A stretch of 64,000 bases of DNA from an uncultured cyanobacterium (GTDB lineage: Bacteria; Cyanobacteriota; Cyanobacteriia; CAKZMO01), in assembly GCA_963719515.1 (NCBI GenBank), contig CAVRCJ010000017.1, positions 64,001-128,000 of the forward strand, given 5' to 3'. Position numbers and translations under genes: made by a program. Shown piece by piece: positions 1-64,000 of this stretch (positions within the stretch are counted from its first letter, which is position 1; the number at the start of each line of letters is the position of its first letter). The notes beneath the pieces were generated by a model that made no database searches, was not told the origin of the DNA, and worked only from the letters and a program-made list of their open reading frames with translations.

Positions 1-1720
1 CCTGAGCTGGTTTCTACCCTCGCTGATTAAATATAAGCGCGTGCTGATCGAGGTGTTTATTGCCTCGTTCTTCGTGCAGCTGTTTGCCTTGGCCAATCCC
101 CTGATGATTCAGGTGATTATCGACCGGGTAATCGTCCAAAACAGCTCCGACACGCTCCAGGTGCTGGGGATCTTCCTGCTGGTAATCGCGGTGTTTGAGG
201 CGGTGCTCACCAGTTTGCGAACGTATCTGTTTGTCGACACCACTAACCGTATTGACTTGGCTCTGGGGTCCGAGATCATCGATCACCTACTGCGGCTGCC
301 CCTGCGCTACTTTGAGCGCCGCCCGGTGGGAGAGCTTTCTACCCGCATCAACGAGCTGGAGAATATCCGGCAGTTCTTGACGGGCACGGCCTTGACGGTG
401 GTGCTAGACGCCATCTTCTCGGTGCTCTACATCGCCGTAATGTTTGTCTACAGCTGGCTGTTGACCCTAGTGTCCCTGGCGACGGTGCCCCTGTTTGTAG
501 GACTGGCGGTGATCGCCTCCCCCGCCATTCGCCGCCAGCTGAGGCTGAAGGCAGAGCGCAACGCCGAAACCCAGTCCTACCTGGTAGAGGTGATGAGCGG
601 CATCCAAACCGTCAAAGCTCAAAATATGGAGCTGAGGGCGCGGTGGCAGTGGCAGCAGCGCTACGCCCGCTACGTCAGCGCCGGATTTAAGACCGTGCTC
701 TTTTCTACGGCAGCCAGCTCTGCCAGCGGCTTCTTTACCAAGCTGTCTGGGCTGCTGGTGCTGTGGGTGGGGGCGTCTTTGGTGCTCAGCGGCGATCTCA
801 CCCTAGGCCAGCTGATCGCCTTTCGCATCATCTCGGGCTATGTGACCACGCCGCTGCTGCGTCTAGCCCAGCTGTGGCAAAACTTCCAGGAGACGGCGCT
901 GTCCATCGAGCGACTGAGCGACATCGTCGACGCCACCCCCGAGGCAGACGAGACCGAGCGCCAGAACATTCCCCTGCCGCCCATCACCGGCATCGTCAAA
1001 TACGAGAACGTCTCCTTCCGCTTTAAGGAAAGCGGCCCGATGGTGCTCAACAACGTCAACGTAGAGTTTGAGCCGGGGGGGTTTATTGGCATCGTGGGGC
1101 AGAGTGGCTCTGGGAAAAGCACCATGACCAAGCTGCTGCCGCGTCTCTATGAGCTGGAAAATGGTCGCATCCTGGTGGACGGCTATGATATCAGCAAAGT
1201 GGAGCTCTACTCTCTGCGTCAGCAAATCGGGATCGTGCCTCAGGAGAGCCTGCTGTTTGAAGGCACTATCCAGGAAAATATCGCCCTCACGATGCCCGAC
1301 GCCTCCTCAGAGGCCATTATCGACGCGGCGAAAGTGGCGGCGGCCCATGATTTTATCATGGAATTGTCGAATGGCTACAATACTAAGGTGGGTGAGCGGG
1401 GTGCCTCTCTCTCCGGCGGCCAGCGCCAGCGCATTGCGATCGCCCGCACCGTGCTAGCGAATCCGCGCATGCTGATCATGGATGAGTCTACCAGCGCCCT
1501 AGACTACGATACCGAGCGCCGCGTCTGCCTCAACCTTGCCGAAGCCTTCCGAGGCCGCACCGTCTTCTTCATCACCCATCGCCTGAGCACCATTCGCAAC
1601 GCCGACACCATCTTGATGATGGACAAAGGCTCCATCGTGGAAACGGGCACCCACCCGGAGCTTATGGATTTGCAGGGACGCTACTACTGTCTCTATCAGC
1701 AGCAAGAGGCCCAGCTGTAA
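1..1720 (+). CDS. Type I secretion ABC transporter, HlyB/peptidase-domain family (5' end outside window)
   Basis: ABC transmembrane region followed by Walker A GQSGSGKST, signature LSGGQRQR and Walker B LIMDE. The frame is open from the window edge and an HlyD-type gene follows. Confidence 0.9.
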   Translation, partial: LSWFLPSLIKYKRVLIEVFIASFFVQLFALANPLMIQVIIDRVIVQNSSDTLQVLGIFLLVIAVFEAVLTSLRTYLFVDTTNRIDLALGSEIIDHLLRLPLRYFERRPVGELSTRINELENIRQFLTGTALTVVLDAIFSVLYIAVMFVYSWLLTLVSLATVPLFVGLAVIASPAIRRQLRLKAERNAETQSYLVEVMSGIQTVKAQNMELRARWQWQQRYARYVSAGFKTVLFSTAASSASGFFTKLSGLLVLWVGASLVLSGDLTLGQLIAFRIISGYVTTPLLRLAQLWQNFQETALSIERLSDIVDATPEADETERQNIPLPPITGIVKYENVSFRFKESGPMVLNNVNVEFEPGGFIGIVGQSGSGKSTMTKLLPRLYELENGRILVDGYDISKVELYSLRQQIGIVPQESLLFEGTIQENIALTMPDASSEAIIDAAKVAAAHDFIMELSNGYNTKVGERGASLSGGQRQRIAIARTVLANPRMLIMDESTSALDYDTERRVCLNLAEAFRGRTVFFITHRLSTIRNADTILMMDKGSIVETGTHPELMDLQGRYYCLYQQQEAQL

Positions 1721-1807
1721 CCTTGATCATCTGCGGCCCTAGAGCCTAAGCCAAGCGACGCGCTAGGCAAATTATCCACTTGCTCACACTAATGACATTA
1801 TCTCGCC

Positions 1808-3409
1808 ATGCAGACACGTCCTAATTCAGAAGCAAACAACTCGCAGCCTAGTGGGGGCAAAGACCAAAACGGCAGCTTACCGGCATCAACGCTCAAAACC
1901 CAGCAAACCGGGGTGGTGCCGCAATCGTCAATTGCTCAGGCCAGCAAAGATAGACCCGCGCGCGCTGAAGTCTTTGACCAGCCCATTGTCCTTAAGCAGA
2001 CGCCGCTGTGGTCCCGGGCCATCTTGTGGGGCATCGTTGGTGTTGTCACCTTTGGATTTACCTGGGCCTGCATCGCTCAGGTGGAAGAGGCCATTCCCGC
2101 AACGGGTGAGCTCAAGCCTTTGGGAACCGTTCACGAACTGCAGCCTTCCGTCGCCGGCAAGGTGGTAGAGGTATTAGTCGAAGATGGCGATCGCGTCAGT
2201 AAGGGCGACCTGCTGGTCAGATTAGACCCCACAGCGGCAGAGTCTGAGCTGGCCTCCCTAGCGCAGGTGCAAAACTCGCTGATTGCTGAAAACCAGTTTT
2301 ACCGGGCTCAGCTGAGCGGGGGAAGCCTGCCATCCTCCGTTGAACTCAGCCAGCTGCAGATTCCGCCAGAGGTTCTAGCTCTAACCTCAAGCCGCACTGC
2401 CCTATTTGAGGAAAATCAGCTCTACGCGTCTTTGCTCACCGGAGAAGCAGCGGCAGCAAACCTCGACCCACTGCAGCGGATTCGGTTAGGGGAGCTGCGG
2501 AACGAGGCCACCTCTCGAATTGCCGCGTCAGAACTTGAAGTAGAGCAGCTCCGGCGGCAGCTCAATCAAACTCGCCAGCAAATCTCAACGGCTCAAGCGA
2601 CCTTCAATATTGAGCAGGGCATCTTGGAGCAAATCGCCCCGCTGGTTGAAGAGGGGGCGCTAGCCGATATCCAGCTTCAGCAGCAGCGGGTTGAGACGCT
2701 GAACCGTCAGGCAGAGCTAGATCGGCTTATTCAGGAGGAGCGCGTTTTAGGAGCCTCCATCGCTCAGGCCGAGCAGCAGCGCAACAACACGGTATCCGCA
2801 TCCCGCAGCGATATTTTGAACCGGATGGCGGAAAACGAGAAGCGGCTTGCCGAGATTGACGGCGAACTGAACAAGCGGATTGTCGAGAACGACAAGCGGA
2901 TTACCGAAATCAAAGGCCAGCTAGCGCAAACCGAGCTACAGCGCAACTACGGCGAACTTCGGGCTCCCATTGATGGGGTTGTGTTTGACCTCCAGGCTCA
3001 AGACGACGGCTTCATCACCGCAAATCCTGATGCGCCTGTTCTCAAAGTTGTGCCAGCCGATGCGCTGCTTGCCGAGGTTTACATCACCAACCAAGATATC
3101 GGTTTTGTGGATGTAGGCATGACGGTGGATGTCCGCATCGACACGTTTCCCTTCAGTGAGTTTGGTGACGTTGAGGGGGAGCTAATCTCGATTGGTGCAG
3201 ATGCTCTGCCGCCGACAGAAGTGCGTCAGTTTTACGCGTTCCCGGCTAAGGTAAGCCTCGAGCAGCAGTACGTCAGCATCAACGGGACCCCCATTGAGCT
3301 CCAGTCCGGTATGTCGATTACCGCAAATATCAAGACCCGCAAGCGCCGCGTAATCACGCTATTCACTGACCTATTTGTTAAGAAGATCGAAGCCCTGAAG
3401 ACTCGGTAA
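1808..3409 (+). CDS. HlyD-family membrane fusion (periplasmic adaptor) protein
   Basis: Single N-terminal TM helix, lipoyl half-motifs (V.DGDRVSKGDLL; LRAPIDGVV), a long coiled coil and the C-terminal beta-barrel motif DIGFV...FPFSEFG. Confidence 0.9.
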   Translation: MQTRPNSEANNSQPSGGKDQNGSLPASTLKTQQTGVVPQSSIAQASKDRPARAEVFDQPIVLKQTPLWSRAILWGIVGVVTFGFTWACIAQVEEAIPATGELKPLGTVHELQPSVAGKVVEVLVEDGDRVSKGDLLVRLDPTAAESELASLAQVQNSLIAENQFYRAQLSGGSLPSSVELSQLQIPPEVLALTSSRTALFEENQLYASLLTGEAAAANLDPLQRIRLGELRNEATSRIAASELEVEQLRRQLNQTRQQISTAQATFNIEQGILEQIAPLVEEGALADIQLQQQRVETLNRQAELDRLIQEERVLGASIAQAEQQRNNTVSASRSDILNRMAENEKRLAEIDGELNKRIVENDKRITEIKGQLAQTELQRNYGELRAPIDGVVFDLQAQDDGFITANPDAPVLKVVPADALLAEVYITNQDIGFVDVGMTVDVRIDTFPFSEFGDVEGELISIGADALPPTEVRQFYAFPAKVSLEQQYVSINGTPIELQSGMSITANIKTRKRRVITLFTDLFVKKIEALKTR

Positions 3410-3504
3410 GCGACGCTAGAGCGCCTCAAAGAGCAGGTCACCCTAGGTTTGGTGAGGATGACTTTCTCAACGCGATCGCTACAGGCGACGATTGGCGCTC
3501 AGCT

Positions 3505-3777
3505 TTACTTAGCGGGGCGATAACGGTGATAGCGAACCTTAAGCCCTAAGATCACCGAGGTAAATATGAGGGTAAAGACGTTGGCCGTAATGACCGGGAC
3601 ATCGTGAATATATGCTCCGTAAATAAGCCACATCAAAATGCCGGTGCACAGCGTAATCAGCATCGCCCAAGAGATATCTTCCGCCGACTTGGAGCGCCAC
3701 ACCTTAACGAGCTGTGGTAAGTAAGCAAGGGTGGTCAGCGAACCCGCCAGCAATCCCAGAGTAGTGGTTTGGTCCAT
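3505..3777 (-). CDS. SemiSWEET/PQ-loop sugar transporter (~90 aa)
   Basis: GLLAGSLTTLAYLPQLVKVWRSKSAEDIS (PQ-loop motif) and 3 TM helices. Start moved to the ATG at 3777 (MDQTTT). Confidence 0.85.
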   Translation of the reverse strand: MDQTTTLGLLAGSLTTLAYLPQLVKVWRSKSAEDISWAMLITLCTGILMWLIYGAYIHDVPVITANVFTLIFTSVILGLKVRYHRYRPAK

Positions 3778-4332
3778 CTTGGTGCAGGTAAATGAGCGAA
3801 ATGATTGAGTACGACGAGAATATATAGGTGGCAAACCCGTAAGCGGCAACCGAGCCGCAGCGCCGCCAGCGATGGTCATCAGAGAGCAGAACAGCCGCCC
3901 CAAAAGGAGGCTTAATCAAGCAATAAGCAATTGCTCAAAATAAAGTTAACACAGCTGTCAGGAGGATGGGAACATTATTCAGGATTAGTCCTGAAGAAAG
4001 GCTTGTCGCTCTATTCCGCGATGCTCTAGAGGTCTATTAGCGCCCTATCACTAGCGTCCTATTGCCCATCAGCGCTCTAGGTGCACGAGATGCGTTTTGG
4101 CCATCGCGTGCCGCATACGCTAAGACAGGATAAAGTCTCAGTGAATTATCTTACCGAAAAGACTTTTTTGAGTATGATTAAGCACTAGCGCCAGAACCGT
4201 CTGCCCCGTCAAATTCAAGCCAGCAGTACCACCTCCTTATGACAGAGGAGTATCTGCTAAGTGCCCATTAGAATGATAAAGTATCAAGCCCTTAAACCGA
4301 ACCGTCGCTCTAAGCCGCAACTTTAAACTGTC

Positions 4333-7248
4333 ATGATTCACAATAGGCAGCGATTGAACGCTCAGCAGGGCTCAAAGCATGGTGAACAGCGTTGGCGACT
4401 GTTGCTGCAGGCCACAGAGGACGGCGTTTTTGATTGGGATATTACAACCGGTGAGATGTTCGTCTCTCAGCAGCTTAAAGCAGCGCTGGGCTACGCTGAG
4501 GATGATCTACCCGACTGCTTTGAGGCCTGGCAAGCGCTGCTCCACCCCGAAGATTGCGATCGCGTTTTAGCGACTATTCAAAGCTATCTCTCGCGATCGA
4601 TTCCGGACTACGAAATTGAGTATCGACTGCGCTGTCAGAGCGGTGACTACTGTTGGATTTTTGCTAGAGGTCAGGCCGTTTGGGACGCCGCCAATCAGCC
4701 GCTGAGGCTAGTGTGCTGTCAGCGAGATATCAGTGACCAAAAGCTGCGCAACGTGATGAAGGCGCGAACTGAGGAGGCCCTTGATCACAGCGAACGTAAG
4801 TTTAGAGGCGCGTTCGATGCCATCACGGCGGGCGTCTGCTTCATGTCGCAGCTCGGCGTCATTACGGATGTCAATCGGTCTCTATGTCAGATGTTGGGAT
4901 ACAGCGCCTCTGAGCTAGTATCCCGCCCCTTCGAGAGTTTTCTGCACCCAGAAGAGCGGTTAACCAGCGACATCTCCGAGCTCCACCGCCTTTTCACAGA
5001 CGGCTGCGGCACGCACACCAGCGAGCGGCGCTTTCGGCATCGGCAGGGGCACCGGGTGTGGGGCGATGTCACGATTACTGTCGTGCATGATCCTCAATAT
5101 CTCGTTGCCCAAGTGGTCGATGTGACCGAGCGCAAGCGGGCAGAGCTAGCCCTAGAACGTAAGCTGGAGCGCGAGCGAACAATAGCCTCAATTGTCAGCC
5201 ACATCCGCCGCACCTTAGACATTGACCAAGTTTTTGCCACCGCCGTCAAAGAGCTGCGGCAAACCCTACGCTGCGATCGCGTCATCATCTACCGCTTCAA
5301 CCCAGACTACAGCGGTACGTTTGTGGCAGAGTCAGCGGCGCAGGAGTGGATTCCGCTACTCACCACCTCCAAGACGGGTGAAAGCATCTCAGCGGTGAGT
5401 AGTGACCCCTGCGTGGTTGCAAAGATGGACGGTCTTGACGACACCGTCACCGATACCTATCTACAGGAGACAAAGGGCGGACGCTATCGTCAAGACAGTC
5501 AGTACCTGTGCGTCAACGACATTTACGAAGCGGGGTTCGACTCCTGCTATGTGGAACTGCTAGAACGATTTCAAGCTCGCGCTTATCTCACCGTACCGCT
5601 ATTTCAGGGGTCTCGCCTGTGGGGGCTGCTGTCGAGCTATCAAAATAGTGGACCTCGCACTTGGGAAGATAACGAGGTGGAGACCATGGTCAAGCTGGGT
5701 GCCCAGCTGGCGATCGCCATCCAGCAGTCTGAGCTGTTTACCCAGCTTCAGCAAACTTCTGCTGAGCTACAAAAGACAACCGCCGTGGCTAATGCAGCCA
5801 ACCAGGCAAAAAGCGAATTTTTAGCCAACATGAGCCATGAGCTACGGACACCGCTCAACATTATTTTAGGAAACACGCAGCTGCTCAGCCGAGAAGCCGA
5901 GAACTCTCAGCTCAAGCAAGACAAGCTGCAGGCGATTCTCCGCAGCGGCGACTATCTGCTGTCGCTGATCAATCAGGTGCTGGATCTATCCAAAATTGAA
6001 GCAAATCAGATGAAGCTGCAGCCCGCATGCTTCAACCTGCCAGAGCTGATGGATGGTCTGCATTTAATGATGGAGCGGCGGGCCACTGGCAAGGGGCTTG
6101 AGTTCGAGATTAGCTTAGCGGAGACGCTACCCACCACTATCTTTGCCGACCGGGGAAAACTCGAGCAAATCCTCGTCAATCTGCTCAGCAACGCCATCAA
6201 GTTTACGGAGCGTGGGCGCGTGCGGCTGCGGGTCTCGCAAAGGGACAATGGGGCGGTAGACCAGGCTGATGTCGCCGACCCGAGCGGGCAGCTTGCTCCA
6301 ATTTGGCTGGAGTTTGAAGTAGAAGATACGGGAATTGGCATCCTCTTCAACCAGCAGCAGTCTATTTTTGATGCCTTTGAGCAAGCCAGCGTCCCGTTTC
6401 CGGTGGGCGGAACCGGGCTAGGGCTGGCCATCAGCCGCCAGTTTGTTGAGCTGATGGACGGCACTATCACCGTACGCAGTACCCTGGGGAAAGGCGCTAC
6501 GTTTGTGGTATCTCTCCCTGTTCATTTGGTAAATTCCCTCCCCCTCGGCGGTGAAACCCATCGTCCCCTCGTGGTTGGAATAGCCGACAGCGACTCATCC
6601 CATAAGGTGCTGATTGTCGACGACATTCCCGAAAGCCGCCATATATTGTCCGAACTGCTAGGGGCCGTTGGGTTTCAAGTCCAGGAAGCCGTCAATGGTG
6701 ATGACGCCGTTGAGCAATGGCGCGCCTGGCAACCCCACCTAATTTTGATGGACATTCGCATGCCTGGCCTGGACGGCCATCAGGCCACTCGACTGATCCG
6801 CGCCCAGGAAGAAGCATCCAATCCGGTCACAATTATTGCCCTCACTGCCAGCGCTTTCAGCGACGATGAGGCTTACGCCATAGAAGCGGGCTGTAACGGG
6901 TTTATTAGCAAGCCCGCCCGAGACTCTGAGCTCCTAGAGGCGATCGCAGAACATTTGCCCGTCACCTACTTCTACCAAACCCCCGTGCTAGAGGACAGCA
7001 GTCTCCCCGAGCTGTCCTCCAGCTTGATGTCTCAGCTGCCGCTGCAGGCGCTGCAGGTGCTGCACCGGGCGGCTATTTTGGGAGACGATGCCGCTATCTT
7101 GACGCTGGTAGAGCAGCTTCCCAAGCGTCACCAGGCGATCGCAGCAGTGGTCAAAGCCCGCGCCGGTCAGTTCGATTTTGAACCCATTGCCGCCGTCACC
7201 CAGACGGCGATTGGAACCATTACTGACTGCCAGGAGGTCGGCTCCTGA
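4333..7248 (+). CDS. Hybrid sensor histidine kinase: PAS-PAS-cyanobacteriochrome GAF-HisKA-HATPase-REC
   Basis: PAS motifs (LHPED, EIEYRLR), GAF with [12 protein letters not shown] and GFDSCY, H-box [14 protein letters not shown]-boxes DTGIG and GTGLGL, receiver LMDIRMP. Confidence 0.9.
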
Positions 7249-7401
7249 GCCGGCTGAAGGCGTCAGGCACAAACTTCTCAGCTCTCCTGCGCACAATACT
7301 GTAGTGCGCACTACTATGAAGTCAGGGGTGCTGGTACTGTTCCGCTTATCACCGTCGCTTTTACCTTATTGCGCGCGACGCTTCATTGCCCCAACCCTTC
7401 C

Positions 7402-8964
7402 ATGATGTCAGCTCAGACCCCATCGTCTTCCAGACTATCCGCGCAGTCATCGGCCATGATTTTGGTTGTCGACGACCGGATTGACAATATACATGTTCTC
7501 AGCAAAATTCTAGAGTCTAGCGGCTACCGCGTGAGAAAAGCGACGAGCGGAGCCATGGCGATCCGCAGCGTGGCGGAAGCAGCGCCAGACCTAATTCTTT
7601 TGGATGTCAACATGCCGCTGATGGATGGTTATGCCGTTTGTCAGCACCTGCAGGCCGACCCCGATCTCAAGGCACTGCCCATCATTTTTATTAGCGCTCT
7701 GAGCGACGTTGACAACAAGATTCGGGGGTTTGACGTTGGCGGCGTCGACTACATTACAAAACCGTTTCAGCCCGATGAAGTTCTCGCTCGGGTAAGGCTA
7801 CAGCTCAAGCTGCAAATCCTGCAGCGAGAACTACAGGCCCAGGCCGAGATGCTGCAGCGTCAAAACCAGCAGATGCAGGTAGAAGTAGATCAGCGGCAGC
7901 AGGCCGAGCGGACCTATCGCGGCTTGTTTGAGAACGCAAGCGAAGGGATTTATAAGATTTCTTTGGAAGGAACCTACACTGCGGTTAATCCCAAGCTAGC
8001 CCGGATCTATGGCTATGACTCCCCCCAAGAGATGCTGGCTGACAGCGCCGATGCCAACCAGCACTATGTCGACCTTGAAGGCCGGGATGAACTTCTAGCC
8101 TACGTCAGTCAGTACGGTCAGGTGATGGATGTCGTGTCTCAGGTTCGGCGTCGGGACGGTGAAACAATTTGGCTTTCGGAAAATATCCGCAGCGTCCCCA
8201 AGAGCGATGGAAACATCAGTCACTACGAGGGGACGCTGCAGGATGTGACCGAGCGAGTCTACATTGAGCGAATGCTGGCCCAAGATCGCCAGCGATCGGA
8301 GCGGCTAATTGCCGATCTTTTGCCCCCTCAAGTTGCCCAACGGCTTAAGTCCTCGCCGCAGCCGTTTGCGGATACCGTCGACCCGGTTGGCATTCTATTC
8401 GCCGATTTAGTGAGCTTCACAGAGTTCTCAGCGGTGGCCCCGCCTCAGCATACCGTCGCGCTGCTTAACCAAATTTTCTCGGCATTTGATGAGCTTTTAG
8501 ACCAACACCAGCTAGAGAAAATTAAGACAATCGGAGATGCCTACATGGTCGCTGCTGGCGTCCCCACGCCGCGCCCAGATTATCTAAAGGCGATCGCCCA
8601 GCTTGCCCTGGACATGCAGATCGTTATTCGCCGCTTCTATCGGTCGGACGGTCGGCCTTTCCAGCTGCGAATCGGCATTCATACGGGGTCGGTGGTGGCT
8701 GGCGTGATTGGCAAGCGAAAGTTGACCTTCGACCTTTGGGGACATACCGTCAACTTGGCGAGCCGCCTGGAGGGAATGAGCCCTGCCGGAAAAATTCAGG
8801 TTTCGGCTGAGGTCTACCGACAGCTTCATTCTGAGTTCGTCTTTGAGCCCCGAGACCCAATTTATATTCAGGGAATTGGACCCACCCAAACCTATTTCCT
8901 TTGTGGTCGTCAGGCTGACATCGATGCGCCGAATGCCGTTCGCCGCAATCAGCTTCAGGGCTAG
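7402..8964 (+). CDS. Response regulator-PAS-class III adenylate cyclase
   Basis: Receiver domain (VVDD, LLDVNMP, KPF), PAS and cyclase motifs FADLVSFT, EKIKTIGDAYM and FDLWGHTVNLASR. The Lys/Asp specificity residues point to ATP. Start uncertain (7369-7456). Confidence 0.88.
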   Translation: MMSAQTPSSSRLSAQSSAMILVVDDRIDNIHVLSKILESSGYRVRKATSGAMAIRSVAEAAPDLILLDVNMPLMDGYAVCQHLQADPDLKALPIIFISALSDVDNKIRGFDVGGVDYITKPFQPDEVLARVRLQLKLQILQRELQAQAEMLQRQNQQMQVEVDQRQQAERTYRGLFENASEGIYKISLEGTYTAVNPKLARIYGYDSPQEMLADSADANQHYVDLEGRDELLAYVSQYGQVMDVVSQVRRRDGETIWLSENIRSVPKSDGNISHYEGTLQDVTERVYIERMLAQDRQRSERLIADLLPPQVAQRLKSSPQPFADTVDPVGILFADLVSFTEFSAVAPPQHTVALLNQIFSAFDELLDQHQLEKIKTIGDAYMVAAGVPTPRPDYLKAIAQLALDMQIVIRRFYRSDGRPFQLRIGIHTGSVVAGVIGKRKLTFDLWGHTVNLASRLEGMSPAGKIQVSAEVYRQLHSEFVFEPRDPIYIQGIGPTQTYFLCGRQADIDAPNAVRRNQLQG

Positions 8965-9006
8965 ATTGAGTTACTTTTAAAGAGCGTTGATATTGGGGAG
9001 CAAACC

Positions 9007-9696
9007 ATGCCTGAAGGACCGATAGCGCAGTCGGCAGAGCCTAACTTCACCATAGAAAACGCTTTAGATCGCATTGCTCCCGCAATGCAGGCTTACCCCA
9101 AGGCGGCTATGTTTGCTCTAGCAGATGAGGGATTTGACAGCCTCTTCGAGCAGCTGGTCTCCTGCATCATTTCCATTCGCACTTACGACGAGGTGAGCCT
9201 ACCCGCTTCTCAACGACTGTTTACGAAAGCCCGCATCCCTGAGGCGATCGCGGCGCTGCCTGCCGCTGAGGTCGAGGCGCTCATTCAGCCCAGCACCTAT
9301 GCAGAGCGCAAGGCAGGGCAGATTGTGGCGATGGCCCAGCGGATTGTAGAGGAGCACAGCGGCGTGCTGCCTGCCAAAGTTGAGGTGTTGCGGGACTTTA
9401 AAGGTGTTGGTCCTAAGTGCGCTCACCTAGCCCTCGGCACTGGAGCGGGATTGCCCTATATTAGCGTTGACACCCATGTGCACCGCGTCGTCAATCGTTG
9501 GGGACTGGTGGAGACCAAAACGCCCGAGAAAACTTTGACCGCTATAGAGCGCCAGCTCCCTCAGACGCGCTGGGTCGACGTGAACCGAATCTTGATGCCC
9601 TTTGGCAAATACCTCTGTACGACAACAGCGCCCCAGTGTTCAAGTTGTCCAGTCGAGGCAGATTGTGCGCAAGCTAGTGTTTCTGGCCGCAGGTAA
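9007..9696 (+). CDS. nth: Endonuclease III-like HhH-GPD DNA glycosylase
   Basis: HhH motif FKGVGPKCA, VDTHVHRV and the C-terminal 4Fe-4S motif C-x6-C-x2-C-x5-C. Confidence 0.8.
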   Translation: MPEGPIAQSAEPNFTIENALDRIAPAMQAYPKAAMFALADEGFDSLFEQLVSCIISIRTYDEVSLPASQRLFTKARIPEAIAALPAAEVEALIQPSTYAERKAGQIVAMAQRIVEEHSGVLPAKVEVLRDFKGVGPKCAHLALGTGAGLPYISVDTHVHRVVNRWGLVETKTPEKTLTAIERQLPQTRWVDVNRILMPFGKYLCTTTAPQCSSCPVEADCAQASVSGRR

Positions 9697-9899
9697 AGCT
9701 CTACCTACATACCACAGCAAGCACCCAAAAGCTAGCACCATCTTGCCAACATTCCCGGATTTCTCCGGAAAAGTCGCTCTAATTTAGAAATAGTAATCAA
9801 CAAATCGTTTAGAGATTTGCAAACTATATAAAATGCCTTTGAGCTATTGACATTTGGCTCTCATAGGCGATCGCAACTAAAGCTTACTGAGTAACCCCT

Positions 9900-10133
9900 A
9901 TGACTTACTCCGCTGAATTGAATTCTGCGTTAGATGCCCCTAGCTATTACCACCTCAATCATTGGGCCGTCATTCGCCTGATGCCCAACATGCAGCGCGC
10001 CGTCCTGACTCGCTTTCGGACGCGCTCTGATGCAGATGGGCATATGAAGTTTCTACGCACCCACAGTCCGCAAAGCAGGTTTCAGGTCGTTTTTGACCCA
10101 CTATCCGCTAGTGATAAATTTCCCTCTCGATAA
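9900..10133 (+). CDS. Small hypothetical protein (77 aa) of a recurring cyanobacterial type
   Basis: ATG start and a W..IRL.PNMQR....RFR.RSDADGH pattern recalled from cyanobacterial hypotheticals. Function unknown. Confidence 0.6.
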   Translation: MTYSAELNSALDAPSYYHLNHWAVIRLMPNMQRAVLTRFRTRSDADGHMKFLRTHSPQSRFQVVFDPLSASDKFPSR

Positions 10134-10148
10134 GCTATGGGGAATGGG

Positions 10149-10532
10149 GTGACATCCTCCCGACGCTGACAGCAAGCTGTACAGCGCGGGCTTCCTCAGT
10201 GACTCCCAGCTATTGCCGAGACATATCCTGAGATAGGTTTATACTCCGCCTGATGCCCCACGGCAGAGTTTTGAATTTTCATCTCCGCGAGGGAGGATAC
10301 GCACTATGTGTCGCAGATACATTTGCAAACTGAGGAACGGGTGACTTGCAGCTTTCGCCTACGGGCCCGTCACACTCTTTGCGGGGTGTATCACCTTGCT
10401 ATCTCTATCATACCAACTGCTAGCCTCAGCGCTGAGCGCACTATCCGCTGTGCATCATTTTGCGGGCGCACTTCGGCTAGCGCGACTCTCATCCCGACGC
10501 TCACCCTGAGCGGGTAGAGCGCGGGGCTTCTC
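10149..10532 (-). mobile_element. Non-autonomous IS200/IS605-type element (MITE/PATE-like), copy 1
   Basis: Near-identical to 50011-50393 in opposite orientation. Subterminal hairpins at both ends, right end ...GGATGTCAC, ACTAGAC immediately left of the element, no target-site duplication, no credible ORF. Confidence 0.85.
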
Positions 10533-10541
10533 GTCTAGTCG

Positions 10542-11579
10542 CTAAAAGAACCAGCCGTAGCTGTGCAGCCCTTTACCCAAAAGATTGACGCCCAGGTAGC
10601 ACACCCAAACGGCAGCAAAGCCAGAAATCGCCAGAATCGCGGGCCGACGGCCCTGCCAGTCGCGGGTGATGCGGGCGTGCAGGTAGGCGGCAAACACCAG
10701 CCAGGTGATCAAAGCCCAGGTCTCTTTGGGGTCCCAGCTCCAGTATGAGCCCCAGGCTTCATTGGCCCAGACGGCCCCAGACACAATGCCAATGGTGAGC
10801 AGGGGAAACCCTAAACCGATCATTCGGTAGCTGATATTGTCTAAGGTGTCGGCTAGAGTCAGCCGTTGAGGAGAGAGCGCAGGGCCGCCCTCAGTTTCTA
10901 CCGCTACGGCAGGCTTATCGAGAATAGCCGTGCGGCCACCCGCCACCTGGGGCAGCTGAGCGGCGGTTTCGAGAGCGGGTTGGGGCACCTCCGCCACCTT
11001 TTGACCGGCCCGGCGCAGCTCGTACTTAACGTTGCGATAGCTGCCGGTGCCCACGGAGCTGCCCCGCAGCGTGACGGACTGCCCCCGCGTCACCACCAAA
11101 AAGGCGATCGCCAACAGCGCCCCCACCATCAGGGCCGCGTAGCTGAGCAGCATGACGCTGACGTGCATCATCAGCCAGTTAGATTTGAGGGCGGGTACGA
11201 GGGGATGGGACAGCTGCATGCTGCTGGGCAAAGACAGGGTAGCAAAGGCGGCAATGCCCATGGCGATGGGGGAAGTAACGGCCCCAACGAAGCGGCTGCG
11301 GCCCATCTGCTCGGCCAATAGCCCCATAGCGGTGACGCCCCAGGCCACGAAAAACAGCGACTCGTAGAGATTGCTCAAAGGGAAATAGCCACCCTCGATC
11401 CAGCGGGCCCCCAACAGCGCCGCAATACAGAGATTGGCGATCGCCAAACCGCCCGTCCCCAGGCTAGAGAGGGCGGGAATGCTGGGGAACGCGACGCTGG
11501 CCCAATAGAGCAGCATGGTTAGAAAGAGGGCGAGGAAGGATGCGTTGTCGAGCCAGCCTTGAAGCGTTACTAAATCCAT
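10542..11579 (-). CDS. ccsA: Cytochrome c biogenesis protein CcsA (system II; often annotated CcsB)
   Basis: WWD motif [18 protein letters not shown], conserved His motifs (MMHV, YLHAR, GLHSYG) and [10 protein letters not shown]. Confidence 0.95.
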
Positions 11580-11666
11580 GGGTTCTCTTGTTGTCGATCA
11601 ACTGGTTGGCGGTCTGTTTATTGGCGACCTATTGGCGGCCCTTTGAGGCGATCGCCTGTTGGTCTG

Positions 11667-11751
11667 ACCCCCTCTAGCTCCCCCTTGCCAAGGGGGAGAA
11701 CCACGGTTTCTTTCCTTTCCTTTCGCGCAGCAGGAGAGCCAGAAGGGGGGC
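11667..11751. repeat. Cyanobacterial small dispersed hairpin repeat
   Basis: Hairpin CTCCCCCTTG-C-CAAGGGGGAG (11678-11698) inside C-rich/G-rich arms, in the intergenic gap. Confidence 0.55.
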
Positions 11752-11847
11752 GACGTTCGTAGTGGGCGATACCGAATAGTCGTTGACTGCCTCTATCCTA
11801 GCGAGTCTTGACGTGGCGATGGAAGGGCTGCAGCAAATCCTTAATCT

Positions 11848-12780
11848 TTATTCGGGGAAGAGACTCTGCTCCAAAAACGCGAGCACCGCTTGGTTCACCT
11901 GGTCGGGGCAGCTTTCCGACGCCTTGTGTCCGCACCCCGGCATCACCTGCAGCTCGGCGTTGGGCAGCTGCTGGTGCAGCCTCTTGCCATTCTCCACCGG
12001 GAACCAAGAATCTTCCTCTCCCCACAGCACTAGGGTCGGCTGCGCGATCGCCCCTAGCTGCTCCTGAAGCCGCCCGGTAAAGCAAGGCTGGCCCTGCAGC
12101 AGGCATTGAATATCGCCCAGAGCCAGCTTGAGGTCGCGGGCAAAGCAGGTCAGGGCCCCGGAAAGCTCGACGTAGGGGTAGGCCGCTATCTGCGCCGCCT
12201 GCCGGTCGACCGACTGACCCGCCGCCATCACCTCCCGCTTGATAGATCGAGCCATCCACCGGGCTACGGGCCGCATACGCTTAAGCAGCTGCAGGCGATC
12301 GGCGGCGTAGACCAGCGGCTGGGGCACCGCCGCCAGGGTCTGCATCACTTTGTTGGGCAGCTTCTCAGGAAACACCGGCACGTTGATCACCACCAGCCGC
12401 GCCACTAGGTGGGGAGACTCGATCGCCACTCCCAAGCTGGCCAGCCCCCCCAGCGACTCCCCTACCAAAACAGCAGGTTCCCCGCACAGCGCCTCCACCA
12501 CCCGCGCTAGCTCCACCACCTGGTGCCCCACCTGCGCCCTGCGCATGGGCTTTTCCGAAAAGCCAGAGCCCAGCGAGTCAAAGCAAATGACGCGGTACTG
12601 CTGGGCGATCGCCGCTATGGTCCCCCGCCAGGAGTAGCTCCATACCCCAATGCCGTGAACCAGCACCAGCGGCGGTCCCTGCCCCACCTCCCCGTAGGCG
12701 ATCGCCACGGGCTGCCCTTCAGCATCGTCAATGGTCAGGGTTTGTCGCCCCTTGGGGAAGGTTGTGGTCCACCAGTCCAT
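11848..12780 (-). CDS. Alpha/beta fold hydrolase
   Basis: HG motif (LVHGIG), nucleophile elbow GESLGG, LWGEED and GCGH. ATG at 12780 just downstream of gcvP. Confidence 0.88.
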   Translation of the reverse strand: MDWWTTTFPKGRQTLTIDDAEGQPVAIAYGEVGQGPPLVLVHGIGVWSYSWRGTIAAIAQQYRVICFDSLGSGFSEKPMRRAQVGHQVVELARVVEALCGEPAVLVGESLGGLASLGVAIESPHLVARLVVINVPVFPEKLPNKVMQTLAAVPQPLVYAADRLQLLKRMRPVARWMARSIKREVMAAGQSVDRQAAQIAAYPYVELSGALTCFARDLKLALGDIQCLLQGQPCFTGRLQEQLGAIAQPTLVLWGEEDSWFPVENGKRLHQQLPNAELQVMPGCGHKASESCPDQVNQAVLAFLEQSLFPE

Positions 12781-12790
12781 TTGCGCCTCT

Positions 12791-15725
12791 CTAATCCTCC
12801 CCATAGTCGCTCATCGGCGGGCAGGCACACACCAGGTTGCGATCGCCGTAGGCGTCATCCACTCGGCCCACCGACGGCCAGAATTTGTGCTCGCGGGTGT
12901 GGGCGGTGGGGTAGGCCGCCGCCTCGCGGGAGTAGGGCCGCTCCCAGCTGTCTGAGATCAGGCATTGGGCCGTGTGGGGCGCGTTGCTCAGCAGGTTGTC
13001 CTTGCGGCTCGCCGCCCCGGACTCGATGGCGCGGATCTCCTCGCGGATGGCGATCATGGCGTCGCAAAAGCGATCCAGCTCGGCCTTAGATTCGCTCTCC
13101 GTGGGCTCCACCATCATGGTGCCGATCACCGGCCAGGACATGGTGGGCGGGTGAAAGCCGTAGTCGATCAGCCGCTTGGCGATGTCGCTGACGCTGACGT
13201 CAAACTTTTTGAAGGGGCGGGTGTCGAGGATGCATTCGTGGGCCACCCAGCCTTTACGGCCCTTATATAGGATGTCGTAGTGGCCTTCTAGCCGCTTAGC
13301 GATGTAGTTGGCATTGAGGATAGCCACCTCCGTAGCCCGCGTCAGACCTGCGCCCCCCATCAGCAAAATGTACATCCAGGAGATGGGCAAGATGGAGGCG
13401 CTGCCCCAGGGCGCGGCGGCTACGGCCCCTAAAGCTTTGGCCTCATCGTTGGGGGAAATTACAGAATGGGCGGGCAAAAACGGTGCAAGGTGGGCCTTGA
13501 CGCCAATGGGACCCACGCCAGGGCCGCCGCCGCCGTGGGGAATGCAAAAAGTCTTGTGCAAATTTAGGTGACACACATCCGCGCCAAAGTCCCCCGGACG
13601 GCACAGCCCCACCTGAGCATTCATATTGGCCCCGTCCATGTAGACCTGACCGCCGTGGGTATGCACAATGTCGCAGACCGCCTTGATCTCTTCTTCGAAC
13701 ACCCCGTGGGTGGAGGGGTAGGTGACCATTAGCGCCGCTAGCTTAGCGCTGTGCTTTTCGGCCTTGGCGGTCAGATCGGCCAAATCTACGTTGCCGTCGC
13801 CATCGCACTTGACGCTGACCACCTTCATCCCGGCCATCACGGCGCTGGCGGGGTTGGTGCCGTGGGCGGATTCGGGAATCAGGCAGATATGGCGATCGCC
13901 CTCCCCCCGCTGCTGATGGTACTGGCGGATGACCAGCAATCCGGTGTATTCGCCTTGGGAGCCCGCGTTGGGCTGTAGAGAGACGGCGTCAAAGCCGGTG
14001 ATCTCCATGAGCATGCTTTCTAGCTGCCGGAAGAGCACCTGGTAGCCCTGGGCCTGATCTAGGGGAGCAAAGGGATGCACCTGACCAAACTCCGGCCAGG
14101 TGACGGGCAGCATCTCAGCGGTGGCGTTGAGCTTCATGGTGCAGGAGCCCAGGGGAATCATGGCGGTGGCCAGGGAGAGATCCTTGCTCTGCAGGCGGTG
14201 CAGATAGCGCAGCAGCTCGGTCTCGGAGTGGTAGCGGTTGAAGACGGGGTGCTGCAGGTAGGGGGTGGTGCGGGTGAAGCCATCCAGCACGTCCTGCTGA
14301 GGAGAGAGGGCGCGGGGCAGCAGCGGCGGGCGGGGGTGACCAAACACCTGCAGCAGGTACATGAGGTCAGTTTCGGTGGTGGTTTCGTCTAGGGAAACCC
14401 CAACGGTCTGCTCGTCGATGTAGCGCAGGTTGATGCTGTGGGAGAGGGCGCGCTCTAGAATCTTCTGTGCATTATTGCCCCCCAGGCGGACTTTGAGCGT
14501 GTCGAAGTAGGGCGCGTCCCCCAGGCTGTAGCCCATCTCCAAGAGCCCTGCCGCTAGCCGGGAGGTCTGCTCATGAATTTGAGCGGCAATGCGCCGCAGC
14601 CCCTCCGGCCCGTGGTACACCGCGTACATGCTGGCCATAATCGCTAGCAGCACCTGGGCGGTGCAGATATTGCTGGTGGCCTTGTCGCGGCGAATGTGCT
14701 GCTCGCGGGTCTGCAGCGCCAGCCGTAGGGCGGGCTGCCCCGAAGCGTCTTGCGACAGCCCCACCAGCCGACCGGGAATCTGCCGCTTGTGGGCTTCTTT
14801 AATGGCGAAGTAGGCGGCGTGGGGACCGCCGTAGCCCAGGGGCACCCCGAAGCGCTGGGTGCTGCCCACGGCGATATCCGCGCCAAATTCTCCCGGCGGG
14901 GTGAGCAGGGTCAGCGCCAGCAGGTCGGCGGCGACGGTGACCAAGGCGCCGCGCTCGTGGGCCTGGGCCACGAAGTCGCAGTAGTCGTAGATAGCGCCGT
15001 CGGTGGCGGGGTACTGCAGCAGCGCGCCGAAGATAGGCGTGGCGAAGTCAAACTGGCGGTGGTCGCCGACGATGCACCTCAATGCCCAAGGGGAGCGATC
15101 GCGTCTGAATCACTTCGATGGTTTGGGGGTGGCAGCTCTCGGAGACGAAAAAGGCGTTGGCCCCCTTCTTTTTGCAAGCCCCGTAGCTGAGCCCCATGGC
15201 CTCGGCGGCGGCGGTGCCCTCGTCTAGCAGGGAGGCGTTGGCGATATCTAGCCCCGTCAGGTCGGTGATTAGGGTCTGAAAGTTGAGCAGGGCCTCTAGC
15301 CGTCCCTGGGCGATCTCGGGCTGGTAGGGGGTGTATTGGGTATACCAGCCGGGGTTTTCGAGCACGTTGCGCTGAATGACCGCCGGGGTGAAGCAGCCCG
15401 CGTAGCCCATGCCGATGAAGGAGCGGTACACCTGGTTTTTGCTGGCGATTTCTTTTAAGTCGGCGAGCAGGGTCTCTTCAGACTGGCCGTCGGGGATGTC
15501 GAGGGGCTGCCGCCTGCGGATGGACTCGGGCACCGCCTGGTCGATGAGCGCCGCTAGACTGCCCACGCCGAGCACCTGCAGCATGGCCTCAATATCCTGC
15601 GATCGCGGCCCAATGTGGCGAGCCTCGAAGGGGGCTGGCCCCGACAGGTCAGCTGAGGGCTGGGGGGTCGCTCCATTTTGAGCGGGCTGGGTGCGGGGGG
15701 CGGCGGTGTAGGTATCGGGGCTCAT
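12791..15725 (-). CDS. gcvP: Glycine decarboxylase P-protein, split by a +1 insertion at 15074
   Basis: [33 protein letters not shown] (PLP Lys) and [12 protein letters not shown]. Two ORFs join if the extra G at 15074 is removed; the duplicate copy reads GATCACC where this one reads GATGCACC. Confidence 0.93.
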
Positions 15726-15779
15726 AGGGGGTTAGTGAGAATCGCGGAGTGGGTCAATGATTATATTGTGCAATAGTTG

Positions 15780-15797
15780 ACCGAAACAGTTTGTAAC
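15780..15797 (-). promoter_or_regulatory. HLR1-like (RpaB-type) direct repeat upstream of gcvP; second copy at 21778-21795
   Basis: Minus strand reads GTTACAAA-CT-GTTTCGGT; the duplicate reads GTTACAGA-CT-GTTTCAAA. The motif is retained in both diverged copies of the promoter. Confidence 0.4.
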
Positions 15798-15868
15798 CTG
15801 CGCCGCCGTTGGGGCGATCGCGCCTTGCCCAAAAGATGGACCGCTGGTGGGCCAAGACCCAAATACGG

Positions 15869-15897
15869 TTGCGCTCAGCTTCGCGTTTCGCTACACT
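15869..15897 (+). promoter_or_regulatory. Sigma70-type promoter
   Basis: TTGCGC-17 nt-TACACT, about 220 nt upstream of the ATG at 16120. Confidence 0.55.
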
Positions 15898-15904
15898 CCT
15901 CAGC

Positions 15905-16110
15905 TAGGGATGGATTCTTCATCCTGTTTTCGACGCCCGACGTTTAGCGCGTCCCCTGGAAGTGAGGCAACACGACCAGGAGACTAACCTCGCACGTTGG
16001 TATCAGCAACGCGGCAGGCTGCTCAGATTTTATCTTGTGGTAGTCGCCCCGTTTTCTCCCAAAGCGTGGGTTGGCTTAAGGGTTGGGCGTCTTTTCTACT
16101 ACCACAAGAG
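15905..16110 (+). ncRNA. Putative structured leader or ncRNA
   Basis: Stems CCTGG..GTG-AGGCAA-CAC..CCAGG and CGTTG-GTATCAG-CAACG, plus a 12-bp perfect pair TCTTGTGGTAGT (16033-16044)/ACTACCACAAGA (16098-16109) enclosing CGCCC/GGGCG. Confidence 0.45.
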
Positions 16111-16119
16111 GCAAATCAA

Positions 16120-16401
16120 ATGACCTACAAACCTGACGCCGTCCGCCAGGCCGCTTCGCCTACCCGACCCGGCGAGGAGCCGCAGCCGCGTGAGTACCAT
16201 ACCCTGCAGCTGTTGGCGATCGGTACGCCCTACGCCATCGAGAGCTGCCGCAACCGGCTCTATACCCTGGGCTACGCTCAGCTGATTGAGTGGTCGCGTC
16301 CGCTGCCCATCATCCAGTCTGGTGAGGTGATTCGCAATGCTCGCCCGGATGAGGTGATGCGGATTTTGACGAAGCGGATTCCGCGATCGCCGAAGCGGTA
16401 G
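16120..16401 (+). CDS. Small hypothetical protein (93 aa) with an IG.P......L..LGYA....WS..LP motif
   Basis: RBS AAGAGG, ATG at 16120. Homologous to the degenerate frame at 50417-50673. Confidence 0.7.
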   Translation: MTYKPDAVRQAASPTRPGEEPQPREYHTLQLLAIGTPYAIESCRNRLYTLGYAQLIEWSRPLPIIQSGEVIRNARPDEVMRILTKRIPRSPKR

Positions 16402-16467
16402 GGGGTGAAATCAGGTCTGATGTGCTAGACAGGGAGGTGTATTTATACATAGCGATTCCCGGATATC

Positions 16468-16593
16468 TGTTTAGCGCCTCGAAGGCCCTCACCCTCTCCC
16501 CCGGCCCCTCTCCCAGAGCGGAGAGGGGTGTCTAGTTCCCTTCTGCCGCTCTGGAAGAAGGGTTAGGGATGAGGGCTTTCAGGATGCTAAACA
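16468..16593. repeat. Cyanobacterial dispersed palindromic repeat (CCCTC...CCCTCTCC...GGAGAGGGG type)
   Basis: Nested inverted repeats: outer TGTTTAGC/GCTAAACA, GCCCTCA/TGAGGGC, inner CCCCTCTCC/GGAGAGGGG. Confidence 0.65.
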
Positions 16594-16633
16594 AGCGATC
16601 GCGGCCTCCTGAACACTTCACCCGCTGAAGCCC

Positions 16634-19600
16634 ATGCCCACTATCACCATCCGCGAACGCCAGCAGACCGACCGGGGCTTTGAGGCCACGGTGAGCTTTG
16701 GTCGGGGGGAGTATCCGATTACCGTCAGCAATCCCTTTAGCGAGGCAGAAGAGGCGCGGCTGGAATGGTACTTTGAGCAGTGGATTCGCTTTCCGTTTGT
16801 GGAGAAGGTGCAGGCGACAGCGGCGGCGGCGAGCGTCAAGGACTACGGCCAGCGGCTGTTTGAGCAGGTGTTTCGCAGCAATGTTGATGTCTACGCGGAC
16901 TACCGGGAGCTGCGCAGCCGCCTTAGCGATTTAGAAATCAGCATTGAGAGCCAGTCGCCGGAGTTTCAGGGGCTGCACTGGGAGGCGCTGCGCGACCCGG
17001 ACCTAGAGGAACCGCTGGCGGTGCGCTGTGCGGTGGCGCGGCGGCTAGTCCGCCCGGTGGGCTTTCGCGCCCAGGTGCAGACCTCGCCGACAATTAATCT
17101 GCTGCTGGTGACGGCCCGACCGGGGGAAGAGGACGACGTGGGCTATCGCACCGTGTCGCGCCCCTTGATTGAGGCGATCGCGCAAGCGGAGCTACCGGTG
17201 AACGTGGAGCTGCTGCGGCCCGCCACCTATGAGGCGCTGGATAAGCACCTGCAGGGCAAAGAGGGCTATTACCACATCGTCCATTTCGACACTCACGGGG
17301 CGCTGCTGCGCTATGAGAGGTCAAGGCGCTGAAGGCAGAGGCGATAAAGCTCCGACCGACGCTACATCTACGACCAGGGCTATGACAATCGCCCCATCCC
17401 GGAGTTTGGGGGCTACAAGGCGTTTTTGCTGCTGGAGGCGGGCACGAAAGGCCGAGCGAACCTGATAGAGGCGGATACCCTGGCGACGTTGCTGAAGGGC
17501 AAGGGAGTGCCGGTGTGCGTGCTCAATGCCTGCCAGTCGGGGAAGCAGGTGCGGCTGGCGGACGAAGAAGAGACAGACGGAGAGCAACCCGAACGCCCAT
17601 CGCTGCAAGCCCGCGAAACCAGCCTCGCCAGCCGCCTGATGGCCGCTGGGCTGCAGACGGTGGTGGCCATGGGCTATTCGGTGACGGTGACGGCGGCAAC
17701 AATTTTTATGGAGCGGCTGTATGCGCAGCTGATAGCAGCAGCAGTCTCTGCCGGAGGCGATCTTGGCGGCGCGGCGGGAGCTGTACAAGCGCAAGGGGCG
17801 GCGGGTCTATGCGAAGCAGACGCTGGAGCTAGAGGACTGGCTGCTGCCGGTGGCCTACTGCAATGAGGCGGTGGACCTGAACCTGCGATCGTTTACGCCC
17901 CAGGAGGAGGCGGAGTTCTTTGAGCAAGAAGACGCCCGCTATCGCTTTGAAGCACCGACTCATGGGTTTGTGGGGCGCGATTTAGACATTTTGAAGCTGG
18001 AGCGCTCATTAGACCGGCACAACGTCATTTTGCTGCAGGGGATGGGGGGCACGGGTAAGACGACGCTGCTGCGCTACCTGCAGGAGTGGTGGCAGACGAC
18101 ACACTTTGCCGAAGGGGTGTTCTACTTTGGCTATGACGAACGGGCCTACACCGTCGAGCAGATTGTGTTTGCTGTGGGGCAGCAGGTGTATGACCGCTAT
18201 GAGGCGGCGACCTTTCAAGCGATGCCGTCGCTGGGGGCGAAGGTGGCGAAGCTGACCAGGTTTTTGAAGGCGAACCCCTACGTGCTGATGCTGGACAATC
18301 TGGAATCGGTGACGGGGGAGCCGTTGGCGATTCCAAACACTCTGCCGCTGGAGGAGCAGGGTCTGCTGAAGGACTTTTTGGCAAAGCTGAAGGGGGGGAA
18401 GACGAAGGTGGTGCTGGGGTCGCGCAGCCCAGAGACTTGGCTGGAGCCGGTGTTTGATGCGCCCGGCGGCGTGAACCGCTATGTGCTGCGGGGGCTGGAC
18501 CCGGAGGCGCGGTCGGATTTGGCCCAGGCGATTTTGGAGCGGCAGGGGAAGGGCAGTGAGGAGATCGGGTTGCTGCGGAAGGATCGGGAGTTTCGGCGGC
18601 TGATGGGGCTGCTGGCGGGGTATCCGCTGGCGATGGAGGTGGTGCTGGCGAATTTGCGGCAGCAGGAGCCGGGGGAGGTGTTGGTGGCGCTGCAGGACCA
18701 AGGGGTGTCGGGCTTGAATGAGGGGGGCACGGCGCGGACGGACAATATTGTGAAATGTGTGGAGTATTCCCACAGTAATTTGTCGCCGGAGGCACAGAAG
18801 CTGCTGCTGTGTTTAGCGCCATTTATGAGCTTTTTCAATCGGGGATTTTTGCCGCAGCTATGTGGAGCAGCTAAAGCAACAGGCAGCGTTTGCGGACTAT
18901 CCATTTGAGCGGTTTGATGAGGCGATCGCTGAGGCGGTGAGCTGGGGGCTGCTGTCGCCGCTGCAGGAGGAGATGCCGCAGCTGCTGACGATTCAGCCGG
19001 TGTTTCCCTACTTTTTGAATGCGAGGCTGAGGGAGGTCAATGAAGAGACGCGGGAGGGGCTGCGGCAGGGGTTTAAGGCGCATTACCTTGGGCTTGGCGG
19101 GGTATTACCGAAAGCTGACGACCTCGAAAGAGGCTCAGGAGCGGCAGATAGGCTTAGCGTTTTGCCGCTGGGAGTATGAGAACCTCTACAAAGCCTTACA
19201 AATTTGCCTAGAGCAGCAAGAGACGGTTGGTATTTTCTTTTGCCTATTTGACTACTTGCGGCTGACCCAAAATGTCCAAGGTCAGCTCGAACTGTCGAAG
19301 TTTGTCTGCGACGCTCAAGCAGAGTATCCAGAAGAAATACGAACGGGTGAAATTGGCGAGGAGATAGGTATGGTGCTGAACCGCCTCGCTTACTGCTATC
19401 TCGGTACTCAAGATTTTAAATCTGCGGAGAAATCGTATTTAGAACAAGTAGAGCTGATTCAGCAACTCAGTGACGTAGACGAGAGGCAGAAAAAAGTTAC
19501 GCTTGCTGGCGTCTACCACCAGTTGGGCAGGGTGGCGCAGGAGCAGCGGCAATGGCAGCAGGCCAATGACTACTACAACCAAGCCCTCGCTATCAAAATC

Positions 19601-20248
19601 GAGTTCGGCGATCGCTATAGCCAAGCGAGCACCTACCAACAGTTGGGCATTGTGGCGCAGGAGCAGCGGCAATGGCAGCAGGCCAATGACTACTACAACC
19701 AAGCCCTCGCCATCATCATCGAGTACGGCGATCGCTATAGCCAAGCGAGCACCTACCACCATTTGGGCATTGTGGCGCAGGAGCAGCGGCAATGGCAGCA
19801 GGCTAATGACTACTACAACCAAGCCCTCGCTATCAAAATCGACTTCGGCGATCGCTATAGCCAAGCGCGCACCTACCACCAGTTGGGCATTGTGGCGCAG
19901 AAGCAGCGGCAATGGCAGCAGGCCAATGACTACTACAACCAAGCCCTCGCTATCAAAATCGAGTACGGCGATCGCTTTAGCCAAGCAGGAACCTACTACC
20001 ATCTTGGCCAAGTTGTAGAGGCTCAAGATGACTGGCCTACAGCGGCAAGATACTACCTAGAAAACCTGCGCATCACGATGGCGTTTAAGGACGAGGTGCG
20101 GTTGCCAATGCTGCTCCAAAATTTGGCGCGAGTCTACCGCGATCGCCGCGACGACGACTTCCTGACCCAGGCCGCCGAGATTCTAGGCGGCAGCGTAGAC
20201 GAGCTACGACAGACAATCCTCTCTCAAGACACCAAGGATGAGACTTGA
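16634..20248 (+). pseudogene. CHAT protease-STAND (NB-ARC-like) ATPase-TPR protein, broken by about 5 single-base frameshifts (true pseudogene or assembly errors)
   Basis: CHAT dyad HFDTHG / LNACQSG, Walker A GMGGTGKT, Walker B LMLDNLE, GYPLA motif and C-terminal TPRs. Consecutive ORFs overlap in shifted frames at about 17320, 17350, 17740, 18858 and 19092. Confidence 0.8.
19513..19992 (+). repeat. Four near-identical 120-bp coding tandem repeats (40-aa TPR units)
   Basis: Unit YHQLGIVAQEQRQWQQANDYYNQALAIKIE(F/Y)GDRYSQA(S/R)T repeated at a 120-bp period. Confidence 0.95.
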
Positions 20249-20265
20249 AGACTCGCCGCTGAGGC

Positions 20266-20496
20266 GCTATGTGTGGTGAATGAGCAAAATCGGCTCACAG
20301 CCGAGTAAACATGTGTCGTCGATGGATACTTGAGCGTCGTCGATGAGTCAAAATGTGTCGCAAGCGAGACTTCAAGTCTCGTCGACGAGTAAAAAAGCGT
20401 CATCAACGAGTGTTTGATCGTCGTCGTCGAGTAAAAAAGCATCGCGGGTGAGGCCTCAAGCGTCGTCGATGAGTCAAAAAGTGTGGCAGGACGTTC
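20266..20496. repeat. Degenerate 21-nt tandem array with a 42-nt super-period (11 units)
   Basis: Consecutive units include CTTGAGCGTCGTCGATGAGTC, AAAATGTGTCGCAAGCGAGAC, TTCAAGTCTCGTCGACGAGTA and AAAAAGCGTCATCAACGAGTG. Confidence 0.75.
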
Positions 20497-20683
20497 GCGC
20501 AGCGTGGCGATAGACGTTCGCGCACAAGGCGTTTTTATTACAGGCGCAACCGTAATGCGAGAGTTGGTCCCATGTCTGGCATGGGGCGATCGCTGGCCGA
20601 ATTGCAGCATCGCCATTTTAATAAAACCATCGCAAAATAGAACAGCAGCGGCTACGTCTTTGCTGTGTGAGTTGTGAGCCCCC

Positions 20684-20886
20684 ATGACCTCATCCCAACC
20701 AGAACAGTTTGACCCAGCTTCGACAGATATTGATCAAGGCATGAAGGGCGATCGCCACGGAGAAGGGCAAACCCTCAACAGCTTGGGTCTTGTTTACCAA
20801 AATCAGGGCCGCCGGGACGATGCCATCGACGGCTATGGGCAAAGCCTCGGTATCTTCCGGTCCATGGGCGATCGCCACGATTGGCT
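20684..20886 (+). pseudogene. TPR gene remnant (one repeat unit) fused to the inverted gcvP relic
   Basis: [44 protein letters not shown], then an abrupt switch to antisense gcvP sequence. Confidence 0.7.
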
Positions 20887-21733
20887 GCAGCGTCAGCGCG
20901 AGCAGGTCGGCGGCGACGGTGACCAAGTCGCCGCGCTCGTGGGCCTGGGCGATGAAGTCGCGGTAGTCGTAGATAGCCCCGTCGGTGGCGGGGTACTGCA
21001 GCAGCGCGCCGAAGATAGGCGTGGCGAAGTCAAACTGGCGGTGGTCGCCGACGATCACCTCAATGCCCAGGGGGAGCGATCGCGTCTGAATCACTTCGAT
21101 GGTTTGGGGGTGGCAGCGCTCAGAGACGAAAAAGGCGCTGGCCTTTTGCTTGCACATGCCGTAGCTGAGCCCCATAGCCTCAGCGGCGGCGGTGCCCTCG
21201 TCCAGCAGGGAGGCGTTGGCGATATCTAGCCCCGTTAGGTCAGTCACCAGGGTCTGAAAGTTGAGCAGCGCCTCTAGCCGTCCCTGGGCAATCTCGGGCT
21301 GGTAGGGGGTGTATTGGGTACACCAGCCGGGGTTTTCCAGCACGTTGCGCTAGATGACCGCCGGGGTGAAGCAGCCCGCGTAGCCCATGCCGATGAAGGA
21401 GCGGTAGACCTAGTTTTTACCGGCAATTTCTTTTAGGTCGGCCAGCAGAGTCTCTTCAGACTGACCGTTGGGGATATTGAGGGGCGATCGCCTGCGGATG
21501 GACTCGGGCACCGCCGGGTCGATGAGCACTTCTACACTGCCCGCGCCGAGCACCTGCAGCATGGCCTCGATATCCTGCGATCGCGGTCCGATGTGGCGAG
21601 GCTCGAAGGGCGCAACGCTCTGCTCAGGTCTCTGGTCAGACGTATGATTTGATATAGCGTCGGTAGATGGATCGACCTCAGACTGAGGGCTATTATCGAG
21701 GTCAGGAACGGTGTAGGTAGAATCGGGACTCAT
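20887..21733 (-). pseudogene. gcvP: Truncated duplicate of the gcvP 5' region
   Basis: Highly similar to 14906-15725 but with two CAG>TAG stops (21410-21412, 21350-21352), a different N-terminal extension, and truncation after ADLLALTL. Confidence 0.92.
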
Positions 21734-22045
21734 AGGGCTTGTCGGTCGCGGTTGATAATTACATTGTGCAACAGGTCTTTGAAACAGTCTGTAACATGTG
21801 CCGCCAGTCTCGGCCTGCGGTATTAGCCAGCAGATGTACCTCAGCTCACACCCTCTACGCCGCTAGCCGAACTAAGGCTTGGGGCTGGAAGACTGGCCGC
21901 TCTTTAGTAGAGATCTTGACGGACCATGTAGAATCTTTACAAGTGAAATTTAGCTGAGAGTACCGTCTTTGCTCGACGTTGCCCCGTCGCAGACCTCTCG
22001 CCGTATCATCTTTCACTGCGTAATTTGCGTTCCCACTCGTTTTAT

Positions 22046-23416
22046 TTGGAGGACAGACCCATTACATCCTTGACTCAACCCCCGGCCCATTCCAACTTCT
22101 CTCACGAGCAGCAGCCTGTCCTTGAAATAAAGGGGAAACGCACCCTATCTGGAGAGGTGACTATTGGCGGAGCGAAAAATTCGGCGCTCGTGCTCATGGC
22201 AGCAGCGCTGCTTTGCGCCAAGGACAGTCGCTTGCGTAACGTGCCTAACCTCCAGGACGTTTCGCGCATGGCAGATATTCTCAGTGCCGTTGGCGTAGAA
22301 ATAACGCATCACGGTGACCGTCTCGACATCAATGCCGCTCACATCAGCCCCACTCAGGCCCCTTACGAGCTCGTGAGTCAGCTGCGGGCGAGCTTCTTTA
22401 TCATTGGCCCCATGCTGGCCCGGCTGGGAGTAGCCCGAGTTCCCCTACCGGGAGGCTGCGCCATTGGTGCCCGTCCGGTCGATCTCCACGTCAAGGGGCT
22501 GAGAGCTTTGGGAGCCGATGTCTATATTGATCACGGCACTGTACATGCCTACGTTCCAGGACCGTCTAAACGGCTAACAGGGGCCCGCATCTATCTCGAT
22601 TTTCCCAGCGTTGGAGCCACCGAAACCTTGATGATGGCGGCGACCTTAGCCGACGGCGAGACCATTATTGAGAATGCTGCCCAGGAACCCGAGGTGATGG
22701 ACCTAGCAAATTTCTGTCGGGCCATGGGGGCGCGGATACGCGGGGCAGGAACCAAAACTATCATGATTTCTGGTGTCCCTGACCTGCATTCAGTGGACTA
22801 CAGCATTATTCCCGACCGCGTTGAGGCGGGTACGTTCATGGTAGCGGGCGCGGTGACGCACTCTGACATCACGCTGTCTCCAGTGATTCCGGAGCACTTG
22901 ACGGCAGCGATCGCCAAGCTACGGGCTACGGGTGCAGATGTGCGGATGGAGGGCACCCATCGACTGCGGGTGATTCCGGCGGCGACCTACCGGGCAACGG
23001 ATCTAGAGACGCTACCGTTTCCGGGCTTTCCCACCGATATGCAGGCGCAGTTCATGGTGCTGCTGGCCCTCAGCGAAGGCAACTCCGTGGTGACGGAGAC
23101 GGTATTTGAGAACCGCTTACGCCACGTGGCAGAGCTAAATCGCATGGGCGCAGATATTCGCGTTAAGGGCAACATCGCCGTGGTTTGCGGCGTGCCGCAG
23201 CTGTCGGGCGCGCCGGTTATGGCTACCGATCTGCGGGCCTCGGCGGCGCTGGTGCTAGCGGGTCTGGCCGCCGAGGGGACGACCTTTGTGCAGGGCCTGC
23301 ACCACCTCGACCGGGGCTACGAAAACCTGGAGGGCAAGCTGCGTCAGTTGGGCGCTGATATTGTGCGCACTCAGGCGGACGTTGCGGACCTCAAGGCTTT
23401 GGCCGTCCCTAGCTAG
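22046..23416 (+). CDS. murA: UDP-N-acetylglucosamine 1-carboxyvinyltransferase
   Basis: [32 protein letters not shown] and TDLRASAAL. No in-frame ATG near the start; TTG 22046 or ATT 22061 are the candidates. Confidence 0.95.
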
Positions 23417-23637
23417 CGCGACTGTCGCTGTCGGCTGGTGTGTTGGCCGTGAATGTTCACCAGGTAGGGAACAAGATAGGTCAACCCAGCCGACAGCCAG
23501 CGACCCCGCGTCATTTGTTCCCGGACCAGAGCAGGGCCGTGGTTAATGGCAAACAGCAGCGACCCGACGACAAGAGCCACCCTAAGCGCGCTGGGGACCA
23601 GTTCGGGGTCAATTAAGCTGCGACAGAATCCTTTCAT
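23413..23637 (-). CDS. nrtS: NrtS-family small nitrate/nitrite transporter
   Basis: [18 protein letters not shown] ... [12 protein letters not shown] motif, 74 aa. Confidence 0.75.
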
Positions 23638-23676
23638 CTCGCCCAGCGCCACGGCATTACCCAACTATGGTACGCG

Positions 23677-24658
23677 CTAGGGGGAAACTAAGGGATAGCG
23701 ATCGCTAGGTGAGGCGGCCCATTCCCACATAGAGCCAGGGTAGTTCTTGACCTCGAAGCCTAAATCGGTCAGCACGACCGCCAGCCAAGCCGAGCGCACG
23801 CCGCCGGTGCAGTAGGTGACAACGGGGGTGTCGCGGGTGATACCTGCGGCTTCTAGCTTTGCTGTGAGCGCAGCTCGCGGCAGGAGACGCCCCGTTTCGT
23901 CCATCAGTGACTTGAAATGGAGAGAAACAGCCCCTGGAACATGTCCGCCCCTCGCTTCGCCGTGAGGAGTCTCGCCGCCGTATTCGGCAGCTGATCGGCT
24001 ATCAACCACGGTGAGCTGAGCGCCGTCTAGGCCGTCTCGAAGGCGATCGCGATCGATAGACCAGGTGTCGTTTCGCTGTACGAGAAATTCAGCAGCGGCG
24101 GGCGGGGTTATGTCAACGTTTCGCGCGGCCAGAGCAGACCCTAGGGCCGCCTGCCCCCCGTCTACCATCGCCACCGCCGGATGGCCTAGAGTCCGCAGCA
24201 TCCACACGATGCGCCCGTCTTCTCCCCAAGATTGGGGATCCCCAGCAACCAGCACCGGCACGTCATTGGAGACCCCCAGCGCCCCCAGCTTGCGGGCGAG
24301 GGCTGGGTCGTTTTCCAAGAGCTTGCCCCGATCAGAAGCGCTAGGCTGGGTGAAGGCAGGCCAGGTGATAGGAACGGCACTCACCAGCCGGGAGACGGCA
24401 GTTGTGCGGGAATCTAGGACGACCGCGTCAGCCTCCTGAATGATTTGAACCGCCTCCTCGGCAGACACGACCCACCGATCGGCTCCATTGAGCGGTTTCC
24501 GCGGGGCTGAGGCGGCGTCTGGGCGCTGAAGGACGCAGCGATATGCGGAAGGCGGTCAGGCGCTGGAGACCCGTCGCAACGACAAAGGGCCGCGCTAGGG
24601 CGATCGCGGCCATGGCTAGAAGCAGGCCTGCCAGCCCAAGGGCAATTCGCGCAGTCAT
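23677..24658 (-). CDS. Double-domain rhodanese/sulfurtransferase with an N-terminal signal/anchor in another frame (probable frameshift near 24550)
   Basis: GRIVWML..LGH, GGHVPGA, active site YCTGGVRS and YPGSMWEW. The hydrophobic leader MTARIALGLAGLLL at 24658 is out of frame with the catalytic part. Confidence 0.8.
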
Positions 24659-24695
24659 CAGTCTCACAGCAATACTTTCCCCAAGGCCAACGTTA

Positions 24696-25325
24696 TCATC
24701 TGCATGCCAGAAGGGCATGAATGTCACCACCGCAGATCGCGCCCAGATTGCGAGTAATTTTCTCGATGTCCCAGTGCCACCACTGAACAGCTAATAGGGT
24801 GGTGATAGTGTCTTCATCAAATCGCTTGCGAATCTCCTTTGCCGGGTTACCGCCGACAATCGAGTAAGGCTGCACCGACTGGGTCACCACCGACTTTGAG
24901 GCTACGATTGCCCCGTCGCCAACCTCGACCCCTGGCATTAACGTTGCCCCGTAGCCAATCCAAACGTCATTGCCAACGACAGTATTGCCCTTATTGGGCC
25001 AATCCTCAGGCATCGCCGCTTCCCAGCCCTGGCCAAAGACCGGGAAGGGATAATTGGTGAACCAGTCGGTGCGGTGATTGCCGCCGTTCATAATGAATTT
25101 AACACCGGAGGCAATACAGCAGAACTTGCCGATAATCAGCTTATCGCCGACAAAGTCGAAGTGGTAGAGGACGTTGCGTTCGAAGTCTTCTGGACGATCG
25201 GCATCGTCGTAGTAGGTGTAGTCTCCGACAGTAATATTGGGGTTGGTGACAACTGCTTTTAGATAGACGAGCCGCGTTTGGCCGGCTATCGGGTGCTTGG
25301 TTTCTGGAGAAGGACCGTAAGCCAT
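24696..25325 (-). CDS. Vat/CatB-family hexapeptide O-acetyltransferase
   Basis: VGDYTYYDD, LIIGKFCCIASG, GNDVWIG and WWHW. Confidence 0.88.
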   Translation of the reverse strand: MAYGPSPETKHPIAGQTRLVYLKAVVTNPNITVGDYTYYDDADRPEDFERNVLYHFDFVGDKLIIGKFCCIASGVKFIMNGGNHRTDWFTNYPFPVFGQGWEAAMPEDWPNKGNTVVGNDVWIGYGATLMPGVEVGDGAIVASKSVVTQSVQPYSIVGGNPAKEIRKRFDEDTITTLLAVQWWHWDIEKITRNLGAICGGDIHALLACR

Positions 25326-25468
25326 AGGATATCTCTCGCTGCGATCGCGCCAGGCTTGTATTTACAGCTTTGGCCGCATTGCCTAGGACAATATCGTGGG
25401 CTCAAACCTCTACATCGCATAGGCAATGCGGCGCGCAAATGACCTAACGCTTAATCTGCTCATAGCGC

Positions 25469-25501
25469 AAAAAAAAGTGGGAGATTGAATCTCCCACTTT
25501 T
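25469..25501 (-). terminator. Intrinsic terminator downstream of clpC (probably bidirectional)
   Basis: AAAAAAAAGTGGGAGATT-G-AATCTCCCACTTTT hairpin with A/T tails. Confidence 0.8.
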
Positions 25502-25559
25502 CACTGTATTGAGGTTACAGCATTGAGGCTGCGCTAGCCAAAGCTAGTAGAAGCCGGCG

Positions 25560-28052
25560 CTATTCAGACCCTTGAGGAAGCAGCTCGCGCTCTTCACCCT
25601 GCTGAATTGTCACCTTGCCGTCCTCATCCACATCAACAACGGCGGCATCGCCATCGCCAACGCGGCCCGACAGGATTTCCTCGGCCAGGGAGTCTTCTAG
25701 CAGCCGCATGATGGCACGGCGCAGCGGTCGGGCTCCGTAGCTGGGATTGTAGCCTTCCTCCACCAGACGGTCCTTGAACCGCTCGGTGACCTCCAGCTGA
25801 ATGCCCTGCTCCAGCAGCCGATTGAAGACTTCCTTGAGCAAGATGTCCGAAATCTCCTTGACCTCGTCCTTCGTCAGCTGACGGAAGACAATGATCTCGT
25901 CGATTCGGTTCAAGAACTCAGGGCGGAAGTATTGCTTCAGCTCTTCGTTCACCAGGGAGCGGATGCGGGTGTATTGGGCATCGGCCTGGTTCTCAGAACC
26001 AAACTCGAAGCCAAGACCCGTGCCGCCTTTCTCAATCACCTTCGAACCGATGTTCGAGGTCATGATTAAGAGGGTGTTCTTGAAGTCCACCGTCCGGCCC
26101 TTGGCGTCGGTCAGGCGACCGTCTTCAAGGATCTGCAACAGCATGTTGAAGATGTCGGGGTGAGCCTTCTCAATCTCATCAAACAGGACCACGGTATAGG
26201 GGCGACGACGCACGGCTTCGGTAAGCTGTCCGCCCTCGTTGTAGCCCACATATCCCGGCGGTGAGCCGATGAGCTTGGAGACCGTGTGACGCTCCATATA
26301 CTCCGACATGTCGAGGCGAATCATCGCATCTTCAGAGCCGAAGAAGTAGGAGGCCAGGGCCTTGGTCAACTCTGTCTTACCGACGCCTGTAGGGCCGGAG
26401 AAGATGAAGCTGGCGATAGGCCGGTTGGGGTTTTTGAGGCCAACGCGGGCCCGGCGGATGGCGCGAGACACGGCCTTGACCGCCTCGTCCTGGCCGATAA
26501 GCCGCGTGTGGAGGGTATCCTCCATGTGGAGCAGCTTCTCGGACTCGGACTCGGTGAGCTTGTTCACCGGGACACCGGTCCAGGACGCCACAATGTGGGC
26601 AATATCCTCTTCGGTGACCACAGGAGACGTATCGCTGCTCCCTTTCTCCCCTTCAGCCGCCTCGACCTCTGCCTTGCGGCTTTGGGCGATCGCCCGAATC
26701 TCAGCCTTGATCTCCATCTCCCGATCGCGCAGTTCTCCGGCGCGGTCGAAGTCCTGAGAGCGAACGGCCTCGTCCTTGTCTTTGAGGACCTGACGCAGCT
26801 CCTTGTCGAGCTCCTTCGCCGCCGGGGGCAGCTGAGAGTTGATCAGACGCACGCGGGAGCCCGCCTCGTCGATCAGGTCAATGGCTTTGTCGGGCAGGAA
26901 GCGGTCGGAGATGTAGCGATCGCTAAGTTTCGCCGCCGCGTCTAGAGCCTCGTCAGAGATGCGCAGCTTGTGGTGCTGCTCGTAGCGGTCCCGCAGGCCG
27001 TGGAGAATTTCGATGGTTTCATCCACCGAAGGCTCGCCCACCATCACCGGCTGGAAGCGCCGCTCTAGGGCTGCGTCCCGCTCGATGTGCTTGCGGTACT
27101 CGTCGAGGGTGGTGGCCCCGATACACTGCAGCTCTCCCCGCGCCAGCGCGGGCTTGAGAATGTTAGCAGCGTCAATGGCCCCTTCTGCAGCCCCCGCGCC
27201 GATGAGGGTGTGCACCTCGTCGATTACCAGAATGACGTTCGCCGCCTGGCGAATTTCATCCATGATTTTCTTGAGGCGCTCCTCAAACTCACCGCGATAC
27301 TTGGTGCCTGCTACCAGCAGACCGATATCGAGGGTGACAACGCGCTTCTCCTCGAGAATGTCGGGGATGTCGTTGTTGGAGATTCGCTGAGCTAAACCCT
27401 CGGCGATCGCGGTCTTACCCACACCCGGCTCACCGATGAGAACAGGGTTGTTCTTAGTCCGGCGACCCAGAATCTGGATAACGCGCTCAATCTCTTTTTG
27501 ACGGCCCACCACTGGGTCAAGCTTGCCCTCAGCGGCCATCTGGGTGAGGTTGGAACCAAACTCATCCAGCGTAGGGGTCTTAGTTCGACCCTGTCCGCCG
27601 CCTGCAGAGACTTCAGCCGTCTCGCCCAGCATGCGGATTACCTGGGTGCGGACCTTGGAGAGGTCAACGCCCAAATTCTCCAGAACCCTCGCGGCGACGC
27701 CCTCGCCCTCGCGAATTAGGCCCAAGAGCAGGTGCTCTGTACCAATGTAGTTGTGACCAAGCTGCCGGGCCTCCTCTAAAGACAGCTCTAAAACTCGTTT
27801 TGCCCTGGGGGTGAAGGGGATTTCAACCGCAACAAACCCAGAACCACGTCCGATAATTTTCTCAACCTCGATGCGAGCGTCCTTAAGATTGACCCCCATC
27901 GATTTCAAGACTTTGGCGGCGACTCCGGTACCTTCTCCAATCAGACCCAAGAGAATCTGCTCGGTACCTACAAAGTTGTGCCCGAGGCGACGTGCTTCCT
28001 CTTGGGCGAGCATGATCACCTTAATGGCTTTTTCTGTAAAGCGTTCAAACAT
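25560..28052 (-). CDS. clpC: ATP-dependent Clp protease ATP-binding subunit ClpC
   Basis: [32 protein letters not shown]; two AAA+ modules ([16 protein letters not shown]) and a UVR domain. Confidence 0.98.
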
Positions 28053-28410
28053 GGTGTTCCTTCATCACCTGCTGCAGTGCGGCATGCTGATTCTAGCATA
28101 GGCAAAAGTCTCTGGCTGCTGCTCTGAGCCACCAGACGTCACAAAATGTAGATAGATACACCCCAAAAAGATCTTTGTCCGGCTTAATTCACCCTTAGCG
28201 TCTACATAACAATTAAAAAAGGTTTGGCATCAACCTTCCCGAAGGAAATATTGGAGAGGAACGCCGGCCAAGTCAAGAGATATTGGTAATGCTGATGAAT
28301 GCAGGCGACTAAGCTTATGGGTTGAGCTTATAGGTCGACGCCTAGGGCCTTGACGCAGCTAAGCCAGCTTAAAAGGGGCGCAGGAAGCCAGTTTCCTCTA
28401 GCTCTTTAGA

Positions 28411-29040
28411 TCAGACGTACTCGGATGAATCAGGGGATGATGTAGTCGTTCTAGGCGATCGCAAACGCCACTCACCCTGCCTCAATCGAGATAATGTCTG
28501 CTGATGCGAGCGATCTAAAATGGCTTCAAACTCCGGCGTCTGCAATCCCTTTCGCCATAGGATAAGGGCGTCCTCCCCGGTATGGGGATAATACCGCCGC
28601 CGCCGGCCTAAGGCCTGAAATTCAAAGGCGTCGTATAGACTAATCGCGGCAGAGTTGCTGGCCCGCACCTCTAGGGTCGCCCACTCCTGGCCGCGCTGTC
28701 GCGCCCACTCCAGCATCCCGCCCAGCACGGCCTGCCCAAAACCCTGGCGACGATACTGGGGATGGACAGCCAGGATAGTGATGTGGGCTTCCTCACAGAT
28801 GGCCCAGAGACAGCCAACGGCGAGGAGTTTGGGAATATTGGACGCCGAACCTGCCGCTAGCTCGCTTGGCGCGGGTTCTGTGGGTCCTTGGTCGACCAAG
28901 CCCACAAGAATACTGTTGGGACTATCGATCTCGCGCTCGTAGGCATCTTGAGACCACAGTCCGCCAAAGCACTGCTCGTCTAGCTGGAGAATCTCGGGTA
29001 GAAAATCGCAAGTTAACGGCGTAAGCTGAAGAAATCTCAT
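28411..29040 (-). CDS. rimI: Ribosomal-protein-alanine N-acetyltransferase
   Basis: GNAT motifs EEAHITILAVHP, RRQGFG, LEVRASN and GEDALIL; conserved position beside clpC. Confidence 0.88.
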   Translation of the reverse strand: MRFLQLTPLTCDFLPEILQLDEQCFGGLWSQDAYEREIDSPNSILVGLVDQGPTEPAPSELAAGSASNIPKLLAVGCLWAICEEAHITILAVHPQYRRQGFGQAVLGGMLEWARQRGQEWATLEVRASNSAAISLYDAFEFQALGRRRRYYPHTGEDALILWRKGLQTPEFEAILDRSHQQTLSRLRQGEWRLRSPRTTTSSPDSSEYV

Positions 29041-29167
29041 ACCTGCGATTTACGCTCTCGATTGCGGCACAATCCTGTTACGATGCATTGTTTGACTACG
29101 GTGCATTAAGTCCGCGAACTTTGTAGCCAATACCCTCACAAGCCAACGTATCTGCAGCCCACGCCCT

Positions 29168-30559
29168 ATGGTATCCACTCCAACCGTATCCCTCCAGTCT
29201 GGCCTCGACTATCTATCTGAACCCTTCACCAGCGCCTCTGTCAATCGCTCTTTGCTCCCCCTTACGGCCCGCCGCAATCAGTCCGATCGCTTAGAAGTTG
29301 GCGGCTGCGACGTGGTGGAGCTAGTGAAATCGTTTGGGTCACCCCTCTACATTTTGGATGAGGTGACGCTGAGGCGGGCCTGTCAGCAGTACCGCAACGC
29401 CTTCCAGTCGCACTACGCAGGTGAGTCCCTCGTGATCTATGCCTCAAAGGCGTGGAACTGCTTGGGGGTCTGCGCCATTGTGGCGAGCGAAGGTCTAGGG
29501 ATCGACGTCGTTTCGGGCGGAGAACTGTTTACGGCCCTGGAGAGCGGTTTTGAGGCCGACAAAGTTTATTTTCACGGCAATAATAAGTCTCAAGAAGAAA
29601 TTGAGCTTGCCCTGCGCGCTGGCGTTACCCTCGTGGTAGATAACTGGCTGGAGCTCAAGGCGATCGCGATCCTCGCCGAGGCCAGCGACCCGGTGCGCGT
29701 CCTGCTGCGCATGACCCCCGGCATCGAATGCCACACCCACGAATATATTCAGACGGGGCACATAGACAGTAAATTTGGCTTTGACCCGACCCAGCTAGAC
29801 GACCTGCTGGCGTACTTTGAGACCACGCCTCAGGTCGACTGCATCGGCCTTCACGCCCACATCGGCTCCCAGATCTTCGAGCTGCAGCCCCACCGAGACT
29901 TGCCCGAGGTAATGGTGCAGTGGATGGTTGAGGCGGCTCAGCGCGGCCTGCCCGTGAGAGAGCTAGATATCGGCGGGGGCCTAGGCATTCGCTACACCGA
30001 ATCCGATGACCCACCCACCATTGAAGAGTGGGTAGAAACCGTGAGCAAGGCGGTAACCGCAGCCTGCAGCGCCCACGGCTTTCCGCTGCCTAAGCTGATC
30101 TCAGAACCGGGGCGATCGCTCATTGGCACGGCCTGCATCACCGCCTACACCGTTGGCAGCCAGAAGGAAGTCCCCGGTACCCGTACCTATATCACTGTGG
30201 ACGGGGGCATGTCCGATAATCCCCGACCCATCACCTACCAGTCCGCCTACTGCGCTCTGCTAGCTAACAAACTGTCACACCCCTACACCGAGACCGTCAC
30301 CATTGCGGGCAAGCACTGCGAGTCGGGAGACGTGCTGATTCGAGACGCCGCCCTCCCGCCGTCCAGCAGCGGTGATATTCTAGTGGTGATGGGTACAGGG
30401 GCATATAACTACAGCATGGCCTCTAATTACAACCGAATCCCGCGGCCTGCCGCAGTTTTGGTGTGTGATGGCACTGCCGAGCTGATTTTGCAAAGAGAAA
30501 CCTACCAAGATCTCGTTCGGCAAGACCGCCTGCCGTCAAGGCTAAAGCGTGGGAACTAG
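29168..30559 (+). CDS. lysA: Diaminopimelate decarboxylase
   Basis: YASKA (PLP Lys), HIGSQ, EPGRS, HCESGD and GAYNYSMASNYN. Confidence 0.96.
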   Translation: MVSTPTVSLQSGLDYLSEPFTSASVNRSLLPLTARRNQSDRLEVGGCDVVELVKSFGSPLYILDEVTLRRACQQYRNAFQSHYAGESLVIYASKAWNCLGVCAIVASEGLGIDVVSGGELFTALESGFEADKVYFHGNNKSQEEIELALRAGVTLVVDNWLELKAIAILAEASDPVRVLLRMTPGIECHTHEYIQTGHIDSKFGFDPTQLDDLLAYFETTPQVDCIGLHAHIGSQIFELQPHRDLPEVMVQWMVEAAQRGLPVRELDIGGGLGIRYTESDDPPTIEEWVETVSKAVTAACSAHGFPLPKLISEPGRSLIGTACITAYTVGSQKEVPGTRTYITVDGGMSDNPRPITYQSAYCALLANKLSHPYTETVTIAGKHCESGDVLIRDAALPPSSSGDILVVMGTGAYNYSMASNYNRIPRPAAVLVCDGTAELILQRETYQDLVRQDRLPSRLKRGN

Positions 30560-30634
30560 CGACAGACCAGCGACAAACCGTTGACGGATATGTCATAGTT
30601 TCCGCAACGGAGCGGAATTATTCAAGCATTCTCC

Positions 30635-31582
30635 ATGGGAGCATTCTTAAAGCAATGGCTAGCAAACCTTGGCTGGACTCAGGCCTTGCTTATCCATGCG
30701 CTTGATATTGGGCTAGTTTTGGTACTGGCCTACATGGTGCTGGTCGTTATTGGGGAGCGACGAACGCTGTGGATGGTGCGGGGCTTGATCGTACTGATGT
30801 TGTCAGCGGCCCTCAGTGAAGCCGCTGGGTTCGAACTCCTAAGCTTCGTCTTAGAGAAACTGGTGATTGGCTCCGCTGTTGCCATGGCGTTTATCTTCCA
30901 GGCTGAGTTTCGTCGCCTGCTCGAACAGCTAGGGCGGGGTGAACTGCTGCAGCTGTTTCATCCGGTGCGCGAGGTGATCTCTAAGCCGGACGACGTCATT
31001 GATGAGATTGTGGAGGCGGTCAAAAACTTATCCCAAAATCGTATCGGGGCGCTGCTGATTATGGAGACTAACCGTCCCATTGACGAGAGCGATTTCTCTG
31101 TCTCCGGCGTCCGGCTCAACGCTGAAGTCTCCCGCGAGCTGCTGCAAACGATTTTTCAGACGTCTACGCTGCTGCACGACGGTGCCGTTTTGATTCGCGA
31201 CTCCCGCGTCATCGCAGCCAGCGTTATCTTGCCGATTTCTGAGCGGGACGCCTCCCGGCAGTTGGGCACTCGCCACCGGGCGGCAATGGGCATTACGGAG
31301 CGGGTTGAGCACTGCCTCTGTGTGGTGGTGTCTGAGGAAACCGGCTCAATTTCTATCGCCGAAGGGGGAGCCTTGAACCGTCCCCTCACCAGCAGCCGGC
31401 TCAAGGAGCTTCTGCGCGAGCGATTTACGCAGACTACGGAGCGAGAGGTCGTGTCGCCCCAGCTGCGGAGTTTGGGTCGCCGGCTGGGAAACCAGCTCCG
31501 CGGTCTACTGTCGCGGGGAATTCGCTTATTGTCTCAGCCCCAGCCTCGGGGACGGAGTAAGCGAAAATCAAAGCGAGGCTAA
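30635..31582 (+). CDS. cdaA: Diadenylate cyclase CdaA
   Basis: 3 TM helices, HDGA and GTRHRAA motifs; lysA-cdaA-uppS synteny. Confidence 0.93.
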   Translation: MGAFLKQWLANLGWTQALLIHALDIGLVLVLAYMVLVVIGERRTLWMVRGLIVLMLSAALSEAAGFELLSFVLEKLVIGSAVAMAFIFQAEFRRLLEQLGRGELLQLFHPVREVISKPDDVIDEIVEAVKNLSQNRIGALLIMETNRPIDESDFSVSGVRLNAEVSRELLQTIFQTSTLLHDGAVLIRDSRVIAASVILPISERDASRQLGTRHRAAMGITERVEHCLCVVVSEETGSISIAEGGALNRPLTSSRLKELLRERFTQTTEREVVSPQLRSLGRRLGNQLRGLLSRGIRLLSQPQPRGRSKRKSKRG

Positions 31583-31682
31583 CATTGGGTGTGAAGGAAT
31601 CTTCAAGATCGGCGTATTTTGAGGAAACGGGCCAAATCCACTTGTTAAGTTAGAGCGGGAATAGCGATTCTTGGGAGATATC

Positions 31683-32438
31683 ATGACGGCAAAGCAGGCG
31701 GCTTTATTAAATCTACCAGCGGATTTGAAGCGAGAGCGCTTACCGAAGCATGTGGCCGTCATCATGGACGGTAATGGGCGGTGGGCGAGCCGTCGAGGGA
31801 TGCCCCGCAGTATGGGACATCGCCGAGGCGTAGATACGCTCAAGGAGATGCTGCGCTGCTGCCACGACTGGGGTATCGACGCGCTAACGGCCTATTCCTT
31901 TTCAACCGAGAACTGGAGCCGCCCTTTAGAGGAGGTTGAGTTCTTGATGGCCCTATTCGAGCGGGTACTCCGTCAGGAACTAGCAGAGCTTGTGCAGGAA
32001 AACGTCAAGATTCGATTTGCCGGCAATCTAGACGAGCTGCCGCCTTCACTGCGCCTTGAGATTGAGCAGTCTATGGTGGCGACCCAAGACAACAAGGGCA
32101 TTCAGTTCACAATCGCCAAAAATTACGGTGGGCGTCAAGAAATCGTCCAGGCTTGTCGAGCCGTTGCGCGCCAGGTGGCTCAGGGGAAGATGTCCCCAGA
32201 AGATATCGATGAGGCGACTTTTGAACAGCATCTCTATACGGCGGGCACTCGCCACCCCGATCTGCTGATTCGCACCAGCGGCGAGATGCGCCTCAGCAAT
32301 TTTCTTTTATGGCAGACCGCCTACGCCGAGCTGTATATCACCGACACCCTATGGCCAGACTTTAACCGAACGGAGTTTCACCAGGCATTGCGGGACTATC
32401 AAAAGCGCGATCGCCGCTTTGGCGGCGTCAAAGCCTAG
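31683..32438 (+). CDS. uppS: Undecaprenyl diphosphate synthase (cis-isoprenyl transferase)
   Basis: [22 protein letters not shown] and [16 protein letters not shown]. Confidence 0.95.
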
Positions 32439-32583
32439 CCGGCACTCCCTCTCCCGAAAGAATCCCAAATAGGCGGCCCTGCTGTAGAGTACAGACTGTT
32501 AAAACTAAGCTGGGGAAGTGAATTTCCTTTCATTTGAAAGGCTCCATTTCCCAACTGCAAACGCCAAACGGGACTTTTTAGGG

Positions 32584-33549
32584 ATGGAAACGCGACTTCT
32601 TGGTTCGTCAGACGTCACAGTGACGCCCATCATTTTGGGCACCTGGCAGGCTGGAAAGACCCATTGGGTAGGCATTGAAGACAGCGAAACCACAAAGGCT
32701 ATCCGGACGGCATTTGACGCCGGCATCACGACATTCGATACGGCGGAGGTCTACGGTAGCGGTCACTCTGAGGAGATTGTAGGGCAGGCGCTCGCCCCCA
32801 TTCGCGACCAAGTCGTGATTGCAACCAAAGTTTTTCCCAATCATCTGCAATACCCAGAGGTGATCCGCGCCTGCGAGAATTCCCTCAAGCGCCTGCAGAC
32901 GGACTACATCGACCTCTATCAAATTCACTGGCCCGCTGGTCGCTTCAATAGCGAAGCGGTGCCCATTGAAGAGACCATGCGGGCCCTCGACGCCCTGAAA
33001 ACCGCGGGGCAGGTTCGCGCGATTGGGGTATCGAACTTCTCAGAGGAGCAGATTGCCGAGGCGGCGCAGTATGGCCTGATCGACAGCCTGCAGCCTCCCT
33101 ACTCGCTGTTCTGGCGGCAGGTGGAGGAAGATGCCATGCCCTATTGCGTCGAGCACAACATCGCTATTCTGGCTTACTCCTCCCTGGCTCAAGGGCTATT
33201 GACGGGTAAGTTTGGCCCCGACCACCAGTTTGAAGAGGGAGACATTCGCCGTAAGAACAAGCTGTTTAAGGGGGAGGTCTACCAGCGGGCCCAAGCCGCC
33301 TTAGACGAGCTTCGCCCCATCGCCGATCGCTACGGCTGCTCTCTAGCCCAGCTGGCGATCGCTTGGCTGATTCGGCAGCCGCAGACTAGCGCCATTGTCG
33401 GGGCTCGTAACGCCGAGCAGGCTGTCCAAAATGCTCAGGCCGCTGAAGTCTCGCTCTCAGACGAAGACGTCAGCGCTATCGACCGCATTGGCCAGCAGGT
33501 TACCGGCCTCTTGGACCCTGACCCAGTAATGTGGGATTTCGCGGCCTAG
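32584..33549 (+). CDS. Aldo/keto reductase
   Basis: FDTAEVYG, IATK, YIDLYQIHWP and IGVSNF. Confidence 0.9.
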   Translation: METRLLGSSDVTVTPIILGTWQAGKTHWVGIEDSETTKAIRTAFDAGITTFDTAEVYGSGHSEEIVGQALAPIRDQVVIATKVFPNHLQYPEVIRACENSLKRLQTDYIDLYQIHWPAGRFNSEAVPIEETMRALDALKTAGQVRAIGVSNFSEEQIAEAAQYGLIDSLQPPYSLFWRQVEEDAMPYCVEHNIAILAYSSLAQGLLTGKFGPDHQFEEGDIRRKNKLFKGEVYQRAQAALDELRPIADRYGCSLAQLAIAWLIRQPQTSAIVGARNAEQAVQNAQAAEVSLSDEDVSAIDRIGQQVTGLLDPDPVMWDFAA

Positions 33550-33766
33550 TCACGCTTCAGCGCTGCTTCTCGGCGGCAAACCCCACAGCAGCATTACGGT
33601 TCGCCCCCCTGCACGTCACTGGGGCCCTGCCTAAACTAAGAACATAAGGATTATGCAGTAGCGGCTCGCGATTCAAGCGATCGCTTCACTAAAAGCCGGT
33701 CTTAAACCCGTTTTGGTTGAGACCGTTGACCGTAAGGGCCAGCCAGGTCAAACCGTCCAGTCTGTG

Positions 33767-33782
33767 GTTCGGTAACCCCTCC
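33767..33782 (+). promoter_or_regulatory. K-box-like element upstream of dnaK
   Basis: GTTCGG-TAAC-CC matches most of the cyanobacterial K-box (GTTCGG-NNAN-CCNNAC) described for groESL1/dnaK2. Confidence 0.5.
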
Positions 33783-33910
33783 TTCAATAGATAGAGCTGC
33801 AAACGCAGTATAGAGGGAGGTCTCCCCAGCTGGGAGAGGTGCAAAGCCCGTGAGTTATTGGTTGCTAAGTCCAAATTTGATTAATCGCAGTAGACCGGAG
33901 TATTGATTGT

Positions 33911-35830
33911 ATGGCAAAAGTTGTTGGCATTGACCTAGGAACAACCAATTCCTGCGTGGCCGTGATGGAAGGCGGTAAGCCGACTGTAATCGCTAACGCA
34001 GAAGGATTTCGCACGACCCCCTCTGTTGTCGCCTACACAAAGAATGGCGATCGCTTAGTAGGGCAGATTGCGAAGCGTCAGGCCGTCATGAACCCTGAGA
34101 ACACTTTCTACTCAGTGAAGCGGTTTATTGGTCGTCGCTTTGACGAAGTTTCCAACGAGATGTCCGAGGTGACCTACCAGGTCAAAAACGTTAGCGGAAA
34201 CGTCAAAATTGAAAGTTCAGCCAAAGGTACAGAGTTTGCGCCAGAGCAAATTTCTGCTGAGGTGCTGAGAAAGCTCAAAGAAGACGCCAGTAAGTACCTG
34301 GGAGAGGACGTAACCCAAGCGGTAATTACCGTTCCGGCTTATTTCAACGACTCTCAGCGTCAGGCCACTAAAGATGCAGGAAAGATTGCGGGTCTTGACG
34401 TCCTGCGGATCATCAACGAGCCCACGGCAGCCTCGCTGGCCTACGGCCTCGATAAAAAGAGCAACGAGACCGTGCTGGTATTTGACCTAGGCGGCGGTAC
34501 CTTCGACGTTTCCATCCTTGAGGTGGGCGACGGCGTCTTTGAGGTTCTCTCTACTTCAGGCGACACGCACCTAGGGGGTGACGACTTTGACAAGAAAATC
34601 GTTGACTTCTTGGCTGCAGAGTTTCAAAGCAACGAAGGCATCGACCTGAGGAAGGACAAGCAGGCCCTACAGCGGCTAACGGAAGCGGCTGAGAAGGCAA
34701 AAATCGAGCTGTCCAGCGTGACTCAGACCGAAATCAACCTGCCTTTTATCACCGCGACTCAAGACGGTCCTAAGCACCTCGACATGACGCTGACCCGCGC
34801 CAAGTTTGAGGAACTTGCCTCTGACCTGATCGATCGCTGCGGCATCCCCGTTGAGAATGCTCTGCGCGACGCCAAGTTGAGCAAGAGCGATATCGACGAA
34901 GTGGTCATGGTGGGGGGTTCCACACGCATTCCTGCAGTCCAGGGTCTCGTCAAGAAGATTCTAGACAAAGACCCCAACCAGTCGGTCAACCCAGACGAGG
35001 TTGTGGCCGTAGGTGCCGCCATTCAGGCCGGTGTGCTGGCGGGCGAGGTCAAAGACATTCTTCTGCTAGATGTGACCCCCCTGTCTCTTGGGGTGGAAAC
35101 TCTAGGCGGCGTCATGACCAAGATCATCCCGCGCAACACCACCATTCCCACCAAGAAGTCTGAGGTCTTCTCCACCGCAGCCGATGGCCAGACTAACGTC
35201 GAGATTCACGTCCTACAGGGCGAGCGCGAGATGTCGTCTGACAACAAGAGCTTGGGAACCTTCCGTCTAGACGGGATTCCTGCTGCGCCTCGAGGCGTGC
35301 CTCAAATTGAGGTAACCTTCGACATTGATGCCAACGGTATTCTCAACGTTCGTGCGTCTGACAAAGGCACCGGCAAAGAGCAGTCCATCAGCATCACAGG
35401 CGCATCCACCCTGCCACAGGATGAAGTGGAGCGTATGGTGAAGGACGCGGAGTCGAACGCATCAGCTGACCAAGAGCGGCGTGAGCGGATCGACCTCAGA
35501 AACCAGGCTGATTCTCTGGCTTACCAGACCGAGAAGCAGATGAGCGAGCTGGGTGACAAGGTTCCGGCAGACGATAAGACCAAGCTGGAGGGCATGATCA
35601 AAGACCTCCGTGAAGCGGTTGCCAGCGAAAACTACGACCAGATCAAGGCGCTGACCACGGAGCTTCAGCAGGCGTTCTACAGCGTCAGCAGCAGCCTGTA
35701 TCAGCAAAGCGCGGCGAGCGAAGCGGGTGAGCCTGATGCGCCTAGCGCAGAGGCCACTGATGCGGATGCTGGTTCCTCTGAAGGGGGAGACGAGGTGATT
35801 GACGCTGAGTTCTCTGAGACCGATAAGTAA
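33911..35830 (+). CDS. dnaK: Chaperone DnaK (DnaK2 type)
   Basis: [17 protein letters not shown] and C-terminal VIDAEFSE. Confidence 0.98.
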
Positions 35831-35915
35831 GCTCTGCTAGAAAGAGGCTGGCTCTACGGGGGCATACGAAGTTATGCCTCTGTGGATGAGCAAATGTTTG
35901 ACAAGTGATCTAGAG

Positions 35916-35942
35916 GAAGGGGCGCAGTGCCCCTTTTTTCTT
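35916..35942 (+). terminator. Intrinsic terminator after dnaK
   Basis: AAGGGGCGC-A-GTGCCCTT hairpin (with G-U pairs) followed by a T run. Confidence 0.6.
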
Positions 35943-35957
35943 GGGAATTTTTGTTGG

Positions 35958-36365
35958 CTAGACTAAGCGCTGCCTGAGATTGGCCGAAACCATATCGATG
36001 ATGGCAACGGTCACGCTCAGGATAATCATGATGGTGCAGACTTCTTGGTACTCAAAAGCGCGAAAGTTCTGGTAGAGGGAAACGCCGATGCCCCCAGCGC
36101 CGACAATCCCTAAGACTGCGGCGGAGCGAACGTTTGATTCAAACCGATAGAGAGTGAACGAGGTCCACAGAGGGACAACTTGAGGGATTACGCCAAAGGC
36201 AATTTCCTGCACCTTGCTGGCTCCCGTCGCCCGGATGCCCTCCACCGGGCCAACTTCGATGGCCTCAATGGCTTCCGAAAAAAGCTTTGCCAGAATGCCT
36301 GCTGTATGAACAAACAGCGCTAACACTCCGGCAAATGGTCCAAGTCCGACGGCCACAACAAAAAT
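35958..36365 (-). pseudogene. phnE: C-terminal fragment of phosphonate ABC permease PhnE
   Basis: [21 protein letters not shown] (EAA loop) and [22 protein letters not shown]. The N-terminal half and phnC/phnD are absent. Confidence 0.8.
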
Positions 36366-36413
36366 TGGGCAGTCCTAGAGAGACCTCGTTGGGGCGACGT
36401 TTCTGCTACGGGC

Positions 36414-37499
36414 CTACCGCTTGCTCAATTCTTTCTCAGAGGCGATCGCCCTTTGAGTTCTTAGGTCCTTGGCAGTCGCGACGCTAGCCGGGGCTGCCAA
36501 GGGCTCCCGAGATACCCTGCCTTTAACTGCGTTTAAGAAACGATGCATCAGCGCCTTCAAGTTGGGCCTAGCAAACGCAAACGGCAGGGTCGTGAGCGAT
36601 GGGTGCCCTCGCATCAGCCGGTACCAGGTCGCCCATCGCTGAGGCACGTCAAGCCAAGTGGCGTTTCCTCCCAGCTCAGACCGAAACCGCTGCGACGCAC
36701 AGGCGTAGGGAGAGAGAGATTGGTATATCTGATGGGCAGCCTCAGGCAACCAAGGTTTACGCCCTATAGCGTGGATCAAAGGTGGGACTCCCCACCAGAG
36801 GCTCATTAGCCGCTGAAGGGGGCCGTAGTGACTTGGCGTGGGACATTGAGCGATGTCTCGCCCCATTTTGAGTAAATGGATCGGAATCGCTCGGTACGTT
36901 TTAGACCCCAACATGGCGTGAAGCACCGCGTCGCTGCCAAGCATATGGGTGGGACGCTGCTTGCGCGGCTGAGTTTGACAGTGGCGATAGTCTGGACTGT
37001 CAAGCAGGGCTTTCCAGTGGTGCAAAAAGCTTCGGTGGGACGGCGTCACCCGGAAGCAGCAGGCTGAAGGATTTACGGGAAACTTGCGGCCTAGCTCAAA
37101 CCCCCAGGGCGTTACACAAGAAGCGGTTTGGAACGTCCGGGAGATTTCGGCTGCGACCATGACTTCAGCCGGCTGGTTGAGCAGCAGTTGAGGCAAAGGA
37201 TGGGTCAAAATAATGTCGTCGTCGAGCCAGATGGCCTGCTGATAGCCCCGCTCAAGCGCCCAAAGTAGGGCATCTGGTTTGACGTTAAATCCAGAAGAAT
37301 TTCCAGGAGACCAGTAGTGGCCGTTGACAGGGCGATCGCTTATCCACTGGCGAAAGTCGGGGGTGGCGTTGGGGGCAAAGATGTGGACGTCTACGTCAGA
37401 GGCGTAGACCAAGAGACTAGTGGTCAGGAGCTTGAGTCCAACCTCATAGCGCGGCCTGTCCTCATAGATGACGAGGGCCGTTGAGCGATCTTTGAGCAT
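36414..37499 (-). CDS. Putative glycosyltransferase (GT-A-like)
   Basis: KPDALL, IWLDDDIIL (DxD-like) and IHAIGRKPW. Family not identifiable by eye. Confidence 0.5.
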   Translation of the reverse strand: MLKDRSTALVIYEDRPRYEVGLKLLTTSLLVYASDVDVHIFAPNATPDFRQWISDRPVNGHYWSPGNSSGFNVKPDALLWALERGYQQAIWLDDDIILTHPLPQLLLNQPAEVMVAAEISRTFQTASCVTPWGFELGRKFPVNPSACCFRVTPSHRSFLHHWKALLDSPDYRHCQTQPRKQRPTHMLGSDAVLHAMLGSKTYRAIPIHLLKMGRDIAQCPTPSHYGPLQRLMSLWWGVPPLIHAIGRKPWLPEAAHQIYQSLSPYACASQRFRSELGGNATWLDVPQRWATWYRLMRGHPSLTTLPFAFARPNLKALMHRFLNAVKGRVSREPLAAPASVATAKDLRTQRAIASEKELSKR

Positions 37500-37914
37500 G
37501 ATAGTAGTCTCTATCCGATAGGTAAATGCTGGCCACCCGACAGTGCTAACCGTCTTGTTGTCGACGCGCCGCCTAATCTCACCTAAGTTGGTTCGATTGA
37601 GCACAGTCATTCGCTGATCTGCGAGAATGCTGGTTTGCAAGAATACTTATCAAAAGTGCTCGCGCACAGCTTAACTCGGACGCCGCTGGTCTCTACGAGG
37701 GAATTTACTGGGATTATGTTCCCGAATTGCTCTTAATTGTGGTGTTTTTTTTAATATGCTCAAGACCAGGATAATCGCGTCCCTTTCGCCGTATCTCTCT
37801 CCGGGGTATTAGAATCAGATATGAATTGGGGTCTACGCCGCTGAAACCCTCAGTTGATGAGGGAACATCAGCGAGATGACTCTGAAGCAAGTTAAGGATT
37901 GAGGGCGAGTTCCT

Positions 37915-39642
37915 ATGGCGCTACCGGAAGGCGATGAGCAGCAGTCAGACCGCTCAACGTCAGGTCAGACCTCTGACTCGACAGCGGAGCTGAGTCAAAT
38001 TCGTGAAAACCTGAACGCGTTTCAGCGCGACATCGTGTCTCAGCTCACGGAGGATGTAGGCCGCCTGCAGCAGGAGAAGACGGAACTGGTGCAGACCAAC
38101 CGTCAGCTCCGCGATCAGCAGCAGGATCTACAAAAGCAGCAGCAGCTTACCTCTCAACAGCAGCTTGCCCAGCAGCAGCAGTGGGCAAAGCAGTTTGCCC
38201 AAGCCTTAGCCAATCGACTCTATGCCCTGCTCGTTCAAAAAATGGAGGCCAATCAGCTAGGCCAGAGTGATCTACCTTCAGACCCCGCCCAGGCCATTGC
38301 CTCCAAAAACCGGGAGCTCTCTCCAGACAGGCTGCAGAACGTCATTCAGGAGCTAAACCGGCACGAAGGCTCTGTGGCGGAGCGCCTGAAACGCTTACAG
38401 CAGATGGAGCAGCGCGGAGAGGCCTTGCTAGATGCCCTTGCTCGCCGAGCTGACCTGCAGCCCCCCGCAGTCGAATCCTCTGGGCAATCTACTTTATCGC
38501 TGCAAAAGGCGGACGACTCCGACCAGTCGTCTGCAGCGTTGCCCAATCTATCGACGACTGGAGCGACCTCCCAGAGCGCTGTGCCCTCTCAGGTCTCCGC
38601 CCCTCCCCCGCAGCCCGCCCCGCCAGCCGGCCAAGGGCGATCGCCTTTCCAGGTCGGCCTACTGCTGATCTTGCTTTCCACGGTGGCGCTTTCGCTCCAC
38701 AACGTCATCGTTGGCATCATTGGCGCGCCCAGCCGCGTGTTTAATATTTGGCAAGTGGGGGGCTTTATCGAGCTCAAGAGCCTGGATAGCTCTCTGCTGC
38801 TGCTGTGGCTACGGATGATCATCGTTATGCCCCTGATGGCGGCTGTGGCAAGCTTTATCTATCCAGCGGCCTGGCGCGACATTCGCTCGTTTGCCTCCTC
38901 CCGCGATCGTAGGCTGCTGAGAAACGTCTGCGGCAGTGGGGTGTTCTTGTTTTTGTCCCAGGTGCTGATTTATATCTCCATTGGGCAAATTGGTCCCGGT
39001 ATTGCGGTAACTATTCTATTCATGTACCCAATCATTACGGTACCGCTAGCCTGGCTGCTGTTTGGCGATCGCCCGACAATTGTGCGAATAGGGGTGATGA
39101 TAGCAATTTCCATCGGCATTGTTTTGGCCGCTCTGCCCAATCTGACCGCCGCCGGAAGCGTCTCGTTTCTTGGGGTGAGTACGGCGGTGCTGGCAGGCGT
39201 TGCCTTTGCCTTTTATCTGATCTCGATGCAGCTTAGCTTTCGTCGCCTCCACCCGGTCCCCGTGAGCATCGTTCAGTTTTTTACAATTTTCCTGCTGACC
39301 AATCTCATCTTGCTGTTTCGCCCCGTGCAAATCGAGCCCTTTAACCCCTTGGGGCTTGTGGTGGGGGGCTTTGTTCTAGGTACGTTGACGCTGCTAGGCT
39401 ATCTGCTCAACAACTTTGGCGTGCGCATGATGGGAGCAGCCCGGGCGTCCATTGTGGCGTCAAGTGGTCCTGTACTCACGGCGCTGCTGGCGTTCGTGGT
39501 CACGCCGGGGTCGCGGACGGTGCTCAACGGCATTCAGATCCTTGGTATCTTGATTGTGACCTTAGGCGTCACAGCGTTAGCGTTTGAGCGCCTGCTGTCG
39601 CAGCAGGCCAAACGCCGACAGAGAGCGGCTGCTCAACAATAA
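37915..39642 (+). CDS. sepJ: SepJ/FraG-like protein: coiled coil, Pro/Ser linker and EamA/DMT permease
   Basis: N-terminal Q-rich coiled coil (LQQQQLAQQQQWAKQFAQALA), P/S-rich linker and a ~10-TM DMT domain (GLLLILLSTVALSLHNV). Confidence 0.7.
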   Translation: MALPEGDEQQSDRSTSGQTSDSTAELSQIRENLNAFQRDIVSQLTEDVGRLQQEKTELVQTNRQLRDQQQDLQKQQQLTSQQQLAQQQQWAKQFAQALANRLYALLVQKMEANQLGQSDLPSDPAQAIASKNRELSPDRLQNVIQELNRHEGSVAERLKRLQQMEQRGEALLDALARRADLQPPAVESSGQSTLSLQKADDSDQSSAALPNLSTTGATSQSAVPSQVSAPPPQPAPPAGQGRSPFQVGLLLILLSTVALSLHNVIVGIIGAPSRVFNIWQVGGFIELKSLDSSLLLLWLRMIIVMPLMAAVASFIYPAAWRDIRSFASSRDRRLLRNVCGSGVFLFLSQVLIYISIGQIGPGIAVTILFMYPIITVPLAWLLFGDRPTIVRIGVMIAISIGIVLAALPNLTAAGSVSFLGVSTAVLAGVAFAFYLISMQLSFRRLHPVPVSIVQFFTIFLLTNLILLFRPVQIEPFNPLGLVVGGFVLGTLTLLGYLLNNFGVRMMGAARASIVASSGPVLTALLAFVVTPGSRTVLNGIQILGILIVTLGVTALAFERLLSQQAKRRQRAAAQQ

Positions 39643-39652
39643 TATAGGAGTA

Positions 39653-40453
39653 ATGCATACCTTTATCCCCCCCCAGCGCTTTTTTCCCTACCTCACTTGG
39701 ACAGACATTGAGGCCATGGACGACAAGGCCAACACCGTCATCGTTCAACCTATGGGCGCAATCGAGCAGCATGGCCCCCACCTGCCGCTGATTGTCGATG
39801 CGGCGATCGCCACCGCAGTCATTGGCCAAGCCTTAGAGAAGCTAGAGCCCGAGGTGCCGGTGTACGTTCTCCCCACGCTGCACTACGGCAAGTCCAACGA
39901 GCATTGGGGCTTTCCCGGCACCATTACCCTCAGCGCAGCGACCTTAGGCGCAACCCTCACTGAAGTAGCCCAGAGCCTCTACCGAGCCGGATTTCGCAAA
40001 CTAGTTTTGCTCAACGGCCACGGCGGCCAGCCCCAGGTTCTCGAAATCGTGGCCCGAGACCTGCACCAAAAACACGCAGATTTTCTCCTGTTTCCTCTAT
40101 TTGTGTGGAACGCCCCCCATGCGGCAGCAGAGTTGCTCACGCCCAAAGAGAGGGCCTTGGGCATTCATGCGGGGGACGCTGAAACCAGCGTCTTGCTCTC
40201 TCTGCTGCCTGACCAAGTGCATATGGACCGGGCCGTGACGGAGTATCCCCCCCTGCAGGAAGATGGCCTGCTGAGCATGGAGGGTAAGCTGCCCTTCGCC
40301 TGGACCACCCGCGACCTCAGCCGCAGCGGGGTAGTGGGTGATGCCACTGCGGCCACCCGTGAGAAGGGCGATCGCATCTTGAATTCGGTGTCGGATGGCT
40401 GGGTCAAAGTGCTGCGAGAACTGTACAGATTTCAGCAGCCTGAGCCAGATTAA
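39653..40453 (+). CDS. Creatininase-family protein
   Basis: GAIEQHGPHLPL, SNEH..FPGT, NGHGG and HAGDAETS. Confidence 0.9.
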   Translation: MHTFIPPQRFFPYLTWTDIEAMDDKANTVIVQPMGAIEQHGPHLPLIVDAAIATAVIGQALEKLEPEVPVYVLPTLHYGKSNEHWGFPGTITLSAATLGATLTEVAQSLYRAGFRKLVLLNGHGGQPQVLEIVARDLHQKHADFLLFPLFVWNAPHAAAELLTPKERALGIHAGDAETSVLLSLLPDQVHMDRAVTEYPPLQEDGLLSMEGKLPFAWTTRDLSRSGVVGDATAATREKGDRILNSVSDGWVKVLRELYRFQQPEPD

Positions 40454-40540
40454 TCCCGCTCCCAACGGTTATTTAGGCTTCTCTCAGATTGGTCGCTTAA
40501 GGTTAGCTTTAGTTGTCAAGCCTGCTGAGAAAATACCCCG

Positions 40541-42763
40541 ATGGTTGCACCGATGGCTCGCGATGGATCTTTTCGGCCTCAGCTCACGACCTTCATCTTG
40601 CTTGGGATAGCGGCGTTTGTCAGCGCAGTTACCGTTGCCTGGTTTGCAGGGAACGGCGCTATCACCCAATCGTTTGAGCAGCTTCAAGTCGTTCAGGCTC
40701 ATCCCCCCGAATGGATTATGGCTCCGGCGAGCTTGGGGAAGTCTTCCCTCTTTTGGGTTGTCGCCCCCGTAGGACTCGTGCTGGCAATCATGCACCGCTT
40801 TCCCCGGCCCACTGCCGGGTCGCGGCTGGTCATCGTCGGCATTGTGGCCACCCTCACAGTTCGCTACCTGATGTGGCGATCGCTCTCCACCCTCAACCTC
40901 AGCACGCCCCTCAACGGCGTTTTTAGTCTGGGGCTATTTTCCCTGGAGCTCTTGGCCTTAGGGACCGGCATGATTCATTTACTGCTGCTGCTGCGGATTC
41001 GAGACCGACGACCGCAGGCAGACCGGCTTGCTCCAGATGTGCTGGAGGGTCGCTTTTGCCCCACTGTGGATGTTCTAATTCCCACCTACAACGAGCCCGA
41101 ATTTATCTTGAGGCGCACGGTAATTGGCTGTCAGGCTTTGAGCTATAGCCGCAAAACTATCTACCTACTCGACGACACCCGTCGCCTTTGGGTGAAGGAA
41201 ATGGCCGAGGAGCTGGGCTGCGAGTATCGTACCCGCCCTGATAACCGCCACGCCAAAGCCGGAAACCTCAACTACACCATTCCTAGAACCAGCGGGGAAC
41301 TGCTCGTCGTGTTCGATGCGGACTTCATCCCCACGCAGGACTTCCTCACCCGCACCGTCGGATTTTTCCAGGACCACAAGGTGGCCTTAGTGCAGACCCC
41401 TCAGTCTTTCTACAACCCCGACCCCATCGCCCGCAATCTAGGCTTAGAAGACGTGCTGACGCCGGATGAAGAGGCCTTTTACCGGCAGATTCAATGCGTG
41501 CGGGATGGGGCGGGCAGCGTGGTTTGTGCCGGAACCTCTTTTATCGTACGGCGCACAGCGTTAGCGTCAGTAGGGGGCTTTGTTACAGAGGCGGTAAGCG
41601 AAGACTTTTTTACCGGCATTCGTCTGGCGGCCAAGGGCTACCGGCTGATCTACCTAAACGAAAAGCTGAGCGCGGGACTGGCCGCTGAAGACATCGCTTC
41701 CTTTGCGGTGCAGCGCATCCGCTGGGCCCAGGGAACGCTGCAGGCGTTTTTCATCAGCGCTAACCCACTCACTATCCCAGGGCTAAAGCCGATACAGCGG
41801 CTGGGCTACTTTGAGGGTCTGCTGCACTGGTTTAACAACATCGCCCGGGTGTGGTTCTTGCTTATGCCCCTGGCCTACTCCTTTTTGGGAGTAGTGCCCT
41901 TGCAGACTACCGGCGCAGAGCTGCTGTACTTTTTGGTGCCCTACTACCTGGTGCAGCTGATGACCTTTTCCTGGCTCAACTACCGCTCCCGTTCGGCCAT
42001 ACTCTCCGATATCTACGCCCTAGTGCTCGCCTTTCCTCTGGCCCTGACGGTAATTCGCGTTATGCTGCACCCCTTTAAAGGCGGGTTTAAGGTGACGCCC
42101 AAAGGCAACGCTAGCGATCGCTATCGGTTCAACTGGCAGCTTGGCTGGCCTCTGATAGCTGTGTTTGTGCTCACCGTAACTAGCCTATGGTTCAGCCTCA
42201 CCCACGCCCCTCTTTTAAGCAGTTCTCAGGGGAGCTTAGATGGTGAAGGTATGCGCATCATTGGGTTTTGGAGCGTCTATAACCTGATTATGATCGGCGT
42301 TGCCCTATTGATACTCATAGATGTTCCGCGCCCTGACGTTTACGAGTGGTTTTCACTCTCTTGCACTGCGCTGCTCACCTTGGACGGCAAACCCTGTCGG
42401 GGTGTTAGCACGATGCTCTCTGAGCATGGAGGAGAGTTTGTGTTGACAGCGGCACCTGAGGCAGTCTCAAACGATGCCGTAGCTCAGATTGAGCTCGTAG
42501 AGGAGGGCCTCCAGCTGTCGGGCCGGGTGACTCGGACCAGGCGTCAAGGGCTGCTCAGGATCCGCGTTGCGTTTGATCCGCTGCCGCTGCCCCAAGAGCG
42601 CCGGCTCGTGAAGCTGCTGTTTTGCCGGCCTGGGCAATGGCGCAGTCGCCGCACCCCCAGCGAGCTGCACTCCCTCTGGCTAATTCTGAAGACGCTTATG
42701 CGGCCACAGGTGCTGTTCAACCGTAACGTAGACGTTCGTCCAGTAAGCGTAGCGAAGCAGTAA
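40541..42763 (+). CDS. Cellulose-synthase-like processive GT2 with a C-terminal PilZ-like domain
   Basis: IPTYNE, HAKAGNLN, FDADF, QTPQ, SED and QRIRW (D,D,D,QxxRW), with multiple TM helices. Confidence 0.85.
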   Translation: MVAPMARDGSFRPQLTTFILLGIAAFVSAVTVAWFAGNGAITQSFEQLQVVQAHPPEWIMAPASLGKSSLFWVVAPVGLVLAIMHRFPRPTAGSRLVIVGIVATLTVRYLMWRSLSTLNLSTPLNGVFSLGLFSLELLALGTGMIHLLLLLRIRDRRPQADRLAPDVLEGRFCPTVDVLIPTYNEPEFILRRTVIGCQALSYSRKTIYLLDDTRRLWVKEMAEELGCEYRTRPDNRHAKAGNLNYTIPRTSGELLVVFDADFIPTQDFLTRTVGFFQDHKVALVQTPQSFYNPDPIARNLGLEDVLTPDEEAFYRQIQCVRDGAGSVVCAGTSFIVRRTALASVGGFVTEAVSEDFFTGIRLAAKGYRLIYLNEKLSAGLAAEDIASFAVQRIRWAQGTLQAFFISANPLTIPGLKPIQRLGYFEGLLHWFNNIARVWFLLMPLAYSFLGVVPLQTTGAELLYFLVPYYLVQLMTFSWLNYRSRSAILSDIYALVLAFPLALTVIRVMLHPFKGGFKVTPKGNASDRYRFNWQLGWPLIAVFVLTVTSLWFSLTHAPLLSSSQGSLDGEGMRIIGFWSVYNLIMIGVALLILIDVPRPDVYEWFSLSCTALLTLDGKPCRGVSTMLSEHGGEFVLTAAPEAVSNDAVAQIELVEEGLQLSGRVTRTRRQGLLRIRVAFDPLPLPQERRLVKLLFCRPGQWRSRRTPSELHSLWLILKTLMRPQVLFNRNVDVRPVSVAKQ

Positions 42764-42807
42764 ACCAGAGCGTGTAGCGAAGTAGTAAACCAGAGCGTGT
42801 AGCGAAG
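42748..42807 (+). repeat. 25-bp tandem repeat (~2.4 copies) across the GT2 stop codon
   Basis: GTAGCGAAG(C/T)AGTAAACCAGAGCGT repeated. Confidence 0.8.
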
Positions 42808-42880
42808 CCGTAGGTCAAGGTATGTGGCAAAGCCTAGAGCGATCGCCCTATCGCTAGGCGTTCTAGATTTGGCGCAGAGA

Positions 42881-43696
42881 TCAGCCCTCCTTCAAATCCT
42901 TACCGTCGCTGATAATCTCGGCCATGGCCTCCGTCAGATTATCTGGGTTCATAAAGATAATCTTGGAGTTGTTGCTTTGTCCCAGCCGGTAGTTGGCGTC
43001 TACATTGCGCTGGGCAATCAAATACTGGAGAACAGCCTGGGGATTTACCTTACCCTGCAGCGCCTCTGCGATAAGCTTGGCTGACTCAACCGTCGCCTGC
43101 GCTTCTGCGATCGCCGCCTGTCGCTTTCCTTCCGCCACGAGAACAGCGGCCCGCTTTTCACTCTCTGCCGCTCGCTCTTGCTCCAGCGACTTTTGAATCG
43201 TCTCGGGCAGCTGAATGTTCTGCACCTCGACGCGAATGACTTTGACGCCCCAGGTAGCCGTGGCGTCGTCTAACTGCTCTAGCAGAATGCGGTTGATTTC
43301 CTGCCGCGAGGAGTAGGTTTCCTCCAGCTGCATCTCCCCCACCAGGGACCTGAGGCTAGTAATTACCAGATTTTGCAGCGCTTCCTCTACGTCCTCAATG
43401 GTGTAGTAGGTCTGCTGTAGTTCCAAGATACGCCAGTAGACTACCGCGTCAATCTTGAAGCTGACATTATCTGACGTAAAGGCATCTTGGGGGTCGATGT
43501 CTAGGATTTGCTCTCGCGTTGTGGCCACCCACACAATCTTGTCTAGCATCGGGACAATGAAGTTTAGCCCCGGCGTTAGTTTGCGGTGGTAGCGCCCTAC
43601 GCGCTCAACGATCGCTTCGTAGCTCTCGTTAATAACGCGAATCGATCCAACGGTGTAGCCAATAATTAAAAAGGCTAGGATAGCAAGCGCTTCCAT
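42881..43696 (-). CDS. SPFH/stomatin-like protein
   Basis: VERVGRY, PGLNFIVP, IDAVVYW, WGVKVIRVE and AE.EKRA. Confidence 0.9.
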   Translation of the reverse strand: MEALAILAFLIIGYTVGSIRVINESYEAIVERVGRYHRKLTPGLNFIVPMLDKIVWVATTREQILDIDPQDAFTSDNVSFKIDAVVYWRILELQQTYYTIEDVEEALQNLVITSLRSLVGEMQLEETYSSRQEINRILLEQLDDATATWGVKVIRVEVQNIQLPETIQKSLEQERAAESEKRAAVLVAEGKRQAAIAEAQATVESAKLIAEALQGKVNPQAVLQYLIAQRNVDANYRLGQSNNSKIIFMNPDNLTEAMAEIISDGKDLKEG

Positions 43697-43757
43697 GATC
43701 GCTCAACTCCTTGCGAGATAGCTCTACTATCGCATAATCCTTACGTCACTGTGGTGC

Positions 43758-44201
43758 CTACTGAGACCCATCACCGACAGGCATAACCCAAAGAGTGTTG
43801 CCTTCGCGCCCCACAACGTGGACCAACTCTCCGATTTCAATCACCATGTCGGACGCCTCGCAGCGAGCTTTCCAAATGGAGCCCTGGTAAGACACGTCCC
43901 CAGTGCGACTGGGATAAATTGCGCGCAGCACTTTACCATTTGTGACGGGCCTGAGATCTCCGGCTGGGCTGGGAACCAAACCCCGGAGCACAACCGTCAA
44001 CGCCACGGCCAAAATTGTCCAAATCAGCAGCTGTATCGTCAGCGAGAAGACGGTGAGCGCCGCAATCGACGTGATGATGGCGGCTAGCCCTAAAGCGGCA
44101 ATCACGAGCTCCCCCGTCATTACCCCCAATAGCAGGCCCCCGACCCCAGCAACTAGCCAGAGAAGGTGGGTAGACTGACCTAAAAAAAGATCCCCCAACA
44201 T
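43758..44201 (-). CDS. NfeD-family membrane protein (short form)
   Basis: Hydrophobic N-half and OB-fold G.V.YQGSIWKAR...VVGREGNTLWV; directly upstream of the SPFH gene. Confidence 0.85.
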   Translation of the reverse strand: MLGDLFLGQSTHLLWLVAGVGGLLLGVMTGELVIAALGLAAIITSIAALTVFSLTIQLLIWTILAVALTVVLRGLVPSPAGDLRPVTNGKVLRAIYPSRTGDVSYQGSIWKARCEASDMVIEIGELVHVVGREGNTLWVMPVGDGSQ

Positions 44202-44281
44202 TGCTTTGTACCTCCAATTGCCCTGGTCACTACATTACTGCAAGATGCAGGGCAATTGAGGTGATGGCGGTATTGCTGGCC

Positions 44282-44875
44282 CTATTTCCTGTCTAACTTG
44301 GTCCCCAGCCGCTGGAGCCCGACGATGAGCAATACCCCCGCCAGAGCTCCTCCCAAATGGGCAATGCGGTTCACCCCGTCGGCGACCCCCACCTGCTGAA
44401 TCTCACTCAGCACTTGAGACACCACAAACTGCCCTAAGATAATCACCTCTACCAACCGTCTCCAGTTCCAGGTCAACCGAATTAAAACGCTCACCGCAAA
44501 CAGACCAAACACGGCTCCCGATGCCCCTAGAGAGATGATGCGGACCGGCTGCAATACCCAGCTCAGCAGGTTGGCGGCAAACCCCGTCAGTAGATAGCTG
44601 CTCACCACACCCAGCACCCCTTCTTCCTCTTCGACCAAGCGACCGAACACATAGAGCATGAACAGGTTGCCCGACAGGTGAGTCCAGTTGGCGTGACAAA
44701 ACAGGGACGTGATGAACTGGTACCACTGGGGGTTAGCGTGATTGAGATAGAGCCCCTGCAGTGGTAGACCCAGGGGGTGATCAAGCAGGTAAACCAACAG
44801 ATTGATGGTGACCAGGGCGAACACGCCATTGTAGGTACGCTGGCGGGCCACTGGGGCGGTGGTGGTGTTGAGCAT
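44282..44875 (-). CDS. Rhomboid-family intramembrane serine protease
   Basis: H.NW.HL.GN, GASG catalytic Ser and AHLGG catalytic His. Confidence 0.92.
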   Translation of the reverse strand: MLNTTTAPVARQRTYNGVFALVTINLLVYLLDHPLGLPLQGLYLNHANPQWYQFITSLFCHANWTHLSGNLFMLYVFGRLVEEEEGVLGVVSSYLLTGFAANLLSWVLQPVRIISLGASGAVFGLFAVSVLIRLTWNWRRLVEVIILGQFVVSQVLSEIQQVGVADGVNRIAHLGGALAGVLLIVGLQRLGTKLDRK

Positions 44876-45023
44876 GGGTGATTGTCAGCAGAATTAGACG
44901 GTGGATTAAAGGCGCAAACCGAAAGTCCTACTGCTCTAATCTAGCGTTAGGATCGGGGGCATTGGTATTGGTCGCCCAGATGGAGGCAGTGCCATGTCCC
45001 TACCGCCAACCAAACGCGATCGC

Positions 45024-47102
45024 ATGGCCTACGAACCGCTTCACCACAAATATCGTCCCCAGACCTTTGCCCAACTCGTGGGGCAAGAGGCGATCGCCGC
45101 TACCCTGACGAGCGCCCTGCGACAGTCGCGCATCGCCCCGGCCTACCTATTTTGCGGGCCGCGCGGCACCGGCAAAACCTCCAGCGCCCGCATCTTGTCC
45201 AAGTCTCTCAACTGCGTCAGCGGCGAGCAGCCTACCCCTGACCCCTGCGGCACCTGCGACATCTGTACCTCGATTGTGAAAGGAGCAGCCCTAGACGTTA
45301 TCGAAATTGACGCTGCCAGCAACACGGGCGTCGACAACATTCGCGAACTGATCGAGCGGGCCCAGTTTGCCCCGGTGCAGTGTCGCTACAAGGTGTACAT
45401 CATTGACGAGGTTCACATGCTGAGCACGGCGGCGTTTAATGCGCTGCTAAAAACCTTAGAAGAGCCCCCCGACCGGGTGGTGTTTGTGCTCGCGACCACT
45501 GACCCCCAGCGGGTGCTGCCCACCATCATCTCCCGCTGCCAGCGATTTGACTTTCGCCGCATTCCGTTGGGCAGCATGGTAGCCCACCTGCAGACGATTG
45601 CTCAGCGGGAAAGCATTGCCATTGAGCCGGAGGCGATCGCCTTAGTGGCGCAGATTTCCCAAGGGGGACTGCGGGACGCGGAAAGTCTGCTGGACCAGCT
45701 CAGCCTCAATGACGGCAGCATTACCGCTGAGACAGTATGGGAGCTGGTAGGGGCGGTGCCCGAACGGGAGCTGCTAATCCTAGCGGGGGCGATCGCCGAC
45801 GATGACGGGGTGGCCGTGCTGGACCGGGCGCGTCACCTGATGGATCGAGGCCGCGAGCCGCTGATCGTGCTGCAAAACCTAGCCAGCTTTTTTCGAGATC
45901 TGCTAGTGGCCAAGACGGCCCCGGCCCGGCGAGACCTAGTGGCGGTGACGGACGAAACCTGGCAAGGCATGACCGCTTTGGTGCGGACCCTGCCCCTCAC
46001 CGGTATTCTCCACGCCCAGCAGCGGCTGCGGGAAAGCGAGGTGCAGGTAAAATCGACCAGCCAGCCGCGACTGTGGCTGGAGATAACGCTATTGGGGCTG
46101 CTGCCGTCTAGTTTGGCGCTGGGGGCGGCAGCAGGTGACGAGGCCGCACCGACTGCCATAGAGCCTATCGCGCACAAGGTACCGCCGGTCAGTAGTACGC
46201 CGCAGGCTGGCGCTCCACAGGCCGGGCCGCAGGCTAGTAGTACGCCACAGGCTATACCACAGCCCAGCACGCCACAGCCCGACGTGGCCTTAGCCGGGAC
46301 GCCCCGTCCGCCTGCTCCCGCGCCGCCAGCCCGCGCCGCTGAGGCTCCGAGAGATTTCCCTGAAGAAGCTGCCGCCTCTCAGCCAGTCCCACTAGCCGCA
46401 TCACTGCCCGATAGCGGTCCGGCCCAGCCCACAGACAGTCCGGCCAATCAGCCTGCGGTCCAAGCTACGCACTCGGCAGCACCCGCAGTCCCCACAGTAG
46501 ACCTAGCGCAAACCTGGAAAGACGTTCTTCAGCACCTGCGGCCCCCAGGGATTCAGGCGCTGCTGCAACAGCATGGACGCCTGCTGCGGTTTGAGGGGGG
46601 TGCGGCGCGGGTGGGGATTGTCTCCTCGCCGCTGATGAAAATAGCGGAACAGCGGGCCAAAAACGTCGAGCTCGCGTTCGAGAAAGCGCTCAATGCTCAG
46701 GTTAACGTCACCTTTCAGGTCACGGGACAGACTGCGGAGACTCCCGCACAGCCTGTCAGCGCCTCTGCGAAGGTTTCTGTGCCTAGTCCCCCTCCCGCCC
46801 CGCGGCTGCCAGCACCCGCTCCGCCGCCTGACTCAAGCGCGCCGCCACTACCGCCCGAGTCGACCTTCAACAACCCCGGTGCTCTCCCGGTAGCGGCAGC
46901 GCCTGAGCCTCCCCCATTGCCGCCTCTAGACGAAGACAGCGCGCTGCAGGCGGCCAAAAGCTTTGCCAGCATGTTTAATGGCCAGATCGTCGAGTGGACC
47001 GAGGAGCTCGACTTCTTGCCGACTCCAGATAGTGCCAACGCCAGCGCGGCCCCTCCCCTCAGTGGAGAACGGGGCGAGCCAGATATTGACGTGCCGTTCT
47101 AG
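45024..47102 (+). CDS. dnaX: DNA polymerase III subunit gamma/tau
   Basis: YRPQTF, GPRGTGKTS, Zn motif, DEVHMLS and SRCQ; long Pro/Ala-rich linker; no intein. Confidence 0.95.
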   Translation: MAYEPLHHKYRPQTFAQLVGQEAIAATLTSALRQSRIAPAYLFCGPRGTGKTSSARILSKSLNCVSGEQPTPDPCGTCDICTSIVKGAALDVIEIDAASNTGVDNIRELIERAQFAPVQCRYKVYIIDEVHMLSTAAFNALLKTLEEPPDRVVFVLATTDPQRVLPTIISRCQRFDFRRIPLGSMVAHLQTIAQRESIAIEPEAIALVAQISQGGLRDAESLLDQLSLNDGSITAETVWELVGAVPERELLILAGAIADDDGVAVLDRARHLMDRGREPLIVLQNLASFFRDLLVAKTAPARRDLVAVTDETWQGMTALVRTLPLTGILHAQQRLRESEVQVKSTSQPRLWLEITLLGLLPSSLALGAAAGDEAAPTAIEPIAHKVPPVSSTPQAGAPQAGPQASSTPQAIPQPSTPQPDVALAGTPRPPAPAPPARAAEAPRDFPEEAAASQPVPLAASLPDSGPAQPTDSPANQPAVQATHSAAPAVPTVDLAQTWKDVLQHLRPPGIQALLQQHGRLLRFEGGAARVGIVSSPLMKIAEQRAKNVELAFEKALNAQVNVTFQVTGQTAETPAQPVSASAKVSVPSPPPAPRLPAPAPPPDSSAPPLPPESTFNNPGALPVAAAPEPPPLPPLDEDSALQAAKSFASMFNGQIVEWTEELDFLPTPDSANASAAPPLSGERGEPDIDVPF

Positions 47103-47164
47103 GGACAATGCTCTCAATCTCAAACGTCTTGCATACCCCTAACCGTCTTGCTTCTAAGCTGCCC

Positions 47165-48802
47165 CTACTGCATTTGCTGGACCGCAGCCCTAAGCCCTCT
47201 ACTAGCTAGCTGCTGCTGCATTTGATTAGCGTTCTCTACCCGCTGGTACGCCCCCGCCTGCATCACCGCTCTGCCATTAACGCGGGTAATAAATGCCCCC
47301 GGCGCGATCGCCTGCACGACTGCCTGAGCCTGGGCGCTATCGGCCTCAACAACAACTCGATAGCGAGGGGTAAGCCGAGCGCCCCCTACAGAGGCAGCAG
47401 AAATCCTGGAGAGTCCCCCCACATAGCCGACTGGAACCTGAGCTGTGGGGACGGCCAGCAGATCGTCGCTCGGCTGGCGGCGGGGCGGTGGGCTATTGGG
47501 GCGCTGGGGCAGGGCGGCTTGTAGTGGATTTGGCTGCGGTGCCGGGGAAGAAAGCGCAGCAGCCGGGCTAGGAGATTGGGACAGCCCAGCGATCGGATTG
47601 AAGCCGGGACGAGCGGGCGGGTTTTGAGCGCGGGTCGGAGCGATAGGCGGGAGCGCCACCGGAAGGGCGATCGCCTCACCAGGCGTCTCGTCGCGGAGGG
47701 CTTCGTTGGAGGTTGTCGCGGCGGCTGGTACTAGGGTCTGAGGATGCTGGCCTGCCGATGTTGCGATCGCGCTAGGCACCGCCGCAACCACCCCGCTAAA
47801 ATCGACGCGACCAGAGGTGCGGGCCACCGGCGACCCCGTTAAAAACTCGTTGCCTGCCGCCGCGATGATCTGATTTGAGGCCTGGGCATTGATGTCATAC
47901 CGACCATTGCCGCTAAACTGATTGCCCCCCGGCTGGCCTTGAAGGCCTAAGTCGGGCTGCGCCTGCGCGATAGTCACAACCCCGTCCTCACGGTTACTCA
48001 AAATACGGTTTCCCCGCAGCTGCGGACGGGCCTGGGCTTGAATGAGCACTCCAGAGCGGTTGCCGCGAATATGGTTCTCCCGCAGCTGCGGAGCCGCCTG
48101 CTCACTAATGGTCAAGCCGTAGCCCGTCTCTTCAATGCGGTTGGTTTGAATGATTGGGGCTGCCGTGCCGCCTATTGAAAGGCCGCTACCTCGATTTTGA
48201 TAAAAGCGATTGTGGCGCACCGTGGGACGACTATCGCCCCCGATGGCAACGCCGTGCTGGCTGCCCCAAAACAGACAGCTGGTCACGGTAGGGGCACCCT
48301 GCTCAATCCACAGGCCATGACCCCGGTCGTTCGACAAGGTCAGACCGCTGATTACCGCGCTTCCGGAGGCGATCGCCGCTGCATTTTGCCGTCCGGCTGT
48401 GGCACTCATAAAAGTGCCGCCACCCTGAATGATGACGCCGTCGCCGTAGTCGTCGGGGCTACCCTGCAGCGTTACCCCATCTAGGATCTGGAGCGGAAAC
48501 TGCTCGCCGCCGTCGCGGCTGTAGCGTCCCGGAGCGAGCACAATTGTGGTGCCGGGGGAGGCTAGTAGCAGCGCCTGGGTGATAGTCTGCAGCGGCGCGT
48601 CTTCGGCTCCGGTGGCGCGATCGCTCCCCTGAAGCGGATGGACAAACAGTCGGGTGATCTCAGTAGGACTGATTTCGGCCTGGGCAATCGCGTAGGGTTT
48701 GGACATTGCGGGTGCAGACGCCGATGCGAGGGTCAAAGCTCCACCTTGAAGCACAACTGCCGCAAACGTAAGGCCGAACCGTAGCCAAGACACTCGTCCC
48801 AT
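47165..48802 (-). CDS. Secreted DUF1565/right-handed beta-helix protein with a C-terminal SPOR-like domain
   Basis: Signal peptide, PLQTITQAL..A.PG..I.LAPGRY, N/G-rich beta-helix repeats and QAGAY....NA. Confidence 0.75.
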   Translation of the reverse strand: MGRVSWLRFGLTFAAVVLQGGALTLASASAPAMSKPYAIAQAEISPTEITRLFVHPLQGSDRATGAEDAPLQTITQALLLASPGTTIVLAPGRYSRDGGEQFPLQILDGVTLQGSPDDYGDGVIIQGGGTFMSATAGRQNAAAIASGSAVISGLTLSNDRGHGLWIEQGAPTVTSCLFWGSQHGVAIGGDSRPTVRHNRFYQNRGSGLSIGGTAAPIIQTNRIEETGYGLTISEQAAPQLRENHIRGNRSGVLIQAQARPQLRGNRILSNREDGVVTIAQAQPDLGLQGQPGGNQFSGNGRYDINAQASNQIIAAAGNEFLTGSPVARTSGRVDFSGVVAAVPSAIATSAGQHPQTLVPAAATTSNEALRDETPGEAIALPVALPPIAPTRAQNPPARPGFNPIAGLSQSPSPAAALSSPAPQPNPLQAALPQRPNSPPPRRQPSDDLLAVPTAQVPVGYVGGLSRISAASVGGARLTPRYRVVVEADSAQAQAVVQAIAPGAFITRVNGRAVMQAGAYQRVENANQMQQQLASRGLRAAVQQMQ

Positions 48803-48977
48803 AGAATCCCCGCATCAAAGCGATTTTCGGGGATTGTCTCACACCTTTTCCGTGAGGGGAACGAATTATTCTGAAGATTAGTTGCGTTATGTGAACTAGG
48901 CCGTGTTGACGTTGGTGCTGGAGAGGGTCACGCCTCCCTGACACAATGCATCCAAACCGGTGAACTGACCGTATAAG

Positions 48978-49005
48978 TTGTGAGCGCTGATATCAGCGCT
49001 CACAA
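48978..49005. promoter_or_regulatory. Perfect 28-bp palindrome (operator or hairpin)
   Basis: TTGTGAGCGCTGAT|ATCAGCGCTCACAA. Confidence 0.6.
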
Positions 49006-49038
49006 AGTAACATTCACCATTCCATTGAAGAAGTTCCT

Positions 49039-49262
49039 ATGCGCAGCCTCACATTCATCAAGGTGACCCTGTTGAGAATGGCCCTTTTCAGTACGCTCTT
49101 GACGTCACTCTAGATGACACAGGTCGGGGTGGCAGTGCAGCCGGAGAATACAGTCTCACGCCTGAGCAGATTCAGGCGTGAGCTGACGGACGCCTTTATG
49201 TAGACATCCATACTACCCAGAACCGTGGTGGTGAGTTGCGGGCGATCTTGATGCCCTACTAG
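49039..49262 (+). pseudogene. CHRD-domain gene remnant
   Basis: Hand translation HIHQGDPVENGPFQYAL...LTPEQIQA*ADGRLYVDIHTTQNRGGELRAIL; internal TGA at 49179-49181, and the ATG at 49039 is out of frame. Confidence 0.75.
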
Positions 49263-49361
49263 GCCCTGTTAGCGGTTTTATGCGATCTACTGATGCCGTT
49301 AATAGAGATAAGGGCGGCGGGTAGCGGGGAATCCTGATGCTGTTGAGCTAGGACGCTTGCT

Positions 49362-49622
49362 ATGACTCATGCTACTGCAGATGTCGCACAGACCCCGAGA
49401 CGCTGGTATCACCGCAACTGGCTGATTGTGGCGCTGTTGGTGGGGCTACCAATTGTTGGTGTACCGCTGACCTGGACAGCCCGCTGGTCTCTCTGGGGCA
49501 GGGCGACGGGAACCGTGCTAGGAAGCCTGTGGCTGCTGACGCTGATCCAGGTGACGGCGGCGGAGACGGCAAGGCTGAGCTGTCCTGGAATGGGATGCGA
49601 TGTGGTAGCGCTGAGTGAGTAG
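49362..49622 (+). CDS. Small hypothetical membrane protein
   Basis: ATG start, WY..NWLIVALL..LP.VG.PL.W motif and two hydrophobic segments. Confidence 0.5.
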   Translation: MTHATADVAQTPRRWYHRNWLIVALLVGLPIVGVPLTWTARWSLWGRATGTVLGSLWLLTLIQVTAAETARLSCPGMGCDVVALSE

Positions 49623-50010
49623 CCGCAGATTGTGGCCCTGCATTGGCGTGGAAGGAGATGACGAACTGCTGCAGTGAGCGGCCCCTTTGAGGCGACGTTA
49701 AGCCTGGCCTCTGCTGGCGGAAACGGTGCCTTGAATGAGCAGGGCAACCCTGAAACCCAATACAGCACGGGATAGGCCCAGAGCAGTTGCCCCAATCATC
49801 AAGGCGCTGATGTAGTCACTGGTGATTTGGAGGTGGGTTAGTCCATAGAGTAGCGGCAATAGGGCGGTGGAAAGCAGGACCGACAGCGCCTCGAACCTGA
49901 TTATCTTTTTGCAGTTATTCTGCACGAAAGTACTGCCGTGGCGTGACCTAAACCGACAGGCGATCGCCACTGGCAGTTTACCGATGTCCCTTAAACTTTA
50001 GCTACTAGAC

Positions 50011-50393
50011 AGGAAGCCCCGCGCTCTACCCGTCAGGGTGTGCGTCGGGATGAGAGTCGCGCTAGCCGAAGTGCGCCCGCAAAATGATGCACAGCCGATA
50101 GTGCGCTCAGCGCTGAGGCTAGCAGTTGGTATGATAGAGATAGCAAGGTGATACACCCCGCAAAGAGCGTGACGGGCCCGTAGGCGAAAGCTGCAAGTCA
50201 CCCGTTCCTCAGTTTGCAAATGTATCTGCGACACATAGTGCGTATCCTCCCTCGCGGAGATGAAAATTCAAAACTCTGCCGTGGGGCATCAGGCGGAGTA
50301 TAAACCTATCTCAGGATATGTCTCGGCAATAGCTGGGAGTCACTGAGGAAGCCCGCGCTGTACAGCTTGCTGTCAGCGTCGGGAGGATGTCAC
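50011..50393 (+). mobile_element. Non-autonomous IS200/IS605-type element, copy 2
   Basis: Differs from 10149-10532 at only a handful of positions. Preceded by ACTAGAC; left hairpin CCCCGCGC..GCGTCGGGA; right hairpin CCCG-CGCTG-TACAG..CTGT-CAGCG-TCGGG, then AGGATGTCAC. Confidence 0.85.
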
Positions 50394-50416
50394 TAGTCAG
50401 CCTATGGCCTGAAGGG

Positions 50417-50673
50417 CTCAGTTCATCTTTCGCCGGTCGAGGTAGCTGACTGGCCTAGCTCAGGCAGCAGGGTGAGGCCTTCTGGCGGGATGGCCAGGAG
50501 CTTGGTCCAGAGCAGCTGCTCTGAGTAGTTGATGATGTGGAGCATATGGATGGTTTCGCGGACGCCTGCGGGGGAGCCGATGACGATGTGGCAGACGCGC
50601 TCTGAACCGGGATTGGGGTTGGGGATATCGGTACGAGAATTCAGGATATTTGGGGACGGATGGCAAGAGGGGC
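50417..50673 (-). pseudogene. Degenerate homolog of the 16120-16401 small protein
   Basis: Hand translation ERVCHIVIGSPAGVRETIHMLHIINYSEQLLWTKLLAIPPEG...GQ/VSYLDRRK. No start codon; frameshift near the C-terminus. Confidence 0.6.
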
Positions 50674-50781
50674 TTTATGCAAAGGCTGCTTTGTGACTTC
50701 TTTCCGTTGGCTGGGAAGCCTAGCGATTGCAGACCTACAAACAAACCTGGGTCAGCGATTGAACTATTGATATGATTAGAT

Positions 50782-51060
50782 ATGACATTTGAGTGGGACC
50801 CCTCAAAGGCATCCACCAACATAGAGAAGCATGGCATCAGCTTTAAAGAGGCTAAAACCGTATTTGCCAATCCCCTAGCTGCTATCTTCGATGACGAAGC
50901 GTATTCTGAAGGCGAGTTTCGAGAGATTATCATTGGACATTCTCGCCAAAATCGCTTACTTCTAGTTGTTTTCGTGGAGCGATCGCAAAGTATCCGCATC
51001 ATTAGTGCCCGCCCGGCCACCCGTAAGGAGCGTAATGAATATGAGCGAAATGCCTTCTGA
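50782..51060 (+). CDS. BrnT-family toxin (type II TA ribonuclease)
   Basis: FEWD..KA..N..KHGISF.EA..VF and IRIISARPAT..ER..YE. Confidence 0.92.
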   Translation: MTFEWDPSKASTNIEKHGISFKEAKTVFANPLAAIFDDEAYSEGEFREIIIGHSRQNRLLLVVFVERSQSIRIISARPATRKERNEYERNAF

Positions 51061-51274
51061 CAATTCCCAATATTCCGAAGACGACATGCTAGACGAGTAC
51101 AATTTCGATTATAAAAAGGCAAAGCCCAATCGATTTGCTGCTCATAGCGACGCGGAGAGGTTGACCGTTGTAGTTTTGGATGAAGATGTCTCTCAGGTTT
51201 TTACAACCTCTGAGGCAGTCAACAAAGTACTGCGATCGCTCATTGAAGCTATGCCGCAGGGCGCCCGCAAATAA
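51041..51274 (+). CDS. Cognate antitoxin (BrnA-like, ribbon-helix-helix C-terminus)
   Basis: Overlaps the brnT 3' end; EYNFDY.KA.PNRF and LDEDV...F.TSEAVN.VLR.L. Confidence 0.8.
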   Translation: MSEMPSDNSQYSEDDMLDEYNFDYKKAKPNRFAAHSDAERLTVVVLDEDVSQVFTTSEAVNKVLRSLIEAMPQGARK

Positions 51275-51297
51275 GCTATCGGCGGGCTAGGAAGCGG

Positions 51298-54200
51298 TTA
51301 CGGCCACTGTTTGCAGACTTCTCGCATTGCTGCGAGGCACTTGGGCAAGGTTTCCTCGCCGCCTAAATGGGTCAGCGCCGGATGGAGTTTTGGAACGTTG
51401 TCGATCAGGCTGTCACGCTTTTGGTAAGCGAACGCTTCTAGAATGTCGAGGAATTGCTCAAAGCTGGGGACGAATTCATTGGGTCGATGGAGCAGACCTT
51501 GCCACACGTTGGCGCAGTAGTATTTATTTTTGAACGCGCTGATTGAATCTAAGACCTCAGGGAGCAGGCTAACGGGCAAATGCTTAGCCAGTTCTCCTAA
51601 TGCCTTAGACCGTTCCGATTCATCTTGAAGTGCTTGGGCGATCTCCAGCGCCTCTGGCAATAGCTCGGGGGGTAGCTGCTTTGCCAACTCCCTCAGCGCC
51701 CTGGAGCGGTAGTACTCATATTGAATCTGCCGAGTGACCTCCAGCGCCTCAGGCAACAGCTCGGGTGGTAGGTGCTTTGCCAACTCGCTCAGCGCCCTGG
51801 AGCGGTCGGACTCATCTTGAATCTGCCGAGTGACCTCCAGCGCCTCAGGCAACAGCTCGGGTAGTTGCTTTGCCAACGTCACTCAGCGCACTGGAGCGGG
51901 AGAACTCATCTTGAATCTGCCGAGTGACCTCCAGCGCCTCAGGCAACAGCTCGGGTAGTTGCTTTGCCAACTCCCTCAACGCCCAGGAGCGGTCGGACTC
52001 ATCTTGAATCTGCCGAGCGGCCTCCAGCGCCTCAGGCAACAGCTCGGGTAGCTGCTTTGCCAACGCACTTAGCGCCCTGGAGCGGTCGGACTCATCTTGA
52101 ATCTGCCGAGTGACCTCCAGCGCCTCAGGCAACAGCTCGGGTGGTAGGTGCTTTGCCAACTCGCTCAGCGCCCTGGAGCGGTTGGACTCATCTTGAATCT
52201 GCCGAGCAATGTCCAGCGCCTTAGGCAACAGCTGGGGGGTAGCTGCTTTGCCAACTCACTCAGCGACAGGGCGGTCGGTCTCGATTGAATCTGCCGAGTG
52301 ACCTCCAGCGCCTCAGGCAACAGCTCGGGTAGCTGCTTTGCCAACTCACTCAGCGCCCTGGAGCGGTCGGACTCATCTTGAATCTGCTGAGCAATGCCCA
52401 GCGCCTTTGGCAGAAATTCTGCAGGCAGCTTGTCCACCAATTCAGTCAGCGCATAGGCTCTGTAAGAAAATCCAGAGGTACTACTGTCTATGATCTGCCA
52501 AAGCGGTCCTGAATCTGACTCACGCGCCTCTAGCACCTCCGGCCAAAGCTGTGGAAACCGCTCCGCCAGCTTGCTCAGCACAAACGACCGATAGGGCATA
52601 TCCGTAATCCATCCCACCGTCTTCAGCACCTCCGGCAGCAGCCCCTCTGGGATGTAGGGCACCAGCACCGCCACACATTCCGCCCGCCGCCAGGGGTCCT
52701 GCATCTGCTGCGCGTAGGCCAGCCCCTGCGCCGGTTGCCAAATCCCCACCTTCACCAGCGCCCCCACCAGCGCCGCAGGCACATTGCTCGCCAAGCTGTT
52801 GATCGAGGTGCGAATCAGCGCATAGCGAAACAGCCGCGCCAGCGCCGTGCTGTTGTCCTGGCGGGGGTCCTGGTCCTGCTCATACTCCTCTACCGCCAGC
52901 CGCCAGCCCCGCCCCACGTCGTTCACAAACCCCGCCGGTTTCCCCAGCGCGTCGCAGGCCTCATACCAGCCGTTGCGCCCCGCGTCACTGCTCGCCGCCA
53001 GCAGCTGGTACACCTCATCCGGTTGCCGGGCCTGCTCCATGTGCCAGGTCAGCTGAGCAAAAATGTAGCCGTCGTCCGGCAGCGTATGCCACTGCCCCCC
53101 CTGCGTCTTGGCCCGGTAGCGCGCCAGCAGCTGGCCGTGCGCCGCCGCCTTCGTCAGCCCCAGCCCCGATAGGTCTCCCGCCTGCTCCGGCTTGGGTGGG
53201 TCCGTCAGCAGCCGCTGCGCCAGGTCGTGCATTAGGTCGTGCAGCCGGTAGCTGCGCTTGTTGCCCTGCTTCGTCCCCGGCAGCAGCAGCGCCTTACCGC
53301 TAAACTGCCGCAGAATTGCCCCCGCCTGCCGCGCGGTCACCTGCCACAGCGTGGTCGCCATCTCCTGGGTCAGGGTCACATCCTCCGGCACCACCCCCAG
53401 CCAGGCAAAGTAGCGCAGTTGCTCTAGCGAGAGCTGCTTCAGGCTCAGGTTGAAGCAGGCCAGCAGGCTATACTTGCGCCGCTTGGCGTCGTCGGGGATG
53501 TCCTCTTTGCCATACAGGTCCAGCGTCTCCAGCCGCCCCCGCTCCGCGCCAAAGTCTTCTAGCAGCTCCTCCCAGGTCACCCCTTCTTCAATTTGCGTTG
53601 CCGCCAGCTCTAGGGCCAGGGGCAAGTGGCCCACCTGCCGGGCAAAGTCCAGGGCCTGCTGGGTTTCCGCTTCGCTCAGCGGCTCCGGCAGCTTTTGGGT
53701 AATCAGCTCTAGCGCCTGCTCCGGGCTCATCTCGTCCAGCGGGTAGCGATAGGCATCCGCAACCATCACCTCTCGCGTCGTCACCAGCACGCAGCACTGC
53801 GACCCCCCAACCCGAAACGGCTCCAGATGTCCCGGCTTCCAGATGTCATCCACCACCAGCAGCACCTTCTTGTCGTACAGCAAGGTGCGCAGATGGGCCG
53901 AGGCCGGTTCTACGGCGGTGGGTTTATAGTCGTGGTCCCCCAACGCCTGAATCCAGCCGCTCAGCAGCGGCAGCAGGTCTGGGTTTTGACCCAGCGTCGC
54001 CCACAAAACTCCGTCGGAGAAGCGGGCTTGAACTTCCTTGTCGTGGGCCAGCTTTGAGGCCAGCACCGATTTACCGATGCCCCCCAGCCCGTGGATAGCG
54101 CTGACTACCAGGGTGCCAAAAACTTTGGGGTCTTCTGAGAGCAGCCGCGCTTTGACGGCCTGCTGGTGGCTGGGCCGTTCCACAAAGTGCTCTGGCAGCG

Positions 54201-54990
54201 GCGGCAGCTGCAGCGGGATGTCCCAGCGCTGGCGAGGCGGGGCGGCAGGGAGTGGTTCGGGTCTGACAGTACCGCCAAACGTTAGCAGTATTGGGGTTCC
54301 CTTGCTCTCGCAGAGGCTCCGCTGAGTTTGCCCTTTCATGGCCTGCTCTAGATGAGCAGTCAGAGAAGCAGTAGTCACCTCCCCGGTCTCAGTATTGTTT
54401 GGGTCAAGCCCATCCAATATCGCCTTAGTCAGTACGCCGTAGGGCGACATCAAATCATTGTAGGATGCCTCAAAATCCCGGGATGAGGTGAGAAAGTGGC
54501 GAGCATGGCCCTTTCGACCTGCTGACGTCAGTCCATCAAAGTTGAGAAAACTGCCGCTGTTGCAGCAGTCCAGCCAAACAACCTGTTCCGGCACGTTGCT
54601 GCGCTCCAACACTCCGCGCAGCCACATAAAATCAACCCCCCAATCTTCATGTGGTTTAGCATCGCCGGAGGCAAGGTAGCCACACTTATTGCTAGTCCAC
54701 CCATGGCCAGAGAAGTACAGCAGCGCCGTGGTTGGAGCTTGAGTCTCAGTGTCGGGCTCAAAGAGATGGGCGATCGCATCCATCAGTTGCTTTCGCTTGA
54801 CGATGCGATCTGTCCCAACCTGGCCTGCTTTACCCGTGGGTACTTCAGGCAGCCGGGTCACATTAAAACCGCCGTAATTCTCAAGAATTTGAGCGATCGC
54901 CTCTGCATCTCTAGCTGACGACGGCAAATCATCTAGCCCACTGTTCTGGCGATAGCGGTTGATTCCGACAACTAAAGCATCCCGACCCAT
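51298..54990 (-). pseudogene. Caspase (C14)-NB-ARC-winged helix-helical repeat NLR-like protein; frameshifts in the repeat region
   Basis: ALVVGIN.Y, dyad YFSGHG / WLDCCNSG, Walker A GLGGIGKS, Walker B LLVVDDIW, HLPLAL and LHDLMHD. Repeats continue across ORFs 52165-54996, 51845-52228 and 51298-51882. Confidence 0.82.
51580..52405 (-). repeat. About 9 coding tandem repeats of 90/93 bp (30-31 aa helical units)
   Basis: Unit EALEVTRQIQDESDRSRALSELAKQL(P)PELLP. Confidence 0.92.
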
Positions 54991-55348
54991 GGACAAACTT
55001 TCGAGCGGCAGGTAATACAGTTTAGTATCGCCCTTAATTTAAGCGATCGCCAGATTTCCCCGTCGCTGTTTCCTCAGCGGCCCCTATCTAAGCCGATGCC
55101 ACAAAGTCCACATCCACCAGCGTCACCCGCTCTTTCGAAATGCGGAAACCCCGGCTCTCTAGACTATAGAGGCCGGGGGATAACTGGACTGTGGTGCCGG
55201 GAGAGGTCAGCGTCATCGCCCGGTTAATGGTTTTCAAGGGCGCGTTCTTGCTACCGTTAGCGCGATCGCTGCTCTGGGTGGAGTGAGCAAACAGCAGGCC
55301 ACGATTCGGCAGATTAGCTACGGCTAAAGGTAAGCCACAGCAATAGGT

Positions 55349-56596
55349 TTAAATTCCCAAGTCGCTAAAGAAGTCGATCGCCTCTTTAAGCGACGCGATG
55401 AAGACGTCCACCTCCTCTCGGGTGTTGTAGAAGTAGAGGCTGGCGCGGGCGGTGGATTGGGCCTTCAGCAGGCGGTGCAGGGGCTGGGTGCAGTGGTGCC
55501 CGGCGCGAATGGCTACACCCTGCTGGTCGAGAATGGTGGACAGGTCGTGGGGGTGGACTGACCCGGTGGTAAAGGACGCCAGCGCTGCTCGCTCTTGGGT
55601 CTTGGGCCCGTAGACCCGCACCTCTGGCAGCGCGGTAACCTGCGCCATGAGGTAGGTGGCCAGCTCCTGCTCGTAGGCGTGGATGGTGTCCATGCCAATG
55701 TCGCTCAGGTAGTCCACGGCGGCACCGAGGGCGATCGCCTCGGCAATGGCGGGGGTACCGGCCTCAAAGCGGTGGGGAATGTCGGCGTAGGTGGCGTGGT
55801 CTAAGAACACGTCGGCAATCATCTCGCCGCCGCCCAGGAAGGGGGGCATGGCTCGCAGCACATCCTGCTTACCGTACAAAAAGCCAATGCCGCTGGGGGC
55901 GCACATCTTGTGGCCTGAGGCCACTAGCCAGTCGCAGCCCATGGCCTGCACGTCCACCGACATGTGGGGGACGCTCTGGCAGGCGTCGATCAGCACCTTG
56001 GCGCCGCGCTCGTGGGCTAGGTCGATAATCTCCCGCACTGGGTTGACGCAGCCCAAGGTGTTGGAAACGTGGGACACCGCTACGATCTTGGTCTTGTCTG
56101 TGAGCAGGGTGCGGTAGTGGTCTAGGTCAAAGGTTTCTTCTTCCGTCAGCTGCACAAACTTCAGCGCCACGCCCTGACGCTGGGCCAGCAGCTGCCAAGG
56201 GATCAAGTTGCTGTGGTGCTCCATCACCGACAGAATCACTTCGTCCCCCGGCTCCAGCAGCGACCCCTGGGCATAGGCCACCAGATTAATCGCCTCGCTG
56301 GCGTTGCGGGTGTAGATGATTTCTTCGCGGTGGGCAGCGTTGACGAAGCGGGCCACCTTATCGCGAGCGCCCTCATAGGCATCGGTGGCGCGGGCGCTGA
56401 GGGTGTGGACGCCACGATGCACGTTGGCGTTGTCCTGGCGGTAGTAGTTCTCTATGGCCTCCAGTACGGCCAAAGGCTTCTGAGAGGTGGCCGCGTTGTC
56501 CAGATAAACCAGCGGCTTGCCGTTGATCTGCTGGTTCAGAATGGGGAAGTCGGGGCGGAACTTAGCGGCCAGCGTTCTTTCTTGGGTAGCAGTCAT
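55349..56596 (-). CDS. sufS: Cysteine desulfurase SufS
   Basis: [16 protein letters not shown] (PLP Lys) and RAGHHC. Confidence 0.96.
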
Positions 56597-56632
56597 GGCG
56601 GGTGAGGAGTGAGGATGGGTGATCTTAAAGCC

Positions 56633-56709
56633 GTGGTTGGGTTGGATCGACAGCGTAACCCAACGGAACCTCTGTCGGTGTTGGGCTTCCTCGCGTCAAC
56701 CCAACCTAC
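56633..56709. repeat. REP-like palindromic element (GTAG/CTAC class)
   Basis: GGTTGGGTTG...AACCCAAC...GTTGGG...CAACCCAACCTAC between sufD and sufS. Confidence 0.7.
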
Positions 56710-56731
56710 ATAGGGATACTCAGTCAGTCAG

Positions 56732-58048
56732 TTAGGAGGCAAGGGCGGCAACGCAGACGATAATCTGCGATCGCACCGCTTCAACGGGCAGCGCGTCGAT
56801 AATTTCCCCGGCAAAGGCGCGAATCAGTAGAGTCTGGGCCTTTGCGGCGTCGATGCCCCGGCTCTGGAAGTAGAACACCTCCGCCGGGTCGAGCTGGCTC
56901 ACCGTTGCGCCGTGGGTACATTTGACGTTGTCCGCCACGATTTCCAGTTGGGGCTTGGTGTCTATGCGGGCCTTGGGGGACAGCAGCAGGTTGCGGTTGA
57001 GCTGTCCGGCGTCGGTCATCTGCGCCGCCTGGGGCACCATCACCTTGCCGTTGAACACCACATGGGCCTGGTCGCTGGCGATGCACTTGTGCAGCTGGCG
57101 GCTGCTGCCGTGGGGGTGGGCGTAGCGAATCAGGCTGTGGGTGTCGGAAAGCTGCTCGCCCGTGGCCAGGGTGAGGCCGTTGAGCACCGTCTCGGTCTGT
57201 TCACCCTGCTGAAAAACTTCTAGGTTGTGGCGCGCGAGCTTGGCTCCCAGGCTGATGAAGTGACAGGCGTAGCGGGAATCGCGCTGCTGAGACACCGCCG
57301 TTTTACCGAGGTGATAGGCGCTGTGGGCGTCGCGCTGCAGCCGCAGGTGGGTCACCTGGGCATTCTCGGCCAGGTACAGCTCAGTGACGCTGTTGGTAAC
57401 GTAGGTGCCGCCCCCTATGCCGACGTAGTCTTCAATCAGGGTGAGGCGGCTGTGGGGGCCCGCCACCACCAGGCAGCGGGGATGGGTCAGGTAGGCTTTG
57501 CCAGAGGTAGAGACAAACAGCAGGTGAACCGGCTGAGCCGGGGCAGCCTCTGAATCTAGCCAAATCACCGCCCCGTCGCTAAAGCTGGCGGCGTTGAGCT
57601 GGGTGAAGGTTTGCTCTAGGGCCTGCTGCTGGGCCAGATAGGGCTGCAGGTCGGAGCCGCTCCACTGAGTCAAGGCACCCACGGTGAGGCCCTGCGCTGC
57701 GGCGTCAGAAGAGAGGGCCGGGGCGTAGCGTCCGTCGACAAAGACGAGCTGCAGAGCGTCTGGGATGCGATAGGCCGTTAGGTCATCAGCAGAGACGGCG
57801 TCTCGCGTGTCCTCTGGGGACTGCAGCGGTAGGTCGACCAGAGGCGTGACGTCCGTAAACCGCCATTCCTCATCTCGCGTAGTGGGCAGCGATCGCTTCG
57901 CCAAAGCACCCACAGCGGCGTCTCGCCGCTCGCCCAGCCAGCGGTACAGCTCTGGGCTGGTGCTGGGTAAAGGCGACCTCAGCGCCAGCAAATCAGCCAA
58001 ATCGGTGCGCGTAATCGGCGTCATCCCGGTATTGGAAGCTAAGGTCAT
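56732..58048 (-). CDS. sufD: Fe-S cluster assembly protein SufD
   Basis: EEWRFTD and [21 protein letters not shown]. Confidence 0.95.
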
Positions 58049-58812
58049 GCGGTTACTCCCGCCTCCTCAACCACCCAGTCGTAGCCCCGTCCCTCTAGCT
58101 CGTGGGCCAGCTCTTTCCCCCCCGTACGAATGATCCGTCCTGCTGACATCACATGAACATAGTCCGGAACGATGTAGTTGAGCAGGCGCTGGTAATGGGT
58201 AATTAAGACGGTAGCATTTTCGGGGCCAGCGATCTGATTGACGCCTTCCGACACCGTCTTCAGCGCATCGATGTCGAGACCCGAATCGGTCTCATCCAAA
58301 ATTGCTAGCGTCGGCTCTAGGATGGCCATCTGCAGAATTTCGTTGCGCTTCTTCTCTCCGCCGGAGAAGCCTTCATTGACGCTGCGGCTGAGAAACTCGG
58401 GCTTCATCTTGACGACGTCTAGCTTGTCCTGCACCAGCTCGTCAAAATCAAAGGCGTCCAGCTCTTCTTCCCCGTTATGCTTGCGCTTGGCGTTGTAGGC
58501 CACCCGCAAAAAGTCCACGTTCGATACCCCCGGAATCTCTAGGGGATATTGAAACGCCAGGAACACCCCGGCCCGCGCCCGCTCTTCCGGCTCTAGGGCC
58601 AGCAGGTCCCTCCCCTGGAAGGTGGCCGTGCCGCCGGTCACCTCGTAGTCGGGGTGACCGCTCAGCACTTTAGAAAAAGTGCTTTTCCCGGACCCGTTAG
58701 GCCCCATAATGGCGTGGATTTCTCCCGCCTTCACCGTGAGGTTCAGCCCCTTCAAGATCTGGGTGCCGTCGACGTTTGCCGTCAGGTTTTCTACAGTCAG
58801 AATCGGTGCCAC
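58045..58812 (-). CDS. sufC: Fe-S cluster assembly ATPase SufC
   Basis: [19 protein letters not shown] and ITHYQRLL. Confidence 0.96.
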
Positions 58813-58875
58813 TTAGCCCTGTCTCCACAAATCTCGTTTTTTTCGTAGCAGCACGTACGCGCTGCTGCAAGATAT

Positions 58876-60312
58876 CTATCCCACGCTGCCTTCTAGCTTC
58901 AGCGCCAGCAGTCGGTCCGCCTCCACCGCAAACTCCATGGGCAGCTGGCTGAACACATCCTTGCAGAAACCGCTGATAATCATGGAGATGGCGTCCTCCA
59001 TGGAGATGCCCCGCTGCATAAAGTAGAACAGCTGGTCCTCGCCGATCTTAGAAGTCGATGCCTCATGCTCAATGTTGGCGGTGTTTTCCTGCACCTGGAT
59101 GTAGGGGAAGGTATTGGCCTCAGCGCGATCGCCAATCAGCATTGAGTCGCACTGGGAGTAGTTGCGGGCTCCCTTCGCCTTCGGACCTACCTTCACCAAA
59201 CCGCGATAGCTGTTCTTCGAACGCCCTGCCGAGATCCCCTTGGAGATAATCGTGCTGCGGGTATTTTTGCCGATATGCACCATCTTGGTGCCGGTGTCGG
59301 CCTGCTGCATGTTGTTGGTGAGCGCCACGGAGTAAAATTCGCCCACCGAGTTGTCGCCTACTAGCAGGCAGCTGGGATACTTCCAGGTAATGGCCGAGCC
59401 GGTCTCCACCTGGGTCCAGGAGATTTTGGAGTTGACCCCCTGGCACAAGCCCCGCTTGGTGACGAAGTTGTAAATGCCGCCGACGCCTTCCTCATTACCG
59501 GCGTACCAGTTTTGCACCGTAGAGTACTTAATCTCAGCGTTGTCCAAGGCAACCAGCTCCACCACCGCCGCGTGCAGCTGGTTGGTGTCGAACATGGGGG
59601 CAGTGCAGCCCTCCAGATAGGTCACCGAGCTGCCCTCCTCCGCCACAATCAGCGTCCGCTCGAACTGACCGGAATCGCCGTTGTTGATGCGGAAGTAGGT
59701 GGACAAGTCCATGGGGCATTTGACGCCCTTGGGAATGTAGACGAATGAGCCGTCGCTAAACACCGCAGAGTTGAGGGCGGCGAAGTAGTTATCGCCAGGA
59801 GAGACGACGCTGCCCAGGTACTTCTCGATCAGCTCCGGGTGCTCCTTTACCGCCTCGGCGATGGAGCAAAAGACGATGCCGTCTTCTGCAAGCTGCGCTT
59901 TGAACGTGGTCGCCACCGAGACGCTATCAAACACCGCGTCTACCGCTACGTTGCTGAGCCGCTTTTGCTCAGAGATAGGGATGCCCAGCTTTTCAAAGGT
60001 TTCCAGCAGGGTGGGGTCTACCTCGTCCAGGCTGCCCAGCTTCTCGTTCTTCTTGGGCGCAGAGTAGTAGATGATGTCCTGATAGTTGATGGGCGGATAG
60101 GACACATGGGGCCAGTTAGGCTCCGCCATCTTTTGCCAGCGGCGAAACGCCTTCAGCCGAAACTGGAGCAGGAAGTCCGGCTCGTTCTTCTTGGCAGAAA
60201 TCAGCCGCACTACATCCTCACTCAGTCCAGGCGGAAGCGTATCTGACTCAATGTCTGTAACGAAACCGTACTTGTAGGGCTGATTTACTAGGGATTTAAC
60301 CGTGGCAGTCAT
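58876..60312 (-). CDS. sufB: Fe-S cluster assembly protein SufB
   Basis: YKYGF, FERTLI, EGCTAP and EHEASTSKI; no intein. Confidence 0.97.
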
Positions 60313-60356
60313 AATTCGTTGGGGTATCGGCAGGATGGGACTGGAGGTTGGAGAGT

Positions 60357-60722
60357 CTAATACTGATTCGTCGCTTCCCGAATCTCATCAAAGGCGATCT
60401 CTTGCTTTTCGCCAGCGAAATCATTGTCTTCCGTTAGAAACAGCATGCAGTGGCACTCTTTGCGCTCGCGCATGGGCACGCAGGGGCAGTTCCAGTAGGC
60501 TGCCGCCGCTTCCGCTTGTTTATCTTCATAGTGGCGGCAGGGACACAGCGGCGCGCCAAGGTCGTCTTTGTGCTTCGCCAGCCCTTCAATCACGACCGCC
60601 GTTACGCCAGGATCGACGCAGAAGTATGTACCCGTGCGCTGGGCGTAGGTCTCGGAGAAGTGGCGCATAGCCTCCAGGCTCTTGTCGGTGGCCTGTTCGG
60701 TCTTGGTCTGAGGTGATGTCAT
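60357..60722 (-). CDS. ftrC: Ferredoxin-thioredoxin reductase catalytic subunit
   Basis: CPC ... CPC ... CHC motifs; usual position upstream of sufB. Confidence 0.95.
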
Positions 60723-60759
60723 GAGAGAAGCGATAGGCTAACAACTGCGGCTATAATTA

Positions 60760-60836
60760 AAGCAACGATTAAGTTGCTTAACTCTATTATATTTATCGAT
60801 CTTAATCTAAGTTTAGCAACATTTAGGTTTCTAAAC
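60760..60836. promoter_or_regulatory. Two SufR operator sites in the divergent promoter
   Basis: AAGCAAC-GATTAA-GTTGCTT (perfect CAAC-N6-GTTG at 60763-60776) and imperfect GTTTAGCAAC-ATTTAG-GTTTCTAAAC (60811-60836). Confidence 0.8.
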
Positions 60837-60911
60837 TATTTCTCTAGGCGACAAATCTTCCGAATCTAGTTTATAGACAACAGACGTAAAGCGGATATCC
60901 AGTTGCGGACG

Positions 60912-61559
60912 ATGACGGCAACTCACCAACCTTCTAGCAAGGAAGAAATCTTGCAGTATTTGGCGAAGCAGGGGCGCTCAAGTGCTCAGGACTTGGCGGC
61001 CTATCTTGATATCAGTCCGCAGGCGACGCGGCGCCACCTCAAAGCGCTAGAAGCCGAAGGCCTGATCGAGCACCAGACGGTCCAGGCGGGTATTGGGCGA
61101 CCCCAGCATCAGTACGGCTTGAGCGCGAGGGGGCGCGATCGCCTCCCCGACCAGTATGACGATTTTGCACTGTCCCTCCTCAATACCCTAGCGGAAACCG
61201 TTGGCCCCGAGGAAGTGGGCTCAATTTTGCACAGGCAGTGGATGCGCAAGGCGCTTGACTACCGCGATCGCATCGGGTTTGGACAGCTAGAAGAGCGGGT
61301 GAAGCGGCTGGTGGCCCTGCGCCAGGCGGAGGGCTATATGGCGGAGTGTCATGCGGCGCAGCAGGATGACGCCAGCGACCCGAAGTTTGTCGTCACCGAA
61401 TACAACTGCGCTATTTCCCACGTGGCCCGCTCGTTTCCGAGCGTTTGCGGCCACGAGCTAGAGATGTTTCAGGTGGCCTTAGGCGATGCTAGGGTAGAGC
61501 GCACCCACTGGCTGGCGGATGGGGAGCACCAGTGTGGCTATCTCATTTGCGAGCAGTAA
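60912..61559 (+). CDS. sufR: Fe-S-sensing transcriptional repressor SufR
   Basis: N-terminal HTH (ISPQATRRHLKAL), GRP motif and EYNCAI...VCGHE...C; divergent from sufB. Confidence 0.93.
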   Translation: MTATHQPSSKEEILQYLAKQGRSSAQDLAAYLDISPQATRRHLKALEAEGLIEHQTVQAGIGRPQHQYGLSARGRDRLPDQYDDFALSLLNTLAETVGPEEVGSILHRQWMRKALDYRDRIGFGQLEERVKRLVALRQAEGYMAECHAAQQDDASDPKFVVTEYNCAISHVARSFPSVCGHELEMFQVALGDARVERTHWLADGEHQCGYLICEQ

Positions 61560-61645
61560 TCTTTCGTAAGCAGCTCGTGAACAGTAACCTTTCGTAAGCA
61601 TCAACCCTTCTGTGCTCCAGGCCCAGATGTGACGCAACAACCAAT

Positions 61646-62041
61646 ATGACCAACTCCCCAGCAGATTTTCTAACCGTCGAAGAATCGATGGCCGTGGACC
61701 AAGCGATGATGACCGCCAGCGATCGCTTCTCCACTCGGGCAGCGATCTACTCTTTACGGGTGCTCAAGCAGATTGCCCAACACGAGGACGTGGGGGTAGA
61801 GCAAGTGAGCGACGCTCAGGTGGCGAACTGGGTAGACCGAGAGGCCGCCTCCCAGGTGGAGGCGCAGGGGTTAGAGACAGGGGAAGCGTTTACGCCGTTT
61901 TTTGTACAGCTAGTGCTGTCGTCCCGAAAGCCCTTGAGCAAAGCGGCTGAGGCGAGCAGCGTGGAGATTGGGACGCTGACGCTAGAGCAGGTGATAGGCT
62001 GGTTTGAGGCGCAGGCGAAGCGACGGGTCGAGCAGGGATAG
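61646..62041 (+). CDS. Hypothetical protein
   Basis: ATG-started 131-aa ORF with plausible composition, filling the gap between genes. Confidence 0.65.
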   Translation: MTNSPADFLTVEESMAVDQAMMTASDRFSTRAAIYSLRVLKQIAQHEDVGVEQVSDAQVANWVDREAASQVEAQGLETGEAFTPFFVQLVLSSRKPLSKAAEASSVEIGTLTLEQVIGWFEAQAKRRVEQG

Positions 62042-62168
62042 GTCTGCCGTAGCCTACTCAAAGGCGATTGGCTGACGCCTATCCGACCGGCTGAAGTAAA
62101 GCGAACCGAACACCGCCTCAATAATTCACTCTCTATACTGGTAGATAAGTATTGAACTGTTGACACCT

Positions 62169-63491
62169 ATGGTTAACCCAAGGGTTATTGAAGCTGTTGA
62201 GACGCTAAACTACCGCGTCACCATCGGGGATGTCGCATCCCAAGCCGGTATAGAGATTCGAGCTGCTGAGCAAGGACTGCTAGCGCTGGCCTCTGAAGCG
62301 GGGGGGCATCTTCAGGTAGCAGAATCTGGAGAAATCGCCTATCAGTTTCCCAAGAACCTGCGCGGCGTACTGCGCAACAAGTATCTCCGGCTGCGGCTGC
62401 AGGCTTGGGCCGAGCGCGTTGGTCGGGCGCTGTTCTACCTGCTGCGCATTTCCTTTGGCATTCTGCTCGTTTTGTCGATTGTGGTGATTGTCTGCGCCAT
62501 ATTCGCCATTGTCATGGCGCTCAATGCCTCCCAAGGAGACGATCGCGATGGCGGCGGCTTTGGTGGCGGCATGATGATGCCCCGCGTCTGGTTTGGCCCT
62601 GACCTGTTCTGGATTTTCTACCCCAACTATTACGAGCGGCGCAGCTACTCCCGCCGCCAGCCTTCCCGCCCTAACCACCGGGGGCAGCGGGGCAGTGACC
62701 AGATGAATTTTCTCGAAGCCATTTTTTCCTTCCTGTTTGGAGACGGCAACCCCAACGCCGACTTAGAGGAGCGCCGCTGGCAAACCGTTGCCGCCCTGAT
62801 TCGCAAGCGCAATGGGGCGATCGCCGCCGATGAGGTAGCCCCCTATCTAGACGGGGTCAGCGAGCGGACCTTGGAAGAGGAAGACTACGTGCTTCCCGTG
62901 CTTTCCCGCTTCAACGGTCGGCCCGAGGTCAGCCCCGAGGGAGACATCGTCTATCATTTCCCAGAGCTACAGATCACGGCTGCCCGTCAGCTGGGCCGCT
63001 CCATCCCTGACTATTTGCAGGAGCTGCCCCGACGCTTTAGCGAAGCCTCCTCCGGCCAGCTGATGCTGGCAGGCGGGTTAGGGGTATTTAACATTGTGGG
63101 AGCGCTTTACCTCGGTAGTCTGCTGCAGCAGGTCACGTTTGATTTGGCTCAAGCAGGGTTTGTTGGTTTTGTGTCCAGCATCTACGGGTTGCTGCTGCTC
63201 TACGCCGTCGGCTTTGTGACTGTCCCGCTGGTGCGCTATCTGTGGGTTCGCTGGCGCAATACCCGCATTGAGGCGCGCAATCGGCAGCGATTGTCTCTAG
63301 TAGAGCGGCTCAAGCGCCCGGCGGCTGAGCTGCAGCGGAAGATGGCCTACGCCCAGCAGTTTGCGGCCCAAACCGTGATCTCGGCGGAGGACTTGGCCTA
63401 CACCACCGAGACAGGCTTGACCGAGCAGGAGATCGCCCAGTCCGACAAGATCGATGAGGAGTGGCGGCGACGGCTTGAGCAGTCCCGGTAG
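62169..63491 (+). CDS. Conserved cyanobacterial/plastid-type membrane protein of unknown function
   Basis: RVTIGDVA, LASEAGGHLQV, FLEAIFSFLFGDGNPN and 3 TM helices. Confidence 0.75.
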   Translation: MVNPRVIEAVETLNYRVTIGDVASQAGIEIRAAEQGLLALASEAGGHLQVAESGEIAYQFPKNLRGVLRNKYLRLRLQAWAERVGRALFYLLRISFGILLVLSIVVIVCAIFAIVMALNASQGDDRDGGGFGGGMMMPRVWFGPDLFWIFYPNYYERRSYSRRQPSRPNHRGQRGSDQMNFLEAIFSFLFGDGNPNADLEERRWQTVAALIRKRNGAIAADEVAPYLDGVSERTLEEEDYVLPVLSRFNGRPEVSPEGDIVYHFPELQITAARQLGRSIPDYLQELPRRFSEASSGQLMLAGGLGVFNIVGALYLGSLLQQVTFDLAQAGFVGFVSSIYGLLLLYAVGFVTVPLVRYLWVRWRNTRIEARNRQRLSLVERLKRPAAELQRKMAYAQQFAAQTVISAEDLAYTTETGLTEQEIAQSDKIDEEWRRRLEQSR

Positions 63492-63514
63492 CAGGGCAAA
63501 GCGCATTTGGGGTG

Positions 63515-64000
63515 TCAGAGCTGAGCTAGCGCCTCGTACAGCGGTCTCACCTGCGTCAGCAGCTTGTCGTATAAGGGCAAAATTTCTCGATACCGCTGCG
63601 CTGCCTCTCCCTCGGGTGGATGGCTTTTCGCCTCTGCCACCAGCGCCGTCCCCGCCTCTAGGCTCTCTAAGTAGCCCAGCGCATAGAGCCCCAGCAGCGC
63701 GGCCCCAAAGCAAGAACTCTCAAACGTCTCCGGAATCATAATCTCGTGGTCAAACACGTCCGCTAACATCTGCCGCCACAGCGCCGAGCGAACTAGTCCC
63801 CCCGTGGCGTGAATGCCTTTGGTTTCGCCGACCACCCCTTCAACTGCGCCTAAAATCGCGTTGAGGTTGTAGACCATGCCCTCTAAAACGGCGCGAATTA
63901 GGTGGGCCTTGGTGTGGTGGAGGGCTAGGCCGAGAAAGCTGCCTCGGGCGTTGGCGTCCCACAGCGGCGCTCGCTCCCCGGCGAGGTAAGGGTGAAAGAT
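63515..64000 (-). CDS. FGGY-family carbohydrate kinase, gluconokinase-like (3' part only)
   Basis: PYLAGERAPLWDANARG, RAVLEG, TGG..RSALWRQMLADVF and ESSCFGAA; runs off the window end. Confidence 0.85.
   Translation of the reverse strand: MFHPYLAGERAPLWDANARGSFLGLALHHTKAHLIRAVLEGMVYNLNAILGAVEGVVGETKGIHATGGLVRSALWRQMLADVFDHEIMIPETFESSCFGAALLGLYALGYLESLEAGTALVAEAKSHPPEGEAAQRYREILPLYDKLLTQVRPLYEALAQL

Follow-up and report, generated by a model that had tools for sequence, protein, structure and literature searches.

A gene-less IS605-family element of a cyanobacterium with a predicted omegaRNA of remodelled stem 1 and linker

The window analysed here, a stretch of 64,000 nucleotides from an uncultured cyanobacterium, holds two near-identical copies of a short element that contains neither tnpA nor tnpB. 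We think it likely that this is a non-autonomous IS605-family element, a so-called PATE (palindrome-associated transposable element), which lives off the autonomous IS605 elements resident in the same genome and bears an omegaRNA that is used by the resident TnpB and has been remodelled in stem 1 and linker. The sequence shows that its ends and target motif are those of the parent, that it reached its 53 sites recently and that the full scaffold has been kept. One thing in this looks new: a long form of stem 1 and linker that was seen only in gene-less elements. PATEs, omegaRNA-bearing PATEs and trans-acting stand-alone omegaRNAs have already been published.

Table 1. Positions within the window of the two copies of the element and of their predicted parts
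Feature	Positions	Strand	Remarks
Target motif TTTAG	49997..50001	+	Outside the left end; insertion motif of TnpA; predicted TAM for TnpB
Whole protein-free IS605-family element, copy 2, 392 bp	50002..50393	+	53 full copies in the genome
Copy 1, 393 bp	10149..10541	-	Directly after the stop of a 345-aa frame (10542-11579), whose TAG belongs to TTTAG
Left end	50002..50049	+	AAGC (50014-50017), predicted DNA guide for TTAG; hairpin 50018-50049; common to resident tnpB and tnpA+tnpB elements
Extended -10 promoter candidate	50127..50135	+	Conserved in G002 and G004; predicted start near 50142
5' leader of the predicted RNA	50142..50271	+	Conserved in the genus, weakly structured, z -0.29 (no better than shuffles)
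Extended stem 1 and long A-rich linker	50273..50309	+	Stem 50273-50299; pseudoknot loop GGCA (50285-50288); form found only in gene-less elements
Stems 2 and 3	50310..50347	+	Nearest tnpB tails: G111 and the window's own genome (3' part 92% and 87% identical); pairs kept
Right end	50348..50393	+	GAAG (50348-50351); hairpin 50352-50383 = stem 4; TGTC (50388-50391), pseudoknot partner; terminal TCAC
Predicted RNA guide, copy 2 (host flank)	50394..50409	+	Inferred from TnpB biology (16-nt guide, from the available part of PMC10097598)
Predicted RNA guide, copy 1	10133..10148	-	As for copy 2

Borders, copies and resident elements

A sequence-only reading of this DNA had described two near-identical copies with hairpins at both ends, no tnpA or tnpB frame and no target duplication, and all of these traits are present. 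Few differences separate the two copies (Table 1), the longest frame in the 392 bp has 78 aa, and nothing at these sites matches TnpA or TnpB. The hairpins are sub-terminal (50018-50049 and 50352-50383), terminal inverted repeats are absent, and so is a duplication of the target. Two further claims, a left border at ACTAGAC and TAGAC as the target motif, had to be revised. All 53 full-length copies in the genome start with C[T/G]ACTA[G/A]AC, which places the true border 9 nt further left and this stretch inside the element, and the conserved motif outside the left end is TTAG in 53/53 copies (TTTAG in 47, GTTAG in 3 and CTTAG in 3), the preceding base being random. Because of the common start, the TTAG outside it in every copy and the random base before, we take the element to be 392 bp long with ACTAGAC included. 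With its left border outside ACTAGAC, the candidate TnpB motif is therefore (T)TTAG rather than TAGAC. The same TTAG also precedes 18/18 of the long elements scored. On the other side, the right end GGATGTCAC at 50393 and the two different right flanks stand as described, and the proposal that each insertion acquires a new flank as guide fits what is seen across the genome, where the 53 copies have 53 different right flanks of random sequence.

That the element would recur many times had been a guess, and comparing it by BLAST with the 5.28-Mb genome bore this out: 53 full-length copies are found among 105 matches. These fall into 33 distinct sequences and differ by 3.8 positions on average, which argues for a recent spread. 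The site of copy 1 is empty in 4/4 genomes of the same genus, the junction there being too diverged for a base-level comparison. A reading of the element as an IStron was ruled out, as no Rfam group I intron match was found and 5/53 copies interrupt a long frame, compared with 184/400 random TTTAG sites.

Two observations concern the sites themselves. Insertions exactly at stop codons are frequent genome-wide (at window position 10542, for example), and 7/53 copies adjoin a frame of at least 100 codons that ends in the TAG of the motif, compared with 19/400 control sites; such insertions are many because TTAG contains TAG, and its complement TAA. One mini-element (G000:C6:428067-428458, G000 being the window's own genome) lies inside a tnpB of another family and splits that gene.

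Which elements could provide the proteins? Between the same ends lie 19 longer elements, of which 16 have tnpB but no tnpA and 3 have both genes in divergent orientation, and two more right ends lie at contig breaks. An autonomous parent with shared ends is thus in the genome and carries a Y1 TnpA and a TnpB; at least one such element (C10:312171-313961) has both frames intact. Pfam assigns TnpA to Y1_Tnp, and TnpB to OrfB_IS605, Cas12f1-like_TNB and HTH_OrfB_IS605. Read by eye against known motifs, the resident TnpB has what we take to be the D-E-D residues. Its cluster counts 21 members with the same ends and the TTAG flank, and the protein, encoded for instance at G000:C3:50666-51859, is 398 aa long. 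In the fragmented assemblies of G002-G004, a TnpB query at E 1e-100 returned no close TnpB. The mini-element and the tnpA+tnpB parent share about 68 nt on the left and about 140 nt on the right, while the middle of the mini is not in the parent; the mini is not a simple deletion product of the present-day parent. At the ends, the pairing rule of IS608 presumably applies, by which TTAG would be recognised by the AAGC that precedes the left hairpin, and TCAC by the GAAG ahead of the right one. This pairing of guide and target also fits a second family of minis in this genome, with AAGT and TTAA in 6/6 copies.

The genome is unusually rich in TnpB-like frames, with 69 in 13 clusters. Several tnpB-only elements (G000:C3:50453-50632 minus, which is L103:254-433, and L087, L121, L122, L131 and L133) have a small divergent frame of 48-73 aa in the tnpA position, whose end overlaps the left-end hairpin, like tnpA. 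Four of these six frames match Pfam RHH_1 (best E 5.9e-7), and a frame of this type may be a repressor of the tnpB promoter.

The predicted RNA and its long stem 1

By fold, model score and pairing, the last 122 nt of the element qualify as a TnpB omegaRNA scaffold. They fold far better than shuffles (z -3.77), as does the tail of the parent (z -3.87), and both take the same three-hairpin shape. A covariance model (R1) trained on 14 tnpB tails, taken from other genomes and from viral contigs, gives 64 bits for both window copies, at full length. Between the mini and the resident tnpB tail 10 paired letters differ and 37/37 pairs are kept, the pseudoknot included; 4 pairs have changed on both sides (null P 1.3e-4, with pairs chosen by eye on the same sequences). 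Such conservation might also be a legacy of a tnpB-bearing ancestor. Pairing is possible between GGCA in the loop of stem 1 and TGTC at -6 to -3 from the end, a pseudoknot that is 98.4% paired in 16 sequences and shows no covariation. Among the curated Rfam families (HEARO, IS605-orfB and others) none matched the window at the gathering score, and for the element itself, at 5 loci, Rfam gave no match at E up to 5.

The early proposal of an omegaRNA-like right end is thereby upheld in the intact scaffold, and its stem ACTCTGCC/GGCGGAGT and terminal hairpin are real. Less of it survives upstream. A single structured RNA of about 250 nt had been envisaged, but the good fold belongs to the last 122 nt and does not extend to 50142-50271 (z values above and in Table 1). 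The GTGAC/GTCAC stem is weak (median probability 0.06-0.09), and the long-range pair TTCCTCAGT/ACTGAGGAA is a minor fold with a median probability of 0.11, exceeding 0.5 with 10/53 guides. It competes with the conserved stem 2, whose median probability is 0.89.

The part of the scaffold that sets the mini-element apart is stem 1 with its linker. In this long form, stem 1 is longer by 3-4 pairs and 6-7 nt are added between loop and stem 2; it was seen in 17 genomes from 11 cyanobacterial families. The wider search set out from 42 nt that the element shares with an unrelated gene-less one of G052. Patterns of stem 1 then matched in 4/401 genomes and, with a second pattern, in 8/401, and 15/15 new loci of the second search, all picked by motif, have no tnpA or tnpB within 1.5 kb. 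Loci were then picked by model score, to avoid choice by motif. In five of these genomes (30 of 82 matches listed), the long form stands without tnpB at 13/13 loci and the scorable short form with tnpB at 12/12, 5 further loci lying at contig ends. In 150 genomes (27 loci of 87 matches listed), searched with a model built from long forms, with 3 loci from G000 and G002 left out and three long forms called by eye, the long form is again without tnpB (9/9); the 18 short-form loci comprise 14 with tnpB, 3 without and 1 at a contig end. Pooled over the listed loci, some of which recur between the two sets, tnpB lies upstream of 0/22 long forms and of 26/29 scorable short forms. A long form on tnpB was not seen by eye among the 36 tnpB tails listed. 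Because three short-form elements free of ORFs exist, the long form is not required for gene-less persistence. The window's mini-element, from the comparison of these loci, belongs to a wider cyanobacterial gene-less set, in which stem 1 and linker are longer and stems 2-4 are like those of tnpB-linked elements.

Pairing in the long form is well conserved. Stem 1 and linker of the window align gap-free with 15 others, and 97.9% of the cells pair, compared with 34-52% in slid controls; double-change cells number 17 against 4.3 in shuffles, counts that are inflated by kinship among the sequences. Several letters of the long form are invariant in 16/16 sequences. A pattern scan of metagenomes gave 3 matches, all by chance in unrelated GC-rich DNA, a plasmid search gave no match, viral contigs gave 0 matches for two patterns, and a scan of the genome collection gave 1 match (L071), not counted as a separate genome.

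Further upstream, the extended -10 TGGTATGAT noted at 50127-50135 is present. One TGnTAnnnT site in 392 nt arises in 19% of shuffles, and the case for a promoter therefore rests on conservation, not rarity: TG-n-TA-nnn-T is kept in G002 and G004 while other letters change, and the hexamer varies within the consensus only. A -35/-10 scan did not pick up this site. A similar one is found just before the tnpB start codon in many parent elements. The region 50062-50310 has 84-93% identity in G004 and G002, and the leader shows one double-sided change and one matched insertion pair relative to these genomes; 3 sequences and 1 double change are too few for a covariation test. Leader types are mutually unrelated. 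That of the window occurs in 2/16 other genomes of the family and was confined to its genus in the searches, and type A, found in G008, G040, G320, G514 and G540, forms a long hairpin with 8/15 pairs changed on both sides. A small conserved peptide in the leader was ruled out, as type A frames differ between copies (by eye).

Taken from one end to the other, the scaffolds look mosaic in their sequence. In 7/7 minis, other minis come closest to the 5' part, and a tnpB tail to the 3' part; for the window, the 5' part reaches 64-72% identity to other minis and the 3' part 87-92% to tnpB tails. The tnpB tail of the own genome ranks first for 2/7 minis and second for 2 more, which amounts to partial tracking.

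Life cycle, descent and competing readings

How could such an element persist? In the life cycle we propose, the Y1 TnpA of resident tnpA+tnpB copies would peel the mini-element out as single-stranded DNA and paste it 3' of TTAG, a mobilisation in trans that we infer from 53 near-identical copies at unrelated sites. Transcription from its own extended -10 would yield an RNA of some 250 nt that runs on into the flank. The 398-aa resident TnpB, for which about 20 other copies serve as source, would bind the final ~120 nt, probably once the 5' part has been trimmed off, and be guided by the flank. Its cuts would then fall at TTAG plus guide, namely at a donor site left empty by excision or at its counterpart on a sister chromosome, and repair from an occupied copy would restore the element. 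The homing model followed here is that of a preprint (bioRxiv 10.1101/2023.03.14.532601, available part). A match of TTAG plus guide of more than 11 nt elsewhere in the genome was found for 0/71 guides; this absence of self-targets does not discriminate, because random 20-mers give the same distribution.

The purpose of the remodelling is most likely to render a free RNA stable and loadable in trans, needs that arise because the RNA is no longer cut from the tnpB message. As the long form is confined to gene-less elements, it points to selection on the RNA after gene loss and so gives indirect evidence of a function in trans. With a single enzyme and two natural scaffolds side by side, the genome offers a clean test system, and should the longer stem 1 favour loading or stability, a design rule for TnpB editing guides would follow. 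Host genes next to the 53 copies may also be affected, as each copy has a candidate promoter directed outwards through its right end.

A bolder version, which we advance only tentatively, sees in the minis a long-standing lineage specialised as RNA-only parasites of TnpB transposons. A 5' module (promoter, structured leader, longer stem 1 plus linker) would be their own, and the 3' stems and the ends would be exchanged, or co-evolve, to suit the resident TnpA and TnpB family. The module would stabilise a free guide and let it load in trans better than an mRNA-derived guide, so that minis outnumber hosts (53 vs about 21). If true, the mini RNA would be a naturally evolved, improved guide scaffold for TnpB.

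It is unlikely, in our judgement, that the element is an ordinary deletion derivative moved by TnpA, whose RNA is inactive and in which scaffold and promoter passively persist from a tnpB element that was not sampled. Such a derivative would agree with several findings. TnpA alone can explain the copy number, and the leader folds no better than shuffles. The tail of the mini is in frame with the last, C-terminal codons of the parent (+6 nt), which fits descent from an unsampled tnpB, and the leader shares words with tnpB coding DNA: a 10-nt word with the parent tnpB, and common words in two leader types. The shared words suggest an origin of leaders in the final 200 nt of tnpB, with later remodelling, and the leader of the element in the window probably goes back to the tnpB 3' region in this way; a profile made from the DNA of 33 tnpB genes detected no homology 5' of 50255. 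Passive decay, however, does not account for a long form that is on no tnpB, neither among the 36 tails listed nor at 26 tnpB-linked loci, and that in most other genomes adds 7 nt and thereby shifts the frame. Nor does it account for stem 1 and the type A leader covarying among gene-less copies only, or for changes of the -10 hexamer that stay within the consensus.

In the preferred reading, the RNA would be used by the resident TnpB for homing. We find it improbable to a marked degree that it is read instead by a domesticated or nuclease-dead TnpB relative, with the 53 guides serving regulation or targeting. The letters invariant in 16/16 sequences do look as if recognised by a protein, and in ISDra2 the counterpart of the lengthened part forms a triple helix and contacts RuvC, according to the available part of PMC10097598. 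But stems 2-4 and both ends follow the mobile tnpB elements, the second mini family has a similar stem base on the tail of the second TnpB family, the guides are random flanks with no second target, and inspection by eye of the 69 frames in 13 TnpB clusters revealed no obvious dead stand-alone candidate. Least credible is a decoy or switch, in which the RNA would bind TnpB, be held inactive by TTCCTCAGT/ACTGAGGAA and so lower the toxicity of TnpB to the host, letting the family expand: the 9-bp alternative pair does disrupt stem 2 and dominates with ten of the guides, and its leader strand is conserved in G002 and G004, yet chance would, by our estimate, yield about 0.1 such 9-nt complements in stretches of comparable length, there is no covariation, type A leaders have no consistent equivalent, and the pseudoknot and all scaffold pairs are intact.

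Published relatives and other gene-less families

The element is best classed as a PATE carrying a stand-alone omegaRNA, a published kind, because tnpB and tnpA+tnpB elements share its ends and its right end is the scaffold. PATEs were named in Haloquadratum walsbyi (PMC3119063), and omegaRNA-bearing PATE-like elements have been reported in Geobacillus stearothermophilus (bioRxiv 10.1101/2023.03.14.532601). As far as the available parts of these two texts go, PATEs share with the window element the lack of an ORF, sub-terminal hairpins, the absence of a target duplication, IS605 ends and an omegaRNA that needs use in trans; the window element differs from those described there in its conserved promoter candidate and leader, in the stem-1 and linker form of gene-less copies, and in its occurrence across 11 cyanobacterial families.

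Along the same lines, stand-alone omegaRNAs of OMEGA systems are mobilised guide RNAs that come with neither effector nor transposase and have effector loci in the same genome, as is the case here. The available part of PMC10691335 calls their role unknown, cites earlier work for a function in trans, and gives no structural distinction from linked omegaRNAs, unlike the long form in the window. The omegaRNA of ISDra2 overlaps tnpB and has a dispensable 5' part (PMC10097598, available part). It resembles the window's RNA in a scaffold of about 116-122 nt, four stems, a pseudoknot between the stem-1 loop and the last bases, a guide from the 3' flank and a 5' part upstream. The RNA predicted in the window, in contrast, has a gene of its own, its stem 1 and linker are longer, and its motif is TTAG, that of ISDra2 TTGAT; its leader is also under apparent structural selection in some gene-less lineages, unlike the dispensable 5' part. 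In the literature searched, largely open-access main texts, no paper was found that describes a scaffold form restricted to gene-less elements; term searches in PMC12558985, PMC11448079 and PMC13639567 brought nothing further.

Other gene-less families were met on the way. In one of them, from G040 (G040:C1:61060-61189, L218, and 11 similar matches), the type A leader is followed by another kind of stem-1 extension and by a linker close to the tnpB type, as read in 2 copies; this family is a possible recombinant or convergent form, and this other extension with the type A leader hints at convergence. The second gene-less family of the window's genome (G000:C10:332134, L108, and five more) is about 420 bp long, with 6 full copies, the motif TTAA and an extended -10 of its own. 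Its right part is like the tail of a second, 9-member TnpB family, and the base of its stem 1 is similar. A third family of about 18 copies (G000:C4:87309, C3:611223 and others) combines the TTAG left end with the right part of the second family, and owing to these mixed ends its insertion motif may differ from the motif of its would-be TnpB. At window 50782-51274 (+), two adjacent short frames (92 and ~80-100 aa) resemble a BrnT/BrnA-type toxin-antitoxin pair.
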